A DNA stretch of 64,000 nt from OCS116 cluster bacterium AG-435-F03 (lineage in GTDB: Bacteria; Pseudomonadota; Alphaproteobacteria; MED-G09). The DNA lies in assembly GCA_003212795.1 (NCBI GenBank), contig QCOV01000003.1, forward strand, positions 78,676 through 142,675, read 5' to 3'. Below, piece after piece: positions 1 through 64,000 of the stretch. The translations under genes were made by a program, and so were the position numbers. Position 1 is the first letter of the stretch, and every line of letters begins with the position of its first letter. The notes beneath the pieces are model-generated. The model was given only the letters and a program-made list of their open reading frames with translations, had not been told where the DNA came from and made no database searches.

Positions 1-183
1 CTACCTAAAGGTACCCATAATTGGAAGAAATTTATTACACCTGAAGAATTAAAAATAATCTTTAGATCAAGCGGTTTGAATATTACAGATATTATGGGAA
101 TGAAATATAACCCTATCTATGATAGTTGGTATTTATCCGAAGATACAAGTGTAAATTATCTTGGTACTGCTATTAAATCTTAA
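1..183 (+). CDS. ubiG: 3-demethylubiquinol 3-O-methyltransferase, C-terminal part (truncated by window)
   Basis: Frame 1 reads LPKGTHNWKKFITPEEL...DTSVNYLGTAIKS*, the typical UbiG C-terminus; not in the ORF track. Confidence 0.85.
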   Translation, partial: LPKGTHNWKKFITPEELKIIFRSSGLNITDIMGMKYNPIYDSWYLSEDTSVNYLGTAIKS

Positions 184-596
184 TTCTTAGATTTAGGATT
201 TAAAGATGGCAAAGGCTGAACATTAATGCCTTCCTCTATAAGGTCTTTTGCTTCCTCAACTGTTGTTTCGCCATAAATATCTTTTTGTTCTTTTTCTTCA
301 TAATGCATCGCTCTAGCTTCATCAGGAAACTTATCACCAACATATTCATAATTTTCCTTAACGTGTTTTTTGATCTTATTCATAACCATCTCAACTTTCT
401 TAACATCACTTTTAGGAGCTTTCTGATTTGATTTAGAAGGGATATTCGGAGCCATAATTGATTTGCTAATTTTTTTTGAACCACAAAGAGGACATTCGAC
501 TGAAGATTCTTCTAATTGTTTTTGACAAGTATCATAGTCAGAAAACCAAGCTTCAAAATTATGTTCTTGGTCACAAATGAGGGAATATTTAATCAT
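180..596 (-). CDS. DUF1178 family protein (Zn-ribbon)
   Basis: MIKYSLICxxEHNFEAWF, CPLCGS, MAPNI, YVGDKFPDEARAMHY motifs; usual neighbour of grxC. Confidence 0.85.
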   Translation of the reverse strand: MIKYSLICDQEHNFEAWFSDYDTCQKQLEESSVECPLCGSKKISKSIMAPNIPSKSNQKAPKSDVKKVEMVMNKIKKHVKENYEYVGDKFPDEARAMHYEEKEQKDIYGETTVEEAKDLIEEGINVQPLPSLNPKSKN

Positions 597-844
597 GATA
601 AAAGCTTTTCAAGATCACCACTTCTATCAATTGCATATAAATCATCATAACCACCTACATGTGTATCATTGATAAAAATTTGAGGGACGGACCGCTTACC
701 ATTAGCTTTTTCAATCATTTCCATCATGAGATCTGGATTATCGCCAACATATATTTCTTTATAATCTAATCTTTTACTTTGCAGTAAAGCCTTCGCTTTT
801 TCACAATAAGGGCACATAGGTCCGGTATAAATTATAATATCCAT
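593..844 (-). CDS. grxC: Glutaredoxin 3
   Basis: CPYC active site, SVPQIFI, GGYDDL. Confidence 0.92.
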   Translation of the reverse strand: MDIIIYTGPMCPYCEKAKALLQSKRLDYKEIYVGDNPDLMMEMIEKANGKRSVPQIFINDTHVGGYDDLYAIDRSGDLEKLLS

Positions 845-863
845 TTCATCCTCTATGCTTATA

Positions 864-891
864 ATATGGTAAATTGGTAATTAAATTCAAG
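864..891 (-). promoter_or_regulatory. Putative RpoH (sigma32)-type promoter of grxC
   Basis: Minus strand CTTGAA-N16-CCATAT just upstream of the grxC RBS. Confidence 0.45.
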
Positions 892-916
892 ATTTCTTAA
901 TAAAAAGAGCTATTTG

Positions 917-1747
917 ATGCACAACAGAAAACTTATAAAAGTTAGGCAAGAAAAAGAAAATATAAATAATTTCGAAGAAAAAATCTTTTTCAAAGACTAT
1001 CAGAACGATTTTGTTGAAAGAGTTTCACTCATTAATGAAAATTTTGAAAAGTCTCTTGCGTTTGGTTTTCGAGGATCAAAACTAGAATTTTCAAAAAATG
1101 TAAAAAATGTAATTTATGGAAATCTTGGAAAAAGTAATAAAACAAATATTATCTATGATGAAGAGTTAATGCCCTTTAAAGAGTCATCATTAGATTTAAT
1201 TATGAGTTTCTTTAATCTTCATTTTGCAAATGATGTACCGGGTATTCTTTATCAAACATTAAGGAGTCTAAAACCAAATGGCTTATTTATAGCCTCTATG
1301 TTTTGTGAAAATACTCTGCAAGAACTCAATTACTCTTTTATTAAAGCCGAGGAGGAGATTTGCGGAGGAATGAGTCCAAGAGTAAGTCCTTTTGCTAAGT
1401 TACAAGCTTTGGCTTCATTAATGCAGGAAATAAATTTTTCTTTACCAGTTGCTGATATTGACCGTCATTCTGTCTATTATAAACATCCATCAAATTTATT
1501 AACCGACTTAAAAAAACTCGGAGAAACAAATTCCCTTCTAAGAATGAATAAATCATTCTTAAGAAAAGATGTTTTGAATAGAATGTATGAAATTTATATC
1601 GATAATTTTTCCAAAGATGGAAAAATTGTTGCCACTTTTGAAATAGCTTGGCTCACGGGATGGAAATATCATGAAAGTCAGCAAAAACCTCTTAAGAGAG
1701 GATCAGGAATGACTAATATGGTTGAGGGCGTGAAAAAATTTGAATAA
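917..1747 (+). CDS. SAM-dependent methyltransferase, NDUFAF5/BioC-like
   Basis: DEELMPF, LHFANDVPG, LKPNGLF, PRVSPF, LPVADID, QQKPLKRGS; start TTG 914 or ATG 917. Confidence 0.8.
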   Translation: MHNRKLIKVRQEKENINNFEEKIFFKDYQNDFVERVSLINENFEKSLAFGFRGSKLEFSKNVKNVIYGNLGKSNKTNIIYDEELMPFKESSLDLIMSFFNLHFANDVPGILYQTLRSLKPNGLFIASMFCENTLQELNYSFIKAEEEICGGMSPRVSPFAKLQALASLMQEINFSLPVADIDRHSVYYKHPSNLLTDLKKLGETNSLLRMNKSFLRKDVLNRMYEIYIDNFSKDGKIVATFEIAWLTGWKYHESQQKPLKRGSGMTNMVEGVKKFE

Positions 1748-1752
1748 AAGAA

Positions 1753-3330
1753 TTAGAGCTTACCTTCAATAGCCTTATCAATGAGATCAATAACTTCTTT
1801 AACGCCATAAAGGATAATAAATGAACCCAATCTTGGTCCTTGCGTTTGTCCAAGAAGAATTTCATATAAAGCAGAAAACCAATCCTTCAAAGACTCAAAA
1901 TGACTATTCATTCCAATATCATAAATTATAGTTTGAATTTTCTCTGGATCAGTTTCATTTTCCATCTCTAGAAGGTTTTCTTTAAGAGTTTCAAGATATT
2001 CAATCTCTTGTTTTTCTGGTTTACGATATTTTTTAGTAGGTAAAACAAAGTCCTTGTAATATTCCAATGCGAAAACAACTAATTGATCAATATATTGACT
2101 GGCCTCTTCAGAAATATCGTCAAAATATCCCTTTATAAAACCCCAGATTACTTCTTTGCTACTGGCTTGAGAGGCGCTAACGAGATTTAAAATCAGTGAA
2201 AATGTAACCGGACTTTCAATTATTATTGGATTACCGTCATGAATATGAAAAACCGGATTACTTAATTGATCTTTTACTTCTTGGTTAGGATATTTTTCTG
2301 AAAAACTTTGATATTCATCTACAGCTTTAGGAATAACATCAAATGTTAGTTTTTTTGCTCTTCTTGGATTCTGATACATATATAAGATGAGACTTTCTTT
2401 TGAAGCAAATTTAAGCCAGTCATCTATTGAAATACCATTACCCTTAGATTTAGATATCTTTTCACCTTTTTCATCAAAAAATAATTCATAATTGAAACCA
2501 ACTGGAGCAAAACCTCCAATTGCTTTACATATTTTTCCTGAAAGAGTTACAGATTCAATTAAGTCTTTTCCTGCCATCTCATAATCAACATCTAATGCAA
2601 CCCAACGCATTGCCCAATCAGCTTTCCATTGTAATTTACATTTACCACCTAAAATGGATGTTTCTTTTTCTTCCTGCGTATTTGGATGCTCATATAAAAT
2701 TGATTTTTCTTTTGTATTGTAATCTAAAACTTTTGCGAGTAGTACCTGTCCAGTGTCCGGACAAATAGGTAGAAAAGGTGAATAAGTTTTTTTTCTTTCC
2801 TCACCTATCGTTGGTAAAATGATATTTATAATTGCTTCATAATTTTCTAAGATCTTAGATAATGTCTCATCAAAATTACCATTCTTGTAATAATCTGTTG
2901 CACTAGCAAATTCATATTCAAAACCAAATTGATCGAGAAACTCTTTTAATAAATTATTATTATGATCAGCAAAACTTGAAAATTTATGATAAGGATCAGG
3001 AATATCTGATAATGGCTTTTCTAAATTTTCAGATAATATTTTAGAATTTGGAATATTATCAGGGACTTTTCTTAATGCATCCATGTCATCAGAAAAACAT
3101 ATTAATTTTGTTTCGATGCTTTTATCTAATACCTTAAGAGCATGCCTAACCATTGATGTCCGAGCAACTTCTCCAAAAGTACCTATATGAGGTAAACCTG
3201 AAGCTCCATAACCAGTTTCAAACACGGCACTATTGGAACCTGACTTTTCAAGGCGCTTTAAAATTTTTCTTGCCTCTTCGAAAGGCCATGACTTGCTTTC
3301 TTGGGCTACAGATATTATTGATTTATTCAT
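1753..3330 (-). CDS. lysS: Lysine--tRNA ligase, class I
   Basis: FETGYGASGLPHIGT (HIGH-like) and KISKSKGN (KMSKS-like) motifs; C-terminal GPRLG. Confidence 0.95.
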   Translation of the reverse strand: MNKSIISVAQESKSWPFEEARKILKRLEKSGSNSAVFETGYGASGLPHIGTFGEVARTSMVRHALKVLDKSIETKLICFSDDMDALRKVPDNIPNSKILSENLEKPLSDIPDPYHKFSSFADHNNNLLKEFLDQFGFEYEFASATDYYKNGNFDETLSKILENYEAIINIILPTIGEERKKTYSPFLPICPDTGQVLLAKVLDYNTKEKSILYEHPNTQEEKETSILGGKCKLQWKADWAMRWVALDVDYEMAGKDLIESVTLSGKICKAIGGFAPVGFNYELFFDEKGEKISKSKGNGISIDDWLKFASKESLILYMYQNPRRAKKLTFDVIPKAVDEYQSFSEKYPNQEVKDQLSNPVFHIHDGNPIIIESPVTFSLILNLVSASQASSKEVIWGFIKGYFDDISEEASQYIDQLVVFALEYYKDFVLPTKKYRKPEKQEIEYLETLKENLLEMENETDPEKIQTIIYDIGMNSHFESLKDWFSALYEILLGQTQGPRLGSFIILYGVKEVIDLIDKAIEGKL

Positions 3331-3736
3331 GACATTATTAAATCCAAACGATGCTCTTATTTATAGCATGACTCTATCTTCTGCAATAGATGGGGAAATA
3401 TCAAACAAAGAGATGCAATTTATACAGACTTGTATCAATAATTTACCAATCTTCAAAACCTATAATAGTGAGGACTTAGAAAAAACATTAAGTATGTTTT
3501 TTGAATTATTAAGTGGCGATAATGATCCAGAAACAATTATAGAATTAATTGACCAGGCTTTAGATAAAAAAAATAAATATATCGCATATGCTTTATCTGT
3601 AGAGATTATGATGGTTGAAGAAAACTTCACTAATGAAAAGTTACGCTTATTAGAGTTACTTGAAAAAAACTTTGAAATTAATGATCTTGAATCAGCATCA
3701 ATTAAATATACAATCAAGACTAAGTACTCTGATTAA
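3329..3736 (+). CDS. TerB-like (tellurite resistance family) protein
   Basis: DALIYSMTLSSAIDGEISNKE N-terminus, AYALSVEI, E-L-LL; start moved from 3233 to in-frame ATG 3329 to avoid a deep overlap with lysS. Confidence 0.7.
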   Translation: MTLLNPNDALIYSMTLSSAIDGEISNKEMQFIQTCINNLPIFKTYNSEDLEKTLSMFFELLSGDNDPETIIELIDQALDKKNKYIAYALSVEIMMVEENFTNEKLRLLELLEKNFEINDLESASIKYTIKTKYSD

Positions 3737-3752
3737 ATCAAAAGGGAATGTC

Positions 3753-4499
3753 ATGAACTTGATCTTTTTCAAACCTAGAAATATCGGCTTTTTAATGCGT
3801 ATGATTAAAGAGAGACTACTAGAATTGTTTCTAAAAAGAGAAGATTTGGCTTCTGATGTTAGAAACTATGTCTTAAATAATGCAAAAAAGAATGATCCCG
3901 ATAGTGTGCTATATACAATGGATGAATTTGCAAAAAGAAAAAGATTTTTAATGAATGTTGGAGATGTTAAAGGCAAAATTTTAACAGATGAAATTAAAAA
4001 GTTAGGATCAAATCTAACTATCTTAGAGCTTGGATGTTTTTGCGGTTATTCAGCCATATTGATGGCCAAGACTCTTGGAGAACAAGGTAAAGTCATTTCC
4101 ATAGAAATTAGTAAACATTATGCCAAAATCGCAAATGAAATAATCGAATTTTCTGGCCTAAAAAACAAAGTTATTATTATAGAAGGACCATCAGAAAAAA
4201 TAATCCCAACACTACGATATGAATTCGATCTTGTTTTTATTGATCATTGGAAAGATTTATACAAAAGAGATCTTCAGCTAATCGAAAAAAGAGGTTTATT
4301 AAAAAATCAATCAATTGTATTTGCAGATAATGTTGGGAGTCTCATTGAAGCATTAGTGGGTAAAAGGGGTAAATCAACAGATTATCTAGAATATGTAAGA
4401 AATCATAAGAATTTTCAGAGTAAAAATATAAATACAAACTTAGAATATTCTAATGCTGAAGATGCCGTCGAAATATCGACCTATAGAGTTAAGCATTAG
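3753..4499 (+). CDS. Catechol O-methyltransferase-like protein
   Basis: MNVGDVKG, LELGCFCGYSA, VFIDHWKDLY, FADNV; AAGGGA RBS before ATG 3753. Confidence 0.8.
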   Translation: MNLIFFKPRNIGFLMRMIKERLLELFLKREDLASDVRNYVLNNAKKNDPDSVLYTMDEFAKRKRFLMNVGDVKGKILTDEIKKLGSNLTILELGCFCGYSAILMAKTLGEQGKVISIEISKHYAKIANEIIEFSGLKNKVIIIEGPSEKIIPTLRYEFDLVFIDHWKDLYKRDLQLIEKRGLLKNQSIVFADNVGSLIEALVGKRGKSTDYLEYVRNHKNFQSKNINTNLEYSNAEDAVEISTYRVKH

Positions 4500-4915
4500 A
4501 AATCTTCGCATTCATCCGGGTTAATGGCACATTTATTTTCAAAAACGCCCGTGAAAAGTCCTCCTTTAGAATTATTCGTTGCTTTATTTCTTATAGTTTT
4601 CTTATTTGGAAATGCCTGTTGGAAAGCATTATTTGAAATCTCATAAATGCTTTTATTTTGATTTAATTTATCATTTGCATAATAGTTTTCAACAATAACT
4701 AATAATTGTTGATTAATAATCTCATAACCAATATCAATCTTATTGTTGCTGATCATTTCATCAAATATACCTCGAAGATAACCGACACAGTAAGAGCTGG
4801 AATCAGTATTTGCAGTTTCGCCGCATTTATTGAGAAAATCGACAGCTTTTAATTGTTTTGTAAAGACGCAAGAAACTAACACTATAGAAATTATCAATAT
4901 AATTTTATTTTTCAT
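4496..4915 (-). CDS. Secreted Rap1a/Tai-like protein
   Basis: Signal peptide; FLNKC...YCVGYLRGIFD...AFQQAFP pattern. Confidence 0.55.
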   Translation of the reverse strand: MKNKIILIISIVLVSCVFTKQLKAVDFLNKCGETANTDSSSYCVGYLRGIFDEMISNNKIDIGYEIINQQLLVIVENYYANDKLNQNKSIYEISNNAFQQAFPNKKTIRNKATNNSKGGLFTGVFENKCAINPDECEDF

Positions 4916-4924
4916 AATCCTTCA

Positions 4925-5983
4925 TTATCCAGCTAATTCAAATGTTTTTTCAACAGAGCTATCTTTATCAGAAAAATTGTTATTAATATGTCTTAAATTA
5001 TTATAAAAGATTGTAGCAGCTTTACTCCAAGAATATTTTTTTGAAAATTCTCTTATCTTCTCACCATTAAGACTATAACATTTTTCGATCGATTCCTTTA
5101 AGTTGTTTGATAAAAATCCAACGCTTTGAGATGTAATGATATCTTTTGGGCCAGTTACAGGAAAAGCTGCAACAGGAGTACCACTCGCTAAAGCTTCCAG
5201 AATAACTAAACCAAAAGTATCTGTAACGGAAGGAAAAACAAAAACATCAGATGATGCATAATATTCTGCAAGTTCATTACCAAATTTGTATCCTAAAAAA
5301 TGTGTATCTTTATATTGTGTTTTTAATTCTTCTAGTTGAGGTCCATCACCAATTATAATTTTAGAACCTATTAAATCTAAGTCTAAAAAAAATTTAATCC
5401 CTTTTTCAATACTTACCCTTCCTACATATAAATGAATTGGCTTCTTAAATTGTTTTAAATCAATTTTTTTTTGTGGACTGAATAACTCTAAATCTACACC
5501 CCTCGTCCACATCGAAATATTATTAAATTCTCTTTTTTCAAGATCATTTTTTAAACTTTCGGTTGATACCATCATCCCGCTCGATTTTTTATGAAACCAT
5601 CTCATATATTTATACCCCCATGAAGAGTTTATTGGGAATCTTGAACTTATAAATTCAGGAAATTTTGTATGATAACTGGTTGTATAGTGATAATTATTTT
5701 TATTTAGAAATCTCCTGGCAGATATACCTATTGGGCCCTCTGTTGCAATATGGATGTAATCTGGATTAAAATGTTTAAGTATTTTCTTTATTTTATTGCT
5801 AGATAGAAAAGTTAATTTAATTTCAGGATATGTAGGACAGGGAAGATTGAAATTTGTACAAGGATCAATAACTTTAACAATATGTCCGTCTTTTTGTAAT
5901 TCACTGATAGTTTTTTCTAAGGTTACTACAACACCATTAACCTGAGGATGCCAAGCATCAGTAAAGATAATTATTCTACTCAA
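4925..5983 (-). CDS. GT4 glycosyltransferase, Agt-like glycolipid synthase
   Basis: TDAWHPQVNGV, HIATEGPIG, YHTKFPE, VGRVSIEK, FPSVTDTFGLVILEA; coupled to plcP. Confidence 0.85.
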   Translation of the reverse strand: MSRIIIFTDAWHPQVNGVVVTLEKTISELQKDGHIVKVIDPCTNFNLPCPTYPEIKLTFLSSNKIKKILKHFNPDYIHIATEGPIGISARRFLNKNNYHYTTSYHTKFPEFISSRFPINSSWGYKYMRWFHKKSSGMMVSTESLKNDLEKREFNNISMWTRGVDLELFSPQKKIDLKQFKKPIHLYVGRVSIEKGIKFFLDLDLIGSKIIIGDGPQLEELKTQYKDTHFLGYKFGNELAEYYASSDVFVFPSVTDTFGLVILEALASGTPVAAFPVTGPKDIITSQSVGFLSNNLKESIEKCYSLNGEKIREFSKKYSWSKAATIFYNNLRHINNNFSDKDSSVEKTFELAG

Positions 5984-6813
5984 ACTTCTTGCCCCAAACC
6001 CATAGTAACTTTATCTTTTATTTTAATTTTTTCAGAGAGTATTGATTTATCTTTAATCCAATCAATTAATTCTAATTCGCCATCTAAATGCTCGACTAAG
6101 GCTGTGCATGACTCTACCCAATCTCCAGTATTTATATATAAAATATCTTCATACATTTTCATCTCAGCATGATGAACATGCCCACAAATCACACCATCTA
6201 CACCTCTTTTTTTTCCATCTTGAACAACTTTATTGCTAAAATCTGAAACAAACTGTACCGCTCTTTTGACCTTTAATTTTAGCCAAGCTGAAATTGACCA
6301 ATAATTTAATCCGAATTTTGAGCGCCACCTATTTATTTTAGTATTAAGACCAAGAACAAAGACATAAAGCATATCTCCTATTGTTGCTATCCATGGAGCT
6401 TTAACGCAAATATCGTCATATATATCACCATGAATTAATAAAAACTTTCTTCCATCAATAGATTCGTAAATTAATTCATTTTGAATATTTATTGATGAAA
6501 AATTACATTTATCAAATGACCTTAGGTCCTCATCATGATTCCCTGGAATATAAACTACATTAGTTCCTTCATTTGCTTTTTTTAGAATTATATCAACTAC
6601 AATAGAATGCTTATTTGGCCAATACCAAGATTTCTTTAATCTCCAACCATCAAAAATATCACCTAACAAATAAATATTTTCTGATTCTGTATTATTTAAG
6701 AAATCTATTAAATAATCAACTTTACACCCTCTAGTACCAAGATGAATATCAGAGATAAATATACTCTTATAATTTTTTTTTGTAGTTAGTTTTTCTTTTA
6801 CAGATTTAAGCAT
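5980..6813 (-). CDS. plcP: PlcP-type phospholipase C (LpxH-like metallophosphoesterase)
   Basis: SDIHLG, GDIFDGW, GNHDE, HGD, CGHVHH, NTGDWVESCTALVE; upstream Pho box and downstream GT4 gene. Confidence 0.85.
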   Translation of the reverse strand: MLKSVKEKLTTKKNYKSIFISDIHLGTRGCKVDYLIDFLNNTESENIYLLGDIFDGWRLKKSWYWPNKHSIVVDIILKKANEGTNVVYIPGNHDEDLRSFDKCNFSSINIQNELIYESIDGRKFLLIHGDIYDDICVKAPWIATIGDMLYVFVLGLNTKINRWRSKFGLNYWSISAWLKLKVKRAVQFVSDFSNKVVQDGKKRGVDGVICGHVHHAEMKMYEDILYINTGDWVESCTALVEHLDGELELIDWIKDKSILSEKIKIKDKVTMGLGQEV

Positions 6814-6852
6814 AACAAATTCTTTTTATAGAACTTTATTTGATCTGATTTC

Positions 6853-6870
6853 GTGACACTAGAATGACAG
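6853..6870 (-). promoter_or_regulatory. Pho box upstream of plcP
   Basis: Minus strand CTGTCAT-TCTA-GTGTCAC, an 11-bp direct repeat about 40 bp before the start. Confidence 0.85.
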
Positions 6871-6891
6871 TCTTATTAAAAATTTATAATT

Positions 6892-8061
6892 TTATATTTG
6901 TTTAAAATGTTTAGAGAGTTTTAGCCCTTGTTTCTGATAGTTAGAGCCTATTGACGATCCATAAGACCTTTCAGGTAGTTCTAGAAGCCTTTCATAAATC
7001 AATCTTCCAACAATTTGTGAATCCTCAAGGATGAATGGTACTTCCCAACTCCTAATTTCCAAAACAGCTTTAGACCCTTTACCTTCTGATGAATTGTGAC
7101 CAAAACCTGGATCGAAAAAACCAGCATAATGAACCCTGAATTCACCTACTGATGGTTTAAACGGCACCATTTCAGCAGCATGACTTGGAGGAATAGCAAT
7201 AGATTCAGATGAAGATAAAATATAAAACTCTCCAGGATCAAGAATAATTCTTTGACCTTCAGTTGCAAAAACAGGATCCCAATACTTTTCCATATCATAG
7301 GCATCCTTTTTATCTATATCTATTAAACCAGCATGCCTCTTTGCTTTCCAGCCAACTATGTCTTCTGCAGCCTCTCCTTTTAGGTCAACAGATAATGCTA
7401 GGCCCTCAGATATATTAACCTTTCCATCATAAACAATATTGTCTTCTGAGTGTAATCTCTTAAGCTCAGTATCAGAATTTGTTGGTCTTCCTCGCCTAAA
7501 TCTCATTTGACTTAATCGTGAACCTTTTCTGACTATCACTGGGAAAGTTCGAGGTGAAATCTCAAGCCAAAGATGACCTTTATAACCATTTGGTATTTTG
7601 TCAAATTCATGAGTTCCATCACATATTAATCTTGTAAAAACATCTATTCTTCCAGTAGAACTTTTAGGATTTGCAACAGCAATTATTCTTTCTGGAAGGG
7701 ATAAAGCCTCCATTAATGGAACAAGATATACGCAACCAGTCTCAAGAACGGCACCATCTGTAATATCAATTCTGTGTAGAGCAAAATCTTTTAATTTTCT
7801 ATTCACAGAACCACCTGATGGTAAAAAACTTGCCCTAATTCTATATGCTGTATCTGCTAATCTTAAATCTAGGCTCGCAGGTTGAATTTGTTCATCATTT
7901 ATTTCTCCTTGAGACCAAATTTCACCATTTTCAATCATCGAGCGGATCATTTGACCCGGCAGCACTCCAGAAATCTGAGCTTTTTGTCCTGGTGCTCCAT
8001 CAAAGTCACTAGTTGTCTCTTTTGTGTCAGGAAATAAATCTGGTATTTTCTTTTCTGCCAT
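6892..8061 (-). CDS. dcd: dCTP deaminase (long alphaproteobacterial type)
   Basis: QIQPASLDLRL, ANPKSSTGRID, GEFRVHYAGFFDPGFG, NYQKQGLKLSKHF. Confidence 0.9.
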   Translation of the reverse strand: MAEKKIPDLFPDTKETTSDFDGAPGQKAQISGVLPGQMIRSMIENGEIWSQGEINDEQIQPASLDLRLADTAYRIRASFLPSGGSVNRKLKDFALHRIDITDGAVLETGCVYLVPLMEALSLPERIIAVANPKSSTGRIDVFTRLICDGTHEFDKIPNGYKGHLWLEISPRTFPVIVRKGSRLSQMRFRRGRPTNSDTELKRLHSEDNIVYDGKVNISEGLALSVDLKGEAAEDIVGWKAKRHAGLIDIDKKDAYDMEKYWDPVFATEGQRIILDPGEFYILSSSESIAIPPSHAAEMVPFKPSVGEFRVHYAGFFDPGFGHNSSEGKGSKAVLEIRSWEVPFILEDSQIVGRLIYERLLELPERSYGSSIGSNYQKQGLKLSKHFKQI

Positions 8062-8132
8062 CTTTTAAGCGATCCTAAAAAACTATATTAATTTAGTATA
8101 TGAGTATAAAACATAATTAAAATAATAATATA

Positions 8133-9590
8133 ATGAATATTGCAACAATTGATATAAGACCCGTTCTATCAGTCTTGGGATTTTTTCTCCTAGGATTGTC
8201 TGCCACTATGTTTGTTCCAGCAATAGTTGATCTGATCTATAATAATTCTGGATGGGATAATTTTGTTATCAGCTCAATTATTACTAGTTTTGTTGGATTA
8301 ATGTTCTTTCTAGTATCAAGAGGGAATAAAAGTGAATTAAATACAAAAAGTGCTTTTCTTCTTGTTACCTTAAGCTGGATTATTTTATCAATTTTCTCTT
8401 CTGTTCCTTTTCTTCTTTCAACGAATGTTACAGGTATAACTAATGCATTTTTTGAGTCTGTATCAGGATTAACAACTACTGGCTCTACAATAATTGATGA
8501 TATTGAAAGTACTTCAGAAGGTATAATTGTTTGGAGAAGCCTTTTACAGTGGTTAGGCGGTATTGGTATAATTGTCAGTGCTATTTCTATTCTTCCTAGT
8601 CTTGGCGTCGGTGGTATGCAGTTGTTTAAATTGGAAAGCTCTGACTCGACAGAAAAACTAATGCCGAGAACAGCAAATTTAGCTACCGAAATAATTTTTT
8701 TATATATTTTATTAACATCAATATGTGCGACACTTTATTGGGTCTGCGGTCTATCTTTTTTCGACTCTGCAAATCATGCAATGACAACTATTGCTACAGG
8801 TGGCTTCTCATCTAATTCTCAATCAATAGGGGGTTATAATAATTTCTCAATAGAATATGTTTGTATTCTTTTTATGATTCTCTCTAGCCTTCCATTTGTT
8901 CTTTATCTCAAAACACTTAGAGGTAAGCCTTTAGCGTTGATTAAAGATGAGCAAGTAACTGGTTTCTTTAAAACTTTATTCTTAGCAATCATTTTAATCG
9001 CAGTTTTTTTATTGGTTCAAAATAATTTTGAATTACAGATTCCTCTTAGACAAATTATATTCAATGTTACATCAATTCTAACTGGCACTGGATACACTTC
9101 AACATCATATGATCAATGGGGAACTCCAGCAATTATCGTGTTTCTTGCTATTACATTTATTGGAGGCTGTGCAGGTTCAACTACTTGCGGGTTAAAGGTT
9201 TTCAGACTACAGGTCATATTAAAAAATTCTGGTCAGGTTATGAATAAATTAATAAGCCCAAATCGTGTGACCAATCATAAATATAATGGCGAAAACTTAA
9301 CTTTAGAAATCGTTGAATCTGTTATGACATTTTTATTTATATTCTTCGTAACTTTCGTAATTATTTCATTTCTTCTCTCATTATCTGGTCTGGATATTTT
9401 AACATCAGTATCTGCAGCTGCTACATCGATATCAAATGTTGGACCAGGGCTTGGAAATTTAATTGGACCAGCTTACAGCTTCGAAGAGATACCAGAATTT
9501 TCAAAGTGGGTTTTATCTTTTGGCATGCTGGCTGGGAGATTAGAGTTTTTAACTTTTCTTGTTATTTTTAGTCGTTCTTTTTGGAAATAA
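8133..9590 (+). CDS. trkH: TrkH potassium uptake permease
   Basis: FFESVSGLTTTG, QWLGGIG, TIATGGFS, GGCAGSTTCG, SNVGPG, GRLE. Confidence 0.92.
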   Translation: MNIATIDIRPVLSVLGFFLLGLSATMFVPAIVDLIYNNSGWDNFVISSIITSFVGLMFFLVSRGNKSELNTKSAFLLVTLSWIILSIFSSVPFLLSTNVTGITNAFFESVSGLTTTGSTIIDDIESTSEGIIVWRSLLQWLGGIGIIVSAISILPSLGVGGMQLFKLESSDSTEKLMPRTANLATEIIFLYILLTSICATLYWVCGLSFFDSANHAMTTIATGGFSSNSQSIGGYNNFSIEYVCILFMILSSLPFVLYLKTLRGKPLALIKDEQVTGFFKTLFLAIILIAVFLLVQNNFELQIPLRQIIFNVTSILTGTGYTSTSYDQWGTPAIIVFLAITFIGGCAGSTTCGLKVFRLQVILKNSGQVMNKLISPNRVTNHKYNGENLTLEIVESVMTFLFIFFVTFVIISFLLSLSGLDILTSVSAAATSISNVGPGLGNLIGPAYSFEEIPEFSKWVLSFGMLAGRLEFLTFLVIFSRSFWK

Positions 9591-9593
9591 AAC

Positions 9594-10511
9594 TTAACTC
9601 AAGCACCACCTAATAATACTTTTTTGTGCGTGAACCCTATTTTCTGCTTCATCCCAAACTACTGAATTGACTCCATCAATAACATCAGCGTCAACTTCCT
9701 CTCCTCTATGAGCAGGTAAACAATGAAGAAAAATTGCATCTGAAGATGCCATCGAGATTTTGTTAGAATCTACTTTATACGGTTCAAGAATTTTTCTTTT
9801 TTGATCATTATCATCTTCTCCCATAGAGAACCAAGTATCAGTAATTATACAATCACAATCTTTGGCAGCATCATTAGGATCTAGATCAGTAGTTATATTT
9901 GGAAAACCACTTACCAAATTATTATCTACTGAATAATCTTTTGGTGAACATATTCTTAATTCAAAACCAATAATTTGTGCGGCATGTATCCAACTTGTTA
10001 ACATATTATTTGCAGGACCAAACCATACATAACTCTTATTTTCGATATCACCAATCTTCTCTTTAACTGTAATTAAATCAGCTAAAACTTGGCAGGGATG
10101 GGATTTATCGGTTAACCCGTTAATTACAGGTATTGATGCATTTTTTGCAAAATTTTCTAAAGTCGAATGCTTATTTGTTCTTAACATTGCAATATCAACA
10201 TATCTTGAAATGACTTTTGCAGTATCATCAATTGTTTCTCCTCTACCTAATTGCATATCAGACATATTTGCATAAATAGTTTTCCCACCTAATTGATACA
10301 TTGCTGTTTCAAATGAAAATCTTGTTCTTGTAGAAGGTTTTTCAAAAATTGTTGCTAGTATTTTATTTTTTGCGCATGCATCTTCATCAACAGATGCCAT
10401 ACCATTCTTCGATGACATGTTCTTTTTGTTTATTCCATCTTCAATTAAGAAAATAAGTTCATTCTTATTGAATTGGGTAAGATCAATGAAATCTTTTTTT
10501 GTTTCAGTCAT
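9594..10511 (-). CDS. argF: Ornithine carbamoyltransferase
   Basis: FEKPSTRTR, HPCQ, WFSMG, FLHCLP, EAENR. Confidence 0.95.
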   Translation of the reverse strand: MTETKKDFIDLTQFNKNELIFLIEDGINKKNMSSKNGMASVDEDACAKNKILATIFEKPSTRTRFSFETAMYQLGGKTIYANMSDMQLGRGETIDDTAKVISRYVDIAMLRTNKHSTLENFAKNASIPVINGLTDKSHPCQVLADLITVKEKIGDIENKSYVWFGPANNMLTSWIHAAQIIGFELRICSPKDYSVDNNLVSGFPNITTDLDPNDAAKDCDCIITDTWFSMGEDDNDQKRKILEPYKVDSNKISMASSDAIFLHCLPAHRGEEVDADVIDGVNSVVWDEAENRVHAQKSIIRWCLS

Positions 10512-10525
10512 TTCTTATTATATTT

Positions 10526-11695
10526 CTATCTAGGTAAATTTTCTAGTGTGATATTTAGTAAGTTGAAAAACTCCTCAATATCATTTTTCTCAGTATTCAA
10601 AGGTGGTAACAATCTAATTATATTGTCAGCAGCTGGTACCAATAATAAACCATTATTTAAAGCGGTTTCGGCTATCAATGTATTTTCGACTTCACATTTT
10701 ATACCAAGCATAAAACCTCTTCCTCTCACTGAAGTAATTTTATCCTTATGATTTTCTATAATGTCATTTATTCCCGCCAATAGGAATTCTGATAATGACT
10801 TAACATTTGAAAGGATTTTTTCTTCATCAATAATTTCAAGAACTTTAAGCGCTACTGAACAAGCTAGCGGATTACCACCAAAAGTCGACCCATGAGAGCC
10901 ATGGACCATTCCAGATGATGCATCTGTTGAAGCCAATATAGCTCCTATTGGAAAACCTGCTCCTAAACCTTTTGCAAGAGTAATTATATCTGGTTCAACT
11001 CCAGCCCATTCATGCGAGAAAAAATCCCCAGTCCTTCCTAAACCACATTGAACCTGATCAAGAATCATTAATACGCCATGTTTACTTGTTAGATCTCTAA
11101 TCATTTGTAAGTCTTCTTTTGGTGTGAGCCTTATTCCCCCCTCACCTTGTATTGGCTCAATAAGCACTGCAGCTGTCTTATTAGAGATCTTTTCTTCCAA
11201 TTGTTGTTGGGATAGCTCTATATTTTCGAAACCAGAAGGAAGAGGTCCAAATCCTTCAGTATGTTTGGGATTTGCTCCAGCTGCTAAAGTAGCTAAAGTC
11301 CTTCCATGGAACGCATTCTTAAAAGTAATGATGTCTGTCCTATCTTTATCACCTTTTTCAAAATGATATTTCCTTGAGGTTTTAATTGCTCCTTCAACAG
11401 CTTCAGCTCCCGAATTACAAAAAAATACTTTATCGGCAAAACTTATATCGCATAATTTTTTAGCTAATTTTTGCTGTTCCGGAATATGATATAAATTCGA
11501 AACATGCCAAACATTATCAATAGCCTCATGCATTACCTTTTTTATTTCTGGATGACCATGACCCAAAACATTTACGGCAATACCTGCTGCAAAATCTAAA
11601 TACTTTCCACCATCATTATCGTACAACCAAGAACCCTCGCCTTTCGAAAAAGATATTGGGTATCTCTTATATGTATCCATTAGATTTTCGATCAT
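10526..11695 (-). CDS. argD: Acetylornithine aminotransferase
   Basis: CNSGAEA, FHGRT, EPIQGEGG, LAKGLG, HGSTFGGNP; directly upstream of argF. Confidence 0.92.
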   Translation of the reverse strand: MIENLMDTYKRYPISFSKGEGSWLYDNDGGKYLDFAAGIAVNVLGHGHPEIKKVMHEAIDNVWHVSNLYHIPEQQKLAKKLCDISFADKVFFCNSGAEAVEGAIKTSRKYHFEKGDKDRTDIITFKNAFHGRTLATLAAGANPKHTEGFGPLPSGFENIELSQQQLEEKISNKTAAVLIEPIQGEGGIRLTPKEDLQMIRDLTSKHGVLMILDQVQCGLGRTGDFFSHEWAGVEPDIITLAKGLGAGFPIGAILASTDASSGMVHGSHGSTFGGNPLACSVALKVLEIIDEEKILSNVKSLSEFLLAGINDIIENHKDKITSVRGRGFMLGIKCEVENTLIAETALNNGLLLVPAADNIIRLLPPLNTEKNDIEEFFNLLNITLENLPR

Positions 11696-11739
11696 GTGTA
11701 CCTCAAACTAAAATTTTTAGCTTTCATACTCTTTATTTT

Positions 11740-12552
11740 CTAAGTCTTCAACCTCCAACCGCTCTTAAGAAGGAAGTGACTTATTATAATCAAGATTAGA
11801 TTCAGTATTGTCAGGAAGATAGCTCCAAAGATCAAATCGCCATCAGCATTACCAACAAAGCCATATCTGAAACCATCAATGACATAGAAAAATGGATTAT
11901 ACTCAATCAAATAAAGGGCAAATTCGGGCATTCTTTTAACTGAATAAAATGTTCCCGATAAAAAAGATAAAGGTACAATTATAAAATTTGTTATTGTCCC
12001 TAAATGGTCAAATTTCTCTGCCCATATACCTGTTATTATGCCTATTGATGAAAGCATAAGTGAACCAGAAATTAAGTAGAAGAATATTGCCCATATGTTT
12101 TCGAAGTTAAAATTTACAAAAAAGGACATACAAAAAATTGCACCTAAAGCAACTATAACCCCTCTAGTTACTCCCCCTAATGAGATAGCAGTATTTAATT
12201 CTATCTCTCCTAAAGGAGGCAAAAGAATATCAACTATATTTCCTTGTATCTTTGAAATTAATAAAGATGAAGAAGTATGAGCGAAGGCTTGTTGAAGAAC
12301 AGACATCATTATTAAACCTGGAGCTAAAAACTCAATGAATGGTGCACCATTTACATCTGGTCTCAAATCACCCAATGCAATAGTGAATATTGCCATAAAA
12401 AGAAGTGAAGTCGCTATTGGAGCTGCAATCGTTTGAAAAAAGATTTTAATAAACCTATAAACTTCTTTTTTGTATAAGGTCCATAACCCATACCAGTTTA
12501 TACTGCCGGGAACTCTTGGCTCCCTCCAATGATAATTTTCATTTTCATCCAT
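11740..12552 (-). CDS. ABC-2 type transporter permease (YadH-like)
   Basis: LYKKEVYRF, FLAPGLIMM, PLSFLSGTFYS, NPFFYVIDGFRYG. Confidence 0.85.
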   Translation of the reverse strand: MDENENYHWREPRVPGSINWYGLWTLYKKEVYRFIKIFFQTIAAPIATSLLFMAIFTIALGDLRPDVNGAPFIEFLAPGLIMMSVLQQAFAHTSSSLLISKIQGNIVDILLPPLGEIELNTAISLGGVTRGVIVALGAIFCMSFFVNFNFENIWAIFFYLISGSLMLSSIGIITGIWAEKFDHLGTITNFIIVPLSFLSGTFYSVKRMPEFALYLIEYNPFFYVIDGFRYGFVGNADGDLIFGAIFLTILNLILIIISHFLLKSGWRLKT

Positions 12553-12639
12553 TTTTCAACTTAATCTTTATAATAATAGAATATCAACATCTATATTAGC
12601 TGTATTTCCAAAAAAACAACAATTTTTAACTAAAATATA

Positions 12640-12687
12640 AATCTATATCTTGTGCCAAAGTTATTTTTAGCATACCATATATACTTA
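12640..12687. promoter_or_regulatory. Tandem NrdR-box-like sites upstream of gcrA
   Basis: AATCTATATCTTGTGC (12640-12655) and ATACCATATATACTTA (12672-12687), 32 bp apart, versus consensus acaCwAtATaTwGtgt. Confidence 0.4.
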
Positions 12688-12702
12688 AAAAAAGGGTGAA
12701 AA

Positions 12703-13212
12703 ATGGCTTGGACGGATGATAGAGTAGAAATTCTTAAAAAATTATGGGCAGAAGGTTTAAGTGCTAGTCAAATTGCTAGAGAACTTGGTGATGTTACTAG
12801 AAATGCCGTTATTGGTAAGGTTCATAGGTTAGGTTTAGCTGGTAGAGCTAGTCCTACAAAACCAAAAAGTAGGTTAAGGCATAGAGAACATATTGATTAT
12901 GGAGAGTCTTCGTACCCTGGAAGCTCAAGATCAAGAATTAATGATAATGTTAAACCACTTGTTATGCCTGAGCCAGCAGTGACATCTGATGGTGAACCTA
13001 TTAATATTTTATCCTTAAATGAAAAAGTATGTAAATGGCCTATTGGCGAACCTGGAGATGATGATTTCAGATTCTGCGGCAACCGCAAAGAAAATGGCTC
13101 TCCTTATTGCGCTGAACATACAAGAGTAGCTTATCAGCCGCTTGAAAAGAAAAAGAAGAAGAACAAACTTTTAAATAAGAGAATGCCCGCATCCAAAATT
13201 AATAATTTTTAA
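12703..13212 (+). CDS. gcrA: GcrA cell cycle regulator
   Basis: MAWTDDRVEILKKLWAEGLSASQIA...TRNAVIGKVHRLGL; CKWPIG, FCG, PYCAEH. Confidence 0.95.
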   Translation: MAWTDDRVEILKKLWAEGLSASQIARELGDVTRNAVIGKVHRLGLAGRASPTKPKSRLRHREHIDYGESSYPGSSRSRINDNVKPLVMPEPAVTSDGEPINILSLNEKVCKWPIGEPGDDDFRFCGNRKENGSPYCAEHTRVAYQPLEKKKKKNKLLNKRMPASKINNF

Positions 13213-13901
13213 TTTTCTAGTGAATAACCTGCAGATCTTACTGTTCTAATTGGATCTTTTGTTCCTTTAATACTAAGAGCCTTCCTAAGTCTTCCAATAT
13301 GGACATCTACAGTTCTAATCTCAACATTTATATTATCAACTCCCCAAACATGATCTAGAAGCTGCTCTCTTGAAAATACTCTCCTAGGTTGCTTAATAAA
13401 ACAGTTCAGTAATTTAAACTCAGTCGGTCCAATATCAATTTCCTTGCCGCTTCGTGTAACTTTATATTCTCTTAGATTAACGCTAATATCTCCAACATTA
13501 ATCTCATCAGCATCGTTTGCATTTGATCTTCTTAAAAGAGCTTTTATTCTTGCCATTAGTTCTGGAAATGAAAAAGGTTTTGTTAAATAATCATCTGCTC
13601 CGGTATCAAGCCCTCGAATTTTGTCATTTTCATCTCCTAATGCAGTTAACATAATTATTGGCAAGGAGTTAAAGTCTGAATTCCCGCGTATTCGTCTACA
13701 AACCTCTATTCCTGAAAGTTTTGGAATCATCCAATCCAAAATTACTAAATCAAATTTACTCTCTTTTAGTCTATCCATTGCTTGCTCCCCATCGGATGCA
13801 ATTATAGATTTATAACCTACTTTATTAAGATTATACTCTATTAACATTGAAAGATTTTCTTCATCTTCTACAACAAGAATTTTTTTATCTTCATTAGCCA
13901 T
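13209..13901 (-). CDS. phoB: Phosphate regulon response regulator
   Basis: Receiver LDWMIP, GADDYLTKPFS, wHTH RTVDVHIGRLRKAL; last gene of the pst operon. Confidence 0.95.
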   Translation of the reverse strand: MANEDKKILVVEDEENLSMLIEYNLNKVGYKSIIASDGEQAMDRLKESKFDLVILDWMIPKLSGIEVCRRIRGNSDFNSLPIIMLTALGDENDKIRGLDTGADDYLTKPFSFPELMARIKALLRRSNANDADEINVGDISVNLREYKVTRSGKEIDIGPTEFKLLNCFIKQPRRVFSREQLLDHVWGVDNINVEIRTVDVHIGRLRKALSIKGTKDPIRTVRSAGYSLEN

Positions 13902-13912
13902 ATTAAACTCTT

Positions 13913-14614
13913 TTAAAAAGTTGTTTCATTTTCAATTTGAATCTTTTCTTCATCAGTGAGATCTTCGCCTGTTACAATAAAGTGAGTTTCCTCAGCTATA
14001 TTAGTTGCCTGATCTCCAACTCTTTCAAGATATCTAGCAATAAATAGTAATGGCACTAAGGTATTAATAGCATCAGGATTTGATTTTATTGCATTTAAAA
14101 TTTCTGTCAAAACACCTGAATATAATGAGTCTATCTCACTATCTGATCGCCATACTTTCAGAGCATTTTGACAATTTTTATTTCCATAATCATCCAGAAC
14201 CAAAGCTAAATTAGAATGCACCTTAATACTCATATTAATTAGATGGTTAATCGTATCTTCTGACTCTGCTTCATTTAGGGCGCCCTTAACTATTCTTTTT
14301 GAAATACCCTTACACATATCTCCACACCGCTCTAGGTATAAGGCCATCTTCACCGCTGAAAAAACTAACCTTAGATCATTAGCCATAGGCTGACGAGAAG
14401 CTAAAATATTAAAAACTTTGTTTTCAACTGATTGGCCTAAATCATTAATTTGGGCATCAGAATCAATTATTTCCTGAGCTAAATTATGATCATTATTCTT
14501 AAAAGTGGTTTCAACTCTTTTTAGCGCCTCCAAAACTAGTGCGCCCATAGTGATTATTCCATCAGATATCTCATTTAATTCTCCATCAAAAGAACTTACA
14601 ATATGTTCACTCAT
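13913..14614 (-). CDS. phoU: Phosphate signalling protein PhoU
   Basis: MSEHIVSSFD, RQPMANDLR, LERVGDQATNIAE. Confidence 0.93.
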   Translation of the reverse strand: MSEHIVSSFDGELNEISDGIITMGALVLEALKRVETTFKNNDHNLAQEIIDSDAQINDLGQSVENKVFNILASRQPMANDLRLVFSAVKMALYLERCGDMCKGISKRIVKGALNEAESEDTINHLINMSIKVHSNLALVLDDYGNKNCQNALKVWRSDSEIDSLYSGVLTEILNAIKSNPDAINTLVPLLFIARYLERVGDQATNIAEETHFIVTGEDLTDEEKIQIENETTF

Positions 14615-14616
14615 TT

Positions 14617-15432
14617 TTAACCATACCTTCCAGTTACATATGCTTCAGTTTGTTCATTGTCTGGCGATCTAAAAATCTTTTCTGTATCACCAACCTCAAT
14701 AAGATTACCAAGATGAAAGAAAGCTGTCCTTTGTGAAACTCTTGCAGCCTGCTGCATAGAATGTGTCACTATTACAATAGTATAATTTACCTTTAGCTCA
14801 TCAATTAATTCTTCTATTCGTGCGGTAGCGATCGGATCAAGTGCGGAACAAGGCTCATCCATAAGTATAATTTCTGGATCAACTGCTATAGCTCTAGCTA
14901 TACATAACCTCTGTTGCTGTCCACCGGATAGAGCTGTTCCTGGCTCATTTAATCTATCTTTAATTTCATCCCATAACCCAGCCTTTATAAGGCTATCCTC
15001 AACCTTATTATTCATATCTGATTTATTCAAAAATCTGCCATGAAGTTTAGGGCCATAAGCAACATTATCAAAAACAGATTTTGGAAAAGGATTTGGTTTT
15101 TGAAATACCATTCCTATTTTTGCTCGAAGCTCTACTACATCAATTTCAGGATCATATATATCCTGTCCGTTTATAATAATTGATCCATTAAAAGAACATG
15201 TTTCAATAACATCGTTCATTCTATTAAGACATCTTATAAATGTTGATTTGCCACAACCTGATGGACCTATAAGTGACGTAACCTCTTTTTCATTGATATT
15301 TAGGTCAACATTAAAAAGAGCTTGTTTATCATCATAAAAGACATTCACATCAGTACAATGAATTAAAGATTTCTTTTCCATCTTTGTATCGACATCATCA
15401 ATATTTACATTCTGATCCATTTCAGTCACCAT
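14617..15432 (-). CDS. pstB: Phosphate ABC transporter ATPase
   Basis: [40 protein letters not shown]; exact start uncertain (15432, 15429 or 15420). Confidence 0.95.
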
Positions 15433-16661
15433 TTTAGTTCATACTTTTTACGCAAAATAACTGCGGCTAAGTTAATGATTATTAACAAGAATATCAGAAC
15501 AAGCGTCGCTGCGCTAGTTTTTGCAACAAATGCTCTTTCTGGACTATCTGCCCATATGTATACTTGAACTGGCAGGGCTGTTGCTGGATCCATTACTGAC
15601 TGTGGAATATCGACAACAAATGCTACCATTCCGATCAGCAAAAGAGGTGCTGACTCGCCAAATGCTCGCGCTAACCCAATAATTGTTCCTGTTAGTATAC
15701 CTGGCAATGCTGCTGGAAGTATATGTTGAAAAACAACTTGCATTTCTGATGCACCCATCGCTAAAGCGGCTTCTCTTATCGATGGAGGAACAGATTGGAG
15801 TGAAGCTCTTGTAGCTATAATTATGACTGGCAAAGTCATTAATGATAAAACACAACCGCCAACTAAAGGTGCAGACCTTGGCATACCAAAAAAATTAATA
15901 AATAGTGCTAAACCTAATAAACCAAAAACTATAGATGGAACTGCAGCAAGATTATTAATATTAACTTCTATAAAATCTGTAATCCTGTTTTTCGATGCAA
16001 AACTTTCTAAATAAATAGCTGCCAAAACACCAATAGGAAAACTAATAATAAGAGTTATTAAAATCGTATACATAGATCCAATAACAGCACCTAAAACACC
16101 TGCTATTTCAGGCTCTCTGCTATCACCATTAGTAAATAAATTACTTGAGAATTTTTTTTCTACAAGACCCTTTTCTTGAAATCCCTCTAGCCATAATATT
16201 TCTTGATCATTTAATCTTCTCTCATTTTCAGGAAGATTTTTATCAATACCAAATTTATAAAATAAATCTGCATCATCTGAAAAGAGTATATAGAAATTAA
16301 AATTCTTCTCATACAATGACTCATCCTCTTCCAATGCATCTCTCAAATCATAGGCTGCTCCGGAAGAAAAAAGTTTAGAAAAACTTCTTCTGCATTTTCT
16401 ATCATCACATTCAGAATCTAAAGAAAAGATTGTTTCACGGATTATTCCTCTGTAATCCAAATCATCTTTATCAATGAACTCATTTGCTAACTTTATTTCT
16501 AAATTAATTCCATAGTTGGTAAAAGCAGGAATTGAACGATATGTCATTGATGAAATAATAACTACCAACATTACCATGGCCAAGAAAAGAGAGGCTAGAC
16601 CATAAATTTTGAATCTGGTTTCAGCAAACTTTCTTTTTAATGTTAAAGCTTTATCAGTCAT
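15426..16661 (-). CDS. pstA: Phosphate ABC transporter permease PstA
   Basis: [39 protein letters not shown]. Confidence 0.93.
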
Positions 16662-18039
16662 AACGCTCTCTATATCTTCTAACAGTAATCATTGCTATTA
16701 CATTTAAAATTAATGTTATAAAAAATAAAACTAAACCTAATGCAAAAGCTGCTAAGGTTTTAGGGCTATCAAATTCTTGATCTCCCACTAATAATGTGAC
16801 TATTTGCACTGTAACAGTTGTAACAGCAGAAAGCGGATTAGCCGTTAAGTTTGCAGCTAATCCTGCAGCCATAACAACAATCATTGTTTCACCAATAGCT
16901 CTTGAAATTGCAAGAAGCATTGCACCAACAATACCTGGTAAGGCAGCTGGAAAGATGACTTTTTTTATCGTTTCGGATTTTGTTGCGCCAAGAGCAAGAG
17001 ATCCATCTCTTAAACTTTCAGGTACTGCTGACATAACATCATCTGATAAAGAAGATACATATGGAATAATCATAATACCCATAACTAAACCAGCAGCTAG
17101 TGCTGATTCTGTAGAAACAGTTAAACCCAATGTTTCTCCTGATGACCTTATGAACGGCCCAACAGAAAGAGCAGCAAAAAAACCATAAACAACAGTAGGT
17201 ATTCCAGCTAAAATTTCCAACATTGGTTTAAAATAGTTCCTAACACTAGGTTTTGCATATTGGGATAAATAAATTGCTGAATATAAGCCTAATGGAGCAG
17301 CAACAATCATAGCAATAAATGTAATTAGGAGTGTGCCAGTAAAAATTGGAATTGCACCAAAACTTCCTGAAGAACCTACTTGATCTTCTCTAATGGCGGT
17401 TTGAGGAGACCAATGTGTCCCAAACATAAATTCAGTGAATCCTACTTGGGAGAAGAATCTAAGTGTTTCAAAAATTAAAGATAAGATAATACCAAAAGTT
17501 GTCAAAACGGCTACTGTTGAAAAAATAAAGAAAATAAATCTAAGAATTTTCTCTACATTACGTCTTGCGTCAAACCTCATATTTAGACGACTGATTGCAA
17601 AAAAACCAAGAGCCCCACTTAATAAGGATATTATTGAAAGGAATAATGTCCTATACAAAAAATATTGATTATATAATCCATTAGCTGACTCTATAGATAG
17701 TATATCTAAAGATATCAAAACATCTAAATTTCGAATATTATCTTTAATTACATTTACCGAATAATTTACTTCATCTTGACCTATCAAAATGATTGATTCT
17801 GGTAAACGCTCAAAAATAAATAATTCTTTAACTGAAGCATCAATAACAATAAAGATAAGTAATAATAATAGTGGAACTAACTGAGACCATAATAAAGAAT
17901 ACAAACCATGATAGTTTGGCATTGATCTTAATGGTAAATTATTGATTAGATGAGATTTTGCTCTTGAGCTAGAGATAGCAAAGGATAGAAGACCGCAGCT
18001 TAAAATAAAGGTCAGGCTTATTAAAATGTCTGTAGTTAT
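16654..18039 (-). CDS. pstC: Phosphate ABC transporter permease PstC
   Basis: LEILAGIPTVVYG, SRAIGETMIV; frame stays open 39 codons upstream of ATG 17922 to an ATA at 18039 that follows a GGAGG RBS. Confidence 0.9.
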   Translation of the reverse strand: MTTDILISLTFILSCGLLSFAISSSRAKSHLINNLPLRSMPNYHGLYSLLWSQLVPLLLLLIFIVIDASVKELFIFERLPESIILIGQDEVNYSVNVIKDNIRNLDVLISLDILSIESANGLYNQYFLYRTLFLSIISLLSGALGFFAISRLNMRFDARRNVEKILRFIFFIFSTVAVLTTFGIILSLIFETLRFFSQVGFTEFMFGTHWSPQTAIREDQVGSSGSFGAIPIFTGTLLITFIAMIVAAPLGLYSAIYLSQYAKPSVRNYFKPMLEILAGIPTVVYGFFAALSVGPFIRSSGETLGLTVSTESALAAGLVMGIMIIPYVSSLSDDVMSAVPESLRDGSLALGATKSETIKKVIFPAALPGIVGAMLLAISRAIGETMIVVMAAGLAANLTANPLSAVTTVTVQIVTLLVGDQEFDSPKTLAAFALGLVLFFITLILNVIAMITVRRYRERYD

Positions 18040-18068
18040 TTCTATCCTCCACTATTTTCATGATATGA

Positions 18069-19124
18069 TTATAATTCTAATTCAACCAAATTCTTAGTAT
18101 TTGATTTAACTTTCTTATATTCATCTCTAGGTAATGGTATCAACCCCTTATCGACTAAATATCCATCAGTACCCATTGAACTTCCACTTGTAAACTCTTT
18201 TGCGAATTGAACAATAGAAGGTTTCATTCTGATATGATTCTTCTTAATATAGAAGTATAGTGATCTAGAAATAGCATAATCACCAGATAAAATTTTCTCG
18301 AATTCTGGTGATACTCCATTAACATTAGCTCCTTGAAGTTTATCAGAATTTTGATCTAGGAAACTGTATCCAAATATACCAATCGCATTAGGATTTGAAT
18401 CTAATTTTTGAACAATAAGATTGTCATTTTCACCAGCTTCAATAAAAGCACCATCCTCTCTTACTGTACGAGCAATTTTCTTAAACTCGCTTTTACCCGC
18501 TTTAGAACTACCTCTTAATTCTTTTAAGGCAGGAAAAGATTTAGCACCTTTATCCATAGCTAATTCAACAAAAGCATCACGTGTTCCCGATGTTGGGGGA
18601 GGCCCAAGAACTTCTATTTTGATATTAGGAAGCGATGGATTAACATCTTGCCATGTTTTATATGGATTATCTTGCAATTTTGAACCATCTTCATTAGCAG
18701 GTACTTTTTCAGCAAGTCCAAGATATATATCACGTGTTGTTAGATTAAAAACTTCTCCTTTTTTAGAGTTAGCAAGAACAATTCCATCATATCCAACCTT
18801 TACTTCAACGATCTTAATTCCTGCTTTAGTACATTTTTTATATTCCTTACTTTTAATTCTTCTTGAAGCATTAGTAATATCTGGATGCTCAGGACCCATC
18901 CCAGCACAGAATAATTTCATTCCGCCACCAGAACCAGTTGATTCCACGATAGGTGTTTTGTATTTAGTTGTTCTACCAAACTCTTCAGCAACAGCTGTTG
19001 AGAATGGGAAAACAGTTGATGATCCAACGATACGGATTTGCTCTTCAGCCTGTATATTAACGGCAAAGAGAGAAATCACTGCGAAGGAAAAACCAACTAT
19101 TATTGTTTTTAAAGATTTTTTCAT
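18069..19124 (-). CDS. pstS: Phosphate ABC transporter substrate-binding protein
   Basis: Signal peptide, VGSSTVFPF, ESTGSGGG, ASRRIK, PPTSGTRDAF, GENDNLIVQKL. Confidence 0.93.
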   Translation of the reverse strand: MKKSLKTIIVGFSFAVISLFAVNIQAEEQIRIVGSSTVFPFSTAVAEEFGRTTKYKTPIVESTGSGGGMKLFCAGMGPEHPDITNASRRIKSKEYKKCTKAGIKIVEVKVGYDGIVLANSKKGEVFNLTTRDIYLGLAEKVPANEDGSKLQDNPYKTWQDVNPSLPNIKIEVLGPPPTSGTRDAFVELAMDKGAKSFPALKELRGSSKAGKSEFKKIARTVREDGAFIEAGENDNLIVQKLDSNPNAIGIFGYSFLDQNSDKLQGANVNGVSPEFEKILSGDYAISRSLYFYIKKNHIRMKPSIVQFAKEFTSGSSMGTDGYLVDKGLIPLPRDEYKKVKSNTKNLVELEL

Positions 19125-19154
19125 TTTTTTCTCCGTAAATTAAAATATATAATC

Positions 19155-20108
19155 CTAGTACATGTCAAAGCTAAATTTGTATTGCATACCAAACATGATC
19201 TCTTCAGACTCTTTTGAAGAATCTGCAAAAGATTTGTCTACATAGTTAAAATACAACTTTAATGGTTTAGCAATTTTATAGTCAAAACCAACACCTGTTA
19301 GTTCAGCGCCCGTTTTAATCATATCGGATTCACCATACATAATTTTTAGTGCTGTTTTCTTTGATAATTTAGCTTTCAATGAAACTACATATCCATCATC
19401 ATCATATTTTCCTGTTGTATCTTCTGATTCCTGCCAAATAAGGCCTAAAGTAATTGGTTTTCCAAGTGGAATTTGGGCAGCAAACCTTGTTGTATCAAAG
19501 AAATAACCTTTTTGAGGAACCTCAGAATCAAAAGCTAAAGCAAAAAATGCTTTATTGCCACCAAGCTTACCTTTCCATTCTGCTGAAACTGAAAAACCTT
19601 CTTCATCAGCTTTTTCCATTATAGCCATCACATTTATAGTGAAACCATTTGCCTTTGGCGAAGACCATTGGACAACTTTTTTACTTCTATTTTCGCCCCA
19701 AAGAATATTTTTTATATCACCTGCAGTATCGTTAAATAGATCAACTTTACCTTGCGCTTTTTTTACAGGTGTATCATGCATACCCATAAATACTTTACCA
19801 AAAGCACCCTTTAAACCGACATAACTATTTCTTTGTTTAAATGTCGGATCACCATCAACAGGATCTGTTTGCCATTCATATTTATAAATAACAGTAGTTC
19901 CATTATCAAAAGTTTGCGAGCCCTTTACACCAATTCGCGATGCATGAGATTTAACATCAGTAACTGAACCACCACTTGCTTTATCTGTACTTGCAATAGC
20001 AAGATCTAAGCGACCATATATTGAAGGCGCAGCTGTAACAGATTCTACAGCCATAAAAGCAAAAAGAGTTGCAATTATTGAAAATTTAATAAGTTTAATT
20101 TTAGACAT
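19155..20108 (-). CDS. Gram-negative porin, probably phosphate-starvation inducible
   Basis: Signal peptide, IYGRLD, SRIGVKG, RNSYVGLKGAFG, C-terminal GMQYKF; sits between the Pho box and pstS. Confidence 0.85.
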   Translation of the reverse strand: MSKIKLIKFSIIATLFAFMAVESVTAAPSIYGRLDLAIASTDKASGGSVTDVKSHASRIGVKGSQTFDNGTTVIYKYEWQTDPVDGDPTFKQRNSYVGLKGAFGKVFMGMHDTPVKKAQGKVDLFNDTAGDIKNILWGENRSKKVVQWSSPKANGFTINVMAIMEKADEEGFSVSAEWKGKLGGNKAFFALAFDSEVPQKGYFFDTTRFAAQIPLGKPITLGLIWQESEDTTGKYDDDGYVVSLKAKLSKKTALKIMYGESDMIKTGAELTGVGFDYKIAKPLKLYFNYVDKSFADSSKESEEIMFGMQYKFSFDMY

Positions 20109-20166
20109 AAGCCTACCCCTTTATTAGTTTAAAAAAGGAAATAAACACTCTTAAAGTATGAATTGT

Positions 20167-20195
20167 ATTAAACTTATATGACAGTTTTATGATAT
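20167..20195 (-). promoter_or_regulatory. Pho box upstream of porin-pstSCAB-phoU-phoB
   Basis: Minus strand ATATCAT-AAAA-CTGTCAT-ATAA-GTTTAAT, three half-sites at 11-bp period. Confidence 0.8.
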
Positions 20196-20220
20196 AAAAC
20201 TTTTTATAGCTTTATAAAGA

Positions 20221-21489
20221 TTACAGAAGCTCAAAAATTAGAGAGACTTGTGTCCCTTCCCCAATTTTGCTAGAAATTTTTAATTCTGCATTGTGCCGAT
20301 TCGCAATATGTTTCACAATACTTAAACCCAATCCAGTTCCACCCTTTTTCTTGCTATCCTCTGGATCTACTCGATAAAACCTTTCACTTAATCTTTCTAA
20401 GTGAATATCGTCAATGCCCAAACCATTATCTTTAATATTTAAAATGGCATTTTGATCTTTAGTGAAAAGCTCAATAATAACATCGCCATTTTTATTATTA
20501 TATCTAATTGCATTTTCTATTAAATTCAAAAACGCTCTTCTTAAATCATTCTGTTCGCCAATAATAAAGGTATCATCTTTAGGGATTGATAATTTTAAAT
20601 TAATTTGCTCTTTTTTTGTTAAAATAAGAAGAGACTCCGCAACTTCCTCAATTATTAGATTAAGGTTAACCTTCTCTTCTAATGTAATATTTTCTCTCAT
20701 TTCTAAGTAATTCAATGACAAAAGATCCTCAATTAGTGTCTGCACCCTCTCTGCTTCATCACCTAATTTTTTTAGAAATTTTTTCTGCATTTTAGGGTCC
20801 TCATCACCAAAATTAAGTAAAGTTTCTGTCAAACCGAGGATTACAGAAATGGGGGTTTTCAACTCATGACTAGCATTAGAAATAAATTCTGTCCGAATTT
20901 TTGATAGTCTTTTTAATTCGGTAATATTTTTAAGGTAAATTACTACTTCACCTTCATTATTCCTATTATTTATCCCTTTTACAGCATTTGCAATATTGGT
21001 TTCAAAAAATAATTCTTCATCTAATGAAATATCTATTTTTTTTGATATGTTCTCTTCACGTACTTCTTGAATAGAATTCATGAGATTAGCTGATGGAATT
21101 ATTGATGTTAATCTTATAATGTCTTCGCTATCAAATGCTTTGTTATCAAAAAAGATAATCTGTGCATTTGTATTATAGAAAATTATTTCCTCTTTTTTGT
21201 TCACGATAATTAAAGCGTCAGGTAGTGAATTTAAACTTTCAACAATATAATCAAAATAAGTATCTTCGGAAAATTTTTGTATATTATTTGCTACATTAAC
21301 ATCATTTTTTTGTACCACCGTAATTACAAGAAGTCCGCTGGCAAAAAGCACAATAAAAACCAGATAAGATAAGATTGTTATTGCCCCAGCAAAATACAAT
21401 AGGATAAAGATAAAGGATGCAAGGCCAAGTATTGGCATACTTGATTCTAAATTTTGTTTAAAATCTGATCTTTTATCTCTTTCTTTCAT
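20221..21489 (-). CDS. phoR: Phosphate regulon sensor histidine kinase
   Basis: Two TM segments, PAS-like region, FISNASHELKTP H-box, NLIENAIRY, ERFYRVD, GGTGLGL. Confidence 0.9.
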   Translation of the reverse strand: MKERDKRSDFKQNLESSMPILGLASFIFILLYFAGAITILSYLVFIVLFASGLLVITVVQKNDVNVANNIQKFSEDTYFDYIVESLNSLPDALIIVNKKEEIIFYNTNAQIIFFDNKAFDSEDIIRLTSIIPSANLMNSIQEVREENISKKIDISLDEELFFETNIANAVKGINNRNNEGEVVIYLKNITELKRLSKIRTEFISNASHELKTPISVILGLTETLLNFGDEDPKMQKKFLKKLGDEAERVQTLIEDLLSLNYLEMRENITLEEKVNLNLIIEEVAESLLILTKKEQINLKLSIPKDDTFIIGEQNDLRRAFLNLIENAIRYNNKNGDVIIELFTKDQNAILNIKDNGLGIDDIHLERLSERFYRVDPEDSKKKGGTGLGLSIVKHIANRHNAELKISSKIGEGTQVSLIFELL

Positions 21490-21598
21490 TTTCTTTTTTA
21501 AACTTATGTCAAATTTCTAATTATAATAGATAATATATAAAACAAAAAATTTTATAATATAGTGATAAAATTATTATATACTTAAACGAGACAATATT

Positions 21599-22108
21599 AT
21601 GGATTTAAATTTACTTTTATGGAGACATGCTAAGACTGAAATTGGATTTCATGATCATGATAGGAATCTGACCAAAAGAGGTAAGAGTGATGCAAATATT
21701 GTTGGAAAATATATTTTAGAAAACACATTATCTTTTAAAATTTTAACATCATCTTCAAATAGAACAGTGCAAACGACTAAAACTTTATTAGATTTATCTT
21801 TTCAAAAGAATAATTTTCAAATCATTGAAGATTTGTATTTAGCTTCCGATGATGAAATGAAAGATATAATATTCTCTTATAAGAAAGAAAGTCAGAATAT
21901 TATTTGTATTGCTCATAATCCTGGTATTCATCAATTAGCTTTATCATTAGTCAAAAAAAGCTCTATCGATCCTAAATTTGAAAAGATAAATCACAAATAT
22001 CCCACAGCAGCTCTTGCTGTTATAAAAATTAAAGATGGTAATTGGGAAAACTTATATAACAACCAAAATGAATTAATAGATTTTATTACGCCCAAAGATT
22101 TGAAGTAA
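21599..22108 (+). CDS. sixA: SixA-type phosphohistidine phosphatase
   Basis: RHAK, DHDRNLTKRG, SSSNRTVQT, LYLA, AHNPG, YPTA. Confidence 0.8.
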   Translation: MDLNLLLWRHAKTEIGFHDHDRNLTKRGKSDANIVGKYILENTLSFKILTSSSNRTVQTTKTLLDLSFQKNNFQIIEDLYLASDDEMKDIIFSYKKESQNIICIAHNPGIHQLALSLVKKSSIDPKFEKINHKYPTAALAVIKIKDGNWENLYNNQNELIDFITPKDLK

Positions 22109-22114
22109 ATATAT

Positions 22115-22903
22115 TTATTCAAATCCTCTTATTGGTAATTCTTTATAATTAAAACCCTTTTCAATTGTTGGCTTAATTGTTGAAAAAAAAGGAGACAAGT
22201 CAAAGTCTCTGGGTACAAACAATGAATAATGTCGAATATGGTAGTATTCTTTTTCAATATACTGACTGTGTTTAACTCCTCTATAGGAAACTTCTTTTAA
22301 CTTTTTTTCCTTTTGGATAACTGGCAATATTGGATAACTAATAGATTGGAATGCTTTTGCAATTAATGTGGAACAAATTACTTTTGAAGGTGTTCCAGAT
22401 CCGAGAGCAAGCATTCTTCTTCTAAATCGAATTGGAACAGGTGGTTGTGGAAGTAAATATCTCATTAAATCAATAATATTTTTTCTATCATAATCAAGAC
22501 CAATAGATTCAATCATGAATTCAATTACCTTTTCTTTTTCAAGATCAGATAAGCCAGCTGGTCTACAAATTCTAGTGTTAAATTTTTCATATTTTGATAA
22601 AGGAACTGCTATAACTCCATCTTTTAAATCTGATTCAATTAAAATAGCATCCGAACCAAACTTTTGAGAAAATTTATTATTTTTACCGAGATAAAAAGCT
22701 GCATGCGACCATGTTGATTGAGTAAGATATTTTATTGCAGAAGAAACCCTCTGATTTCCATCAACCAATAAAATGTCACCGGGTTGCATAACTGACTCAA
22801 GATCTCGTAAATTAAATGGACTTCTATTTTCGTACTCTTTAATTGGTTTTTGAAGCCATTCTACAATTAGTTTATTTAATTTCTCAAAGATTTGAAACAC
22901 CAA
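22115..22903 (-). CDS. Permuted papain-like NlpC/P60 protein (YaeF/YiiX family)
   Basis: PGDILLV, IKYLTQSTWSHAA (His) preceding ICSTLIA (Cys). Confidence 0.8.
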   Translation of the reverse strand: MVFQIFEKLNKLIVEWLQKPIKEYENRSPFNLRDLESVMQPGDILLVDGNQRVSSAIKYLTQSTWSHAAFYLGKNNKFSQKFGSDAILIESDLKDGVIAVPLSKYEKFNTRICRPAGLSDLEKEKVIEFMIESIGLDYDRKNIIDLMRYLLPQPPVPIRFRRRMLALGSGTPSKVICSTLIAKAFQSISYPILPVIQKEKKLKEVSYRGVKHSQYIEKEYYHIRHYSLFVPRDFDLSPFFSTIKPTIEKGFNYKELPIRGFE

Positions 22904-23264
22904 TCACAATAGCGGTAAACCCCATAATACTCATTAAAAGAAATGTACCTTGAGCACCTATTAAACGAGGATAATTAGCTCCAGGACTTCTGCTCATTCC
23001 CCATGCGTGTAATACCCTAAAGATAACAAGTAGACCTCCCATTGTATGAACAATATGTGGATGAACACCTGATATCTCTATAAGAAAAAGAAGAAATAAA
23101 GAAAGTGGTACATTTTCGATAAAATTAGATTGCACTCTTTGAACTGTATTATCTCTCCATTCTGGTTCTTTATCTCCTCTTAAACGAACATAAAGGACCT
23201 GGTTTGCCAATAGAACGGATAGTAAGATTAATATTCCAGCATATAATAAAGTGATCGATGCCAT
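22884..23264 (-). CDS. MAPEG family membrane protein
   Basis: RVQSNFIENVP, RVLHAWG; four hydrophobic segments. Confidence 0.8.
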   Translation of the reverse strand: MASITLLYAGILILLSVLLANQVLYVRLRGDKEPEWRDNTVQRVQSNFIENVPLSLFLLFLIEISGVHPHIVHTMGGLLVIFRVLHAWGMSRSPGANYPRLIGAQGTFLLMSIMGFTAIVIGVSNL

Positions 23265-23491
23265 TATAACGCTCCTAAAATAACAAATATAATACCAATG
23301 ACTGATAAGCTAATACCTATCCATGCATATTGATCGAACCAAAAAAGCATGAAGGCCTTTTGTGAGCCTTTTTCAGCGGTTGCAGTTTCTCCAGACTTGA
23401 GCTGTCTTGGTAATCCTGAAACCCAAAAAATTTGCAATCCTAACCATAAAAAACCAAGACCTATTGGAATAAACCAAAAATTTTCATCCAT
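23264..23491 (-). CDS. Small two-TM membrane protein
   Basis: GGGAG RBS, two hydrophobic helices, TAATG coupling to the MAPEG gene. Confidence 0.7.
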   Translation of the reverse strand: MDENFWFIPIGLGFLWLGLQIFWVSGLPRQLKSGETATAEKGSQKAFMLFWFDQYAWIGISLSVIGIIFVILGAL

Positions 23492-23516
23492 GTTTAGACT
23501 CCCTTACTCATTTTCA

Positions 23517-24590
23517 TCATGAACCTACTTTTAAAGATATCAGAGGAAGATCAAGAAAAGAAACAAAACCTGGCTCAGCATCACAGACATAAGGTATCGC
23601 ATTTACCCCATGCATAGCTGTTGAAATAAGAGGATCATCATTCCAGTCATGACTGAAAGAGACTTTCATTTTTGGCACTCCCTCAACTTCTACAGTAACA
23701 CCTACAGGATCATTCCATTCTGGCGCTGAATCTTCGCTCGCTCTATAAATTGCCTCTTGAATAATTGTAACATCATTAGAGCAATTTCCTGTCCATTTAC
23801 GTCTTTGTGCAGCAATAGTTCCTTTAGCAATTTTACCTGCAGCAATTTCAAAGTCTTTTTCAGCAGTAACCAGTTTTAAATCTTCTTCAACATCTAAAAC
23901 TTCCACACCTATTCCTTCAGCAATGAGATAAATAGCTTCTTTAAATAAACCTGATAACCACGCCTCATAGCGTTCAGCTTCAACTTCATATTCTTCCATA
24001 GTCTTGCCCATAAGCATCCCATCAATAACGATCTCTTTTGAAGGATAATAAGAAAACTCTGAACTCTCACTTACAATTATTTTTTTAATTTCCTGAGACA
24101 TCCCAGTCATTGTAAGAGGGACCAACTCAGCAAGCCAACCAGGATTATATCCTGTTCCATGCAAGCTTACTCCGCCCTCTTTACATGCGCTTTCAATTTC
24201 ATTTAAATAATCTTCTCCAAATGCTTTAGGAAAAAGAAAACCAACTGTAGTAACTACATTAATTCCACTTCTTAGAATTTTGATAATATTTTTTTTATCG
24301 AGATCGGGGTCCTCATTAACTCTAAATGAGGCTAAAGGAGTATAATTAATACAATCAATATCTAAATCTGCATTTAAAAATTCATCTATATTATTTGTAG
24401 CTTTTACCCCTAATTCTTCAATGCCAATAATGGCTCCAGCATCCATCCCGATTTTGTTTTCATCAGAAACTATTAAACCGGAAAGATTTAAATCTTTTCT
24501 ATTATTAATACCAATGATTGAAGCCTTACCAACATTGCCGCTTGACCATTGAACAACATTATATGTTTCTTTTTTCAAAATATTCTCCAT
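23517..24590 (-). CDS. NAD(P)-dependent oxidoreductase, dihydrodipicolinate-reductase-like / diaminopentanoate dehydrogenase family
   Basis: VVQWSSGNVG, KIGMDAG, GINVVTT, SLHGTGYNPG, TAMHGVNAIPYVCDAEPG. Confidence 0.75.
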   Translation of the reverse strand: MENILKKETYNVVQWSSGNVGKASIIGINNRKDLNLSGLIVSDENKIGMDAGAIIGIEELGVKATNNIDEFLNADLDIDCINYTPLASFRVNEDPDLDKKNIIKILRSGINVVTTVGFLFPKAFGEDYLNEIESACKEGGVSLHGTGYNPGWLAELVPLTMTGMSQEIKKIIVSESSEFSYYPSKEIVIDGMLMGKTMEEYEVEAERYEAWLSGLFKEAIYLIAEGIGVEVLDVEEDLKLVTAEKDFEIAAGKIAKGTIAAQRRKWTGNCSNDVTIIQEAIYRASEDSAPEWNDPVGVTVEVEGVPKMKVSFSHDWNDDPLISTAMHGVNAIPYVCDAEPGFVSFLDLPLISLKVGS

Positions 24591-24675
24591 TTATTAAAAA
24601 ATATCTTAATTTGCTAATTAGATTATGTCATGAGATTTACATTTTAATATAAACTATTCATATAAATAAATTTAT

Positions 24676-24705
24676 AAAAAAAGGCCATCACTAGAGTGAT
24701 GGCCT
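24676..24705 (-). terminator. Intrinsic terminator after ppx
   Basis: AGGCCATCAC-TCTA-GTGATGGCCT hairpin followed by a T run on the minus strand. Confidence 0.85.
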
Positions 24706-24773
24706 GAACTTATTTAAGCTGAATAAAACATTGTGGGGAGGTTAGTAATATTCAAACAAATTCGCTAACACAT
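24676..24773 (-). ncRNA. Candidate 3'UTR-derived sRNA with an anti-Shine-Dalgarno seed
   Basis: CCUCCCCACAA lies between the ppx stop and the terminator and is complementary to the RBS at 35234-35244. Confidence 0.3.
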
Positions 24774-25703
24774 TTAAGCGCACAATGTGTCATATTTATA
24801 AACATTAGGTAAAACTTTTTTTATTTGCGAATAGGCTATTCCATCTATTAATCCCCAAGGTAATGCATAAATTTTTTTTATTTTAAGCTTTTGAGCTATA
24901 TATAGATATATTGAACCAGTATATTTTATAGTTTCTGCTCTATCAGAGGTAATATTAAGGAGATCACTTGTGCGCTTTTTATCGAGATAGCTAATAGAAT
25001 AAATTAAATCATTAAAATCTTCAGTTTTAAAATTATCTTTATTTTGTTTTTTTATTAAACCTCTTATTCCTCCACCGCTACCAAACATATAATTAAAATT
25101 TTTATTTTCAAAATTTGATAAGTAATTACCCATTTCTTGCCATTTGAGTTTATTGATTTTTGACTGATATAAAGAAACACCGCCAATAGGAAAGGATTTT
25201 AAATCAAAAATTTTTCCTCCTTTAATAAATATTAATTCTGTACTACCTCCGCCAACATCAACTATGACATAATTTTTTTCTGTATTTGTTTTATCAATTA
25301 ATGTGTTATTAGGAATACCAAGATTCTTAATAAGTTTGATTTCATCTTCACCAGAGATAACTTCTATTTCAAGGTCACAAAATTTTCTCAACTCATTAAT
25401 AATATTTCCTCTATTTTTTGCCTGCCTGATTGCAGCAGTTGCGCAAGCTCGAACATAATTAACCCCATTGTCTTTTGCTGTTTTTTCAAAGTCTTTTAAA
25501 AGTTTACCCAATTTTTTAATCGTCTTCTTTTTAATTTTTTTATTGGACCCATCATAAATATCTTTTGCTAGTCGTAATGGTACTCTTCTTCTTAATTCCT
25601 TGATTTCATATAAAGATTCACATGCAGCGTCATAATTATATATTCTATTTTTGATAGAATTTGAGCCTATATCTATTGCTGATATTTTAAACGAATCACC
25701 CAA
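24774..25703 (-). CDS. ppx: Ppx/GppA family exopolyphosphatase (short form)
   Basis: AIDIGSNS, ATAAIRQAKN, ISGEDE, DVGGGSTE, DRAE. Confidence 0.85.
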   Translation of the reverse strand: MGDSFKISAIDIGSNSIKNRIYNYDAACESLYEIKELRRRVPLRLAKDIYDGSNKKIKKKTIKKLGKLLKDFEKTAKDNGVNYVRACATAAIRQAKNRGNIINELRKFCDLEIEVISGEDEIKLIKNLGIPNNTLIDKTNTEKNYVIVDVGGGSTELIFIKGGKIFDLKSFPIGGVSLYQSKINKLKWQEMGNYLSNFENKNFNYMFGSGGGIRGLIKKQNKDNFKTEDFNDLIYSISYLDKKRTSDLLNITSDRAETIKYTGSIYLYIAQKLKIKKIYALPWGLIDGIAYSQIKKVLPNVYKYDTLCA

Positions 25704-26523
25704 GATATTTAGATAGTATCTTGTATTGATTATAATTCAAATTTTCAAAGACTTCTCCCTCATAGATAAATTGATAATGTCTAGATTCATTATCTAAATT
25801 TCTGGGCTTTAAAACTTTTTTCTTATTATATTCCAACTTATTTATGAGGTAATGCATTGATGAAATTCTAGCTAATCTTTTATTATGAGCATTAATAACA
25901 ACCCACGGAGCTTTATTTGTTGATGTTCTTTCAAACATTTGTTCTTTATATAATTTAAAAACATCAAACTTATTCACAATTTGAGAGTCAGTATCAGAAA
26001 ATTTCCAATATTTAATTGGGCTATCTTTTCGAGATTTAAGCCTGTGTTGCTGAGATTCTTTATCAATAGATAAATAAAACTTCACCAACTCAACTTTATC
26101 ATCCATGAGCTCTTCTTCCCATGTGTTAACTCTATTCATAAAATTTTTATATTGCCTTTGAGAACAAAATCCTAAAGTTGGCTCAATTAACGCTCTGCTA
26201 TACCATGAGCGATCAAAAAAAACTATTTCACCAGGTTTTGGAATTTTTTTTTCATATCGATGAAACCAATTCTTTGACTCCGCTTTTGTAGGAACCCCCA
26301 AGTGAACATAAGAAATTTTATCAGGTATTAAATTTTCAGAAAATTGCTTTATTGCTGCAGTTTTACCTGCTGAATCTCTACCTTCAAAAATAACGGCTAT
26401 TTTTCTTTTGTTATTAATAACATCTTGCTGAAGTTTTACTAACTCTACTTGGAGACGATATTTCTCATTTGCATATGCTTTCTGAGATAATTTCTTATAT
26501 TCTCTTAGATCATAAATAATCAT
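25696..26523 (-). CDS. ppk2: Polyphosphate kinase 2
   Basis: LQVELVKLQ, FEGRDSAGK, FDRSWYSRA, WKFSDTD, APWVVI. Confidence 0.92.
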   Translation of the reverse strand: MIIYDLREYKKLSQKAYANEKYRLQVELVKLQQDVINNKRKIAVIFEGRDSAGKTAAIKQFSENLIPDKISYVHLGVPTKAESKNWFHRYEKKIPKPGEIVFFDRSWYSRALIEPTLGFCSQRQYKNFMNRVNTWEEELMDDKVELVKFYLSIDKESQQHRLKSRKDSPIKYWKFSDTDSQIVNKFDVFKLYKEQMFERTSTNKAPWVVINAHNKRLARISSMHYLINKLEYNKKKVLKPRNLDNESRHYQFIYEGEVFENLNYNQYKILSKYLG

Positions 26524-26550
26524 TAATACTCTCCAGTTAAATGACTTACA

Positions 26551-27201
26551 TTATTTTTTGTTCAAAAACCTTATGAAATAAAATGCTATTAGAGCCCCAA
26601 TTATTTGTGCAATTATAAAGATCAAAATAGAATTTGGGTTTATTCCAGTAAAATTATCAGTAAAAACTCTTGATATTGTAACAGCAGGATTGGCAAAAGA
26701 AGTTGAAGAAGTGAACCAATAAGCTCCAGAAATATATAATCCTACACTTGCAGCAATAGTATTAGATTTATTTGCTTCAATTAGTCCAAATATAGTTGCT
26801 ACTAATCCAAATGTAGCAATTATTTCACTAATAAATAACTTATCCGAATATCTCTCAACCTGAGAAAAGACAAATAGATAATCTGTAAACATATAATTTG
26901 CAATTATCGCACCCAAAATTCCGCCAAAGATTTGAGCAGTAGAAAAATTTATAAATTGTTTAATTGTTAAATCGCCTCTCAACATAAAACAAAATGAAAC
27001 TACGGGATTAAAATGTGCCCCTGAATAAGTAGAAAAAATATTGATAAGAACAAAAAGCATTACACCAGTAGCTAATGTATTTGCAATAAGTTGGTTGCCG
27101 GGTGAATCATTAAATAAATTTTCAGCCATATGACCCGAACCAATAACAGTTGCAACTAAAAAGAATGTACCAATTAATTCACTAAGAAGTTTTTTAGTCA
27201 T
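26551..27201 (-). CDS. MIP/aquaporin family channel, arsenite-efflux type
   Basis: SGAHFNPVV and AYWFTSSTSFANPAVT; directly after arsC; ATG 27201 preferred over 27213. Confidence 0.85.
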   Translation of the reverse strand: MTKKLLSELIGTFFLVATVIGSGHMAENLFNDSPGNQLIANTLATGVMLFVLINIFSTYSGAHFNPVVSFCFMLRGDLTIKQFINFSTAQIFGGILGAIIANYMFTDYLFVFSQVERYSDKLFISEIIATFGLVATIFGLIEANKSNTIAASVGLYISGAYWFTSSTSFANPAVTISRVFTDNFTGINPNSILIFIIAQIIGALIAFYFIRFLNKK

Positions 27202-27745
27202 TTGCTGCCTCAATTAAATAATTACTAATCACCAAAGAAATTTGGTTTCTTCGGTCACTCTTTTTCAAATCTTGAAATTCCTTTTTTTTGGCAATAAATT
27301 CAGTTGAAGCAACAGCATCTTTTAAGAATTGAAATCGTAAACTCAAAATAATAAAAATATTTTCAAAAGCTTTCATAGCTTCATCTTCTGATGAAAAAAT
27401 TGCTGGATCATCTAAATTCCATGAAATCTTCGGAATATCACCAAGCCAAACTGGACATGATGTTTCTTCGGCATTTTGACACAATGTCACTATAATATCA
27501 GGTGACCAAGATCCTTTTATTTTTTTTTCAATATTAAATTCTTCCCAAGATTTACTTCTTAAATATGATTTACTGATAGCAAATTTTTTGAGTGTTTTAA
27601 TGCAAAATGGATTAACTTCGCCAACTGGATCACTCCCTGCTGACTGAAAGGATAGATCATCAAACTCAAAGCTGTTAGCAATGCCTTCAGCCATTATTGA
27701 CCTAGCAGAATTTCCTGTACACAAAAAAAGAATCTTATTTTTCAT
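27194..27745 (-). CDS. arsC: Arsenate reductase (LMW-PTP / thioredoxin type)
   Basis: CTGNSARS P-loop, SAGS, SKSW, TLC...CPVW redox cysteines, WNLDDP. Confidence 0.88.
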   Translation of the reverse strand: MKNKILFLCTGNSARSIMAEGIANSFEFDDLSFQSAGSDPVGEVNPFCIKTLKKFAISKSYLRSKSWEEFNIEKKIKGSWSPDIIVTLCQNAEETSCPVWLGDIPKISWNLDDPAIFSSEDEAMKAFENIFIILSLRFQFLKDAVASTEFIAKKKEFQDLKKSDRRNQISLVISNYLIEAAND

Positions 27746-27787
27746 AAGTCCAAACTATTTTATTGCGCGTTAATATAATTGATTAAT

Positions 27788-27805
27788 ATTACAGAAATAT
27801 TACAA
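27788..27805 (-). promoter_or_regulatory. Pho-box-like repeat upstream of arsC
   Basis: Minus strand TTGTAAT-ATTT-CTGTAAT, 11-bp period, 42 bp before the start. Confidence 0.65.
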
Positions 27806-27819
27806 AGTATTTTAAAAAA

Positions 27820-28764
27820 TTATAGAAATACTTCGTCTTTAACACCAAAGAGAACACCGCGCATCCAAGCATTTGCTGGATCATCAGTAGATCTTTTATT
27901 CCATATCATTTTCACTGAAAATTCATCTGATTTAAATGGTAGAGAAACTACATCAAATTCATCTTTGTTATTTACTAGGGCGCTAACATTACTTGATAAT
28001 GATATAATACAGTCTGTCTCGCGAACTATTTCAATTGCAGCTTGATAATAATTCACTGATACCATTTTATTTCGTTTTCTTCCCATTTTCGCTAATGTCA
28101 CATCTACAGGGCTATTACTGATACCATCTATACTAATGAATACATGGTCTGCAGCTAAAAAGTTTTCAAAACTTATCTTATTATTTTTAATTAATGGATG
28201 GCCTTTCCTTGCAACGCATCGATAAGTATCACGATAAACTTCAAAGCTATCAAAATATTCATCAAATCTTTGTCCAACAGGTGATTCCATTTCCTGGACC
28301 ATATGTGGATCGGCAGCCAAGATAAAATCAATATCATGATTTTTTAATCTTTCTAAAACACCATTTTGCAAAGCAATATTTGTTATTTTTATTTTTGGTG
28401 CTTCTTCTTGAAGTGTTTGAACTACCCTAGCGGCAACTTTTGATGCAGCAACATCAGGTGTACAAAAAACAAATCTTTTTTCAGACTCTGCTGGATTAAA
28501 ACCTTCACGTGTCAATGTACCATCAATTAATTCCAGTGCTTTTTTTATAGGACCAACAAATTCTAAGGCTGCAGGTGTTGGCTGCATGCGATCGCCTGAT
28601 CGAAAAAAAAGATCATCCTTCATTGTATAACGCAATCTATTAAGAGCGTTACTTACAGCAGATTGGGATAAATTAAGTTTATCAGAAGCTTTTGTTATTG
28701 AGCCTTCGTCAAAGATTGAATCAAAGACAACAAGCAGATTTAAATCAAGATTATTAAAATTCAT
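27820..28764 (-). CDS. LysR family transcriptional regulator (NodD/DntR-like)
   Basis: DLNLLVVFD, LNLSQSAVSNALNRLR, DLFFR...MQPT, DPANAWMR. Confidence 0.92.
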   Translation of the reverse strand: MNFNNLDLNLLVVFDSIFDEGSITKASDKLNLSQSAVSNALNRLRYTMKDDLFFRSGDRMQPTPAALEFVGPIKKALELIDGTLTREGFNPAESEKRFVFCTPDVAASKVAARVVQTLQEEAPKIKITNIALQNGVLERLKNHDIDFILAADPHMVQEMESPVGQRFDEYFDSFEVYRDTYRCVARKGHPLIKNNKISFENFLAADHVFISIDGISNSPVDVTLAKMGRKRNKMVSVNYYQAAIEIVRETDCIISLSSNVSALVNNKDEFDVVSLPFKSDEFSVKMIWNKRSTDDPANAWMRGVLFGVKDEVFL

Positions 28765-28804
28765 TTTATGAATACTCTACATTTTTATAATTCATTTGAT
28801 AAAT
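28759..28804. promoter_or_regulatory. Putative LysR operator boxes
   Basis: Palindrome ATTCAT-TTT-ATGAAT (28759-28773, T-N11-A, over the lysR start) and similar ATTCATTTGATAAAT (28790-28804). Confidence 0.5.
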
Positions 28805-28868
28805 ATATAGGAGATCACTATATATAAGTCAATATTAATTCACTGACATAATTTTTATAGGAGAAAAA

Positions 28869-28946
28869 ATGTCAATACTTAAAAACATACTAATAGTGTT
28901 CTTATTCGCATCGGTGCTAATAGCAATACAACCTGTTTTTATATAG
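28869..28946 (+). CDS. Small hydrophobic peptide, 25 aa
   Basis: AGGAGA RBS; MSILKNILIVFLFASVLIAIQPVFI*; below the ORF-track cutoff. Confidence 0.5.
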   Translation: MSILKNILIVFLFASVLIAIQPVFI

Positions 28947-29009
28947 TTTCGACGATCAGTCAATATTGATTTAACTGATTAACAAAATTTAGCTGAAAAG
29001 CAAACGGTA

Positions 29010-29064
29010 TTGGGTAATCTTACCATCCTTCCCCCTCCCAACCCTTCAAGGTGGGATTACCCAA
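29010..29064 (+). ncRNA. Candidate structured RNA: 15-bp stem with a 25-nt C-rich loop
   Basis: UUGGGUAAUCUUACC pairs with GGUGGGAUUACCCAA (two G-U pairs on the + strand); loop AUCCUUCCCCCUCCCAACCCUUCAA. Confidence 0.5.
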
Positions 29065-29083
29065 AAAACTTTAGGAAAGAAAA

Positions 29084-29245
29084 ATGAATTTAAATAAAGA
29101 TATAATAGATTTTAAAGAACCAGAACTTAGAAAAAAAGTTGATAGAATCCAATATGAGAGAGAAATGACATCAATTGCTATATTTTTATTTATAGAAAAA
29201 CTTTCAAAATTCTTCGGAATTTCACAATCTCAATTCAAACAATAA
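29084..29245 (+). CDS. Small protein, 53 aa
   Basis: AGGA RBS; MNLNKDIIDFKEPELRKKVDRIQYEREMTSIAIFLFIEKLSKFFGISQSQFKQ*; not in the ORF track. Confidence 0.55.
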   Translation: MNLNKDIIDFKEPELRKKVDRIQYEREMTSIAIFLFIEKLSKFFGISQSQFKQ

Positions 29246-29283
29246 TTTAAAACAACAACATTTTGTTCTATATTTTCTCTGTA

Positions 29284-30144
29284 ATGAGAGAAAACACAAT
29301 CGTAGTTGATGGATTAACTTTTCCTGAAGGCCCAAGGTGGTACAAGGATAAATTATATTTTTCGGATTTTTTTACTCATCAAGTTTACGCTACAGACCCC
29401 TTAGGGGACTGCACTAGTATACTTAAAGTGCCTAACCAGCCATCCGGTTTAGGATGGTTACCTGATGGAACTCTTCTTGTTGTTTCTATGATTGATCAAA
29501 AAGTTTTAGCATATAAAGATAATGCATTAACAGAATATGCAGACTGTTCTGAATATGCCAATTTTCATTGTAATGATATGATAGTGAATACGAATGGGAA
29601 TGCGTATATTGGGAATTTTGGTTTTAACAGTCGTAATAATGAAAGTATCAAATCTACAAATCTCATTCTTGTTCGACCGAATGAGAAACCTATAGTAGCT
29701 GCAGATGATCTCTATTTCCCTAACGGAACAATCATAACAGAGGACAACAAAACTTTAATAATAGGTGAAACTTACGCTGCAAAATTAACTGCTTTTGATA
29801 TTAATGATGATGGATCATTATCAAACAGAAGATTATGGGCTGATTTAGCTAATATAGAGAAAGACTATAGGCCAGTTCCTGATGGAATATGTCTTGATAA
29901 AGAAAATGCCATTTGGATGGCCTCTCCAAGCACAAATGAAGTCATTCGAATACAAGAAGGTGGCATCATACTTGATAAAATAAGTGTTCAAACAAATGCT
30001 TACGCTTGTGTATTGGGAGGAAAAGATAGAAGAACATTATTTGTTTGCACATCAGGAGGTTCGGATATGCAATCCTGTATAGAGAAGAAAGAAGGTAGAA
30101 TAGAATCTTTTCAAGTTGATATTCCAGGAGCTGGAATTCCATAA
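29284..30144 (+). CDS. SMP-30/gluconolactonase/LRE family protein
   Basis: FPEGPRW, PSGLGWLPDG, CNDMIV, FPNG, PDGICLD; ATG 29284 preferred. Confidence 0.88.
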   Translation: MRENTIVVDGLTFPEGPRWYKDKLYFSDFFTHQVYATDPLGDCTSILKVPNQPSGLGWLPDGTLLVVSMIDQKVLAYKDNALTEYADCSEYANFHCNDMIVNTNGNAYIGNFGFNSRNNESIKSTNLILVRPNEKPIVAADDLYFPNGTIITEDNKTLIIGETYAAKLTAFDINDDGSLSNRRLWADLANIEKDYRPVPDGICLDKENAIWMASPSTNEVIRIQEGGIILDKISVQTNAYACVLGGKDRRTLFVCTSGGSDMQSCIEKKEGRIESFQVDIPGAGIP

Positions 30145-30171
30145 AAAAACCCCAGCTAAACTGGGGTTTTT
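30145..30171. terminator. Bidirectional intrinsic terminator
   Basis: AAAAACCCCAG-CTAAA-CTGGGGTTTTT between convergent genes. Confidence 0.85.
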
Positions 30172-30191
30172 CTTTTTTTATTTAGTTAAAT

Positions 30192-32660
30192 TTACCATTT
30201 AACTCCAGCCTCAATACCATAAGACATTGGTGGACCATATAATGTAAAGTTCCAAAGACCGGCAACGTTGTTAGATCCGTCTCTGTACATTTCATCATTT
30301 AAGTTCTGTCCCCACAATTTAACATAATATTGATCGGCAGCATCTCTCCAAGTTACATTAGCGCTTATAATAGTTCTTTCCTCAAGCTGACTGTAAATCG
30401 GATTAGTAGGTTGAGTTTCAGCCTCATCTTGGAAATAAGTATTAAGGTTATATGTAACCGAACCCATATCACCTAATTCTTGATCATATGTAAAAGATAA
30501 ATACCAACTTAGTTCTGGTGAGAAAGGTAAGCCAAAGCCACTAAAATCAGTTGGATTATCAATACCATCATTTGGTGTTTCATCCCAAACAAAGATATCA
30601 TATTTATGATCCATAACGGCTACATTACCATCAATACGAAGATTATCTGTCGCAAGATAATTAAATTCTAGCTCAAAGCCTTCGTTTGTAGATTTACCAG
30701 CATTAACTTTAACAGTTTCCTGATAAGGTGGAATTGGTAATGGAAGAACCTGATTTCTTTGTAGATCTTCAAATTCAGTATTAAAGATAGCTACATTTAG
30801 TCTTAAACGACCATCCATAAAGTCACCCTTCATACCAAGTTCAATATTCGTATTGGTTTCTGGATCATAAGGATAAGCACAAGAATATGTTGTTGAGCAA
30901 GTTTCAGTATAACCACCTGCCATAAACCCTGTTGCCAATGAAGCATAGAACATCACATCTTCATTCATTGTATAATCAACAACAAATCTGTAAGTTGATT
31001 CACTCCAATCGTCTTTATTATCAACACAGATTGTTCTTAAATCACATGATAACCAGTCAGTATTATATAGAGCAATATCACTGTCACGAGTATAACCACC
31101 TGTACTAATATTATTATTTGGTCTGCCTAAAGCATTATTACCAAGAGTTCCTGTTTCACGAACAAACTGTTTTTCATCTTCTGTTTCACGAATACCTGCA
31201 GAAATTCTCCAAGCTTCATTTATTTCATAAGTAAAATCAAAGTAATATGCCTTACTTGTTCTGTTTTGATGAGTAGCAGTAGATGAATAATCAGTATGAA
31301 TCCATCCTGGTACACCAAGGAACCATTGAAGACCAACAGCAGCATAAGCAGCAAAGTTTAGATTGTCCTCAGCATAACTCACACCTGCTGTAAAATTAAA
31401 TGGACCATCAAATTCACTTGTTAAACGAAACTCTTGTTGCATTTGGTCTCTCTCGGTATTTCTAGAAGCATCATATAAACTTGCAAAAGCTTCACCAGTA
31501 TAAGTACTAGCATTCCTCTCTTCATGATTTCTATAACCCGTTATTGACTTTAATGTGTAGTTATCGCCAATAGCAAAAGTTTGGTTAAAGTAAATACCTT
31601 TACTATCCATTCTGTGGCCCTTACAAATCGAAATTACAGAATTACAATGATAGCTTTCTCCAGTGGCATATGGATTGCTCCATTTCTCTCCACCCCAATT
31701 AGGTGAAGGAGTATGGATTCCAGGAAAACCTAATAAACAAAAAAGTTGGCCACCAGGACAATCAGTTTCATTAACTGTAGGAGGTGAACCAGAGTCATCT
31801 TTACTAATTTCAAAAATTAGATGACCAGAATAACTTGCATTTGGTTCAAATAGTAATTTAACTTTAGCAGCTAAAACATCTTTACCACCAAGATCTCCGC
31901 CATCACCAACATTTGATAAGCTTGTTCCATCATCAGGCCAAGCTGCGGCTGGATTAAGAACAATTGGTCCAGGAAAATCACCAGCTGGTTTAGAGTTAGT
32001 ATAAAAACCTTGGCTCTTATCCCAAATAGCTGCAACTCTCATTGCAATCTTTCCTTCAACAATTGGCGCATTAAGAGCAAGTTTAAATTTATTTATACTT
32101 CCTTCATTCCAATCGTATTGACCTGCCATAGCACTAAACTCACCTGACCATTCGTCAAGTACAGGCTTTTTTGTTGTCACTGAAATCACACCACCAGTAG
32201 CATTCTTTCCGAAGAGAGTTCCTTGCGGACCTCTATAAACCTCGATTTGTTCAATATCAAACATTTCAATAAACTGGGATTGCACATGATTTAATCCAAA
32301 GTCATCAACCAAAAAAGCAACTGAGGGGTCTTCTGTAACTAGAATAGAAATACTTCCTGTACCTCTAATTCCACCTGCAACAGCATTAAATGCAGGTTGC
32401 AAAGTTAAGGTTACATTAGGTACCAAACTAGCAATTGCTCTTGGATCATTTGCATTTTGATTAGCAAAAGCCTGTTCAGTAATAGCTGAAACAGCTATCG
32501 CGGCATCTTGCTGGCCAATATCACGCTTAGTTCCCGTAACAATAATTTCCTCTATTTCTAACCTACTACTTGGCCCTTCTTCTTGAGCATAAGATGTGTT
32601 GATTAAAAATAATGAGAAAGCAATAGCTATCGTTAAGTTTATTCTAGTAATTATTTTCAT
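30192..32660 (-). CDS. TonB-dependent receptor
   Basis: Signal peptide, EEIIVTGTKR TonB-box region, IEVYRGPQGTLFGKNATGG plug motif, C-terminal aromatic residue. Confidence 0.93.
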   Translation of the reverse strand: MKIITRINLTIAIAFSLFLINTSYAQEEGPSSRLEIEEIIVTGTKRDIGQQDAAIAVSAITEQAFANQNANDPRAIASLVPNVTLTLQPAFNAVAGGIRGTGSISILVTEDPSVAFLVDDFGLNHVQSQFIEMFDIEQIEVYRGPQGTLFGKNATGGVISVTTKKPVLDEWSGEFSAMAGQYDWNEGSINKFKLALNAPIVEGKIAMRVAAIWDKSQGFYTNSKPAGDFPGPIVLNPAAAWPDDGTSLSNVGDGGDLGGKDVLAAKVKLLFEPNASYSGHLIFEISKDDSGSPPTVNETDCPGGQLFCLLGFPGIHTPSPNWGGEKWSNPYATGESYHCNSVISICKGHRMDSKGIYFNQTFAIGDNYTLKSITGYRNHEERNASTYTGEAFASLYDASRNTERDQMQQEFRLTSEFDGPFNFTAGVSYAEDNLNFAAYAAVGLQWFLGVPGWIHTDYSSTATHQNRTSKAYYFDFTYEINEAWRISAGIRETEDEKQFVRETGTLGNNALGRPNNNISTGGYTRDSDIALYNTDWLSCDLRTICVDNKDDWSESTYRFVVDYTMNEDVMFYASLATGFMAGGYTETCSTTYSCAYPYDPETNTNIELGMKGDFMDGRLRLNVAIFNTEFEDLQRNQVLPLPIPPYQETVKVNAGKSTNEGFELEFNYLATDNLRIDGNVAVMDHKYDIFVWDETPNDGIDNPTDFSGFGLPFSPELSWYLSFTYDQELGDMGSVTYNLNTYFQDEAETQPTNPIYSQLEERTIISANVTWRDAADQYYVKLWGQNLNDEMYRDGSNNVAGLWNFTLYGPPMSYGIEAGVKW

Positions 32661-32684
32661 TTTAATTCCCCTTAATTACATATT

Positions 32685-35225
32685 TTAATAATTGAATTTA
32701 GCTCTAACACCAATAGATCTAGGAGCTCCATATCTAGCAAAGTTCCAAAGTGTAGCAACTGGGTTAGCAGATACTCTGAATACTTCATCAGTAAGGTTTT
32801 TACCCCAAAGTGTAAGTGCCATATTTTCATTAACTTCCCAAGTTACAAAACCATTAACAAGCGTTCTTTCTTCAGCTTGTGTATTACGCTTTTGTAAAAT
32901 AACTGGATTGTCAGCTGTTCCACCGGCTGCATTAGCAGGTAGTGGGCTTAATTCAAATTCATCACGATGATGGAAACCTAAATTATATATAAGTGAACCA
33001 CCTGAAGCTAAATCCTGGAAGTATGTCACAGATAAACCAGCTGTTAATTCTGGAGAAAATGGAACATTAAGACTTGAAAGATCAGGATTAATTGTAACAC
33101 CAGAAGGTGCGCCAGCTGTTAATGTACCAGCATCCAGACCAGGAGAATATTCGTCATATTCATGATCAAGTATACCTAAGAAACCATCAAAACGTAGGTT
33201 GTCTGTTGGAACATAAGTAGCTTCAATTTCAAAACCAGTTGCTGTTGATTCACCTTCGTTAACAGCAGCAGTTTCCTGGAATTGTGTATCACCAACTAAA
33301 CGAACTTTCACTGAGTCTCTTTGAAGACTTTCATACTCTGTTTGGAAAACAGCAGCATTCAATCTCAATCTACCTTCCATTAAATCAGCTTTCAAGCCAA
33401 GTTCAATGTTAGTATTTTCCTCATCGTTATAAGGCTGACAAGTAAATGTTGATCCACATGTTTCTGTAAAACCACCTGCAACATAACCCGTTGCAATACT
33501 TCCGTATATTAGCGTGTTTTCATTCAATGCATAATCTAGAACAACTCTCCAAGTGTCTGCTTCAAAATCTTTACTATCATCAATAGCAACACCGAAGTCT
33601 TCTTTGTTTAGAGGATTTGTCCAAGGTCCTAAATATTGATCAGGTGTAAATATAAGAGCAAAGCTAGCTCCATCAGGTGCATATTGACGTCTATAGAAGT
33701 CTTTTTCATCTTCTGTGTGTCTAGCACCAACTGTTAATTTTAATTGATCACTAATGTCATAACTAGCATCAATGTAAACAGCTTTACTTGTTCTATCCTG
33801 ACCAGATGCCTGAATTTCAGCAACATTTGCAAATTGTAATGCTCCTGAAGTACCGGCCGGTGAAATTAAGTCAACAAAACCTAAATTACCATAAACAAGA
33901 AACTCAACATCATCAGTATAATAAGCTGCGCCTGCAACAAAATTAAAAGGTCCATCATAATCTGAAGTTATTCTGAATTCTTGTTGGAATTGTTCTCTTC
34001 TTGTATTTCTTGCAGCGTCATAAAGTGATGTAAAAGACTCACCAGTATATGTACTATTTAATATTTCATCTTGATCTCTTTGACCTGTGATAGATTTAAG
34101 AGTGAAGTTTTCAAAATTAAATGTTTGAGTTAAGTAAACACCTTCAACTTCAATTTCATGTCCTCTAGCAACACAAGTAAAGGTATTACATGTTCTAGAT
34201 TCACCTGTGATAAAAGGATTGCCTGGATAAGGTCCGTCTCTATAACCTGGAAAACCTAATATTGGGAATAAATAAGCTTCCGCGCCACCGCCAGGTGTAT
34301 CATTTGCCGTAGCAGGTGCATCACCTTGATCATCAAGTAATTCATAAGTTAAATCTGCTCTGTAGAAATCATTAGGCTGATAAAGCACTTTAAATTTAGC
34401 AGCAAGAACATCCTTACCACCAATTTTACCACCATCACCTACTGATGTATAAGTGCCATCTGCATTTTTAGTAGTGCCTTTATCATTAATTTGTCCACCC
34501 TCAGAATATAAAGCTAATGCTCCAGGACCACCAATTGCGAGTATATTCCCAGATGGCTTACTATTAGTCCAATAGCCTTCTTCTTCATCTTGAATAACAG
34601 ATATACGTACAGCTAATTTGTCTCCAATGGGGAAATTAATTGCTGCATTTATTTTTTCGATTGATGCATCATTTGAAGCATACTGACCATAAGTTGCTTC
34701 AACATCAAAGGTAGTTTCACCAAGAACAGGTTTCTTTGTTGTGAAAGCAATCGCACCACCAGTTGTATTCTTACCGAATAATGTTCCTTGGGGACCACGG
34801 TAAATCTCAACCTGCTCCATATCGAACATTTCGATAGCTTGAGCTTGCACATGGTTAAACGCAAAATCATCAACCACAATACCAACAGATGGGTCTTTAG
34901 TTACAAGAATTGAAATAAAACCTGTACCACGCATACCACCTGCAATAGCATTAAAACCATTTTGAGGAGTTAAAGTAACATTAGGCGCAAGTTGTCCAAG
35001 GGCAAAAACATCATTTCTAAATGTATTTTCAAGTTGCTGTTCTGTAATTGTTGATACAGCTATAGGAACATCCTGCTGAGAAATATCTCTTTTCGTTCCT
35101 GTCACAATAATTTCTTCAATACCAAGACGACCATCTGAGACAGTTTCATCTTGAGCGAATGCATTAAAGTTTAATCCTAATGTAAATATAAATGAAATAA
35201 TTGTTAAAAATCTGATTGAAAGCAT
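32685..35225 (-). CDS. TonB-dependent receptor (paralog of the downstream gene)
   Basis: EEIIVTGTKRD, VEIYRGPQGTLFGKNTTGG, WGKNLTDE, GAPRSIGVRAKFNY. Confidence 0.93.
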   Translation of the reverse strand: MLSIRFLTIISFIFTLGLNFNAFAQDETVSDGRLGIEEIIVTGTKRDISQQDVPIAVSTITEQQLENTFRNDVFALGQLAPNVTLTPQNGFNAIAGGMRGTGFISILVTKDPSVGIVVDDFAFNHVQAQAIEMFDMEQVEIYRGPQGTLFGKNTTGGAIAFTTKKPVLGETTFDVEATYGQYASNDASIEKINAAINFPIGDKLAVRISVIQDEEEGYWTNSKPSGNILAIGGPGALALYSEGGQINDKGTTKNADGTYTSVGDGGKIGGKDVLAAKFKVLYQPNDFYRADLTYELLDDQGDAPATANDTPGGGAEAYLFPILGFPGYRDGPYPGNPFITGESRTCNTFTCVARGHEIEVEGVYLTQTFNFENFTLKSITGQRDQDEILNSTYTGESFTSLYDAARNTRREQFQQEFRITSDYDGPFNFVAGAAYYTDDVEFLVYGNLGFVDLISPAGTSGALQFANVAEIQASGQDRTSKAVYIDASYDISDQLKLTVGARHTEDEKDFYRRQYAPDGASFALIFTPDQYLGPWTNPLNKEDFGVAIDDSKDFEADTWRVVLDYALNENTLIYGSIATGYVAGGFTETCGSTFTCQPYNDEENTNIELGLKADLMEGRLRLNAAVFQTEYESLQRDSVKVRLVGDTQFQETAAVNEGESTATGFEIEATYVPTDNLRFDGFLGILDHEYDEYSPGLDAGTLTAGAPSGVTINPDLSSLNVPFSPELTAGLSVTYFQDLASGGSLIYNLGFHHRDEFELSPLPANAAGGTADNPVILQKRNTQAEERTLVNGFVTWEVNENMALTLWGKNLTDEVFRVSANPVATLWNFARYGAPRSIGVRAKFNY

Positions 35226-35487
35226 AATGTAATCCTCCCCACAAAGTGATTGATTGCTTCAAGTAGTGAACTCAATTTAATTAAAGTGATTCTCATATAT
35301 TAAGAGGCTAATTTCAACTTTTATTTTTCGAAATTATTGAATTACCATATTTAGAGTAGAAATTATCGAAATAACAATATATAGGGGTTTTTTATTACAG
35401 AAAATGCGTTAAAAAGCCCTAAAAATGGGATTTACTAGATAGTTTTTTAAACATATTATCTTATAGTTAATTTTAATAGGATTTGAA

Positions 35488-36261
35488 ATGATTATAGTTC
35501 TTTCTCCAGCAAAAACCTTAGATTACTCTTCTTCGGAAAATATAAGTGATTTCTCATCACCGGAATTTCTCAATAAATCAAAAAATTTAATTAATGAGTT
35601 GAAAAAAAAGAATGCTAAAGAGATTTCTAGCTTAATGAAATTAAGTGAAAAACTTACATCATTAAATCTTGAAAGATATCAAAACTGGAAAGCACAAAAA
35701 AAACCCTCAGATAATGCAAAACAATCAATTTATGTTTTTAAGGGCGATGTTTATCAAGGATTAGATGTTGATAGTTTTGCACAAAAAGATATTAGCTTTG
35801 CTCAAAAACACCTAAGAATTTTATCTGGCTTATATGGCATCCTTAAACCATTAGATATTATTGAGCCATATAGATTAGAAATGGGAACTAAATTACAAAC
35901 TAAAAATGGATCTGATTTATATGATTTTTGGGGGAAAGATATTTCAAAAAAAATTGAAAAAGAACTTAATGATATGAACTCCAATTTATTAATCAATTTA
36001 GCATCTAATGAATATTATGACTCAGTTCAGTCTTTATCGAATAATATTAATGTTGTTTCCCCTGTTTTTAAAGATAAAGGGAAAGATGGAAAGTTTAAAA
36101 TAATTAGCTTTTATGCAAAAAAAGCTAGAGGTTACATGGCATCTTGGTTGGTCAAAAATAAAATTAAAAAAGAGCAGGATATCCATTCATTTTCTGAAGA
36201 AGGATACAGTTTTTCAATTGAGGAATCTAGTAATGGCGTCCCTGTTTTTTTAAGGGGTTAA
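35488..36261 (+). CDS. yaaA: Peroxide stress protein YaaA
   Basis: LSPAKTLD, FKGDVYQGL, LSGLYG, YRLEMG, NLASNEY, SFYAKKARG. Confidence 0.92.
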   Translation: MIIVLSPAKTLDYSSSENISDFSSPEFLNKSKNLINELKKKNAKEISSLMKLSEKLTSLNLERYQNWKAQKKPSDNAKQSIYVFKGDVYQGLDVDSFAQKDISFAQKHLRILSGLYGILKPLDIIEPYRLEMGTKLQTKNGSDLYDFWGKDISKKIEKELNDMNSNLLINLASNEYYDSVQSLSNNINVVSPVFKDKGKDGKFKIISFYAKKARGYMASWLVKNKIKKEQDIHSFSEEGYSFSIEESSNGVPVFLRG

Positions 36262-36268
36262 TTTTTTA

Positions 36269-36297
36269 TTGAGATCATATCTTTGTTGATTTATAAA
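36269..36297 (+). promoter_or_regulatory. Putative sigma70 promoter of tRNA-Ala
   Basis: TTGAGA-N17-TATAAA ending 15 bp before the tRNA. Confidence 0.45.
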
Positions 36298-36312
36298 GGC
36301 TTATTCAAATAT

Positions 36313-36388
36313 GGGGCCATAGCTCAGTTGGGAGAGCGCCTGCTTTGCAAGCAGGAGGTCGTCGGTTCGATCCCGTCTGGCTCCACCA
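36313..36388 (+). tRNA. tRNA-Ala(TGC)
   Basis: GGGGCCA/TGGCTCC acceptor stem with G3:U70, anticodon TGC, GGTTCGA T-loop, encoded CCA. Confidence 0.97.
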
Positions 36389-36469
36389 TTAATTTCTAAA
36401 AATAAATGATAACCATAATGATTAAGCCTTAAACTTGACTTAATTGATATAAAACTAGATTAAAGAATA

Positions 36470-37465
36470 ATGAAAATAGAAAGATCATATCCAGATACAA
36501 GGATGCGTAGAATTAGGAAAAGTTCTGCCTTGAGAGAAATGCTTGCGGAAACAACATTATCAAAAGCAGATCTTATACAACCTATATTTATAAAAGAAGA
36601 TTTGAAAGGTAGAGAAGCCATTAAATCAATGCCTGGAATAAATCGTTTAGGTCTTGATATTTTGAATGACGAAATAAAGAAAATTATAGATTTAGGTATA
36701 AAATCAGTAGCAGTTTTTCCAGTCATTAATGAAGAAAAAAAAGATGAAATAGGCTCACAAGCAACAATCGAAAATAATTTTATTTGCGAGGCTATATCTG
36801 CAATAAAAAAAAACTATCCTGATTTGGTGGTTATAGCAGATGTAGCATTAGATCCTTACACTGATCATGGGCATGATGGATTACTAAATGAAACTGGTGA
36901 TGTGGATAATGATTTAACACTTCCAGCTTTAAGAGAGCAGGCACTTGTTTTAGCTAAGGCAGGAACAGATATAATTGCTCCCTCAGATATGATGGATGGA
37001 AGAATTAAAATAATTAGAGATGCACTAGAACAAAATGATTTTATAAATACACTTATACTTGCTTATTCAGCAAAGTTTAGTTCAAAATTTTATGGGCCTT
37101 TTAAAGATGCAGTAGAATCAGCAAAATTTTTTGGTAACAAAACTAAAGATACATATCAAATGCCCGTCCAGAATATAAATGAAGCATTGCATGAAGTAGC
37201 TTTGGATATTCAAGAGGGAGCTGACATTGTAATGGTTAAACCTGGTATGCCTTATTTAGATGTAATTAAAGCTGTTAAAGACGAATTTAAGGTTCCAACT
37301 TTTGCTTATCAAGTAAGTGGTGAATACTCCATGCTAAAAAATGCTGTGGAAACTGGACTCTTAAGTGATGATGTTATTAAAGAGTCCCTCTTATCTTTCA
37401 AAAGAGCAGGAGCAGATTGTATCTTAACCTACTTTGCTTCAGAAATTGCTAAAGACTTATCCTAA
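36470..37465 (+). CDS. hemB: Porphobilinogen synthase (Asp-rich, non-Zn type)
   Basis: DVALDPYTDHGHDG, APSDMMDGR, YGPF, MVKPGMPYLD, AYQVSGEY. Confidence 0.95.
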   Translation: MKIERSYPDTRMRRIRKSSALREMLAETTLSKADLIQPIFIKEDLKGREAIKSMPGINRLGLDILNDEIKKIIDLGIKSVAVFPVINEEKKDEIGSQATIENNFICEAISAIKKNYPDLVVIADVALDPYTDHGHDGLLNETGDVDNDLTLPALREQALVLAKAGTDIIAPSDMMDGRIKIIRDALEQNDFINTLILAYSAKFSSKFYGPFKDAVESAKFFGNKTKDTYQMPVQNINEALHEVALDIQEGADIVMVKPGMPYLDVIKAVKDEFKVPTFAYQVSGEYSMLKNAVETGLLSDDVIKESLLSFKRAGADCILTYFASEIAKDLS

Positions 37466-37466
37466 A

Positions 37467-38534
37467 TTAAGCTTTAGCCTCTAAAACAATATTAGACTCA
37501 ATATCAAGACACCTTCTTTCAATATTTTCAAAACCTGCCTCATTGAGAACTGAACGTAACCTTTTCTCTCCGGCTTGGGCACCAAGCTGCAATCCAACTT
37601 CTTGTGCTCTTGATGTCGGAACACATATTAAAGTTGAAAAAGAATAGTAAAGTCCTGATTGTGAATTCAGATTATCCTTTAATTCATCATTAGCAAATGG
37701 TTCAACAAGCATAAAAGTCCCATCATCATTAAGTGTGTTTAAAATGGCCTTTGATACTCCTACTGGATCACCCATATCGTGCAAAGCATCAAATATACAT
37801 GCAAAATCATATCCTTTTTCGGGAATATTTTTTGCGTCAGAAACAGCAAATTCAATATTATCTACACCCTCTATCTTTGCCTTTTCTCTTGCTTTAATAA
37901 TTGATGGTTCATGGAAATCATATCCATATATTTTAGATTTAGGAAAGGTTTTTGCCATAAGAAGTGAAGAAGAACCCAAGCCACAACCTATATCAGCAAC
38001 AGTTGCTCCGGCTTCAAGCTTTTCTTTTACTCCATCAAGAGATGGTATCCAGTTTTCTAAAAGATTAGTTACATAAATAGGTCTAAAGAATCTATCAGTA
38101 CCACAGAAACAGCACTCGTGGTGTTCTTCCCATGGTCTTCCTCTACCAGTTTTAAATACATCTAATGCAACATCGTGAGTAGCATATTGAGCAACGATAC
38201 CTTGGAATAGCCCTTGCATACATGTTGGCTCACCTTCATGAGCAAAAATTGCTGCTTGCTCAGGAGTTAAACTAAATTGATCACTATCTTCATGATAAGT
38301 GATATAACCCATTGCAGCATTAGCCGATAACCACTCTAATAAATATCTTTCATCAAGATTTGTTTTTTTTGCAAGAACTTCAGCAGAACATGGACCATGC
38401 TCATCAAGAGAAGAATATACTCCTGCTTGATCGCCAATATATGCAACTAATAGACTCCCTGCAGCTGAAACATTTTCAAAAACTTTACCGGTTAATTCCA
38501 TTAATTTTTCTTCATTAAGCTCAACCTTACTCAT
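37467..38534 (-). CDS. Class I SAM methyltransferase with N-terminal wHTH (Rv2258c-like)
   Basis: ERYLLEWL, VADIGCGLG, FDALHDMGDP, LGAQAGE. Confidence 0.85.
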   Translation of the reverse strand: MSKVELNEEKLMELTGKVFENVSAAGSLLVAYIGDQAGVYSSLDEHGPCSAEVLAKKTNLDERYLLEWLSANAAMGYITYHEDSDQFSLTPEQAAIFAHEGEPTCMQGLFQGIVAQYATHDVALDVFKTGRGRPWEEHHECCFCGTDRFFRPIYVTNLLENWIPSLDGVKEKLEAGATVADIGCGLGSSSLLMAKTFPKSKIYGYDFHEPSIIKAREKAKIEGVDNIEFAVSDAKNIPEKGYDFACIFDALHDMGDPVGVSKAILNTLNDDGTFMLVEPFANDELKDNLNSQSGLYYSFSTLICVPTSRAQEVGLQLGAQAGEKRLRSVLNEAGFENIERRCLDIESNIVLEAKA

Positions 38535-38606
38535 CACTAACTCCTTGTTTATTAATTAAATAATCTATAGAAAAAATTGTTTTGAAGAAATAAAAATGAT
38601 TATTTT

Positions 38607-39932
38607 TTATGAACTTTTCATCACTAAAGCCTCGGCAAAAGGCTTTCTTCCAAAATAAAATATTAGAAAAGATATTGGCCCACAAATTAAAAATATTGTG
38701 GCCATAGATAAATCTATAGCCATTTCATTTTTGAAAACCTTATCCGTAAAAAATGCTACCACCATTGGGCCTAATCCGTATCCAGTAATATTTACTGTAA
38801 AGACATACAATCCTGATACAACGCCTCTATACTGATTTGGGGTGATATTTTGAAGCGATGTTGCAAACAAAGCCAGAGGAAGTGTAATAAAAAAACTAGT
38901 TATAAAAATACCAATCAAGACAGTGCTTGAACTTAGACTTAGGAATGTAATGGGACCTATTATAGTTAAAGCAATTGCTGTAACGATACAAACAACGATA
39001 GTAGCCGCATTAACATTTAACTTAGTTAGATATTTTTCGATAACGGGACCTGAAACAACACCCAAAGATCCTGCAAACAAAGCTACTAGGCCATATTGAT
39101 CTCCAATTCTTGTATGCTCCCATCCATGTATTCTATGTAAAAAAGTTGGAACCCAAGATTGTACGCCATATAAAAGAACAATTATAAAAGCTGATCCTAT
39201 TAAAAGTGGTATATAGGCTCCAATATTTTTAATTACATAAGAAAAAACATCTCTAATAGAATCTTTTTCATCTTTATCAGTAACTATTACTTCTTTTCTT
39301 ACAGGATCTTTCAGGGCAAACATAAATAAGCCTAAGATCACTCCAGGTACTGCAATTATAAGAAATATAATTTGCCACGGTTGAACAATAATACTTTCAA
39401 ATAAAGTTACTGGTTCATTATAAATTCTTAGAATCTGAGCTCCAAATAGCAAAGATAGGCCTTGGCCTATATAAGGACCCATTAAGTATATACTCATTGG
39501 AAAGCTTCTTTTCTCAATTGGGAATAGATCTGAGATAATTGACCATGATGCAGGCGTTAGAGCTGCTTCACCAGCACCTACACCTGATCTTGATATAACT
39601 AATTGCCAAGAATTTTTTGAAAGACCACAAGCTGCAGTCGCTACACTCCAAATAATTATACCACCTATAAGCACTCGAACGCGGTTTACCTTATCAACAA
39701 TTCTTCCAAAAGGAATACTAAATATTATGTAAGCAAGAACAAAACCCCATCCCTGGATAAATGATATCTCAAAATCAGTAAGGCCCATATCCTCTTTGAT
39801 TGGAACAACAAGATAGTTAATCATTTGCCTATCAATAAATGAAATAATATAGGCAAATAAAAGAATAGAAGTAAAAAACCAAGCATAAATTGGTTTTGGC
39901 CATGAAGTAGAATTAGTCAATTTTTTCCCCAA
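38607..39932 (-). CDS. MFS transporter (spinster-like)
   Basis: SFIDRQ, PIKEDMGL, GVGAGEA, SIISDLFP; about 12 TM segments; start TTG 39932 or TTG 39920. Confidence 0.88.
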   Translation of the reverse strand: MGKKLTNSTSWPKPIYAWFFTSILLFAYIISFIDRQMINYLVVPIKEDMGLTDFEISFIQGWGFVLAYIIFSIPFGRIVDKVNRVRVLIGGIIIWSVATAACGLSKNSWQLVISRSGVGAGEAALTPASWSIISDLFPIEKRSFPMSIYLMGPYIGQGLSLLFGAQILRIYNEPVTLFESIIVQPWQIIFLIIAVPGVILGLFMFALKDPVRKEVIVTDKDEKDSIRDVFSYVIKNIGAYIPLLIGSAFIIVLLYGVQSWVPTFLHRIHGWEHTRIGDQYGLVALFAGSLGVVSGPVIEKYLTKLNVNAATIVVCIVTAIALTIIGPITFLSLSSSTVLIGIFITSFFITLPLALFATSLQNITPNQYRGVVSGLYVFTVNITGYGLGPMVVAFFTDKVFKNEMAIDLSMATIFLICGPISFLIFYFGRKPFAEALVMKSS

Positions 39933-39933
39933 A

Positions 39934-39964
39934 AAAAAACCCTACCAAGATAGTAGGGTTTTTT
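39934..39964. terminator. Intrinsic terminator closing the secreted-protein array
   Basis: AAAAAACCCTAC-CAAGATA-GTAGGGTTTTTT with T tracts on both strands. Confidence 0.85.
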
Positions 39965-39990
39965 ATAAAAGTTAAGTTTCTTTATTTAAT

Positions 39991-40680
39991 TTATTTTTCC
40001 CAACTCTTTACTAAGTACACTAAAGAACGAGACATTACTTTTCTAAATTTGTTAGCCCTTTGAAGGTAATTTTGTCCTTCTGCTGTAGCTAATGAGCTAT
40101 CAAGATTAGACATAGCTTCTTCAAGTGAAGAGCCATTAATAACAACATAATGAGTTCGATTATCAACACCAGTAAATGTATCTGCAAATACGGTAATGCT
40201 TCCATTTGGGTTGGCACTATTCAAAAACTTACCAAGACTTTTTACAAAGGCAGCATTATCTTTTGCTTTTATATCAATTAAAATTCCTACTGGAGCATTT
40301 GGGTCTTGTTCACCAGCTGAAAGAATAGGTGTACCAGCTCCATTAAGAACCCAAGTAACATTTTGATTTAATGTTGATAAAAGTGCTTGGCCTTCTGCAG
40401 AACCATTTACAATACTGTTATTTTTTTCAAATTGATCAGGTCCTGAGTGTTCGGCAACCATGCAATGGGTTATATTATTCTCTCCGTTTAATGGAAATGC
40501 ATATAGCCTATGCGTAGACATACCGTCTGAAGAAGATGAGTTTAAAAATCCATCAAATGCACTTACTACATTATTAGCTGTTTCAAGAGCATTGAAGCAG
40601 TAATATGCGTGTAAAGGTGCTGCCTTTACATTTCCAGTAAAAATAAAAAATGCAAAAGCAATAGTTAAAATATATTTCAT
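39991..40680 (-). CDS. Secreted hypothetical protein with two internal repeats (array member 5, divergent)
   Basis: Signal peptide ending VKA; repeat G-x-x-N-x-TH...AEGQ occurs twice; AGGAG RBS. Confidence 0.8.
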   Translation of the reverse strand: MKYILTIAFAFFIFTGNVKAAPLHAYYCFNALETANNVVSAFDGFLNSSSSDGMSTHRLYAFPLNGENNITHCMVAEHSGPDQFEKNNSIVNGSAEGQALLSTLNQNVTWVLNGAGTPILSAGEQDPNAPVGILIDIKAKDNAAFVKSLGKFLNSANPNGSITVFADTFTGVDNRTHYVVINGSSLEEAMSNLDSSLATAEGQNYLQRANKFRKVMSRSLVYLVKSWEK

Positions 40681-40703
40681 TTTTTTCTCCTTTAAATAAA
40701 ACT

Positions 40704-41495
40704 TTAATTTGGCCTGTTATAAACTTTTTCATGCATTAGCATTGGGTCACTGCATTTAGCATATTCAGTTTCATATTCATCTCGAAATCTCCAACCTCCC
40801 TCTGCAGCTTCAACTTTTTTAGATTGCATTACTGATTCCATATCAGGGAATAAGACAACATGTGCAAAAGTTGGATAATTAGCTCCTCCAAGTAGTGGTA
40901 CCATTGTTAACCAACCAATTGCACCATTTGGATTTTCTTCCATTCTTGCAGCAGCCTTATTATGAAAAGCTATCAAGTCATCAGGGCTTTTCTCGTCACG
41001 AATACTACACCAATTCCATTCAGCATATCGACTATCGCCTTCATTTAAAGCTTCTTCATTTGCATAATTAAAGTAAGCAGAATTCATCTTCATGTAACAT
41101 GTAGAAACCTCACCCCATTCATTAAGTATGTCTTGACCCTCTTTTGTTTCAGTTAATTTATCCCAGCCCTTTCCATGCGTTTCGAAAGGTCCAGCCATAA
41201 ATTCTACAAAATCATAAGATGGCGGGTTATCAAAATCACCATGTTGAAAATGAGGAGTTTGAATAGCAAGAAATGTTTCTACACCATTCTTTTTTGCCCA
41301 ATTGAAGTATCTTTCGTTAAGAGTCTCGTATCGCTCCATTGAGATACCTTCATTTAATCTGCAAATATTTGCTTGAATAGCAAAAGCAGAATCGGATGTA
41401 ATCCCAGCTCCAAGCCTATTATCTTGAGCATTTACGGGATTAAAAATTAAGAAAATTGTAAATACTAAACTAAATAATAATATATTTTTTTTCAT
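40704..41495 (-). CDS. Secreted hypothetical protein, 4-Cys two-repeat family (array member 4)
   Basis: Signal peptide ending VNA; YDFVE, WNWC, IGW, FAH, GGW shared with neighbours. Confidence 0.85.
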   Translation of the reverse strand: MKKNILLFSLVFTIFLIFNPVNAQDNRLGAGITSDSAFAIQANICRLNEGISMERYETLNERYFNWAKKNGVETFLAIQTPHFQHGDFDNPPSYDFVEFMAGPFETHGKGWDKLTETKEGQDILNEWGEVSTCYMKMNSAYFNYANEEALNEGDSRYAEWNWCSIRDEKSPDDLIAFHNKAAARMEENPNGAIGWLTMVPLLGGANYPTFAHVVLFPDMESVMQSKKVEAAEGGWRFRDEYETEYAKCSDPMLMHEKVYNRPN

Positions 41496-41509
41496 TATTT
41501 TTCCTTTTA

Positions 41510-42286
41510 TTATTGAGGTAATCTATTGAGAACTTGCACATCATATAATTCTTCACCTCTACAAGTTGCATATTGTTTTTCATAATCTCGGTAATGTTTC
41601 CAACCACCTTGAGCGATTGTTTTTTGATGCTTCATTGAGGCTTTATTATCAGGAAAAATTATAATATGAGCAAATTGTCCTGGTGCACTTGCTCCTCCAA
41701 GTCGAGGAATAATGCCTGCCCAACCTATGATACCCTGATCATTGCCCTCAAGATTTTTAGCCATTTCAGAATGTTTTTGCAAAACCTCTTCAGCACTAAC
41801 ATTATCATTGATAGTGCACCAATTCCAAGTTGCGACTCTTTCGTCAGCTTTTGCTAGAGCATCTTCATCTGACCACAAAGTAACTCCTGTTCCCATTTTA
41901 GGATAGCAATCCGCTGCAGCTTGCCATTGTGCATTTAGTTTTTGACCTTCCTTAGAGTCCAACCATAAATCCCAGGCTTCACCTGAAGTTTCATGAGTAG
42001 AACCTAATATTTCTAGGAAATCATAGGTTAATGGGTTACCAGTTGTTCCATGAGAAAATAATGGAAAGTGACGAACATAAAATGTTTCTACATTATTCTT
42101 TTTTGACCATTTCACATAATCTTGTGTAACAGCATTATATTCTTTTAATGATACACCCTCTTTAAGTTTGCATACATTAACTTGAACATTAGAAACATTT
42201 GGAAGCTCTTCATAATGATCATCTGAGTAGACATCAAAAGAAAAGACAAAAAATCCAGTAATAAAAAAGGTTAATAATTTTTTCAT
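41510..42286 (-). CDS. Secreted hypothetical protein, 4-Cys two-repeat family (array member 3)
   Basis: Signal peptide then DDH; clearly paralogous to 42300..43073. Confidence 0.85.
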   Translation of the reverse strand: MKKLLTFFITGFFVFSFDVYSDDHYEELPNVSNVQVNVCKLKEGVSLKEYNAVTQDYVKWSKKNNVETFYVRHFPLFSHGTTGNPLTYDFLEILGSTHETSGEAWDLWLDSKEGQKLNAQWQAAADCYPKMGTGVTLWSDEDALAKADERVATWNWCTINDNVSAEEVLQKHSEMAKNLEGNDQGIIGWAGIIPRLGGASAPGQFAHIIIFPDNKASMKHQKTIAQGGWKHYRDYEKQYATCRGEELYDVQVLNRLPQ

Positions 42287-42299
42287 GCTTATTCTCCTG

Positions 42300-43073
42300 T
42301 TAACTATTTGGATTATTAATTACTTGTTCAATCATAAAGGCATCACCGCGACATGTTGCAAAATCTTTTTGATAATCTCTATAATCTTTCCAACCACCAT
42401 CAGATTGAGCTTGCTGATATATTTGTGCCGCTTCAACATTTGGATATACAGCAATATGGGCAAAATCACCTGGAGCTTGATCAGTTCCTATTCTTGGAAA
42501 TAAATTAGCCCAACCAATAATCCCTAATGAATCTTCTTCAAGAATTTTTGCTCGTCTATCATGCTCGGCTATCAAATCTTCATATGATACGCCATCATTT
42601 AAAGAACACCAATTCCATGCAACGATTCTATTATTATCTTTATTAATTTCATCTTGGTTTACATATAAAGGTACTGCCGCACCCTGCTTAACTCTGCAAT
42701 CAGCAAGTTTTTGCCATTTTTCGTTTAATTTTTGACCATCACTTGTACCAAGCCATTTATCCCAACCTTTCCCACTAACAGAATGTGTTGACCACAAAAG
42801 TTCCATAAAATCATATCCTGCATCAAACCAACTATCTTGTGGATATAAAGGTGTTTGTCTTGCAAAAAATAATTCTACATCATGTTTTTTTGACCATTTA
42901 ACATAATCATCAATCATTTCATCATATTGCTTGATTGAAGTATTTCCTTTCAAAGTACAAAGTTGTACTTGAACGTTAAAAACTTCTGTTCCGTCAGATG
43001 CATGATCATCAGCAAAAACAAAATTATTAAAACCAAAAAAAGCTATAAAGCCAAAAGTTAAATATTTTTTCAT
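42300..43073 (-). CDS. Secreted hypothetical protein, 4-Cys two-repeat family (array member 2)
   Basis: VFA-DDH; NVQVQLC, YDFME, ADC, WNWC, FAH, GGW, ATC. Confidence 0.85.
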   Translation of the reverse strand: MKKYLTFGFIAFFGFNNFVFADDHASDGTEVFNVQVQLCTLKGNTSIKQYDEMIDDYVKWSKKHDVELFFARQTPLYPQDSWFDAGYDFMELLWSTHSVSGKGWDKWLGTSDGQKLNEKWQKLADCRVKQGAAVPLYVNQDEINKDNNRIVAWNWCSLNDGVSYEDLIAEHDRRAKILEEDSLGIIGWANLFPRIGTDQAPGDFAHIAVYPNVEAAQIYQQAQSDGGWKDYRDYQKDFATCRGDAFMIEQVINNPNS

Positions 43074-43090
43074 AATCGTATTCTCCTTAA

Positions 43091-43861
43091 CTATTCATCA
43101 CCATTACGTAATAAATTTGTTGTGTAAATTCTTGGGCTATCACAATCTACAACTGAACCCCAAGTATCTTGAAGGGCCGTATTGCCAGGTTGATAACCAG
43201 CTTGTCTAGCTTTGCCCATTTCTTCATAATTAGACCAACCTGCACCAACTTTAATATCCCAATCGGCATCCAATTCATTACCAGCATCAGGAACAAATAT
43301 AGCAATGAGAGGGTCAGCGCCTGTTGTTTCAATATACTTATTAAAATCTCCTGCTGCTTTCATTAAATCAGCCATATTTTTACCATCTCTAAATTTACAA
43401 TTTGCGAGTTGGAAAGGATTATTTTTAGTTTTATCTTGATCCCAATCAACTTGTCTTGCTGGTAATACAGCAAATATAGATCTTGGACTACATGTTGCCA
43501 CTTCATTAAATTTAAGTCCTATTGTTTGTTCACCTTCTTGAACCCAGTTTTCCATTGTGTTTCCGTAGTTCTCAAAATTCGGGCTAAATCCAAACCATAT
43601 ATAATCGAATGATAGCATTCCTTGACTTACTGCAAATGGCGCCATTGACCATGCAGAGTAATTTAGATCCTTTCTATCGGCCCATTTATCCCATTCTTTA
43701 ACGACTTTATTTAAATCATTTGCAGATTTTCCATCATTAAAAGAGCATGCTAGCATTTCTGCTACAGCAGGGCCTACTGGTTGATGATCATCAGCATAAG
43801 TTAAATTAGTGGTTAATAAAAAAATTAGCGATAAAGCAAAAATAGATATAGATTTATTCAT
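43091..43861 (-). CDS. Secreted hypothetical protein, 4-Cys two-repeat family (array member 1)
   Basis: TYA-DDH; CSFNDGK...ATC and CKFRDGK...VDC internal repeat. Confidence 0.85.
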   Translation of the reverse strand: MNKSISIFALSLIFLLTTNLTYADDHQPVGPAVAEMLACSFNDGKSANDLNKVVKEWDKWADRKDLNYSAWSMAPFAVSQGMLSFDYIWFGFSPNFENYGNTMENWVQEGEQTIGLKFNEVATCSPRSIFAVLPARQVDWDQDKTKNNPFQLANCKFRDGKNMADLMKAAGDFNKYIETTGADPLIAIFVPDAGNELDADWDIKVGAGWSNYEEMGKARQAGYQPGNTALQDTWGSVVDCDSPRIYTTNLLRNGDE

Positions 43862-43905
43862 TAGAAACTCCCTTATTTAAAACCCAAGCAAAAAACCTTG
43901 CATTA

Positions 43906-43922
43906 TTGAGAATCGTTATCAA
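43906..43922. promoter_or_regulatory. Fur-family box upstream of the secreted-protein array
   Basis: TTGAGAAT-C-GTTATCAA, near-palindromic; 14 of 19 positions match GATAATGATAATCATTATC by hand alignment. Confidence 0.6.
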
Positions 43923-43993
43923 CAATTTTTTTTTATTTATTATTATTTTCTTACACACATTCAGTATAAAAAAATATTTTTTATACATAATAT

Positions 43994-44002
43994 TGTGGAT
44001 AA
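43994..44002 (-). promoter_or_regulatory. Consensus DnaA box
   Basis: TGTGGATAA (TTATCCACA on the minus strand) in an AT-rich intergenic region with three one-mismatch boxes nearby. Confidence 0.35.
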
Positions 44003-44090
44003 CTTTTATTTTTGAACTAAAGAACAATATTTTATTTCCTAAAGCATATTTTTTTATTTAAAATTCTATCGTCAAAAAAGGAAAAGAAAA

Positions 44091-44630
44091 ATGGAAAATC
44101 TCAGGAGAATTATTACTGGTCATAATGAAGATGGAAAATCAATAATTTCTATTGATGGTCCTCCTGCAAGAATATTAGGTGAAGATGTTGGAGGATTATT
44201 TGAAATCTGGAATACTGATGGAGAACAAATAAATTCTCTAGATAATAAAGATAGAGCTGATATCGATGTTATTTTATCACCCCCTAAAAATGGGACAAAG
44301 TTTAGATACTTTGCTATCAAACCAACACCTGAAGGTATACCAAGAGAAAAACTGGAAGAAGCTACAGCTAGGGCATTCGAATTAATGGGTGCAGCGCATG
44401 AAAGAGTTGATACATCAAGACACCCAGCAATGCATAAAACAAAAACTATTGATTACATAATTTTGTTAAGCGGTGATGTAACTCTATTACTTGATGAAGA
44501 TGAAGTGAGACTCAAACCATTTAATGTTGTTGTACAAAGAGGTACAAATCATGCGTGGGTTAATAACGGTAATGAGCCAGCATTGCTTATAGCGGTTTTA
44601 ATAGATAGTGATTTGAAAGATAAAGCTTAA
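44091..44630 (+). CDS. Cupin domain protein
   Basis: RRIITGH, MHKTKTIDY, VVQRGTNHAWVN. Confidence 0.85.
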   Translation: MENLRRIITGHNEDGKSIISIDGPPARILGEDVGGLFEIWNTDGEQINSLDNKDRADIDVILSPPKNGTKFRYFAIKPTPEGIPREKLEEATARAFELMGAAHERVDTSRHPAMHKTKTIDYIILLSGDVTLLLDEDEVRLKPFNVVVQRGTNHAWVNNGNEPALLIAVLIDSDLKDKA

Positions 44631-45979
44631 GAATTTTTAAAAGTACGATATTCTTCAAGCCTTTTTTTGTTATCGTTTGGATGTGTCCATTCTTCAGTTA
44701 TTTTAGGTTCAACTTTAAGATCATTAGGAATTCTATTTAAACCTATTATTTTATCAACCTGCTCATGCCAATGATATATCCTTGCCTCTTGATAGCTCAA
44801 TGGGACGCCGTCAAAAACATATGAATCAACGGCTTTTTGGATCCAACCACCAAAGTGAAGGTCTTCATCTAGAACTTTATTGAAACCATCAATCGCAATA
44901 TCCCATATTTCTGGTCTTTTGCCTTTCCCCCAATGCGGAGCTACCCAAAAAACTTCAAAAATACACTCATCAATTGCTGTAGGCCACCATAGTAAGATTG
45001 GAAAGCCTTTTTCCGACATAGGAGATACAAAATTAGGAACTAAATTATAAGATTGAGTACATGTCCTTGCAATATAACCACATGTTTCGATTTCTGGTCT
45101 ATTATCTTCAACTTTATAGGTTTGGTTTTTATAATATTTTGATGGTTTGCCTTTTTTTCCATTAGCTTGTTTAAGGGCATCAGGATTTGCTTTTAAAGCA
45201 ACTTCAGGAAGATCAGGAAAAGTTCTACTTGGAGCAACCATTCTACCGTGTCCATTTGGATAAAATGTGTTTACATTTCCAGTATAATCTAAGCCCGTGT
45301 GAACAGTTTCCGGATGTATAGACTGAACATGATAGACTTCCATGTTTGCTTCCAAAGCAATTTTCCAATTGCATTTTAGTTTATAAGTATAGTGATCAAT
45401 AAGACTTAAATTCTCAAATTGAAATTCTTGAATTTCATCATATATAACGCCAAGATTTTCTTTTAGACTTTCCGCATCTAAGTCAAAGTTCACAAAAATT
45501 AAATTTCCTAAAAGTTCAACCTTAACCTTGTGGAGACTTCTACATGAATCATCAAATTCAACGAAATCTTTTGGATCTCTTTTTCCTATCAAATTCCCGT
45601 CATGATCATATGTCCAACCATGGTACCCACAAACTAATTTATCTGATTGACCAAACTCATCTAGAACTATTGCTGCACCTCGATGTCTACACATATTATA
45701 AAATGCAGTTACACTTTCTTTACTTTTTCTAACCAAAATAACAGGTTGCCCTGCCTTATCCCATAATTTGTAACTTCCAACCTCAGGGATTTCATCAAGG
45801 TGTCCTGCAAGCAACCAACTTTGCTTCCATAAATATTCTTTTTCAAGATCAAAAAACTCTTTGTCTGTGTAACGTTTACCAGGTAGATCAGGAAGCTTGG
45901 GAAAATCCTTTGGAGGAGATTTTCTTTTTCTCTCATAATCTATTAGATCTTTGAGTTGATCAATTTGTTCTTGATTCAC
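44627..45979 (-). CDS. Rieske non-heme iron oxygenase, alpha subunit
   Basis: NMCRHRG...CGYHGW Rieske ligands; NWK, EVYHVQSIH mononuclear Fe site; distal ED. Confidence 0.92.
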   Translation of the reverse strand: MNQEQIDQLKDLIDYERKRKSPPKDFPKLPDLPGKRYTDKEFFDLEKEYLWKQSWLLAGHLDEIPEVGSYKLWDKAGQPVILVRKSKESVTAFYNMCRHRGAAIVLDEFGQSDKLVCGYHGWTYDHDGNLIGKRDPKDFVEFDDSCRSLHKVKVELLGNLIFVNFDLDAESLKENLGVIYDEIQEFQFENLSLIDHYTYKLKCNWKIALEANMEVYHVQSIHPETVHTGLDYTGNVNTFYPNGHGRMVAPSRTFPDLPEVALKANPDALKQANGKKGKPSKYYKNQTYKVEDNRPEIETCGYIARTCTQSYNLVPNFVSPMSEKGFPILLWWPTAIDECIFEVFWVAPHWGKGKRPEIWDIAIDGFNKVLDEDLHFGGWIQKAVDSYVFDGVPLSYQEARIYHWHEQVDKIIGLNRIPNDLKVEPKITEEWTHPNDNKKRLEEYRTFKNS

Positions 45980-46070
45980 ATCTAGCCCCTAAAAATATAT
46001 TGAATGTATTATAAAATTATCGTGTAGTAAAATATGATTTAGCAAAAATAAATCTATATATGGAGAAAAA

Positions 46071-46478
46071 ATGATAAAAGGCGGCTGTTTATGCGGTAAA
46101 ATTAGATACGAATTTAAACAAGAGGATGTAATTTCAGCAGGAAATTGTCATTGCAAAGATTGTCAAAAAGCAACAGGTAGTGGAAAAGCTACAATTGTTT
46201 ACATTCCATCAAAAAGTTTGAAAATAAATGATGATTACAAAATATATTCCGTAATTGGTCACGAGGGCTCAAATGTTCATAGGGGATTTTGTCCAGATTG
46301 TGGATCGCCAATAATTAGCTATGTTTCAGAACAACCTGATATCAAATTTATAAAGGCTGGAAGTTTAGATGATTCTTCTTGGCTTAAAATTGAATCAAAT
46401 TTTTGGAGTGATACCGCAAATCATTGGGATCCAGTAGATGAAAAACTACCAACATTTGAAAAAAATCCACCACTTTAA
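46071..46478 (+). CDS. GFA / CENP-V family protein
   Basis: GGCLCG, CHCKDCQK, FCPDCGS. Confidence 0.9.
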   Translation: MIKGGCLCGKIRYEFKQEDVISAGNCHCKDCQKATGSGKATIVYIPSKSLKINDDYKIYSVIGHEGSNVHRGFCPDCGSPIISYVSEQPDIKFIKAGSLDDSSWLKIESNFWSDTANHWDPVDEKLPTFEKNPPL

Positions 46479-46495
46479 TATTGAAAGGAAACACT

Positions 46496-47281
46496 ATGAA
46501 CTTTGAAACAATATTATATGAAAAGAAAAATAACTCAGCTTTAATTACACTAAATAGACCTAAAAAATTAAATGCTTGGACTCCTTTTATGGCTGAAGAA
46601 CTTGCTTCAGCTATAAATGAAGCTAACAAAGATAGTTCAGTTGGGGCAATAGTTATGACAGGTGCAGGAAAAGGTTTCTGCGCAGGTGCAGATATTGAAG
46701 AAACTTTTCAAACAAGAATAGATGGAAAAGATCCAGGTAATGATACCCAATCAGGTAGTGGGGGCATGCCCAAGCATGTAAATTGGGTCAAGTTAATTAG
46801 GGAGTCAAAACCTATGATTGCTGCAGTGAATGGTGCTGCTGTTGGTATAGGTATTACAATGGTTTTACCTTTTGATATTATTATGGCATCTGAAAAGGCA
46901 AAGTTTGGAATGTTCTTTATTCAAATGGGTTTGGTACCTGAATTAGCAAGTAGCCATTTTTTAGTACAAAGAATGGGTTTTGGTAAAGCTAGTGAAATGT
47001 GTTTATCTGGTAGATTGGTAAAAGCTGAAGAAGCTAAAGAATCTAATTTAATTGATTTTATAACATCAGAAGATGAACTTTTATCAGAAGCAATGAATAA
47101 AGCTGACGAAATAGGAGCTAATCCTAATCCTCAGCTAAAAATGGTTAAAGAACTATTAAGCCTTAATGGAAGTGAGGTTGATTTAGAAAAAGCACAGGAA
47201 CGTGAAAGTGCATTATTAAGAGAATGCTGGAAAACTGAAGAGCATAAAGAAGCGGTCAAAAAGTTTTTAGAAAAAACCTAA
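46496..47281 (+). CDS. Enoyl-CoA hydratase/isomerase family protein (isomerase-like)
   Basis: LNRPKKLNA, FCAGAD, KPMIAAVNGAAVGIG; lacks the canonical Glu pair and has GLVPE instead; ATG 46496 after AAGGA. Confidence 0.88.
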   Translation: MNFETILYEKKNNSALITLNRPKKLNAWTPFMAEELASAINEANKDSSVGAIVMTGAGKGFCAGADIEETFQTRIDGKDPGNDTQSGSGGMPKHVNWVKLIRESKPMIAAVNGAAVGIGITMVLPFDIIMASEKAKFGMFFIQMGLVPELASSHFLVQRMGFGKASEMCLSGRLVKAEEAKESNLIDFITSEDELLSEAMNKADEIGANPNPQLKMVKELLSLNGSEVDLEKAQERESALLRECWKTEEHKEAVKKFLEKT

Positions 47282-47285
47282 TAAC

Positions 47286-47801
47286 ATGTTCAGCTCAAAC
47301 AAACCTATTATACAAATTGCTTATGGGGTGGAAGACATTGTCACAGAAGCAGAAAAATGGTCAAAAAGATTCAATATTGGACCTTTTTACTTCAATAAGC
47401 ACATAGAGGTTTCCGAATCCAAAATTAATGGAATTGAAAAAAAATTTGATCACTCATCTGCATATGGATGGAAAGAAAACTTTATGATCGAACTTATAAG
47501 TGATCACTCAAAGGTAAATTTATATAATAATGGAATTCATCATATTGCTTGGATTGCCGATGACTTTGTCCAAGAAAGTGAAGAATTAAAAAAACAGGAT
47601 TGTAAAGAAGTTCTTTTTGCTAGAGCTGGTGATAGGAATGGAATGAGATTTTCTTGGTTTGATCCAGGAAAAGAAATTGGTCATTTTTATGAAATTTACG
47701 AAAATAATGATTCATTAAAAAATTTTTATTCATATATTTACAAAGCGTCATTAGAATGGGATGGTACAAATCCCGTAAGACATATTTCAGAAATAGGTTA
47801 G
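47286..47801 (+). CDS. VOC (glyoxalase-like) family protein
   Basis: IIQIAYGVED, IGPF, MIELI, GIHHIA, FYEIYE. Confidence 0.82.
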   Translation: MFSSNKPIIQIAYGVEDIVTEAEKWSKRFNIGPFYFNKHIEVSESKINGIEKKFDHSSAYGWKENFMIELISDHSKVNLYNNGIHHIAWIADDFVQESEELKKQDCKEVLFARAGDRNGMRFSWFDPGKEIGHFYEIYENNDSLKNFYSYIYKASLEWDGTNPVRHISEIG

Positions 47802-47810
47802 GAGGAAATT

Positions 47811-48764
47811 ATGGCATTAGTTACTGTATTAAGCGCAAGTGGAAGACCAGGTCTAGCTCAGGTTCGACAACTTATAAAAGCTGGATATGAAGTAAGAGGA
47901 ACAACTAGAAATCCTGAAAGATTAAGTCAATTTGATGATATTGAAGTGGTAAGCGCTGACTACAATGATCCGGACTCAGTTTATGAAGCATGTTTAGGGG
48001 CTGATTCAGTATTTTATACTAGACCTTCATTTGAAGAGTCACATAAAGCTCTTGATTTCGCAGCCACAGTAGGTTCTGCAGCAAAAAGGGCTAATGTAAG
48101 AAGACTTATTTATAATACTTGCTGCTGGGGTCCTCCTGAAGAATTAGGTGATGTCGGTCAAGCTGGCTATGATAGCGTTAAATTAATGATTAATACTTTA
48201 AAACAAGCTGGAGTTCAGACTACTACATTTCAACCAGTTCTATTTATGGATAATCTTTTAACTGATTGGGCTAGAGAAGATATAATGAATAACAATTTAT
48301 ATACATATCCTCATAATCCTAATCTTGAAGCAAGCTGGATATGTCTTGATGATGTAGCAAAATTTATGATTGCTGCAATTGATAGAGATGACTTAATTGG
48401 TAGAAATATAAATATTGGTGGACCTGAAGTATTTACTCCTCCTAGAGTTGCAGATCTTCTATCAGGTCACTTTGGTAAACCTATCAAGTATGAAGAGCTA
48501 AGTTTAGTTGATTTTTCTAATAGACTCTATGATATCTTTTTTGCAGATATTGATGAAGATATGAGAGGTGGTCGATCCGAAAATAGAGACGCTTTTATTG
48601 AAAGTATGTCAGACTTTTATAAATTCAATAATGTGTCTGAACATAAACCTTTCAAAGTTGATATGGCGCCTGTTTTAAAAGAAATACCAATTGAACTTAC
48701 ACCTTTTAGTGAATGGATTAGCCAACAAGATTGGAATGAAAAAGTTGATACGAAAGCAGGTTAA
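47811..48764 (+). CDS. NmrA-like NAD(P)-binding protein
   Basis: VTVLSASGRPG Rossmann motif, TRNP, FMDN, DDVAKF, IGGPE. Confidence 0.82.
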   Translation: MALVTVLSASGRPGLAQVRQLIKAGYEVRGTTRNPERLSQFDDIEVVSADYNDPDSVYEACLGADSVFYTRPSFEESHKALDFAATVGSAAKRANVRRLIYNTCCWGPPEELGDVGQAGYDSVKLMINTLKQAGVQTTTFQPVLFMDNLLTDWAREDIMNNNLYTYPHNPNLEASWICLDDVAKFMIAAIDRDDLIGRNINIGGPEVFTPPRVADLLSGHFGKPIKYEELSLVDFSNRLYDIFFADIDEDMRGGRSENRDAFIESMSDFYKFNNVSEHKPFKVDMAPVLKEIPIELTPFSEWISQQDWNEKVDTKAG

Positions 48765-49816
48765 GAAAAGCTCTTATTAACTTGGCGAAGCTTTTTATGA
48801 CCTGGGGTAAGATCCTTTTTCTTAAGTTGATTCAAAGGTTTTTCAGTTGTAAGCAGGGTATCGTGAAGATCTTCTTCGTTTTGATCTAAATATATTAACC
48901 CGGTAATAATTTCTCCTTTGTCACGTGAGTCATTAATCTTGCCAATTGCTTTTCTTCTGCTACCTGGATCATAACTCTTGTTTAATTTATGAAGCAACAT
49001 CTTTGATCCATCATGAACATTAACTTCGATTGATTTTCCTTCTGCATAGTTAACAGAAATTTCTTCATTTTCAGGAATAACATCAAGGAATCCAACAGCT
49101 TCATTATGCTCTCTGAAATATTCATAACTCTTAGTTGACTGAGCGTGATTATTAAAGGTAACACAAGGTGAAATTACATCTATAAATGCAAAACCTTTGT
49201 AGCTAAGTGCTGCTCTGATTAAAGGTATCAACTGATCTTTATCTCCAGAAAAACTACGCGCAACAAATCCTGCTCCTAATTGAATGGCAAGTGCAGCTAG
49301 ATCAATTGACTCAAACATATTATCTACACCTTTTCTACTCTTTGATTCTTTGTCATTAGTGGCTGAAAATTGACCTTTAGTTAAACCATATGTCCCATTG
49401 TTTTCACATATATAAACCATATTTAATCGTCTACGCATAATATGGCAAAATTGACCTAATCCTATTGACGCCGTATCACCATCGCCAGATACACCTAGAT
49501 AATATAAATCTCTATTGGCTAGATTAGCTCCAGTAGCAACTGATGGCATTCTTCCATGCACAGAGTTAAAACCATGAGATTTATTCAAGAAGTATGTAGG
49601 TGTTTTTGAAGAGCATCCAATGCCAGAGAGTTTTGCCAACCTATGAGCAGGTATAGATAATTGAAAACACGCCTCAATAATAGCAGAAGATACTGAGTCA
49701 TGACCACATCCTGCACATAAAGTAGATAAAGCCCCCTCATAATCCCTTCTTGTTAAACCAAGTTTATTTTTTGGTAAATTGGGGTGTCTAGCATTTGGTT
49801 TTTTTATAAAACTCAT
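48761..49816 (-). CDS. 2-oxoacid:ferredoxin oxidoreductase beta subunit
   Basis: LCAGCGH, SGIGCSSK, HGR, GDGD TPP motif, NGTYGLTKGQ, SPCVTFN. Confidence 0.92.
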   Translation of the reverse strand: MSFIKKPNARHPNLPKNKLGLTRRDYEGALSTLCAGCGHDSVSSAIIEACFQLSIPAHRLAKLSGIGCSSKTPTYFLNKSHGFNSVHGRMPSVATGANLANRDLYYLGVSGDGDTASIGLGQFCHIMRRRLNMVYICENNGTYGLTKGQFSATNDKESKSRKGVDNMFESIDLAALAIQLGAGFVARSFSGDKDQLIPLIRAALSYKGFAFIDVISPCVTFNNHAQSTKSYEYFREHNEAVGFLDVIPENEEISVNYAEGKSIEVNVHDGSKMLLHKLNKSYDPGSRRKAIGKINDSRDKGEIITGLIYLDQNEEDLHDTLLTTEKPLNQLKKKDLTPGHKKLRQVNKSFS

Positions 49817-49820
49817 TTTT

Positions 49821-51653
49821 TTAAGCCGCTGTTCTTGATTTTTTAACTTTTGCTATAATTTTTTTATTGTCCTTAACTTTTGATTTAAATTCATCAACAA
49901 TAAACTTTGCAGTTAATGGACTTCCATCAAAATTTAAAATGGAAACAAATTGATTTATATCTATTTCTAATTCATTTGAAATTAAAAATTTCATTTGTGC
50001 ATCTCTATTTTGCTCAAGAATAAATAAGTGATCATTTTCACTGATAAACTTTTCAAGAGTCTTATCAAATGGGAAGGAGCGAATACGAATCTTATTTATA
50101 TCGTAGCCTTCCTCACTTAAATAATCTATTGCTTCATCAACGGCAGGGGCTGTAGAACCAAAATAAATTAATCCAACATCGGTTTTATTTTTTGCATTTC
50201 TTCTAATTGATTTAGGTAAATATTTTGTGGATTTGTTGAATTTTTTTGTAATTCTTAAAAGATTTTCAGCATTAATTCTTCCGTCTTCAGTATATCCAGC
50301 AAAAGCGTCATGGGAAGTACCTCTTGTAAAAAAAGATCCTTTACTTGGGTGTGTCCCTGGAATAGTTCTATACGGAATTCCATCACCATCAATATCTAAA
50401 TATCTTCCCCACATTTCAATTGAATCAAGGTCTTTAGCCGATAAGACCTTACCTCTATCAAAATTATGCTTATCATCATAACTTAATTCATCTACCACCC
50501 AATCATTCATACCAATATCCAAATCACTCATAAATATTACAGGAGTTTGAAGTCTTTCAGCTATATCAAAGGCATCCACAGACATTTCAAAACATTCTTT
50601 AGGGTCAGAAGGAAAAAGGAGTATTTGTTTGGTATCACCATGAGAAGCATATGCTGAAGATAAAATATCTGACTGTTGCGTTCTAGTTGGCATACCAGTT
50701 GATGGCCCCCCTCTTTGGATATTAAAAAGAACCAGAGGGATTTCAGCAAAATATGCTAGACCAAGAAATTCAGACATAAGAGATACACCTGGTCCTGAAG
50801 TAGCGGTAAATGCTCTTGCGCCATTCCAATTAGCTCCTATAGCCATACCTATTGCCGATAGCTCATCTTCAGCCTGAACAACAGCGCCTTTAATGTTACC
50901 TTTTGAATCAGATCTAAACATATGAAGATATTTTTCAAAGGCTTCAGCCAATGATGTTGATGGAGTAATAGGATACCATGAAGCAACAGTAGCGCCTGCA
51001 AATATACAACCCAGTCCAGAAGCTTCATTGCCCTGTATCATAATTTTCTTATTTTTTTGTTTCATCAATTTTAATTGCAAACCAAAATCAGACGATAAAT
51101 TTTCTTGAGCATATTTTCGGCCTAAACCAAGTGCATGTAAATTTGGTTCAATTAATTTAGGTTTTTTTTGAAACTCTTCTTTTATCAAACCTTTTAAAAC
51201 AGAAATATCTATTTTAAAAAGAACAGATAAGGCACCTAAACAAATAATGTTTTTAAATAATTGCCTTTGTCTTGGATCATCATAATGTTCGGCACAAATA
51301 CTGGCCATTGGTATTCCAATAACATTAATATCTTTTCTCGGAAATCTCCTTTCCATGGTACTATCGTAAATAAGGTAACCACCTTTAACTAATTCCTTAA
51401 GATCAGACTGATATGTTTGTGGATTTAGAGCTATTAGACAATCTACACCATCTCTTCTTGCTATATAGCCATCTTTATTCACTCGAATTTCATACCATGT
51501 TGGTAGTCCTTGAATATTTGATGGGAAAATATTTTTTGGGCTAACAGGTATCCCCATTCTAAAAATAGTTTTAGCAAACATTAGATTTGCACTAGCAGAT
51601 CCTGAACCATTAACATTAGCAAACTTAATTACAAAATCGTTCACTTTTGTCAT
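49821..51653 (-). CDS. 2-oxoacid:acceptor oxidoreductase alpha subunit
   Basis: NVNGSGS, WYPITPST, QAEDE, TATSGPG, QRGGPSTGMPT; ATGA overlap with the upstream gene supports start 51653. Confidence 0.92.
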   Translation of the reverse strand: MTKVNDFVIKFANVNGSGSASANLMFAKTIFRMGIPVSPKNIFPSNIQGLPTWYEIRVNKDGYIARRDGVDCLIALNPQTYQSDLKELVKGGYLIYDSTMERRFPRKDINVIGIPMASICAEHYDDPRQRQLFKNIICLGALSVLFKIDISVLKGLIKEEFQKKPKLIEPNLHALGLGRKYAQENLSSDFGLQLKLMKQKNKKIMIQGNEASGLGCIFAGATVASWYPITPSTSLAEAFEKYLHMFRSDSKGNIKGAVVQAEDELSAIGMAIGANWNGARAFTATSGPGVSLMSEFLGLAYFAEIPLVLFNIQRGGPSTGMPTRTQQSDILSSAYASHGDTKQILLFPSDPKECFEMSVDAFDIAERLQTPVIFMSDLDIGMNDWVVDELSYDDKHNFDRGKVLSAKDLDSIEMWGRYLDIDGDGIPYRTIPGTHPSKGSFFTRGTSHDAFAGYTEDGRINAENLLRITKKFNKSTKYLPKSIRRNAKNKTDVGLIYFGSTAPAVDEAIDYLSEEGYDINKIRIRSFPFDKTLEKFISENDHLFILEQNRDAQMKFLISNELEIDINQFVSILNFDGSPLTAKFIVDEFKSKVKDNKKIIAKVKKSRTAA

Positions 51654-53431
51654 TTCTTGCAACCATCATGGGACTGAGCTCCAAAATAAAAGAATTTTTG
51701 CATATCCCAGGCACCAGTTGGACATCTCTCAGCACACAAACCACAGTGCAAGCAAAGATCTTCGTCTTTAACCATAACCCTCTTCGTAGGTAATTTTCCA
51801 GAAACATATAAATCTTGAGCAAGATTAAGAGCTGGTACCCTAATATTTTCTCTTAACTCTTGTTCATCAGCATTTTGAATAAAATTAATACAATCTTCTG
51901 GGCATATATCGACACATGCATCACATTCAATACATCTTTTTTCTTCAAAAACTGTCTGAACATCGCAATTTAGACATCTGGCAGCCTCTTCAAATGCCAT
52001 TCTGTCATCATAACCTAATTCAACTTCAACTTTTCTATCAGCTAATGTAACTTTTGGATCAGCATGAGGAACTGCTAATCTATCTACTTCTGCATAACCA
52101 TTGTCGTAAGACCATTCATGTAAACCCATTTTTGTTGATTCAAGAAAAACATGGGGCTCAGGTCTTTTTTTAAGACTCTTATTATTACAAAATAAATCAA
52201 TTGAAATTGCAGCTTGATGAGCATGTGCAACAGCCGTTATTATGTTCTCTGGCCCCCAAGCAGCATCTCCTCCAAAGAAAACTTTAGGTAAAGTTGATTG
52301 CATTGTTGTGCGATCAACAATTGGCATATCCCATTCGCCAAACTCAATACCAATATCTTTTTCAATCCACTCAAAGGCGTTATCCTGACCAATAGCCATT
52401 AGAACATCATCACACTCAACAATTTCAAGAGGCTCTCCTGTTGGTATGAGCTTTCTTCTTCCATCTTTATACTCAGCTTTTACTTTTTCAAATGCAACAG
52501 CTTTAAGCTTGCCATTTTTATGAATAAATTCTTTTGGAACATGGTTTTCATAAATCGGAATATTCTCCATTTCAGCTTCTTCAATTTCCCAATCTGAAGC
52601 TTTCATATCTACTTTTGGAGATCTAACATAAACTCTAACATCTTTACCACCAAGTCTTATAGCAGTTCTACAACAATCCATTGCAGTATTTCCACCTCCA
52701 AGAACAATAACTTTCTTGCCAATTTTTTTTACATGTTCAAATGCAACAGATGCTAGGAAGTCAATACCAATATGGATGTTCTTATCACATTCTTCTCGAC
52801 CAGGTATATTTAGATCTTTTCCTTTTGGCGCTCCTGTTCCAACAAAAACTGCATCAAAATCTTCCTTTAAAAATTCTTTTAGGCTTTTAATTTCTTTATT
52901 ATATTCAACTTCAACTCCCATATTAATAATACGATCACACTCTTCATTTAGAACCTCTTCAGGAAGTCTAAATGATGGAATATTTGTTCGCATCAATCCG
53001 CCCGGAACGGGATCTCTTTCAAAGATTGTACATTCATAACCTAAGGGCATTAAGTCTCGCGCAACTGCAAGAGAAACGGGCCCGGCACCTAATAAAGCTA
53101 TTTTTTTTCCATTTTTCTGCTCTGGTGCAGTAGGTATCAAATCATCTATTTCACCCTTATAATCAGCAGCTACTCTTTTCAATCGACATATAGCAACGGG
53201 CTCATCCTCTACTCGAACCCTTCTGCACGCGGGCTCACAAGGTCGATCACATGTCCTTCCGAGGATTCCGGGAAATACATTTGACTCCCAGTTAATCATA
53301 TATGCATCTGTATATCTTCCAGCCGCAATTAATCGAATATATTCCGGAACAGGTGTGTGGGCAGGACAAGCCCATTGACAATCAACTACCTTATGAAAGT
53401 ATTCTGGATTCGATATTTTAGTCGGCTTCAT
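51650..53431 (-). CDS. GltD-like FAD/NAD(P) oxidoreductase with C-terminal 2x[4Fe-4S] domain
   Basis: CQWACP, GRTCDRPCE, GAGP, GGGNTAMDC, CIECDACVDICP, CLHCGLCAERCP. Confidence 0.9.
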   Translation of the reverse strand: MKPTKISNPEYFHKVVDCQWACPAHTPVPEYIRLIAAGRYTDAYMINWESNVFPGILGRTCDRPCEPACRRVRVEDEPVAICRLKRVAADYKGEIDDLIPTAPEQKNGKKIALLGAGPVSLAVARDLMPLGYECTIFERDPVPGGLMRTNIPSFRLPEEVLNEECDRIINMGVEVEYNKEIKSLKEFLKEDFDAVFVGTGAPKGKDLNIPGREECDKNIHIGIDFLASVAFEHVKKIGKKVIVLGGGNTAMDCCRTAIRLGGKDVRVYVRSPKVDMKASDWEIEEAEMENIPIYENHVPKEFIHKNGKLKAVAFEKVKAEYKDGRRKLIPTGEPLEIVECDDVLMAIGQDNAFEWIEKDIGIEFGEWDMPIVDRTTMQSTLPKVFFGGDAAWGPENIITAVAHAHQAAISIDLFCNNKSLKKRPEPHVFLESTKMGLHEWSYDNGYAEVDRLAVPHADPKVTLADRKVEVELGYDDRMAFEEAARCLNCDVQTVFEEKRCIECDACVDICPEDCINFIQNADEQELRENIRVPALNLAQDLYVSGKLPTKRVMVKDEDLCLHCGLCAERCPTGAWDMQKFFYFGAQSHDGCKK

Positions 53432-53486
53432 TCAATAATCCCCCTGACAATTGAGCAAACCGAATCAATTTTAAAAATTGATTTTC

Positions 53487-53518
53487 TAACTAATAAAATT
53501 GACTTTATCTCTAGTCAA
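53487..53518 (-). promoter_or_regulatory. Promoter/operator motif of the oxidoreductase operon
   Basis: TTGACTA-N7-AGTCA-N2-TTTATTA-N-TTA; same motif at 57683-57714. Confidence 0.6.
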
Positions 53519-53576
53519 TCAAAATACGATTTAAAAGTAGCCAATAATTGTGGCAATATAATGTTTTTTTATTGAA

Positions 53577-54728
53577 TTATTCTTTATAAAGATTAGCCGG
53601 ATTTTCTATCTCATTTTTTATGTGGACAAGAAATGAAACAGCCTCTTTTCCATCAATAATTCTATGATCATAACTTAGAGCAAGATACATCATTGGTCTT
53701 ATTTCAATTTTACCCTCCACAGCGATAGGCCTATCTTGAATCTTATGCATTCCAAGAATAGCGGTTTGGGGGGCATTCAATATCGGTGTTGATAGAAGCG
53801 ATCCAAAAACCCCACCGTTGGAAATAGTGAATGTACCACCCTGCATCTCCTCAATAGTGAGTTTACCTTTCCGAGCTTTTTCAGAGTATTTTAATGTTAA
53901 TTTTTCTATATCACTAATCCTCAATAAATCTGCATCTTTTATAATTGGAACAGTTAAGCCTCTATCAGTAGAAACAGCTACTCCAATATCTTTAAAACCA
54001 TGGAAAACAATTTCTTCACCATCAATACTTGCATTAACTTGAGGGTACTCATTTAAAGCACTAACTGCAGCGGATACAAAAAAGCCCATATATCCTAATT
54101 TTATTTGATTTTTTTTAAAAAAGTCTTCGCCTTTCTGTTCTCTTATTTTCATTATTTCAGTCATATCAACTTCATTGAAAGTTGTAAGCATGGCAGTTTC
54201 TCTTTGAACATTTACCAAACGTTCGGCAACTGTTTTTCTTAATCTGCTCATGGGGATCCTTTTGGTCTCTCTGACTACTTCTTCTTTTGTTATCCGCTCA
54301 TTATTAGAAATATAATTTATTAAATCTTGTTTAATAATCCGGCCTGATTTACCAGTGCCTTTTATAAGGCTTAAGTCTATCTCATTATCTTTAGCAAATT
54401 TATTTACTGAATTACTAATTAACGGTTCGTTATTTTCTATTTTAGGTGTTTCATCTTTTTTAGATTTTTTTTCTTTAATTAATTCTCTTTCACCAACTTC
54501 ATATTCGCCAATAACTTCTCCACTGTTAACTACCTCACCCTCAGCTTTAAAAATTTTAGTCATAACGCCATCATTAGCTGCTACCACCTCAATAACAACT
54601 TTATCAGTTTCAATTTCTGCTAAAACTTCATCTTGAATAATCATTTCGCCTTCTAATTTTTTCCAATTAGCTATCACGCCTTCTTCAACAGATTCAGGAT
54701 ATGTTGGTGATAAAATATTTTCCTTCAT
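53577..54728 (-). CDS. sucB: 2-oxoglutarate dehydrogenase E2
   Basis: Lipoyl [38 protein letters not shown]. Confidence 0.95.
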
Positions 54729-54731
54729 TTT

Positions 54732-57671
54732 TTAATCCTTACCTAGAGTTAAATCGATTAATTTTTTTTGTTGTTTAATATGAATTTTCATTTGTCCTAC
54801 AGCTGGAGCAGATGATGGTGGCCTACTCATCAATCTAAATTCTCTCTTTAAACCAATATTTTTTAGAACTCTATTTAATCTATGTCTTTGACCATACCAT
54901 GCCCCTTGATTTCTTGGCTCCTCTTGGCACCAAATAAATTCTGAAGCATTTTTATATTTACTTAATATTTTTTCAGTTTCTTTATACGGAAATGGGTATA
55001 ATTGTTCTAAACGGATAATTGCTATATCACTTTGATTGTTTTCATCTTTTTGTTTTTTAAGATCATGATATATTTTTCCACTACAAAGAATTACCTTTCT
55101 TAGTTTTTTTGTTAAATTTGATTCATCATCGAAAATATATTCAAATTTTCCTAATGTAAGTTCATCAATATTTGAAGATGCATATTTATTTCTTAACAAA
55201 CTTTTAGGGGTAATAACAATAAGGGGAGTTCTATTATTTCTAATAGCTTGCCTTCTTAGGAGATGAAACATTTGGGCTGCAGTACTGGGCATACATATTT
55301 GTATATTTTGTTCAGCACATAATTGAAGAAATCTCTCTATACGAGCACTACTATGCTCAGGCCCCATACCTTCATATCCATGCGGCAGTAAAAGGACTAA
55401 ACCTGATAATCTTTCCCACTTATGCTGTGCGCTAGCAATAAATTGGTCTATTACAACTTGAGCTCCATTAGAAAAATCACCAAATTGAGCTTCCCAAATT
55501 ACTAAGCCTGTTGGCCATGTTGCCGAATACCCATACTCAAATCCTAGAACTGCCTCCTCTGATAATATTGAGTCATAAATTCCAATATTTGTATTTCCTT
55601 TTTCAGCAAATTTATTCAGTGGATAGTAAGTTCTCCCATCCTCTTGATCAAACATCACAGCATGTCTGTGATCAAATGTTCCTCTCCTTATATCTTGTCC
55701 ACTAAATCTAATTGGGTATCCCTCACGCAAAAGACTCGAATATGCTGCAATCTCAGCAAATCCCCAATTAAATTCACATTTTCCTTCAGCCATATCTATT
55801 CTTTGCTTAATTATATTTTTGACTTTTTTCTGCAAAACAAAACCACTTGGAATATCAGCGATTGTTCGAGCATCATCAATTAGTTGATCCTGTTTGACAG
55901 TTGTATCAGTATTTTCATCCCACCTAGCATCAATGAACTGATCCCATTCAAACCATAAGTCATCATTCTTTATTTTTGATAAGTTAAGGGCGACGCTTTC
56001 ATCTTTTTCAATTGATGATCTGTAAGATTTTTTAAATTCATCAAATTCTTCTGAAGTAATATCATTATTTTGTATTAATTTATCTTTATATGATTTCAAT
56101 ACGGAAGGATGTTGTTTAATTTTTTTATACATCACGGGTTGTGTTGAAGATGGATCATCCGCTTCATTATGGCCACTTCTTCGATAACCAATTAAATCAA
56201 TAACAATATCCTTTTTAAATTCTTCACGATAATCTGAAGCCAATTTAGATATATAAATTACTGCTTCGGGATCATCAGCATTTACATGAAATATTGGTAC
56301 TTCAATAAACTTTGCTATATCTGTTGAATATCGTGTTGAACGTGAATCCTTTGGATTATCCGTTGTGAAACCTATTTGATTATTTATGATCACATGGATA
56401 GTTCCTCCAACTCCATATCCTCTAGTTTGAGACATTTGAAGCGTTTCCATGACAACTCCCTGTCCACTAAATGAAGCATCACCATGAATTAGGATTGGTA
56501 CAACTTTATTTCTTTCTCTATCATTTAATCTATCTTGCCTTGCTCGAACAGACCCAATTACAACGGGGTCTACTATTTCTAAATGCGATGGATTATTAAT
56601 GAGTGAGACATGAACGTCACCATTAGTTGTATGTATATTTGATGAGAATCCTAAATGATATTTAACATCACCAGTGCTAGAACCCTTCAGGTCATAGTTT
56701 TCTTCAAATTCGGCAAATAAATCTTTTGGCTTTTTACCTAAAATATTTATCAGTAAATTTAATCTCCCTCTATGAGCCATTCCAAAACAAATTTGTTCAG
56801 CACTATTTTTTGATGTCTGCTCAATTAAGGTATCAATGAGAGGTATTAGAGATTCACATCCATCTATACCAAATCTTTTCATGCCAGGGTATTTTGCAGA
56901 AAGATATTTCGCCAAACCTCTTGCAGAAATTAATCTTTTCAAAATAAAGATTTTTTCATTTAAATTTATTTTTTTGTAATTATTATTCTCAAATCTATCA
57001 ATTATCCAGTTTCTTTCACTTTCATCAGATATATGCGAAAATTCCAGGCCTATATTACCGCTATATTTTTTTGTAATAGATTCTTTTAACTCTTTTAAAA
57101 AGATTTTATTTTTTGAACCTTTAGGATAATCATTTCCAACGCGTTCTTCTGGGCTTATGCCTTCCAATAATTTTTCAGCATAAATCAAATCAATATGGAC
57201 ATCCTTCTGAGCTAATTGGAGCGGATCTAAATCGGCAGCCGTATGACCAAAACTTCTATACGCATTAATATAATAATTAGCTTTACCATTAATAGTTAAT
57301 GGTAATGTTTTTTGAAAGTATCCATTATTAACTTTTTTATATTCTTTGTTATTATTTTGATGCTTTCTTAACTTATTCTTAAAACTATCTACAACCTCTG
57401 AATAGATAATGTCGTCTTTAAAATCATCAGTCTCAGAAAGAGATACAAAGAGATCTCTCCAATCCTTTGATATGACATCCGGATTATTTAAAAAAGTTTC
57501 ATAAAGTTTATCAAGGTAGGATAAATGTCCACCCGATAGATGAGAGTCAGAATAATGTTCTGCCATAGTTTTGTTAAGACTACTTTTACTCTCTTTACCT
57601 TGATTTTTACTATTGGAATCTATGTTAGATTTCATCCGAAGGCCTTTATAATAGTCCTCCCCCCGAACCAT
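54732..57671 (-). CDS. sucA: 2-oxoglutarate dehydrogenase E1
   Basis: GMAHRGRLN, GDVKYHLG, NPSHLE, HGDASF, WEAQFGDF, PEHSSAR; true start may be a downstream Met. Confidence 0.95.
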   Translation of the reverse strand: MVRGEDYYKGLRMKSNIDSNSKNQGKESKSSLNKTMAEHYSDSHLSGGHLSYLDKLYETFLNNPDVISKDWRDLFVSLSETDDFKDDIIYSEVVDSFKNKLRKHQNNNKEYKKVNNGYFQKTLPLTINGKANYYINAYRSFGHTAADLDPLQLAQKDVHIDLIYAEKLLEGISPEERVGNDYPKGSKNKIFLKELKESITKKYSGNIGLEFSHISDESERNWIIDRFENNNYKKINLNEKIFILKRLISARGLAKYLSAKYPGMKRFGIDGCESLIPLIDTLIEQTSKNSAEQICFGMAHRGRLNLLINILGKKPKDLFAEFEENYDLKGSSTGDVKYHLGFSSNIHTTNGDVHVSLINNPSHLEIVDPVVIGSVRARQDRLNDRERNKVVPILIHGDASFSGQGVVMETLQMSQTRGYGVGGTIHVIINNQIGFTTDNPKDSRSTRYSTDIAKFIEVPIFHVNADDPEAVIYISKLASDYREEFKKDIVIDLIGYRRSGHNEADDPSSTQPVMYKKIKQHPSVLKSYKDKLIQNNDITSEEFDEFKKSYRSSIEKDESVALNLSKIKNDDLWFEWDQFIDARWDENTDTTVKQDQLIDDARTIADIPSGFVLQKKVKNIIKQRIDMAEGKCEFNWGFAEIAAYSSLLREGYPIRFSGQDIRRGTFDHRHAVMFDQEDGRTYYPLNKFAEKGNTNIGIYDSILSEEAVLGFEYGYSATWPTGLVIWEAQFGDFSNGAQVVIDQFIASAQHKWERLSGLVLLLPHGYEGMGPEHSSARIERFLQLCAEQNIQICMPSTAAQMFHLLRRQAIRNNRTPLIVITPKSLLRNKYASSNIDELTLGKFEYIFDDESNLTKKLRKVILCSGKIYHDLKKQKDENNQSDIAIIRLEQLYPFPYKETEKILSKYKNASEFIWCQEEPRNQGAWYGQRHRLNRVLKNIGLKREFRLMSRPPSSAPAVGQMKIHIKQQKKLIDLTLGKD

Positions 57672-57682
57672 AAATAATTTTA

Positions 57683-57714
57683 TAATTAATAAATATGACT
57701 GCTGTAATAGTCAA
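57683..57714 (-). promoter_or_regulatory. Promoter/operator motif of sucAB
   Basis: TTGACTA-N7-AGTCA-N2-TTTATTA-N-TTA; same motif at 53487-53518. Confidence 0.6.
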
Positions 57715-57743
57715 TAATCTTTGAAAACTTCACAAATGATTAT

Positions 57744-58124
57744 CTATCCAAGTATTCTCGATGTTTCTTCTTCATAGGCCTTCATATCAAAATAATCTCT
57801 CCAATTACAAATAAGGCCATCTTTAAATTCCATTACACCCATAACTAAAATACTCATCCATTGACCATTTATTTCAAATCTGTCAGTTCTTTCAGTTAAT
57901 ACTACTCCATCCTCGTTTTCAGCTATTTGATGAACTATCCATTCAATATTTGTGGCCATTTGAACAAATGGCTCCAAGTTGGCTCTAATCGCATCTTTAC
58001 CTGTTTGAGGCTCCATGGGAATATTGTGATAAAAACAATCATCAGATAATAAACTCATAATTCCTTCAATATCTCTATTGTTCCAATGATTAATAAAATC
58101 CATTACTTTTTCTTGATTGCTCAT
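57744..58124 (-). CDS. Limonene-1,2-epoxide hydrolase family protein (SnoaL/NTF2 fold)
   Basis: YHN, VLTERTD, VMGVME, WRDYFD catalytic residues. Confidence 0.88.
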   Translation of the reverse strand: MSNQEKVMDFINHWNNRDIEGIMSLLSDDCFYHNIPMEPQTGKDAIRANLEPFVQMATNIEWIVHQIAENEDGVVLTERTDRFEINGQWMSILVMGVMEFKDGLICNWRDYFDMKAYEEETSRILG

Positions 58125-59644
58125 TTTATCTCCTTAAAAATCTTACTATATTTCTCTTTCAAAACCTTCTTTTGTACCTTACCCATAGCATTTCTTGGTA
58201 ATTCATCTAACCAAATATATCTGATAGGACACTTAAATTTTGCAATAGAATTTAACAGTATTTCTTCAATACTGTCATCTGAAATGATATCTTTAGCTTT
58301 ATTAGAAATTAAAATTGCAACTACTGCTTCCCCCAAATCATCGTGAGGGCAACCAATCACTGCGCTTTCCTGAATGCCTTCAATTTCATCTAAAATTAAT
58401 TCTATTTCCTTAGGATAGATATTATATCCACCTGAAATTAACATATCAGTAGATCTACCAAATAAAGTCAGCCTTCCTTCATAATCTAGTTTACCAATAT
58501 CACCAGTTATAAAAAAGCCATCCAATCTGAACTCTTTTTTAGTTTTCTCTTCCAATCGCCAATATCCACTGAAAACATTTGGCCCCTTTACTTCAACAAT
58601 CCCTCGACTATCTGCTGGTAGTATTTGTCCTTTTTCATCAGACACTCTTATATCTATATCTGGTAAAGCAAATCCTACGGTTCCGGCTATTCTATCTCCA
58701 TTTAAAGGATTAGATGTAATCATTCCAGTTTCTGACATTCCATATCTTTCAAGTATATTGTGATCTGTCCTTTTCTTAAATTCTAAAAATACATTATCTG
58801 TGAGTGGAGCGGATCCAGAAATAAATAATCGTATATTCTTACATGTGCTTTTATTAAAATTATCTTTAGATAATAATCTACTGTAATAAGTTGGAACACC
58901 CATCATGACCGTTGCATCTGGTAGCCTTCTAATTAAAGTATCAGGAGAAAATTTTTTAATAAAAATGATTTTAGACCCACTTAAAAGAATTGTATGAAGA
59001 GCAACAAATAGACCATGAACATGAAATATTGGAAGAGCATGAATCAGAATATCACTTTCATTGAAACCCCAAGCACTAACAAGTGCATTGCCATTAGACT
59101 CTAAATTCCTATGAGTTATCATAGCACCTTTAGATTTTCCTGTTGTTCCTGAAGTAAATATTATAGAGGCAATATCATTTTCATCTAATTCTTCTATATT
59201 ATTATCTTCTTTTAATTCAGAAATTTCATCAGTAAGCTCAGTATTCTCTGTATCTAAAATAAATGTTTTTATATTTGGAAAATCTAATAACAAGTCTTTA
59301 TGTTCATCAAACTTATTATTGCTCAAAAATATTAATTGAGGCTCTACATTATTGATAAAATATGACATTTCATTTGATGTATAAGCAGTATTTAAAGGAA
59401 TATAAATTATCCCTTTTTTTAAACAGCTGAGATAGAGAGCTACGGAGTGAACATTTTTTTCAGCTTGAACAATAATTCTACTTCCTTTTTTTAAGCTAAG
59501 ATTTCTTAAGAAAGTTGAAAATTGAGAAGTTAATTTTTTTATATCATTATATTTCCATTTTTCTCCAGACTCCTCTTCAATGAAGATATTGTCTGAGTAT
59601 TTGTTAAAATTATCATTAAGAATTCTGTAAAAATTTTGATTCAT
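58121..59644 (-). CDS. Acyl-CoA synthetase, malonyl-CoA synthetase MatB-like
   Basis: PLNTAYT, FTSGTTGKSKG, HALPIFHVHGLFVA, ERYGMSET, PRNAMGKVQK. Confidence 0.85.
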   Translation of the reverse strand: MNQNFYRILNDNFNKYSDNIFIEEESGEKWKYNDIKKLTSQFSTFLRNLSLKKGSRIIVQAEKNVHSVALYLSCLKKGIIYIPLNTAYTSNEMSYFINNVEPQLIFLSNNKFDEHKDLLLDFPNIKTFILDTENTELTDEISELKEDNNIEELDENDIASIIFTSGTTGKSKGAMITHRNLESNGNALVSAWGFNESDILIHALPIFHVHGLFVALHTILLSGSKIIFIKKFSPDTLIRRLPDATVMMGVPTYYSRLLSKDNFNKSTCKNIRLFISGSAPLTDNVFLEFKKRTDHNILERYGMSETGMITSNPLNGDRIAGTVGFALPDIDIRVSDEKGQILPADSRGIVEVKGPNVFSGYWRLEEKTKKEFRLDGFFITGDIGKLDYEGRLTLFGRSTDMLISGGYNIYPKEIELILDEIEGIQESAVIGCPHDDLGEAVVAILISNKAKDIISDDSIEEILLNSIAKFKCPIRYIWLDELPRNAMGKVQKKVLKEKYSKIFKEIK

Positions 59645-59653
59645 AATACATGT

Positions 59654-61351
59654 TTAGTTAATAGGGATAACCAAACCTTCCCTTCTTGAGTCAGCTCCTC
59701 CGATATATCCTTCCCCGACTTTTTTGGCTACATGTAAACCGCTTCTTTTTCTTTTGATGGATACTTTATGACCTATTGCCTCAAGAAACTTTTGATGCTC
59801 TTCAAGTTCAGTACCTTTTTCCAATTCAGTTACATCTTTTTTTCTCATATAATGCGGAATATCTACTGACTCTTGAGGTGTCATGTCCCAGTCAAGTAGG
59901 CCTAAAATCGACTTAGCAACATATCCAATAATACTTGTTCCTCCTGGAGACCCAGTTAAAGAATGAATATTGTTATTTTTATCAAAAATTATTGTTGGTG
60001 ACATTGAAGATAAAGGGCGCTTTCCTGCTTCAACTCTATTGGCAGTTGGGGCACCATCATAATGTGGTAAAAATGAAAAATCTGTTAATTCATTATTTAA
60101 CATAAACCCTCCGGCCATAATATGACTTCCAAATGGGCCTTCGATTGTCGATGTCATTGAAATTGCATTCCCATAGAGGTCTACAATTACAAGATGGCTT
60201 GTTGAGTCTCTGGATATATCTATATTTTCAGAATATTTTTTAGCTCCTTCAGGTTTTCCAGGCTTAGGGTTTCGTATGGAATTGGTCTCGCTAACAACAC
60301 TAACTCTGTCACGTAAATATTTTTCATTTAACAAACCCTCAATCGGGATATTGACATAATCAGGATCTGCAAGATAAAAATTGCGATCACTGTATGTAAG
60401 AGCACTTATTTCTGAATAAAAATGGATAAATTCAGGAGAAGTTGGTTGAAAAGATTTTACATCATAGTTTTCAAGCATTTTTAAAATCATGAAAACAGAA
60501 ATATTACCTGCAGGAGGCGGCAGACCACAGAGTTTGTGTTCTCTATATTTGACACATAATGGATCGCGCCAGATTACATTATAATTCTGAAAATCCTCTA
60601 GAGTTAATATATCTGAAACATTCTCGGAATTATTAACTGCATCTATAATCATATGAGCTGTTTCACCTTTATAGAATTCATCAGCGCCATTTTTAGAAAT
60701 TCTTTTTAAAGTTTTTGCATATTCTTGATTAATTAAAATAGAGCCAATTTTTATAGGCTCAAGTTGATTTAAGTTGTTCTTTTCAAAATATAAAGATGAT
60801 GCTGGTTCAACTGTTTTAAGATAGCGCATATACTGCAGAGTATTATGAAGAGCAGGAGATACACTAAAGCCCTCTTCAGCAATTTTTATTGGCTCAATGA
60901 ATAATTCTTCCCATTTAAGTCTTCCAAATTTTTTATGGGTCTCTTCCATTAATTTGATTAGACCAGGGACACCAACAGATTTTCCATTAATAACAGCATC
61001 TGGATAAAATTTAATAGCCTTACTGTTTTTATCAGTAAATAAATCAGGCCCTGCTGATTTTGGAGCAACCTCCCTCCCATCAATCGCATATAATTTTGAA
61101 CCAAAATTATCCCAGTAAAGCATAAAACCGCCGCCACCAATTCCTGTAGATTGCGGTGTTGTCATTGTTAGAATAAGTTGCGCAGTTACTGCAGCGTCTA
61201 GTGCTGTACCGCCTCTTTTTATTATTTTTGCAGCTGCTTCAGAAGCATATTTGTTAGCAGTCACAACTATCGCTTTTGAAGGTTCAGATGCTTCAACAAT
61301 CGGTATTAAGATAAATGAAAATACCAATAATATTTTATAAAAATTTTTCAT
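59654..61351 (-). CDS. ggt: Gamma-glutamyltransferase
   Basis: Signal peptide, GIGGGGF, IDGRE, STSH nucleophile Thr, NNELTDF, KRPLSSMSP, GSPGG. Confidence 0.92.
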   Translation of the reverse strand: MKNFYKILLVFSFILIPIVEASEPSKAIVVTANKYASEAAAKIIKRGGTALDAAVTAQLILTMTTPQSTGIGGGGFMLYWDNFGSKLYAIDGREVAPKSAGPDLFTDKNSKAIKFYPDAVINGKSVGVPGLIKLMEETHKKFGRLKWEELFIEPIKIAEEGFSVSPALHNTLQYMRYLKTVEPASSLYFEKNNLNQLEPIKIGSILINQEYAKTLKRISKNGADEFYKGETAHMIIDAVNNSENVSDILTLEDFQNYNVIWRDPLCVKYREHKLCGLPPPAGNISVFMILKMLENYDVKSFQPTSPEFIHFYSEISALTYSDRNFYLADPDYVNIPIEGLLNEKYLRDRVSVVSETNSIRNPKPGKPEGAKKYSENIDISRDSTSHLVIVDLYGNAISMTSTIEGPFGSHIMAGGFMLNNELTDFSFLPHYDGAPTANRVEAGKRPLSSMSPTIIFDKNNNIHSLTGSPGGTSIIGYVAKSILGLLDWDMTPQESVDIPHYMRKKDVTELEKGTELEEHQKFLEAIGHKVSIKRKRSGLHVAKKVGEGYIGGADSRREGLVIPIN

Positions 61352-61412
61352 CAAATAATGTTTAACCTAATTATTAATATACAAATACACCAGCTTTGTT
61401 TAGTTTCCAATT

Positions 61413-62417
61413 ATGTTTTATTCTGGAGAAAATAATCTAATTACTGATGTTGATGGTATTTTGGTTGGTAATGCAGAAGATAAGGAAATAGGAACAGGAA
61501 CAACCATACTTATCCCTCCTGTAGGTAGTACAGCTGCTGCAGATGTAAGAGGTGGCGCCCCCGGAACAAGAGAGGTAGGAGCATTGAATCCTTATAATCT
61601 TGTAGATACGATTGATGCAGTTGTGCTTTCAGGTGGTTCAGCTTGGGGTTTAGAAGCAGCAAGCAGTGCTGCAAATTATATTGGAAAAAGTGGTCGAGGA
61701 TTTAAAACATCAGAAAATATAAAAAATGTTCCTATGATCCCTGCCGCCATATTATTTGATCTAAATAATGGCGGAAATAAAGATTGGGGTGATGAACCTC
61801 CATATAATAATCTCGGAATTGAAGCTTCAACTAGAGCTTCAGAGAAATTTCAGCTAGGCAATGTCGGTGCTGGATATGGTGCTAAAGCCGGCTCTTTAAA
61901 AGGTGGTTTAGGTAGTGCAAGTTTTGAAAATAAAGAAGGATTAAAAATTGGTGGTTTATTTGCGGTCAATAGTTTTGGATCAGTTGTTAATTATGAAACT
62001 GGACAATTTTGGGGCGCAAGTGATGAGTTAAATAATGAGTTTGGAGGAATGGGCGCTCCACAAAATTTACCAGAGGATATTTTGTCTGGATCTTCAATTG
62101 GTCATGCACTTGAAAAAAGTAATACAACAATTGGTATCGTTGCTACAAATGCTAGGTTAGACGCTAAAACCGCAAAAAGGATTGCAATCATGTCTCACAC
62201 TGGTATGGCACGAGCTATAAGACCTATTCATACACCAGTAGATGGCGATGTTATATTTGTAGTAAGCACAAATACTTTTGAAAAAGAATTAAATTACAGA
62301 GAAATAAATGAAATTGGTGAATTAGGTGCAAGAGTTTGTTCTCGATCAATATCAAGAGCTATATATGAAGCTGATAAATTGTACGAAATGCAATCTTGGA
62401 AAGATAAATATACTTAA
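61413..62417 (+). CDS. P1/S58 peptidase (DmpA/ArgJ-like)
   Basis: ITDVDG, DVRGGAPGTRE, LSGGSA, GNVGAG, NTTIG, HTPVDGD. Confidence 0.87.
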   Translation: MFYSGENNLITDVDGILVGNAEDKEIGTGTTILIPPVGSTAAADVRGGAPGTREVGALNPYNLVDTIDAVVLSGGSAWGLEAASSAANYIGKSGRGFKTSENIKNVPMIPAAILFDLNNGGNKDWGDEPPYNNLGIEASTRASEKFQLGNVGAGYGAKAGSLKGGLGSASFENKEGLKIGGLFAVNSFGSVVNYETGQFWGASDELNNEFGGMGAPQNLPEDILSGSSIGHALEKSNTTIGIVATNARLDAKTAKRIAIMSHTGMARAIRPIHTPVDGDVIFVVSTNTFEKELNYREINEIGELGARVCSRSISRAIYEADKLYEMQSWKDKYT

Positions 62418-62453
62418 TTTAAATTATATATAATTCATTTATAATATTATTAA

Positions 62454-62530
62454 GCGCCGGTAGCTCAGCTGGATAGAGCACCAGACTACGAATCTGGGGG
62501 TCGGGAGTTCGAATCTTCCCCGGCGCGCCA
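62454..62530 (+). tRNA. tRNA-Arg(ACG)
   Basis: GCGCCGG/CCGGCGC acceptor stem, anticodon ACG, GTTCGAA T-loop, encoded CCA. Confidence 0.97.
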
Positions 62531-62541
62531 TTGGAGAAAAG

Positions 62542-63414
62542 ATGTTTGATTCAGTAATTATAATTCTTCTTTTAATCAGCTTAATAATTATTGTGCTACT
62601 TAAATTCCCACAAAAAAAAGGTGAATCTCTCCTTGATGAAGCAATCAAAAAGCAGGAGGAAAATCTATTATCATTAAATAATGACATACAGGCTTTTAAG
62701 GAGCCTATTGGAAGATTGAGAAATTTTTTATCAGGCTCGACTTCGGCAGGCTCTTTTGGTGAATGGAATTTAAAATCAATTTTAGAGGATGTTTTTTCTA
62801 AAGATCAATACCTAGAAAATGTAGAAATTATTCCAAATTCTGGGAAGTATGTTGAGTTTGCTGTAGTTTTACAAGACGGTCTTTTAATGCCTATAGATGC
62901 AAAATTTCCTTCAGGTATTTATGATAAATATCTTAATGCCGCAGAAAAATTAGATAAAAAACTAATAGATGAATCTGAAAAAGAAATTATTAGACATATA
63001 AAAAAAGAGGCTAAATCAATTAGTTCAAAATATTTACTTGAGGGAGTAACTACTGATTATGCAATTTTGTACCTACCTAGTGAAAGTTTATTCCAACTAG
63101 TCATGAATTTAGATATCAAAGAGAGTATTCTTAGAGAAGATAGGATATTTATTTTAGGTCCAAACTCTCTAGCTGCCTATATTATAAGTATACAGATGGG
63201 CTTTCGAACACTCACTCTTAACAAAAGGACTTCGGAAATAATTAAAGAATTTGGAATATTCAAAAAAGAATTCGAAAATTTTAGTAATTCAACAGAAGAA
63301 TTAAGAAAAAAAGCTTCAGCAATGATAAAAGTTATAGATGAGCATGAAACAAGAGAAAAACAGATGAGTCGCTCAGTTGAGAGGATGGAAAAATTTAAAG
63401 ATAACAATGAATAA
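62542..63414 (+). CDS. rmuC: DNA recombination protein RmuC (short form)
   Basis: N-terminal TM, GSFGEWNL, PIDAKFP, TTDYAILYLPSESLF, MGFRTL. Confidence 0.85.
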   Translation: MFDSVIIILLLISLIIIVLLKFPQKKGESLLDEAIKKQEENLLSLNNDIQAFKEPIGRLRNFLSGSTSAGSFGEWNLKSILEDVFSKDQYLENVEIIPNSGKYVEFAVVLQDGLLMPIDAKFPSGIYDKYLNAAEKLDKKLIDESEKEIIRHIKKEAKSISSKYLLEGVTTDYAILYLPSESLFQLVMNLDIKESILREDRIFILGPNSLAAYIISIQMGFRTLTLNKRTSEIIKEFGIFKKEFENFSNSTEELRKKASAMIKVIDEHETREKQMSRSVERMEKFKDNNE

Positions 63415-63431
63415 ATTTTTTAAACAGCTAT

Positions 63432-63460
63432 TTGACTTAAGAAGATCTTGGGCTTATAAC
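63432..63460 (+). promoter_or_regulatory. Sigma70 promoter of rpmH-rnpA
   Basis: TTGACT-N17-TATAAC. Confidence 0.65.
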
Positions 63461-63490
63461 CCACATTGTTGTTAACCCTAGGGGATTATT

Positions 63491-63625
63491 ATGAAAAGAA
63501 CTTTCCAACCTAGTAATATTGTTAGAAAAAGAAGGCATGGCTTTAGATCCAGAATGGCTACAGTTGGTGGTCGTAAAGTTTTGTCTAACCGAAGAGCTAA
63601 AGGCAGGAAAAGACTCTCTGCTTAA
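63491..63625 (+). CDS. rpmH: 50S ribosomal protein L34
   Basis: [44 protein letters not shown]; missed by the ORF track. Confidence 0.97.
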
Positions 63626-63631
63626 ATTTAG

Positions 63632-64000
63632 ATGACAACAAAGCAAAAAGAACAAAAAAAAACTTCAAAAATTCAGAAAATCGATAAAATAACTAAGCGA
63701 CAGGATTACTTGCGCGCATCTAAATCAAAATACTTTAGATCAAATTCTTTTATAATTCAGTTTTATAATAGAGCTGATACCTTAGGACCAAGATATGGAG
63801 TAACAGCAACAAAAAAAATAGGCAATGCAATTAAGCGAAATAAAGCAAAACGAAGAATAAGGAATCTAGTAAAAGATTTACTTCCAAAATACGGAAAAAA
63901 TGGTTACGACTATGTTTTTATCGCAAAAGAAAATTTAATAAATGAAGATTGGAAAGTCTTAAAAGAAGAATCCACATCTGTTTTGAAAGATTTTAAATAT
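63632..64000 (+). CDS. rnpA: Ribonuclease P protein component (runs off window end)
   Basis: RYGVTATKKIGNAIKRNKAKRRIR (RNR motif), DYVFIAK; follows rpmH. Confidence 0.93.
   Translation, partial: MTTKQKEQKKTSKIQKIDKITKRQDYLRASKSKYFRSNSFIIQFYNRADTLGPRYGVTATKKIGNAIKRNKAKRRIRNLVKDLLPKYGKNGYDYVFIAKENLINEDWKVLKEESTSVLKDFKY

Follow-up and report, generated by a model that had tools for sequence, protein, structure and literature searches.

C-rich RNAs that act on G-rich ribosome binding sites

It is already established that C-rich apical loops can mask G-rich ribosome binding sites (RBSs). The RNA sX13 of Xanthomonas represses mRNAs with G-rich RBS motifs by means of C-rich loops; its 4C/5C motifs lie in apical loops, and the GGGG targets lie at or near the RBS, act also as translational enhancers, and mark the RBS in only a minority of genes (PMC3771888). 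The cuckoo RNAs, or alpha-r14 (Rfam RF02344), comprise CcsR1-4 of Rhodobacter sphaeroides and NfeR1 of Sinorhizobium meliloti. They have 2 to 4 adjacent hairpins with CCUCCUCCC in each loop (PMC4615179); repression of mRNAs with a G-rich RBS, excision of CcsR from an mRNA 3′ UTR by RNase E, and a response of NfeR1 to nitrogen stress are described as well (PMC4615179, PMC8034643, PMC10746234). RsaE/RNAIII of Staphylococcus and RepG of Helicobacter work on the principle of sX13.

Among enterobacterial RNAs, CpxQ, GlnZ, SroC, and DapZ are sRNAs derived from 3′ UTRs, and OmrA/OmrB repress TonB-dependent receptors; all of these work through single-stranded 5′ seeds, Hfq, and specific targets rather than through a generic anti-Shine-Dalgarno (anti-SD) loop. 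TonB-dependent receptors make up a large share of the small genome considered here (24 genes in 1.44 Mb), and receptor control in streamlined, regulator-poor bacteria is poorly known.

The ppx cassette and its 3′ UTR

The window is the whole stretch of DNA that was analysed, 64,000 nucleotides long; its source genome (G000) has 1,444,043 bp and 32% G+C, and the genomes compared, 24 in the family, carry labels such as G004 and G017. The element under study is the tail of a four-gene operon:

24774..25703, minus strand: Ppx/GppA-family phosphatase gene, 309 aa (Pfam PF02541, E = 1e-33)
25696..26523, minus strand: PPK2 gene, upstream in the ppx cassette (Pfam)
26551..27213, minus strand: MIP channel gene, upstream in the ppx cassette (Pfam)
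27194..27745, minus strand: LMW phosphatase/ArsC-like gene, upstream in the ppx cassette (Pfam)
25696..27745, minus strand: the three upstream cassette genes together (Pfam)
24676..24773, minus strand: 3′ UTR of the LMWPc-MIP-ppk2-ppx operon, a 98-nt tail with two adjacent hairpins, first the one with the C-rich loop, then the terminator (sequence, fold)
24706..24763, minus strand: hairpin 1, 15-nt apical loop UAACCUCCCCACAAU (MFE and centroid structures)
24734..24744, minus strand: conserved core UAACCUCCCCA, common to the ppx 3′ UTR of genus g2 (longest common word of both UTRs)
24731..24741, minus strand: 11-nt seed CCUCCCCACAA (sequence scan)
24675..24705, minus strand: intrinsic terminator, stem-loop 24705..24682 and then U7 (pattern scan)

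Pfam gives the operon order as LMW phosphatase (ArsC-like), MIP channel, PPK2, and Ppx, and the operon lies between a LysR gene (27820..28764) and a DAP_DH-like gene (23517..24590; DAP_DH_C domain, PF19328). The operon is an accessory cassette. It is absent from the LysR/DAP_DH-like site in six genus-mates (G006, G002, G009, G005, G003, and G001), where the LysR gene ends immediately ahead of the DAP_DH-like gene, and a close Ppx occurs among the 24 family genomes only in G000, G004 (99% identity), G017 and G018 (45%), and G019 (at a contig edge). The presence/absence unit takes in the four genes, the UTR, and the terminator (24640..27800 of the window), and the same site is occupied in another genus.

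Past the ppx stop codon the minus-strand RNA reads ...UAUUACUAACCUCCCCACAAUGUUUUAUUC..., followed by the hairpin AGGCCAUCAC-UCUA-GUGAUGGCCU and by U7, and the tail contains UAACCUCCCCACAAUG. The original prediction had seen here a candidate 3′ UTR-derived sRNA located between the ppx stop and its terminator. The location is borne out: a pattern scan finds an intrinsic terminator of 10 pairs, 6 of them G-C, where 0.1 such sites would be expected in shuffles, and the element is placed as processed sRNAs are, downstream of the last stop codon of a protein-coding operon and ahead of its intrinsic terminator. The 98-nt UTR folds with an MFE of -27.9 kcal/mol (z = -4.94), and 0 of 200 shuffles were equally stable. 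Hairpin 1 begins 10 nt past the ppx stop; its stem of 6-7 A-U-rich pairs is by our estimate not significant alone. Such A-U-rich stems are short, and by themselves they are left out of the evidence count.

The cuckoo RNAs resemble the ppx element in modular hairpins, a C-rich anti-SD loop word, freely differing stems, and (predicted, in our case) action on the RBS of transport or nutrient genes; in addition, the ammonium-transporter (amt) 3′ UTR of genus g2 has two adjacent hairpins, both with a C-rich loop. The differences are that i) the motif here is CCUCCCC(A), not CCUCCUCCC; ii) the ppx element has one C-rich loop, its second hairpin being an ordinary terminator with loop UCUA; and iii) the predicted targets here are TonB-dependent receptors, whereas the cuckoo targets described are ABC-transporter binding proteins. 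Cuckoo modules have a helix of at least 6 bp, a loop of 9-27 nt, a hairpin of 24-50 nt, and a linker of at most 10 nt; in the ppx UTR a descriptor scan finds a 7-bp stem and a 23-nt loop, and the MFE structure lengthens the hairpin to 58 nt, abutting the terminator. RF02344 is absent from the Rfam hits at E <= 10 for the window region, for the amt loci of G000 and G017, and for the ppx locus of G018, and no family came near its threshold; the weak hits (MicC, 24.3 bits; isrD, 22.4; suhB/mmgR, 12.8; and others) are driven by terminator shape. A DUF1127 gene was searched for and not found. Since motif, number of C-rich loops, and Rfam model all depart from the cuckoo pattern, we class the ppx element as working like such RNAs, not as a member of their family.

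With sX13 the ppx element has in common a C-run in an apical loop (a predicted loop in ppx, where the variant at metagenome locus L074 has the word partly paired) and computed targets enriched in G-runs at the translation start. However, sX13 has a gene of its own, carries three C-rich loops, and is Hfq-independent, whereas the ppx element lies in an mRNA 3′ UTR and has no sequence relationship to it. The enterobacterial 3′ UTR sRNAs are alike in their position from stop codon to terminator and in their link to the signal of the parent operon, and OmrA/OmrB in receptor repression, but neither group is homologous to the ppx element. Within a limited library, the literature on 3′ UTR sRNAs with ammonium transporters and on TonB-dependent receptors of the PS1 clade or SAR86 yielded no description of a ppx/amt C-rich module; the ncRNA locus in PMC3358033 is unrelated.

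The C-rich loop might conceivably act on its own transcript or its neighbor, by masking the SD of ppk2, of ppx, or, on read-through, of the DAP_DH-like gene, which is co-directional with the cassette and occupies the same downstream position in both genera. Yet the SDs CUGGAGAG (ppk2) and AUGGAGAA and AUGGGAGU (downstream gene) give only 4-5 pairs, and the downstream gene has its own promoter-like CATGACATAAT past the terminator, kept in all six cassette-less genus-mates as well; we regard such an action as very improbable.

Parts of the locus occur in 17 RNA-labelled runs. Contigs from four of these runs (X1, X2, X3, and X7, of four studies) place pieces on the ppk2/ppx coding sequence (25170..25776 and 26125..26638) and on the downstream gene, and leave 24582..25169 uncovered, which says nothing either way because such contigs can show neither ends nor levels. 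An independent sRNA with an internal promoter is unsupported, promoter-like sites being rarer than in shuffles (3 against 5.2, with one 9-of-12 match at 24946..24918). We also considered a rut (Rho-loading) site, and did not favor it, since the patch rich in C spans about 8 nt and an intrinsic terminator comes next.

Complementarity to a TonB-dependent receptor leader

The pairing partner lies upstream of two receptor genes in the window:

30192..35225, minus strand: two tandem TonB-dependent receptor genes, 32685..35225 and 30192..32660 (Pfam PF00593, PF07715)
35226..35297, minus strand: receptor-operon leader, preceded by a conserved promoter-like TTGAAA...GAGAAT (putative, read from the alignment)
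35234..35244, minus strand: predicted target UUGUGGGGAGG, with the SD GGAGG at 35238..35234 and the start codon at 35225 (sequence, alignment, target ranking)

The leader reads CACUUUGUGGGGAGGAUUACAUUAUG, with GGAGG 8 nt ahead of the ATG at 35225, and in a second quoted stretch CUUUGUGGGGAGGAUUACAUUAUG. The 11-base contiguous complement between the ppx 3′ UTR and this SD, on which the original prediction was built, is present at both sites, as is its extension by three pairs past one bulge (UAA:UUA). TTGTGGGGAGG occurs at 24731..24741 (plus strand) and 35234..35244 (minus strand), the sole two matches in the window even at one mismatch (0.35 expected by chance; 6 of 100 shuffles gave at least two); the whole genome holds two exact copies, one in the ppx 3′ UTR and the other as the complement over the receptor SD. 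A word found only twice in a genome is not a dispersed repeat, and that reading, foreseen as one that would undo the prediction, is ruled out.

The G004 leader is GGAGGUUAC, which gives 14 contiguous pairs with the seed. All 6 of the 6 genus-mates with the whole leader aligned (80-94% identity overall) have the segment CACUUUGUGGGGAGG unchanged, the last ~26 nt of the leader, AAGCAAUCAAUCACUUUGUGGGGAGG, are conserved in an alignment of 6 genomes, and the leader fold is not more stable than shuffles (z = 0.21). Four of these six genus-mates have no ppx cassette, their LysR gene directly adjoining the downstream gene. Since CACUUUGUGGGGAGG is invariant nonetheless, ppx RNA cannot be what keeps the leader as it is. 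Conservation of the receptor leader extends farther 5′ than the predicted pairing, and at 35245..35330 of the window (minus strand) there is a conserved promoter-like TTGAAA-17-GAGAAT together with a CA-rich stretch AAGCAAUCAAUCAC just 5′ of the G-run.

The likeness of UTR and leader raises the question of whether the plus strand is the functional one, either because TGGGGAGGTTA is the SD of a small antisense ORF or because the cassette carried a receptor leader with it, of which this is the remnant. The plus strand does read TTGTGGGGAGGTTA, 14 nt identical to the G004/G009 form of the leader, but the similarity ends after those 14 nt, G000 lacks a start codon at SD distance while G017 has just an unshared 8-codon TTG frame, and the T-run of the terminator fits the minus strand. 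We regard plus-strand function as very improbable; on the missing start codon, the 14-nt limit of the similarity, and the minus-strand terminator we reject both the antisense small ORF and the duplicated leader.

It could also be that an 11-mer complement between the UTR and one of ~1400 RBSs arose by chance and is functionless. The best duplex of a 20-nt seed against the 1400 start regions has an energy of -23.5 kcal/mol, and 4 of 150 composition-preserving shuffled seeds find a target as good; the pair was picked after the fact; and, as the original prediction itself warned, part of the match (5 of the 11 bases) is the generic GGAGG. Taken alone, the energy of the ppx/receptor pairing exceeds chance only moderately, and what lifts the case above chance is conservation and target class, not the 11-mer by itself. 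Against chance stand the conservation of the core across genera (p about 0.0004-0.006) and the distribution of the 10-mer CCUCCCCACA, which occurs three times in the genome, at places all non-coding and RNA-relevant (the loops of two 3′ UTRs, ppx and, 13 nt after the gene, amt, and as the complement in the receptor leader), where composition would by estimate give ~0.3. Mere coincidence is, on this evidence, improbable.

G-rich SDs as a mark of receptor genes

The gene set searched consists of 1400 crude ORF-based calls, some of whose starts are surely wrong; 4 of the 24 TonB-dependent receptors found in G000 have starts that looked internal. Of these 24 receptors, 9 have GGGGAG no more than 25 nt from the start, as do 8 of 1376 other genes (Fisher 5e-13); for GGGG at the same distance the numbers are 15 of the 24 and 60 of the 1376 (75 of 1400 genes in all). 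A special G-run SD, UGGGGAG[G/A], thus recurs on TonB-dependent receptor genes across G000, within the window at 35226..35250 and 32661..32684, and the orthologous receptors across the family all have a G-run SD, in forms such as UGUGGGGAGA, CUGGGGAGG, AUGGGGAGG, CCGGGGAGG, and similar. What does not survive is the idea of a pairing private to ppx and one receptor: GGGGAG(G) stands in the leaders of 9 of the 24 receptors, and an amt 3′ UTR match is equally long. The conserved core itself is matched by an 11-bp complement at another receptor (G000 C1:110307).

Ranked by duplex energy, with accessibility ignored, the receptor named in the original prediction comes first of 1400 for a 31-nt seed against positions -35..+15 (-23.7 kcal/mol), and receptors hold 5 of the first 10 places and 8 of the first 20; for the 20-nt seed against -25..+5 their share among the same 1400 is 6 of the first 10 and 9 of the first 20. 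None of 150 shuffled 20-nt seeds reached these numbers (receptor means 0.57 in the top 10 and 1.09 in the top 20, maxima 4 and 7). With the 16S anti-SD 3′ tail as seed, receptors number 0 in the top 10 and 1 in the top 20, so they are not merely the genes with the best SDs. On the other hand, because receptors have G-run SDs, any RNA that contains CCCC will "target" receptors, and the enrichment therefore speaks of compatibility rather than regulation; G-rich SDs could simply be translational enhancers. Both Hfq (60.5 bits) and RNase E/G (327 bits) are encoded.

Conservation of the UTR core

In genus g2 the ppx 3′ UTR reads ...CAAUUAACCUCCCCAGUUUAUUGUU, followed by the terminator. The core UAACCUCCCCA is kept there (G017, G018, and G019; metagenome loci L076 and L077) although Ppx is 45% identical, and nothing comparable to UAACCUCCCCA matches between the remainders of the g2 and G000 UTRs. 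When both pre-terminator parts were shuffled 5000 times, the length of the core was reached in 32 and its information content in 2 of the 5000. In both clades the C-run is predicted to be looped out by a hairpin directly adjoining the intrinsic terminator. The seed is thus more conserved than the rest of the UTR, in that an 11-nt core is common to two genera, a comparison of two lineages. Each lineage is near-identical inside among the sequences searched, so that conservation amounts to a single comparison: the metagenome scan gave 15 loci, of which just 4 have this UTR, all near-identical to clade A or clade B; the one locus from the genome-contig scan is G004; and widening the search to the order added nothing to the 24 family genomes. 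The G004 UTR is 100% identical to that of G000 and says nothing about constraint, since the two genomes are ~99% identical over the 3.65 kb compared. The UTR of metagenome locus L074 has two substitutions outside the core. At the distant Ppx loci L078 and L079 (43-44% identity) the 3′ contexts are other ones and the motif is absent.

The L074 UTR (2431..2528 of a metagenome contig) is a natural variant in which both substitutions fall just 3′ of the core; one of them creates an AACCU/AGGUU pairing predicted to bury part of the CCU of the word.

Covariation of seed and target in relatives had been proposed as a check in the original prediction. Between the ppx UTRs of clades A and B, the nucleotide that follows CCCCA switches from C to G while the leader switches from G to C, and in 3 of 4 comparisons the ppx seed forms a stronger duplex with the leader of its own clade than with that of the other. 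For the amt loop and the receptor leader in 11 genomes, the own-genome mean (-19.7) is not better than that with genus-mates (-21.1), though better than that of cross-genus pairs (-17.6). Taken together the co-evolution tests are weak.

A related element after the ammonium-transporter gene

The third copy of the 10-mer belongs to an element outside the window:

G000 C1:74732..76021, outside the window: ammonium-transporter gene (PF00909)
G000 C1:76013..76095 (locus L124 1501..1583), plus strand, outside the window: amt two-hairpin RNA element (alignment, covariance model)

The amt element is much better supported than the ppx UTR element. A 10-bp stem that includes the stop codon carries a loop with CCUCCCCACAUUG, a terminator follows directly, and this layout is present in all 19 of 19 orthologous amt genes of the family; the loop word is CCUCCCC, CUCCCC, or CCUCCC in 15 of the 19 and a weaker C-rich one (UUCCCC, GCCUCCACA) in 4. 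In genus g2 the terminator loop, too, has a run of at least 4 C in 5 of 7 genomes (G015, G017, G022, G019, and G020). A covariance model (R1) built from 12 sequences recovers the amt site in 19 of 24 genomes, including 7 outside the training set. Its model-fitted alignment has 20 rows, one of which is a reverse-strand terminator match; the cells in it pair to 97.7%, compensatory changes support 8 of the 18 pairs, and a covariation score as high was seen in 0 of 500 shuffles. R1 gives no match at the ppx locus at E <= 1 in the 24 genomes, and the amt element has no Rfam match near threshold at the amt loci of G000 and G017.

The amt loop has an 11-bp match (UCCUCCCCACA:UGUGGGGAGGA) to the receptor leader at 35225, which is again its top predicted target, and within one genome the amt and ppx loops have CCUCCCCACAWUG in common. 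The two elements are alike in their place on the mRNA, in the two-hairpin layout, and in a near-identical loop word (CCUCCCCACAUUG in amt, CCUCCCCACAAUG in ppx), and differ in their unrelated stems, that of amt holding the stop codon while the ppx hairpin starts 10 nt after it. They have loop word and layout in common, not a demonstrable ancestry.

These features bear on a further explanation, that the C-rich hairpin is a cis-acting 3′-end element (an exonuclease stabiliser, a termination helper, or a protein site) whose SD complementarity is a by-product of homopolymer-richness. The hairpin always adjoins a terminator, the inclusion of the stop codon in the amt stem suggests coupling to translation termination in cis, and there is no signal of co-evolution with the leader. 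Left unexplained, however, are the retention of a CCUCCCC-type loop, rather than any loop, in two unrelated 3′ UTRs and two genera, and the CCUCCCCACAWUG common to both loops within a genome. We think a purely cis role unlikely.

Proposed mechanism

We suggest instead, tentatively and with slightly more doubt than confidence, that the ppx 3′ UTR is a C-rich anti-SD module that pairs with the G-rich SDs of receptors. In such a scheme i) the ppk2-ppx 3′ UTR would present a hairpin with loop UAACCUCCCCACAA, with the intrinsic terminator directly after it; ii) the UTR would act within the mRNA or might be cut off and accumulate as an RNA of ~70-100 nt; iii) the loop would pair in vivo with the G-rich RBS (UGGGGAGG type) of TonB-dependent receptor mRNAs, the receptor at 35225 providing the longest match to it; iv) pairing would probably lower receptor translation; v) the genome would hold at least two such modules, that of ppx and the one ending the ammonium-transporter mRNA; and vi) expression of nutrient-handling operons, under a presumed inducing signal, would in this way be coupled to how much outer-membrane receptor is made.

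An sRNA cut from the 3′ UTR, as originally proposed, is plausible, and better founded than the sequence alone could tell, given a core conserved in a second genus, a predicted loop, encoded Hfq and RNase E/G, and a top-ranked target; it is also unproven, and the contigs of four RNA runs cover none of the UTR. The weakest part of the earlier reading is that ppx RNA acts on this one receptor under phosphate starvation. The evidence favours a more general version, in which C-rich modules borne on 3′ UTRs would face a receptor-specific class of G-rich SDs. More ambitiously, several nutrient mRNAs of this abundant, small-genome marine lineage (amt, the ppk2-ppx cassette, and perhaps more) might end in interchangeable C-rich anti-SD modules that jointly set the translation of the whole receptor fleet through GGGG-type SDs, a 3′ UTR network that would link nitrogen and phosphorus status to the uptake of organic substrates and to which accessory cassettes would bring a module of their own; we find this possible, though on balance doubtful. 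If true, it would couple nitrogen and phosphorus handling to organic-matter uptake post-transcriptionally and without extra regulator genes, and would extend the anti-SD principle of cuckoo and sX13 to a new target class and to the 3′ UTRs of transporter mRNAs.

Other C-run hairpins

An intergenic 12-bp hairpin lies past a thiolase gene and the terminator of that gene at L152 1488..1527 (G017 C1:33363..33402) and at the same site in G018 (L158). The gene strand has CUGGGGAGG in the loop; the opposite strand has CCUCCCCAG, which is the ppx word of clade B. The hairpin may be either an SD mimic or decoy or a further C-rich module. Additional intergenic hairpins whose loops hold a C-run, and which may be free-standing elements of this type, are found in G000 at C1:421845..421885 (plus strand), C4:99175..99235, and C3:72955..72995 (plus strand); an example of such a hairpin, ACCUCU-AUCCCCCCCACCUAUGAUC-AGAGGU followed by a U-run, lies between two minus-strand genes.

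Follow-up and report, generated by a model that had tools for sequence, protein, structure and literature searches.

Five adjacent genes for predicted periplasmic, tandem ferredoxin-like proteins of an unnamed family in a marine alphaproteobacterium

The tandem ferredoxin-like fold, in which a beta-alpha-beta-beta-alpha-beta unit is present twice in one chain, is best known from enzymes, i.e., the ABM monooxygenases, SOR and the Cld/DyP group; the ABM enzymes are cytoplasmic, and EfeB is periplasmic. The best structural match for the proteins described here is 2pgc, a structural-genomics entry from a marine metagenome that is also a tandem barrel of marine origin; it aligns with the model of the third array protein over 203 of 206 residues (VIA-align Z 16.2, rmsd 3.3; Foldseek E 4.6e-6). 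However, 2pgc shares only 11% identity with it, shows no sequence-level relation in PDB profile searches, and is uncharacterised too. The same duplicated topology is found in the ABM-like, putative two-domain monooxygenases 3f44 and 3mcs, both with Z 14.8, but the model of the ABM family (PF03992) does not match the array proteins, which are predicted to be exported and Cys-stapled. NIPSNAP (PF07978) belongs to the same fold superfamily, and its model gives a signal with two of 58 relatives (best E 6.8e-5) and with none of the five array proteins. SOR is a tandem ferredoxin-like barrel as well (Z 15.6), and Cld, HemQ, DyP and EfeB follow at Z 7-9; the array family differs from all of these in having no conserved His or metal residues and no sequence match to them.

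A comparison of a different kind concerns the ATCUN site, known from serum albumin, which starts with Asp-Ala-His. Three of the array proteins are predicted to start with Asp-Asp-His once the signal peptide has been removed; in contrast with albumin, it is signal peptidase that would make the site here, in a family of bacterial periplasmic proteins. The ATCUN site is defined in PMC12509749 as NH2-X-X-H.

The five-gene array and its expression

The array lies in a window of 64,000 nucleotides, i.e., the whole stretch of DNA that was analysed, and consists of five minus-strand genes, G1 to G5, that extend from 43861 to 39991 with a spacing of 13-23 nt (gaps of 17, 13, 14 and 23 nt from the coordinates; Table 1). 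Reading of the sequence places a Shine-Dalgarno motif 7-10 nt ahead of each ATG (in order GGGAG, AAGGAG, AGGAG, AAGGA and AAGGAG). The RNA of the region that follows G5 (39925-39990, minus strand) folds as a hairpin followed by U9, with -18.1 kcal/mol and a z of -3.15, equalled in none of 200 shuffles; a consensus terminator scanner does not list this terminator. Coordinates, reading and RNA fold thus agree with the sequence-only reading of this DNA, which had described five co-oriented and closely spaced genes, each with a Shine-Dalgarno motif and a signal peptide, closed by a terminator. The gene for an MFS transporter lies behind this terminator, and its true start is uncertain because the listed TTG start falls inside the T-run.

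Table 1. Positions of the array genes and adjacent features in the window
Feature	Position	Strand	Length	Description
22-nt element	43982..44003	-	22 nt	contains TTATCCACA; nearly invariant in 9 aligned PS1 genomes from two genera
AT-rich conserved element	43902..43922	-		imperfect palindrome, 40-60 nt ahead of the G1 start; previously read as a Fur-type box
G1	43861..43091	-	256 aa	predicted exported tandem ferredoxin-like protein; deep paralog lineage; predicted mature N-terminus DDH
G2	43073..42300	-	257 aa	predicted exported tandem ferredoxin-like protein; 4 Cys; predicted mature N-terminus DDH
G3	42286..41510	-	258 aa	predicted exported tandem ferredoxin-like protein; 4 Cys; predicted mature N-terminus DDH; AF2-modelled
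G4	41495..40704	-	263 aa	predicted exported tandem ferredoxin-like protein; 4 Cys; predicted mature N-terminus QDN, no His
G5	40680..39991	-	229 aa	diverged tandem ferredoxin-like protein; both of its 2 Cys (28, 73) lie in repeat 1
Intrinsic terminator	39931..39964	-		A-tract, CCCTAC/GTAGGG stem, 7-nt loop, then T9
MFS transporter	38607..39932	-		follows G5 wherever the contig of a PS1 locus extends far enough

In marine RNA libraries of three studies, contigs were found for all five genes and across three of the four junctions (G5/G4, G3/G2 and G2/G1, not G4/G3); such contigs may contain DNA and are no proof of a single transcript. Each of the five N-termini begins with a K-rich stretch that leads into a hydrophobic core and a small-x-small site; a twin-Arg motif and a lipobox Cys are absent from all of them, and a crude signal-peptide rule flags G1-G3. 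Similar N-termini are present in 57 of 57 full-length representatives of the family, which suggests that the array proteins are soluble, Sec-exported proteins of the periplasm. Taking transcription unit, family and fold jointly, it is very probable that the five genes form one operon for exported proteins of a single unnamed family with the fold class described below.

Fold, cysteines and family

Modelled with AF2, G3 and G5 both show the beta-alpha-beta-beta-alpha-beta topology twice in one chain, at modest confidence (pLDDT 68 and 62). With the G3 model, Foldseek returned 3f44, 3mcs and 2pgc with a probability of 1.00, and VIA-align placed 3gn6 (Z 13.4) after the entries mentioned above. The three top structural entries for G5 are identical to those of G3, with a TM of only 0.33-0.38. 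Evidence for internal duplication comes from the comparison of the N and C halves of the broad family alignment A3 (hhalign 98.9%, E 1.5e-17, 91 columns). Together, these results support the assignment to the tandem ferredoxin-like, or dimeric alpha+beta barrel, fold; the sequence-only reading had guessed this fold and proposed AlphaFold and Foldseek as the check, which returned tandem ferredoxin-like structures as the best solved matches.

Among the five proteins, G3 is most similar to G2 (47% identity, E 1e-89) and G4 (40%, E 6e-67), and it is related to G1 in the N half only (22%, E 4e-7); BLAST detects no similarity between G5 and the others. G5 is nevertheless a remote relative, given that a profile-profile comparison with the family extends over 174 columns and aligns its first Cys (hhalign 90.4%, E 1.4e-6), and two copies of its repeat are recognizable (STHRLY...SAEGQ and RTHYVV...TAEGQ), as proposed previously. 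The alignment also bears out the motifs YDFxE, WNWC, IGW, FAH and GGW noted as common to G2, G3 and G4, and the presence of exactly four Cys in each of G1-G4 (39/124/155/240 in G1, 39/126/156/241 in G2, 39/127/157/242 in G3 and 45/133/163/248 in G4). In each repeat of these four proteins one Cys is on strand 1 and the other on strand 4. An earlier proposal had a disulfide joining these two strands; in this fold they are indeed adjacent and antiparallel, and the pairing within each repeat is what the positions of the Cys suggest. Single-domain homologues of 125-146 residues retain one Cys pair at the same places, and DsbB and DsbA-like genes are encoded in the same genome. All of the 58 aligned family members have the four Cys, and the only other invariant position is a Gly. 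One more Gly, an Asp and two Pro come close to invariance, whereas no His reaches this level in the alignment.

No match to G1-G5 was found in Pfam or in PDB sequences, and NCBIfam gave only noise, which agrees with the previous failure to recognise a named family. PDB profile searches with three alignments (A2, A3 and A4) produced only chance-level rows, with E values of 0.36 or higher. The ABM model was not matched by G1-G5 at E values up to 10, and the search with the 58 members did not return it either (E up to 0.1). NIPSNAP is the sole Pfam family with any signal, at the level of a lead; among the named Atlas clusters, too, it ranks nearest (0.92 for G5 and 0.89 for G3, again a lead only). 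Of the NIPSNAP/ABM-like kinship suggested from the sequence, NIPSNAP is therefore the nearest lead, while the ABM model itself is unmatched. The family thus has no name, no Pfam or NCBIfam model and no relative of known structure that sequence searches can detect; in the accessible parts of the literature on PS1-clade genomes and on 2pgc, 3f44 and 3mcs, nothing was found on it.

The family is small, with 203 representatives among 1.84 billion proteins, and is found in marine bacteria of the PS1 clade and in a number of marine Gammaproteobacteria, one of which has 12 family matches in a genome of 2.1 Mb. A profile search found no longer, fused forms among 8000 scored candidates, which is weak evidence that there are none. 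The bacteria that carry the family have small genomes and are widespread in the plankton of oligotrophic waters. Here, a genome of 1.44 Mb spends five adjacent, expressed genes on the family, and the cost of their upkeep suggests that the role in the periplasm is probably important.

Strain variation and the predicted mature start

In 13 of 13 PS1 loci, one to four family genes are followed by exactly one G5-type gene, which is always terminal in the array. Between strains with 95-99% identity in the flanking genes, the proteins of slots 1 and 2 share only 44-47%, and these variants fall in different paralog lineages. The comparison across strains and the paralog lineages bear out the earlier view of the paralogs as a diversified set.

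The most informative sequence feature of the family, which had been missed by the sequence-only reading, is an Asp/Glu-X-His start after the predicted cleavage site. By a crude -3/-1 rule, cleavage is predicted at TYA/DDH in G1, VFA/DDH in G2 and VYS/DDH in G3; G4 (QDN) and G5 (APLH) do not have an X-X-His start. The pattern [small][D/E]-x-H at residues 13-36 is present in 32 of 58 family members, whereas only 3 of the 232 ORFs outside the family at these loci have it. It is found in 18 of 33 gammaproteobacterial paralogs and in 23 of 31 PS1 paralogs, with NDH and AHH additionally recognised by eye. In the genome that carries the array, 10 of 268 ORFs with a crude signal peptide have X-X-H at the candidate cleavage site, and D-x-H occurs in G1, G2, G3 and one other ORF of these ten. 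Both alleles of G1 retain DDH despite being only 44% identical, and the His of this motif, His26, is the single histidine of G1. Residues 1-32 of G3 have a pLDDT below 50, i.e., the tail is modelled as disordered.

The Asp-X-His start corresponds to the ATCUN pattern, which requires His as the third residue of the mature chain and a second residue other than Pro, and predicts the binding of Cu(II) or Ni(II) at the N-terminus, a prediction to which we give slightly less than even odds. The His is absent from the start of 26 of the 58 members and of all 13 PS1 G5-type proteins; in the G4-type clade, only one of seven members has it, with the start AHH. The tag therefore cannot be the core function of the family. 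No copper or nickel homeostasis genes were found near the array, and the RND pumps encoded next to two of the gammaproteobacterial copies resemble the multidrug RND type more than CusA/CzcA, with all scores below the cut-offs. In the accessible portion of the literature on ATCUN sites and on the periplasm or signal peptides, no bacterial periplasmic family with a site made by signal peptidase was found. If the binding of copper or nickel is true, these proteins would be a new kind of trace-metal handling protein for ocean microbiology, as well as a natural example of an ATCUN tag made by signal-peptide cleavage.

Possible roles and the genomic neighbourhood

From these results, each protein may be envisaged as a fused pair of beta-alpha-beta-beta-alpha-beta domains, soluble in the periplasm, with a disulfide that would link strands 1 and 4 within each domain of G1-G4; G5 would have such a staple in domain 1 alone, there joining strands 1 and 3. 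Cleavage by signal peptidase would free a flexible tail starting with Asp-Asp-His in G1-G3, and this exposed NH2-X-X-His tail could chelate Cu(II) or Ni(II), while the variable, Trp-rich barrel would provide a second surface for a ligand or partner specific to each paralog. The G5-type protein and the adjacent MFS transporter may handle the same cargo or signal. We consider that the array proteins are binders rather than enzymes, a preference that is modest given that the best-known proteins with this fold are catalysts, and the best overall explanation, which we hold with even confidence, is that they are non-catalytic periplasmic binding modules with an exposed ATCUN-type tail and a variable barrel. 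That the strain-variable sets and their G5-type partner constitute an undescribed periplasmic system for the capture or buffering of Cu(II) or Ni(II) in the PS1 clade and marine Gammaproteobacteria is a more speculative and rather doubtful proposal.

The genes around the array include those for an MFS transporter, a SAM methyltransferase, a cupin, a Rieske oxygenase alpha subunit closest to GbcA and two TBDRs, as well as hemB, tRNA-Ala, yaaA, GFA and an enoyl-CoA hydratase; the MFS, methyltransferase, TBDR and Rieske genes had already been described correctly. This catabolic setting (Rieske oxygenase, cupin, GFA, enoyl-CoA hydratase) would suit periplasmic, cofactor-free oxygenases or isomerases of the ABM type, each paralog acting on its own small organic substrate and the MFS transporter importing the product. 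The closest folds include the putative two-domain monooxygenases 3f44 and 3mcs, the anthrone-oxidase-like 5f9p, SnoaB and SOR; the MFS protein is closest to organic-anion symporter subfamilies, below their cut-offs, and some gammaproteobacterial neighbours look like P450 and CoA-transferase from their unannotated N-termini. A role of this kind is nevertheless unlikely, since no conserved His, Tyr, Arg or Asn able to form a common active site was seen across the 58 members, where invariance is limited to the Cys and the Gly, the ABM model finds neither these members nor the array proteins, and no neighbour recurs: 140 ORFs around the gammaproteobacterial paralogs gave 11 small clusters, none present at more than two loci. 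That no conserved pocket residues were seen would rather favour the idea that these are abundant proteins that lack a specific ligand (chaperone-like, envelope-buffering or partner-binding) and are varied by pressure from phage or predators, and the exchange of paralog lineages in slots 1 and 2 beside nearly identical flanks would fit with it. However, phage have no direct access to periplasmic proteins and the conserved D-x-H start speaks for a chemical function, so that this explanation appears improbable. A role in haem binding or processing, comparable to that of Cld/HemQ/DyP/EfeB or IsdG/MhuD/HmoB, is the least credible of all and very improbable; the nearby hemB, the periplasmic location of EfeB and the VIA-align scores of HmoB (9.7), coproheme decarboxylase (9.3), DyP and EfeB (7-8) and MhuD (6.2) could be taken in its favour, but these scores are well below those of the non-haem tandem proteins, no proximal haem-ligating His of the Cld/HemQ/DyP type is conserved in the family, and the only His of G1 is in the disordered tail.

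Metals would also be involved in the pathway proposed by the sequence-only reading, in which a Fur-type box places TBDRs, array, MFS transporter and methyltransferase in one regulated scavenging or processing system. In line with it, the AT-rich, partly palindromic element ahead of G1 is kept in PS1 relatives, the genome has two Fur-family genes, two TBDRs located 5-10 kb off are syntenic in relatives, and the ATCUN-type tails point toward metals. The box itself does not hold, given that by our own count it has six mismatches to the 19-nt E. coli consensus; the 64-kb window has no site with three mismatches or fewer, the AT-rich genome has 425 with five or fewer, and no second copy of the element comes closer than 4 differences in 21 positions. 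The pathway fares no better, because hemB, tRNA-Ala and yaaA, on the opposite strand, lie together with the MFS and methyltransferase genes between the array and the TBDRs, the six loci of genus g3 lack the methyltransferase, and recurring neighbours are not seen; consequently, we regard it as a poor candidate. The co-occurrence proposed as a check also failed: adjacency to the MFS gene is confined to one bacterial family and absent in Gammaproteobacteria, and in five gammaproteobacterial genomes about three family loci are within 10 kb of a TBDR plug, which by hand comparison is about chance for one TBDR per 130-190 kb. Of these loci, one has its paralog immediately next to a plug domain (G423:C32), and the other two or so are within the 10 kb. 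Regarding the control of the array, the 22-nt element upstream of the AT-rich one likely serves the divergent G1/cupin region as a promoter or operator.

Gene array, signals and expression

The array comprises five minus-strand genes, G1 (first) to G5 (last). It is real and expressed, probably as an operon, and its products are exported proteins, predicted to be stapled by disulfides, of an unnamed branch within the dimeric alpha+beta-barrel superfamily. From G1 to G5 the intergenic gaps are 17, 13, 14 and 23 nt, and by reading, SD sites (in order GGGAG, AAGGAG, AGGAG, AAGGA and AAGGAG) are placed 7–10 nt before the five ATGs. The N-termini, evaluated by reading and with a crude rule, are Sec-like: the start is rich in Lys, the core is hydrophobic and a small-x-small site is present; neither a twin-Arg motif nor a lipobox was read in any of the five. 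Located 3' of G5 is an A-tract followed by a GC-rich stem of 6 bp and a T9 run, with a folding energy of -18.1 kcal/mol (z -3.15) that was equalled by 0 of 200 shuffles. A consensus terminator scan of window 39800-44200 missed this hairpin-plus-T9, which RNA folding confirms. The TTG listed as the start of the MFS ORF falls within the T-run of the terminator, so the true start is probably further downstream.

Features of the window and of related loci (window positions unless stated)
Feature	Position	Strand	Remark
G1	43861..43091	-	ORF, 256 aa
G2	43073..42300	-	ORF, 257 aa
G3	42286..41510	-	ORF, 258 aa
G4	41495..40704	-	ORF, 263 aa
G5	40680..39991	-	ORF, 229 aa
Listed TTG of the MFS ORF	39930-39932		
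Proposed Fur-type box	43902-43922		
22-nt element GTTATCCACAATATTATGTATA	43982-44003	-	G1/cupin intergenic region
Overlap of cupin (+) and Rieske (-) genes	44627-44630		4 nt, convergent
tRNA-Ala(TGC)	36313-36388	+	between yaaA and hemB
Array compared with strain loci L031/L032	39991-43861		cassette-like replacement between strains
Secreted 231-aa protein	window's own genome, contig C1:511878-512573		outside the window
Small secreted protein	L053 (K189A-clade MAG), 6694-7164		156 aa
Small secreted protein	L053 (K189A-clade MAG), 8220-8675		151 aa

Exactly four Cys residues, at positions of approx. 39, 125, 156 and 241, are present in each of G1–G4, and the motifs YDFxE, WNWC, IGW, FAH and GGW are common to G2–G4. 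G5 has two Cys residues (28 and 73) and two repeats, STHRLY...AEGQ and RTHYVV...AEGQ. The sequence-only reading had described five co-oriented, tightly spaced genes with SD sites, signal peptides and a closing terminator, four Cys in four of the products, shared motifs in three and a diverged double repeat in the fifth; this description was confirmed as correct in every checkable point.

Marine metatranscriptome contigs from three studies cover all five genes at 90–99% identity. These contigs bridge the junctions G5/G4 (X1 record 2), G3/G2 (X1 record 6 and X2 record 14) and G2/G1 (X3 record 21), and none of them bridges G4/G3. This fits co-expression of the array in the sea, although contigs of this kind may derive in part from DNA and do not by themselves prove one common transcript. 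Elsewhere in the window, the tRNA-Ala(TGC) gene explains the very high RNA depth of its bin in all four runs.

Fold, putative disulfides and kinship of the family

For G3, AF2 (pLDDT 68, with an alignment of 8 sequences) models the topology beta-alpha-beta-beta-alpha-beta twice, after a disordered stretch of residues 1–32. When this model was compared with the PDB using Foldseek, the tandem ferredoxin-like entries 3f44, 3mcs and 2pgc, the last one a marine-metagenome protein, were matched at probability 1.00; Cld/HemQ, SOR and DyP proteins ranked next. A second structure search, independent of Foldseek, ranked 2pgc highest (Z 16.2, rmsd 3.3 over 203/206 residues), then SOR (Z 15.6), 3mcs and 3f44 (both Z 14.8), 3gn6 (Z 13.4) and 5f9p (Z 12.5). 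Therefore, the fold guessed earlier, a dimeric alpha+beta barrel with tandem ferredoxin-like domains, was right. The G5 model (pLDDT 62) agrees with that of G3 in topology and in its top three entries; its structural matches reach a TM of only 0.33–0.38, and for G5 the support is therefore limited to the local fold. Haem-protein membership was considered and fails, given that a conserved His is lacking.

In the G3 model, Cys39 is located at the end of strand 1 and Cys127 at the start of strand 4, and Cys157 and Cys242 are placed likewise in the second domain. The sheet order of the ferredoxin-like fold is 4-1-3-2, with all strands antiparallel, which places the Cys residues of strands 1 and 4 opposite one another and makes a disulfide across the two strands plausible in the model. 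The positions modelled for Cys28 (strand 1) and Cys73 (strand 3) of G5 would be compatible with the same logic. Three observations count for pairing within each domain: the four Cys are invariant in 58/58 members of the family alignment, single-domain relatives of 125–146 aa have exactly one Cys pair in the same places, and the genome has genes for DsbB and DsbA-like proteins. Such single-domain forms, each having one Cys pair behind a signal peptide, were found at five loci (L023–L027, in genomes G373, G108, G023, G180 and G020), and none of them has a Pfam match; in G373 a TAA stop divides a tandem gene into two ORFs, of 125 and 126 aa.

Within the array, G3 is 47% identical to G2 (E 1e-89), 40% to G4 (E 6e-67) and 22% to G1, the latter over the N half only (E 4e-7); the family profile detects G1 at 5e-12, and a broader profile that includes G1 matches it full-length. 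BLAST detected no similarity of G5 to G3 or G1. Nevertheless, an alignment of 22 G5 homologues was matched by hhalign to that of the 58 members (90.4%, E 1.4e-6, 174 columns, including the first Cys), and the N half of the latter alignment matches its C half (98.9%, E 1.5e-17, 91 columns, with both terminal Cys aligned). The claim that no named family is involved was borne out for the five proteins, for which Pfam and NCBIfam gave nothing and profile searches over all PDB sequences gave no match. A fused longer form was also not found, which is weak evidence.

Distribution, layout and surroundings of the array

When 1.84 billion cluster representatives were searched exhaustively with the profile, 203 were matched at E<=1e-3, 96 at <=1e-10 and 27 at <=1e-30. 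Nearly all full-length representatives have 244–283 aa, and a signal-peptide-like N-terminus and four Cys are present in 57/57 of those listed. The window's genome (1.44 Mb, 95.8% complete, approx. 32% G+C) belongs to a taxonomic family in which 15 of 24 genomes, many of them incomplete, carry these proteins: 7/10 in genus g1, 0/3 in g2 and 7/10 in g3. Sampling the class evenly gave matches in 7 of 401 genomes, and four of these seven come from this same taxonomic family. Beyond it, relatives occur in MAGs of marine Gammaproteobacteria (K189A clade, 'Pseudomonadales'); five such genomes have 12, 5, 3, 6 and 6 dispersed matches, counting the single-domain forms. In total, the genome searches covered 468 genomes.

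In all 13 PS1-family loci, three of them on cut contigs, one to four family genes are followed by exactly one G5-type gene. The MFS gene comes after the array wherever the contig continues, the cupin and Rieske genes are on the opposite side in most loci, and the methyltransferase is restricted to loci of genus g1. The Rieske protein is nearest to the glycine-betaine monooxygenase GbcA (E 1.6e-42), far under the cut-off of the model. In strains G005 and G006 the flanking genes are 95–99% identical to those of the window; the proteins in slots 1 and 2 are just 44–47% identical to G1 and G2, and the G5-type protein of G005 is just 40% identical to G5. A maximum-likelihood tree was built with 51 rows (31 PS1 and 20 full-length gammaproteobacterial; single-domain and weak matches excluded). 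In this tree one PS1 clade (27 rows, support 100/99) unites the G2, G3 and G4 types and adjoins a gammaproteobacterial clade, two alleles of the G1 type make up a deep lineage of their own, and slot 2 of G005/G006 belongs to another paralog lineage than slot 2 of G007 and the window's genome. Therefore, the array is a strain-variable cassette site.

Around the gammaproteobacterial loci no recurrent neighbours were detected, and BLAST with the window MFS, cupin, Rieske and G5 found nothing beside these copies. A local profile search of 265 ORFs revealed weak matches to the G5 type in five ORFs (E 5e-6 to 4e-10), each lying less than 4 kb from a family gene, and one of them (L080) shows the order and strand of the window; in a whole-genome search, a G5-type match was present in only one of five gammaproteobacterial genomes.

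The metal-regulated scavenging system proposed from a Fur-type box and nearby TBDRs was not upheld. The box is conserved in relatives, but it was rejected with six mismatches, by our own count, to the Fur consensus, and no close second copy exists in the genome. No site in the window matches that consensus at <=3 mismatches; at <=5 there are 425 in the genome. The TBDRs were likewise rejected as part of the unit, and the gammaproteobacterial family loci show no enrichment in TBDR proximity. Another element, of 22 nt, is nearly invariant in nine aligned PS1 genomes of two genera; it contains the 9-mer TTATCCACA, the DnaA-box consensus. The window has a single copy of the element (0.02 expected), and the genome has 18 copies of the 9-mer.

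Predicted Asp-X-His mature N-termini and the proposed function

The predicted cleavage sites of G1 (TYA|DDH), G2 (VFA|DDH) and G3 (VYS|DDH) leave a His at the third position, and G4 and G5 are predicted to start with QDN and APLH. Scored as [small][D/E]-x-H within residues 13–36, the pattern is present in 32/58 family members (DDH 14, DHH 6, DNH 6, DGH 4, DAH 1 and EHH 1) and in 18/33 gammaproteobacterial paralogs, versus 3/232 non-family ORFs from the same loci and 0/22 G5-type proteins; Asp-Ala-His is the ATCUN site of albumin. Among the 31 PS1 paralogs, 23 fit the pattern, two further ones start with NDH and AHH, and the six that lack the His are all in the G4-type clade. Both G1 alleles keep DDH despite being only 44% identical, and the His of DDH is the only one in G1. 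In the window's genome a crude rule assigns a signal peptide to 268 ORFs, of which 10 have X-X-His at a candidate site; D-x-His is found in G1, G2, G3 and one more secreted protein, and at least four of the remaining six resemble false signal peptides.

The excerpt of PMC12509749 consulted defines the ATCUN Cu(II)/Ni(II) site as NH2-X-X-His. From the predicted N-termini we infer that about half of the family, including three of the five window proteins, would have a flexible tail with a metal-chelating tip. The best reading is that the family members may be modules for binding in the periplasm, many of them with a predicted ATCUN-type Cu/Ni tip, that would work together with a G5-type partner. 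The main rival is that they are ABM-like enzymes. A protein-language-model Atlas gives 'putative ABM' and NIPSNAP as leads only, with unnamed clusters ranked first; among the 58 aligned members ABM was touched by none and NIPSNAP by two (best E 6.8e-5), and single-domain ABM/Dabb/EthD-like structures score Z 6–7 against the G3 model, well below the tandem entries.

The additional D-x-His protein, of 231 aa and with a predicted mature start DGH, matches neither family profile, and its gene is surrounded by thiolase-like and other catabolic genes. At L053, two other small secreted proteins start with ...FAGHHE after the signal peptide, again with a His near the mature N-terminus.
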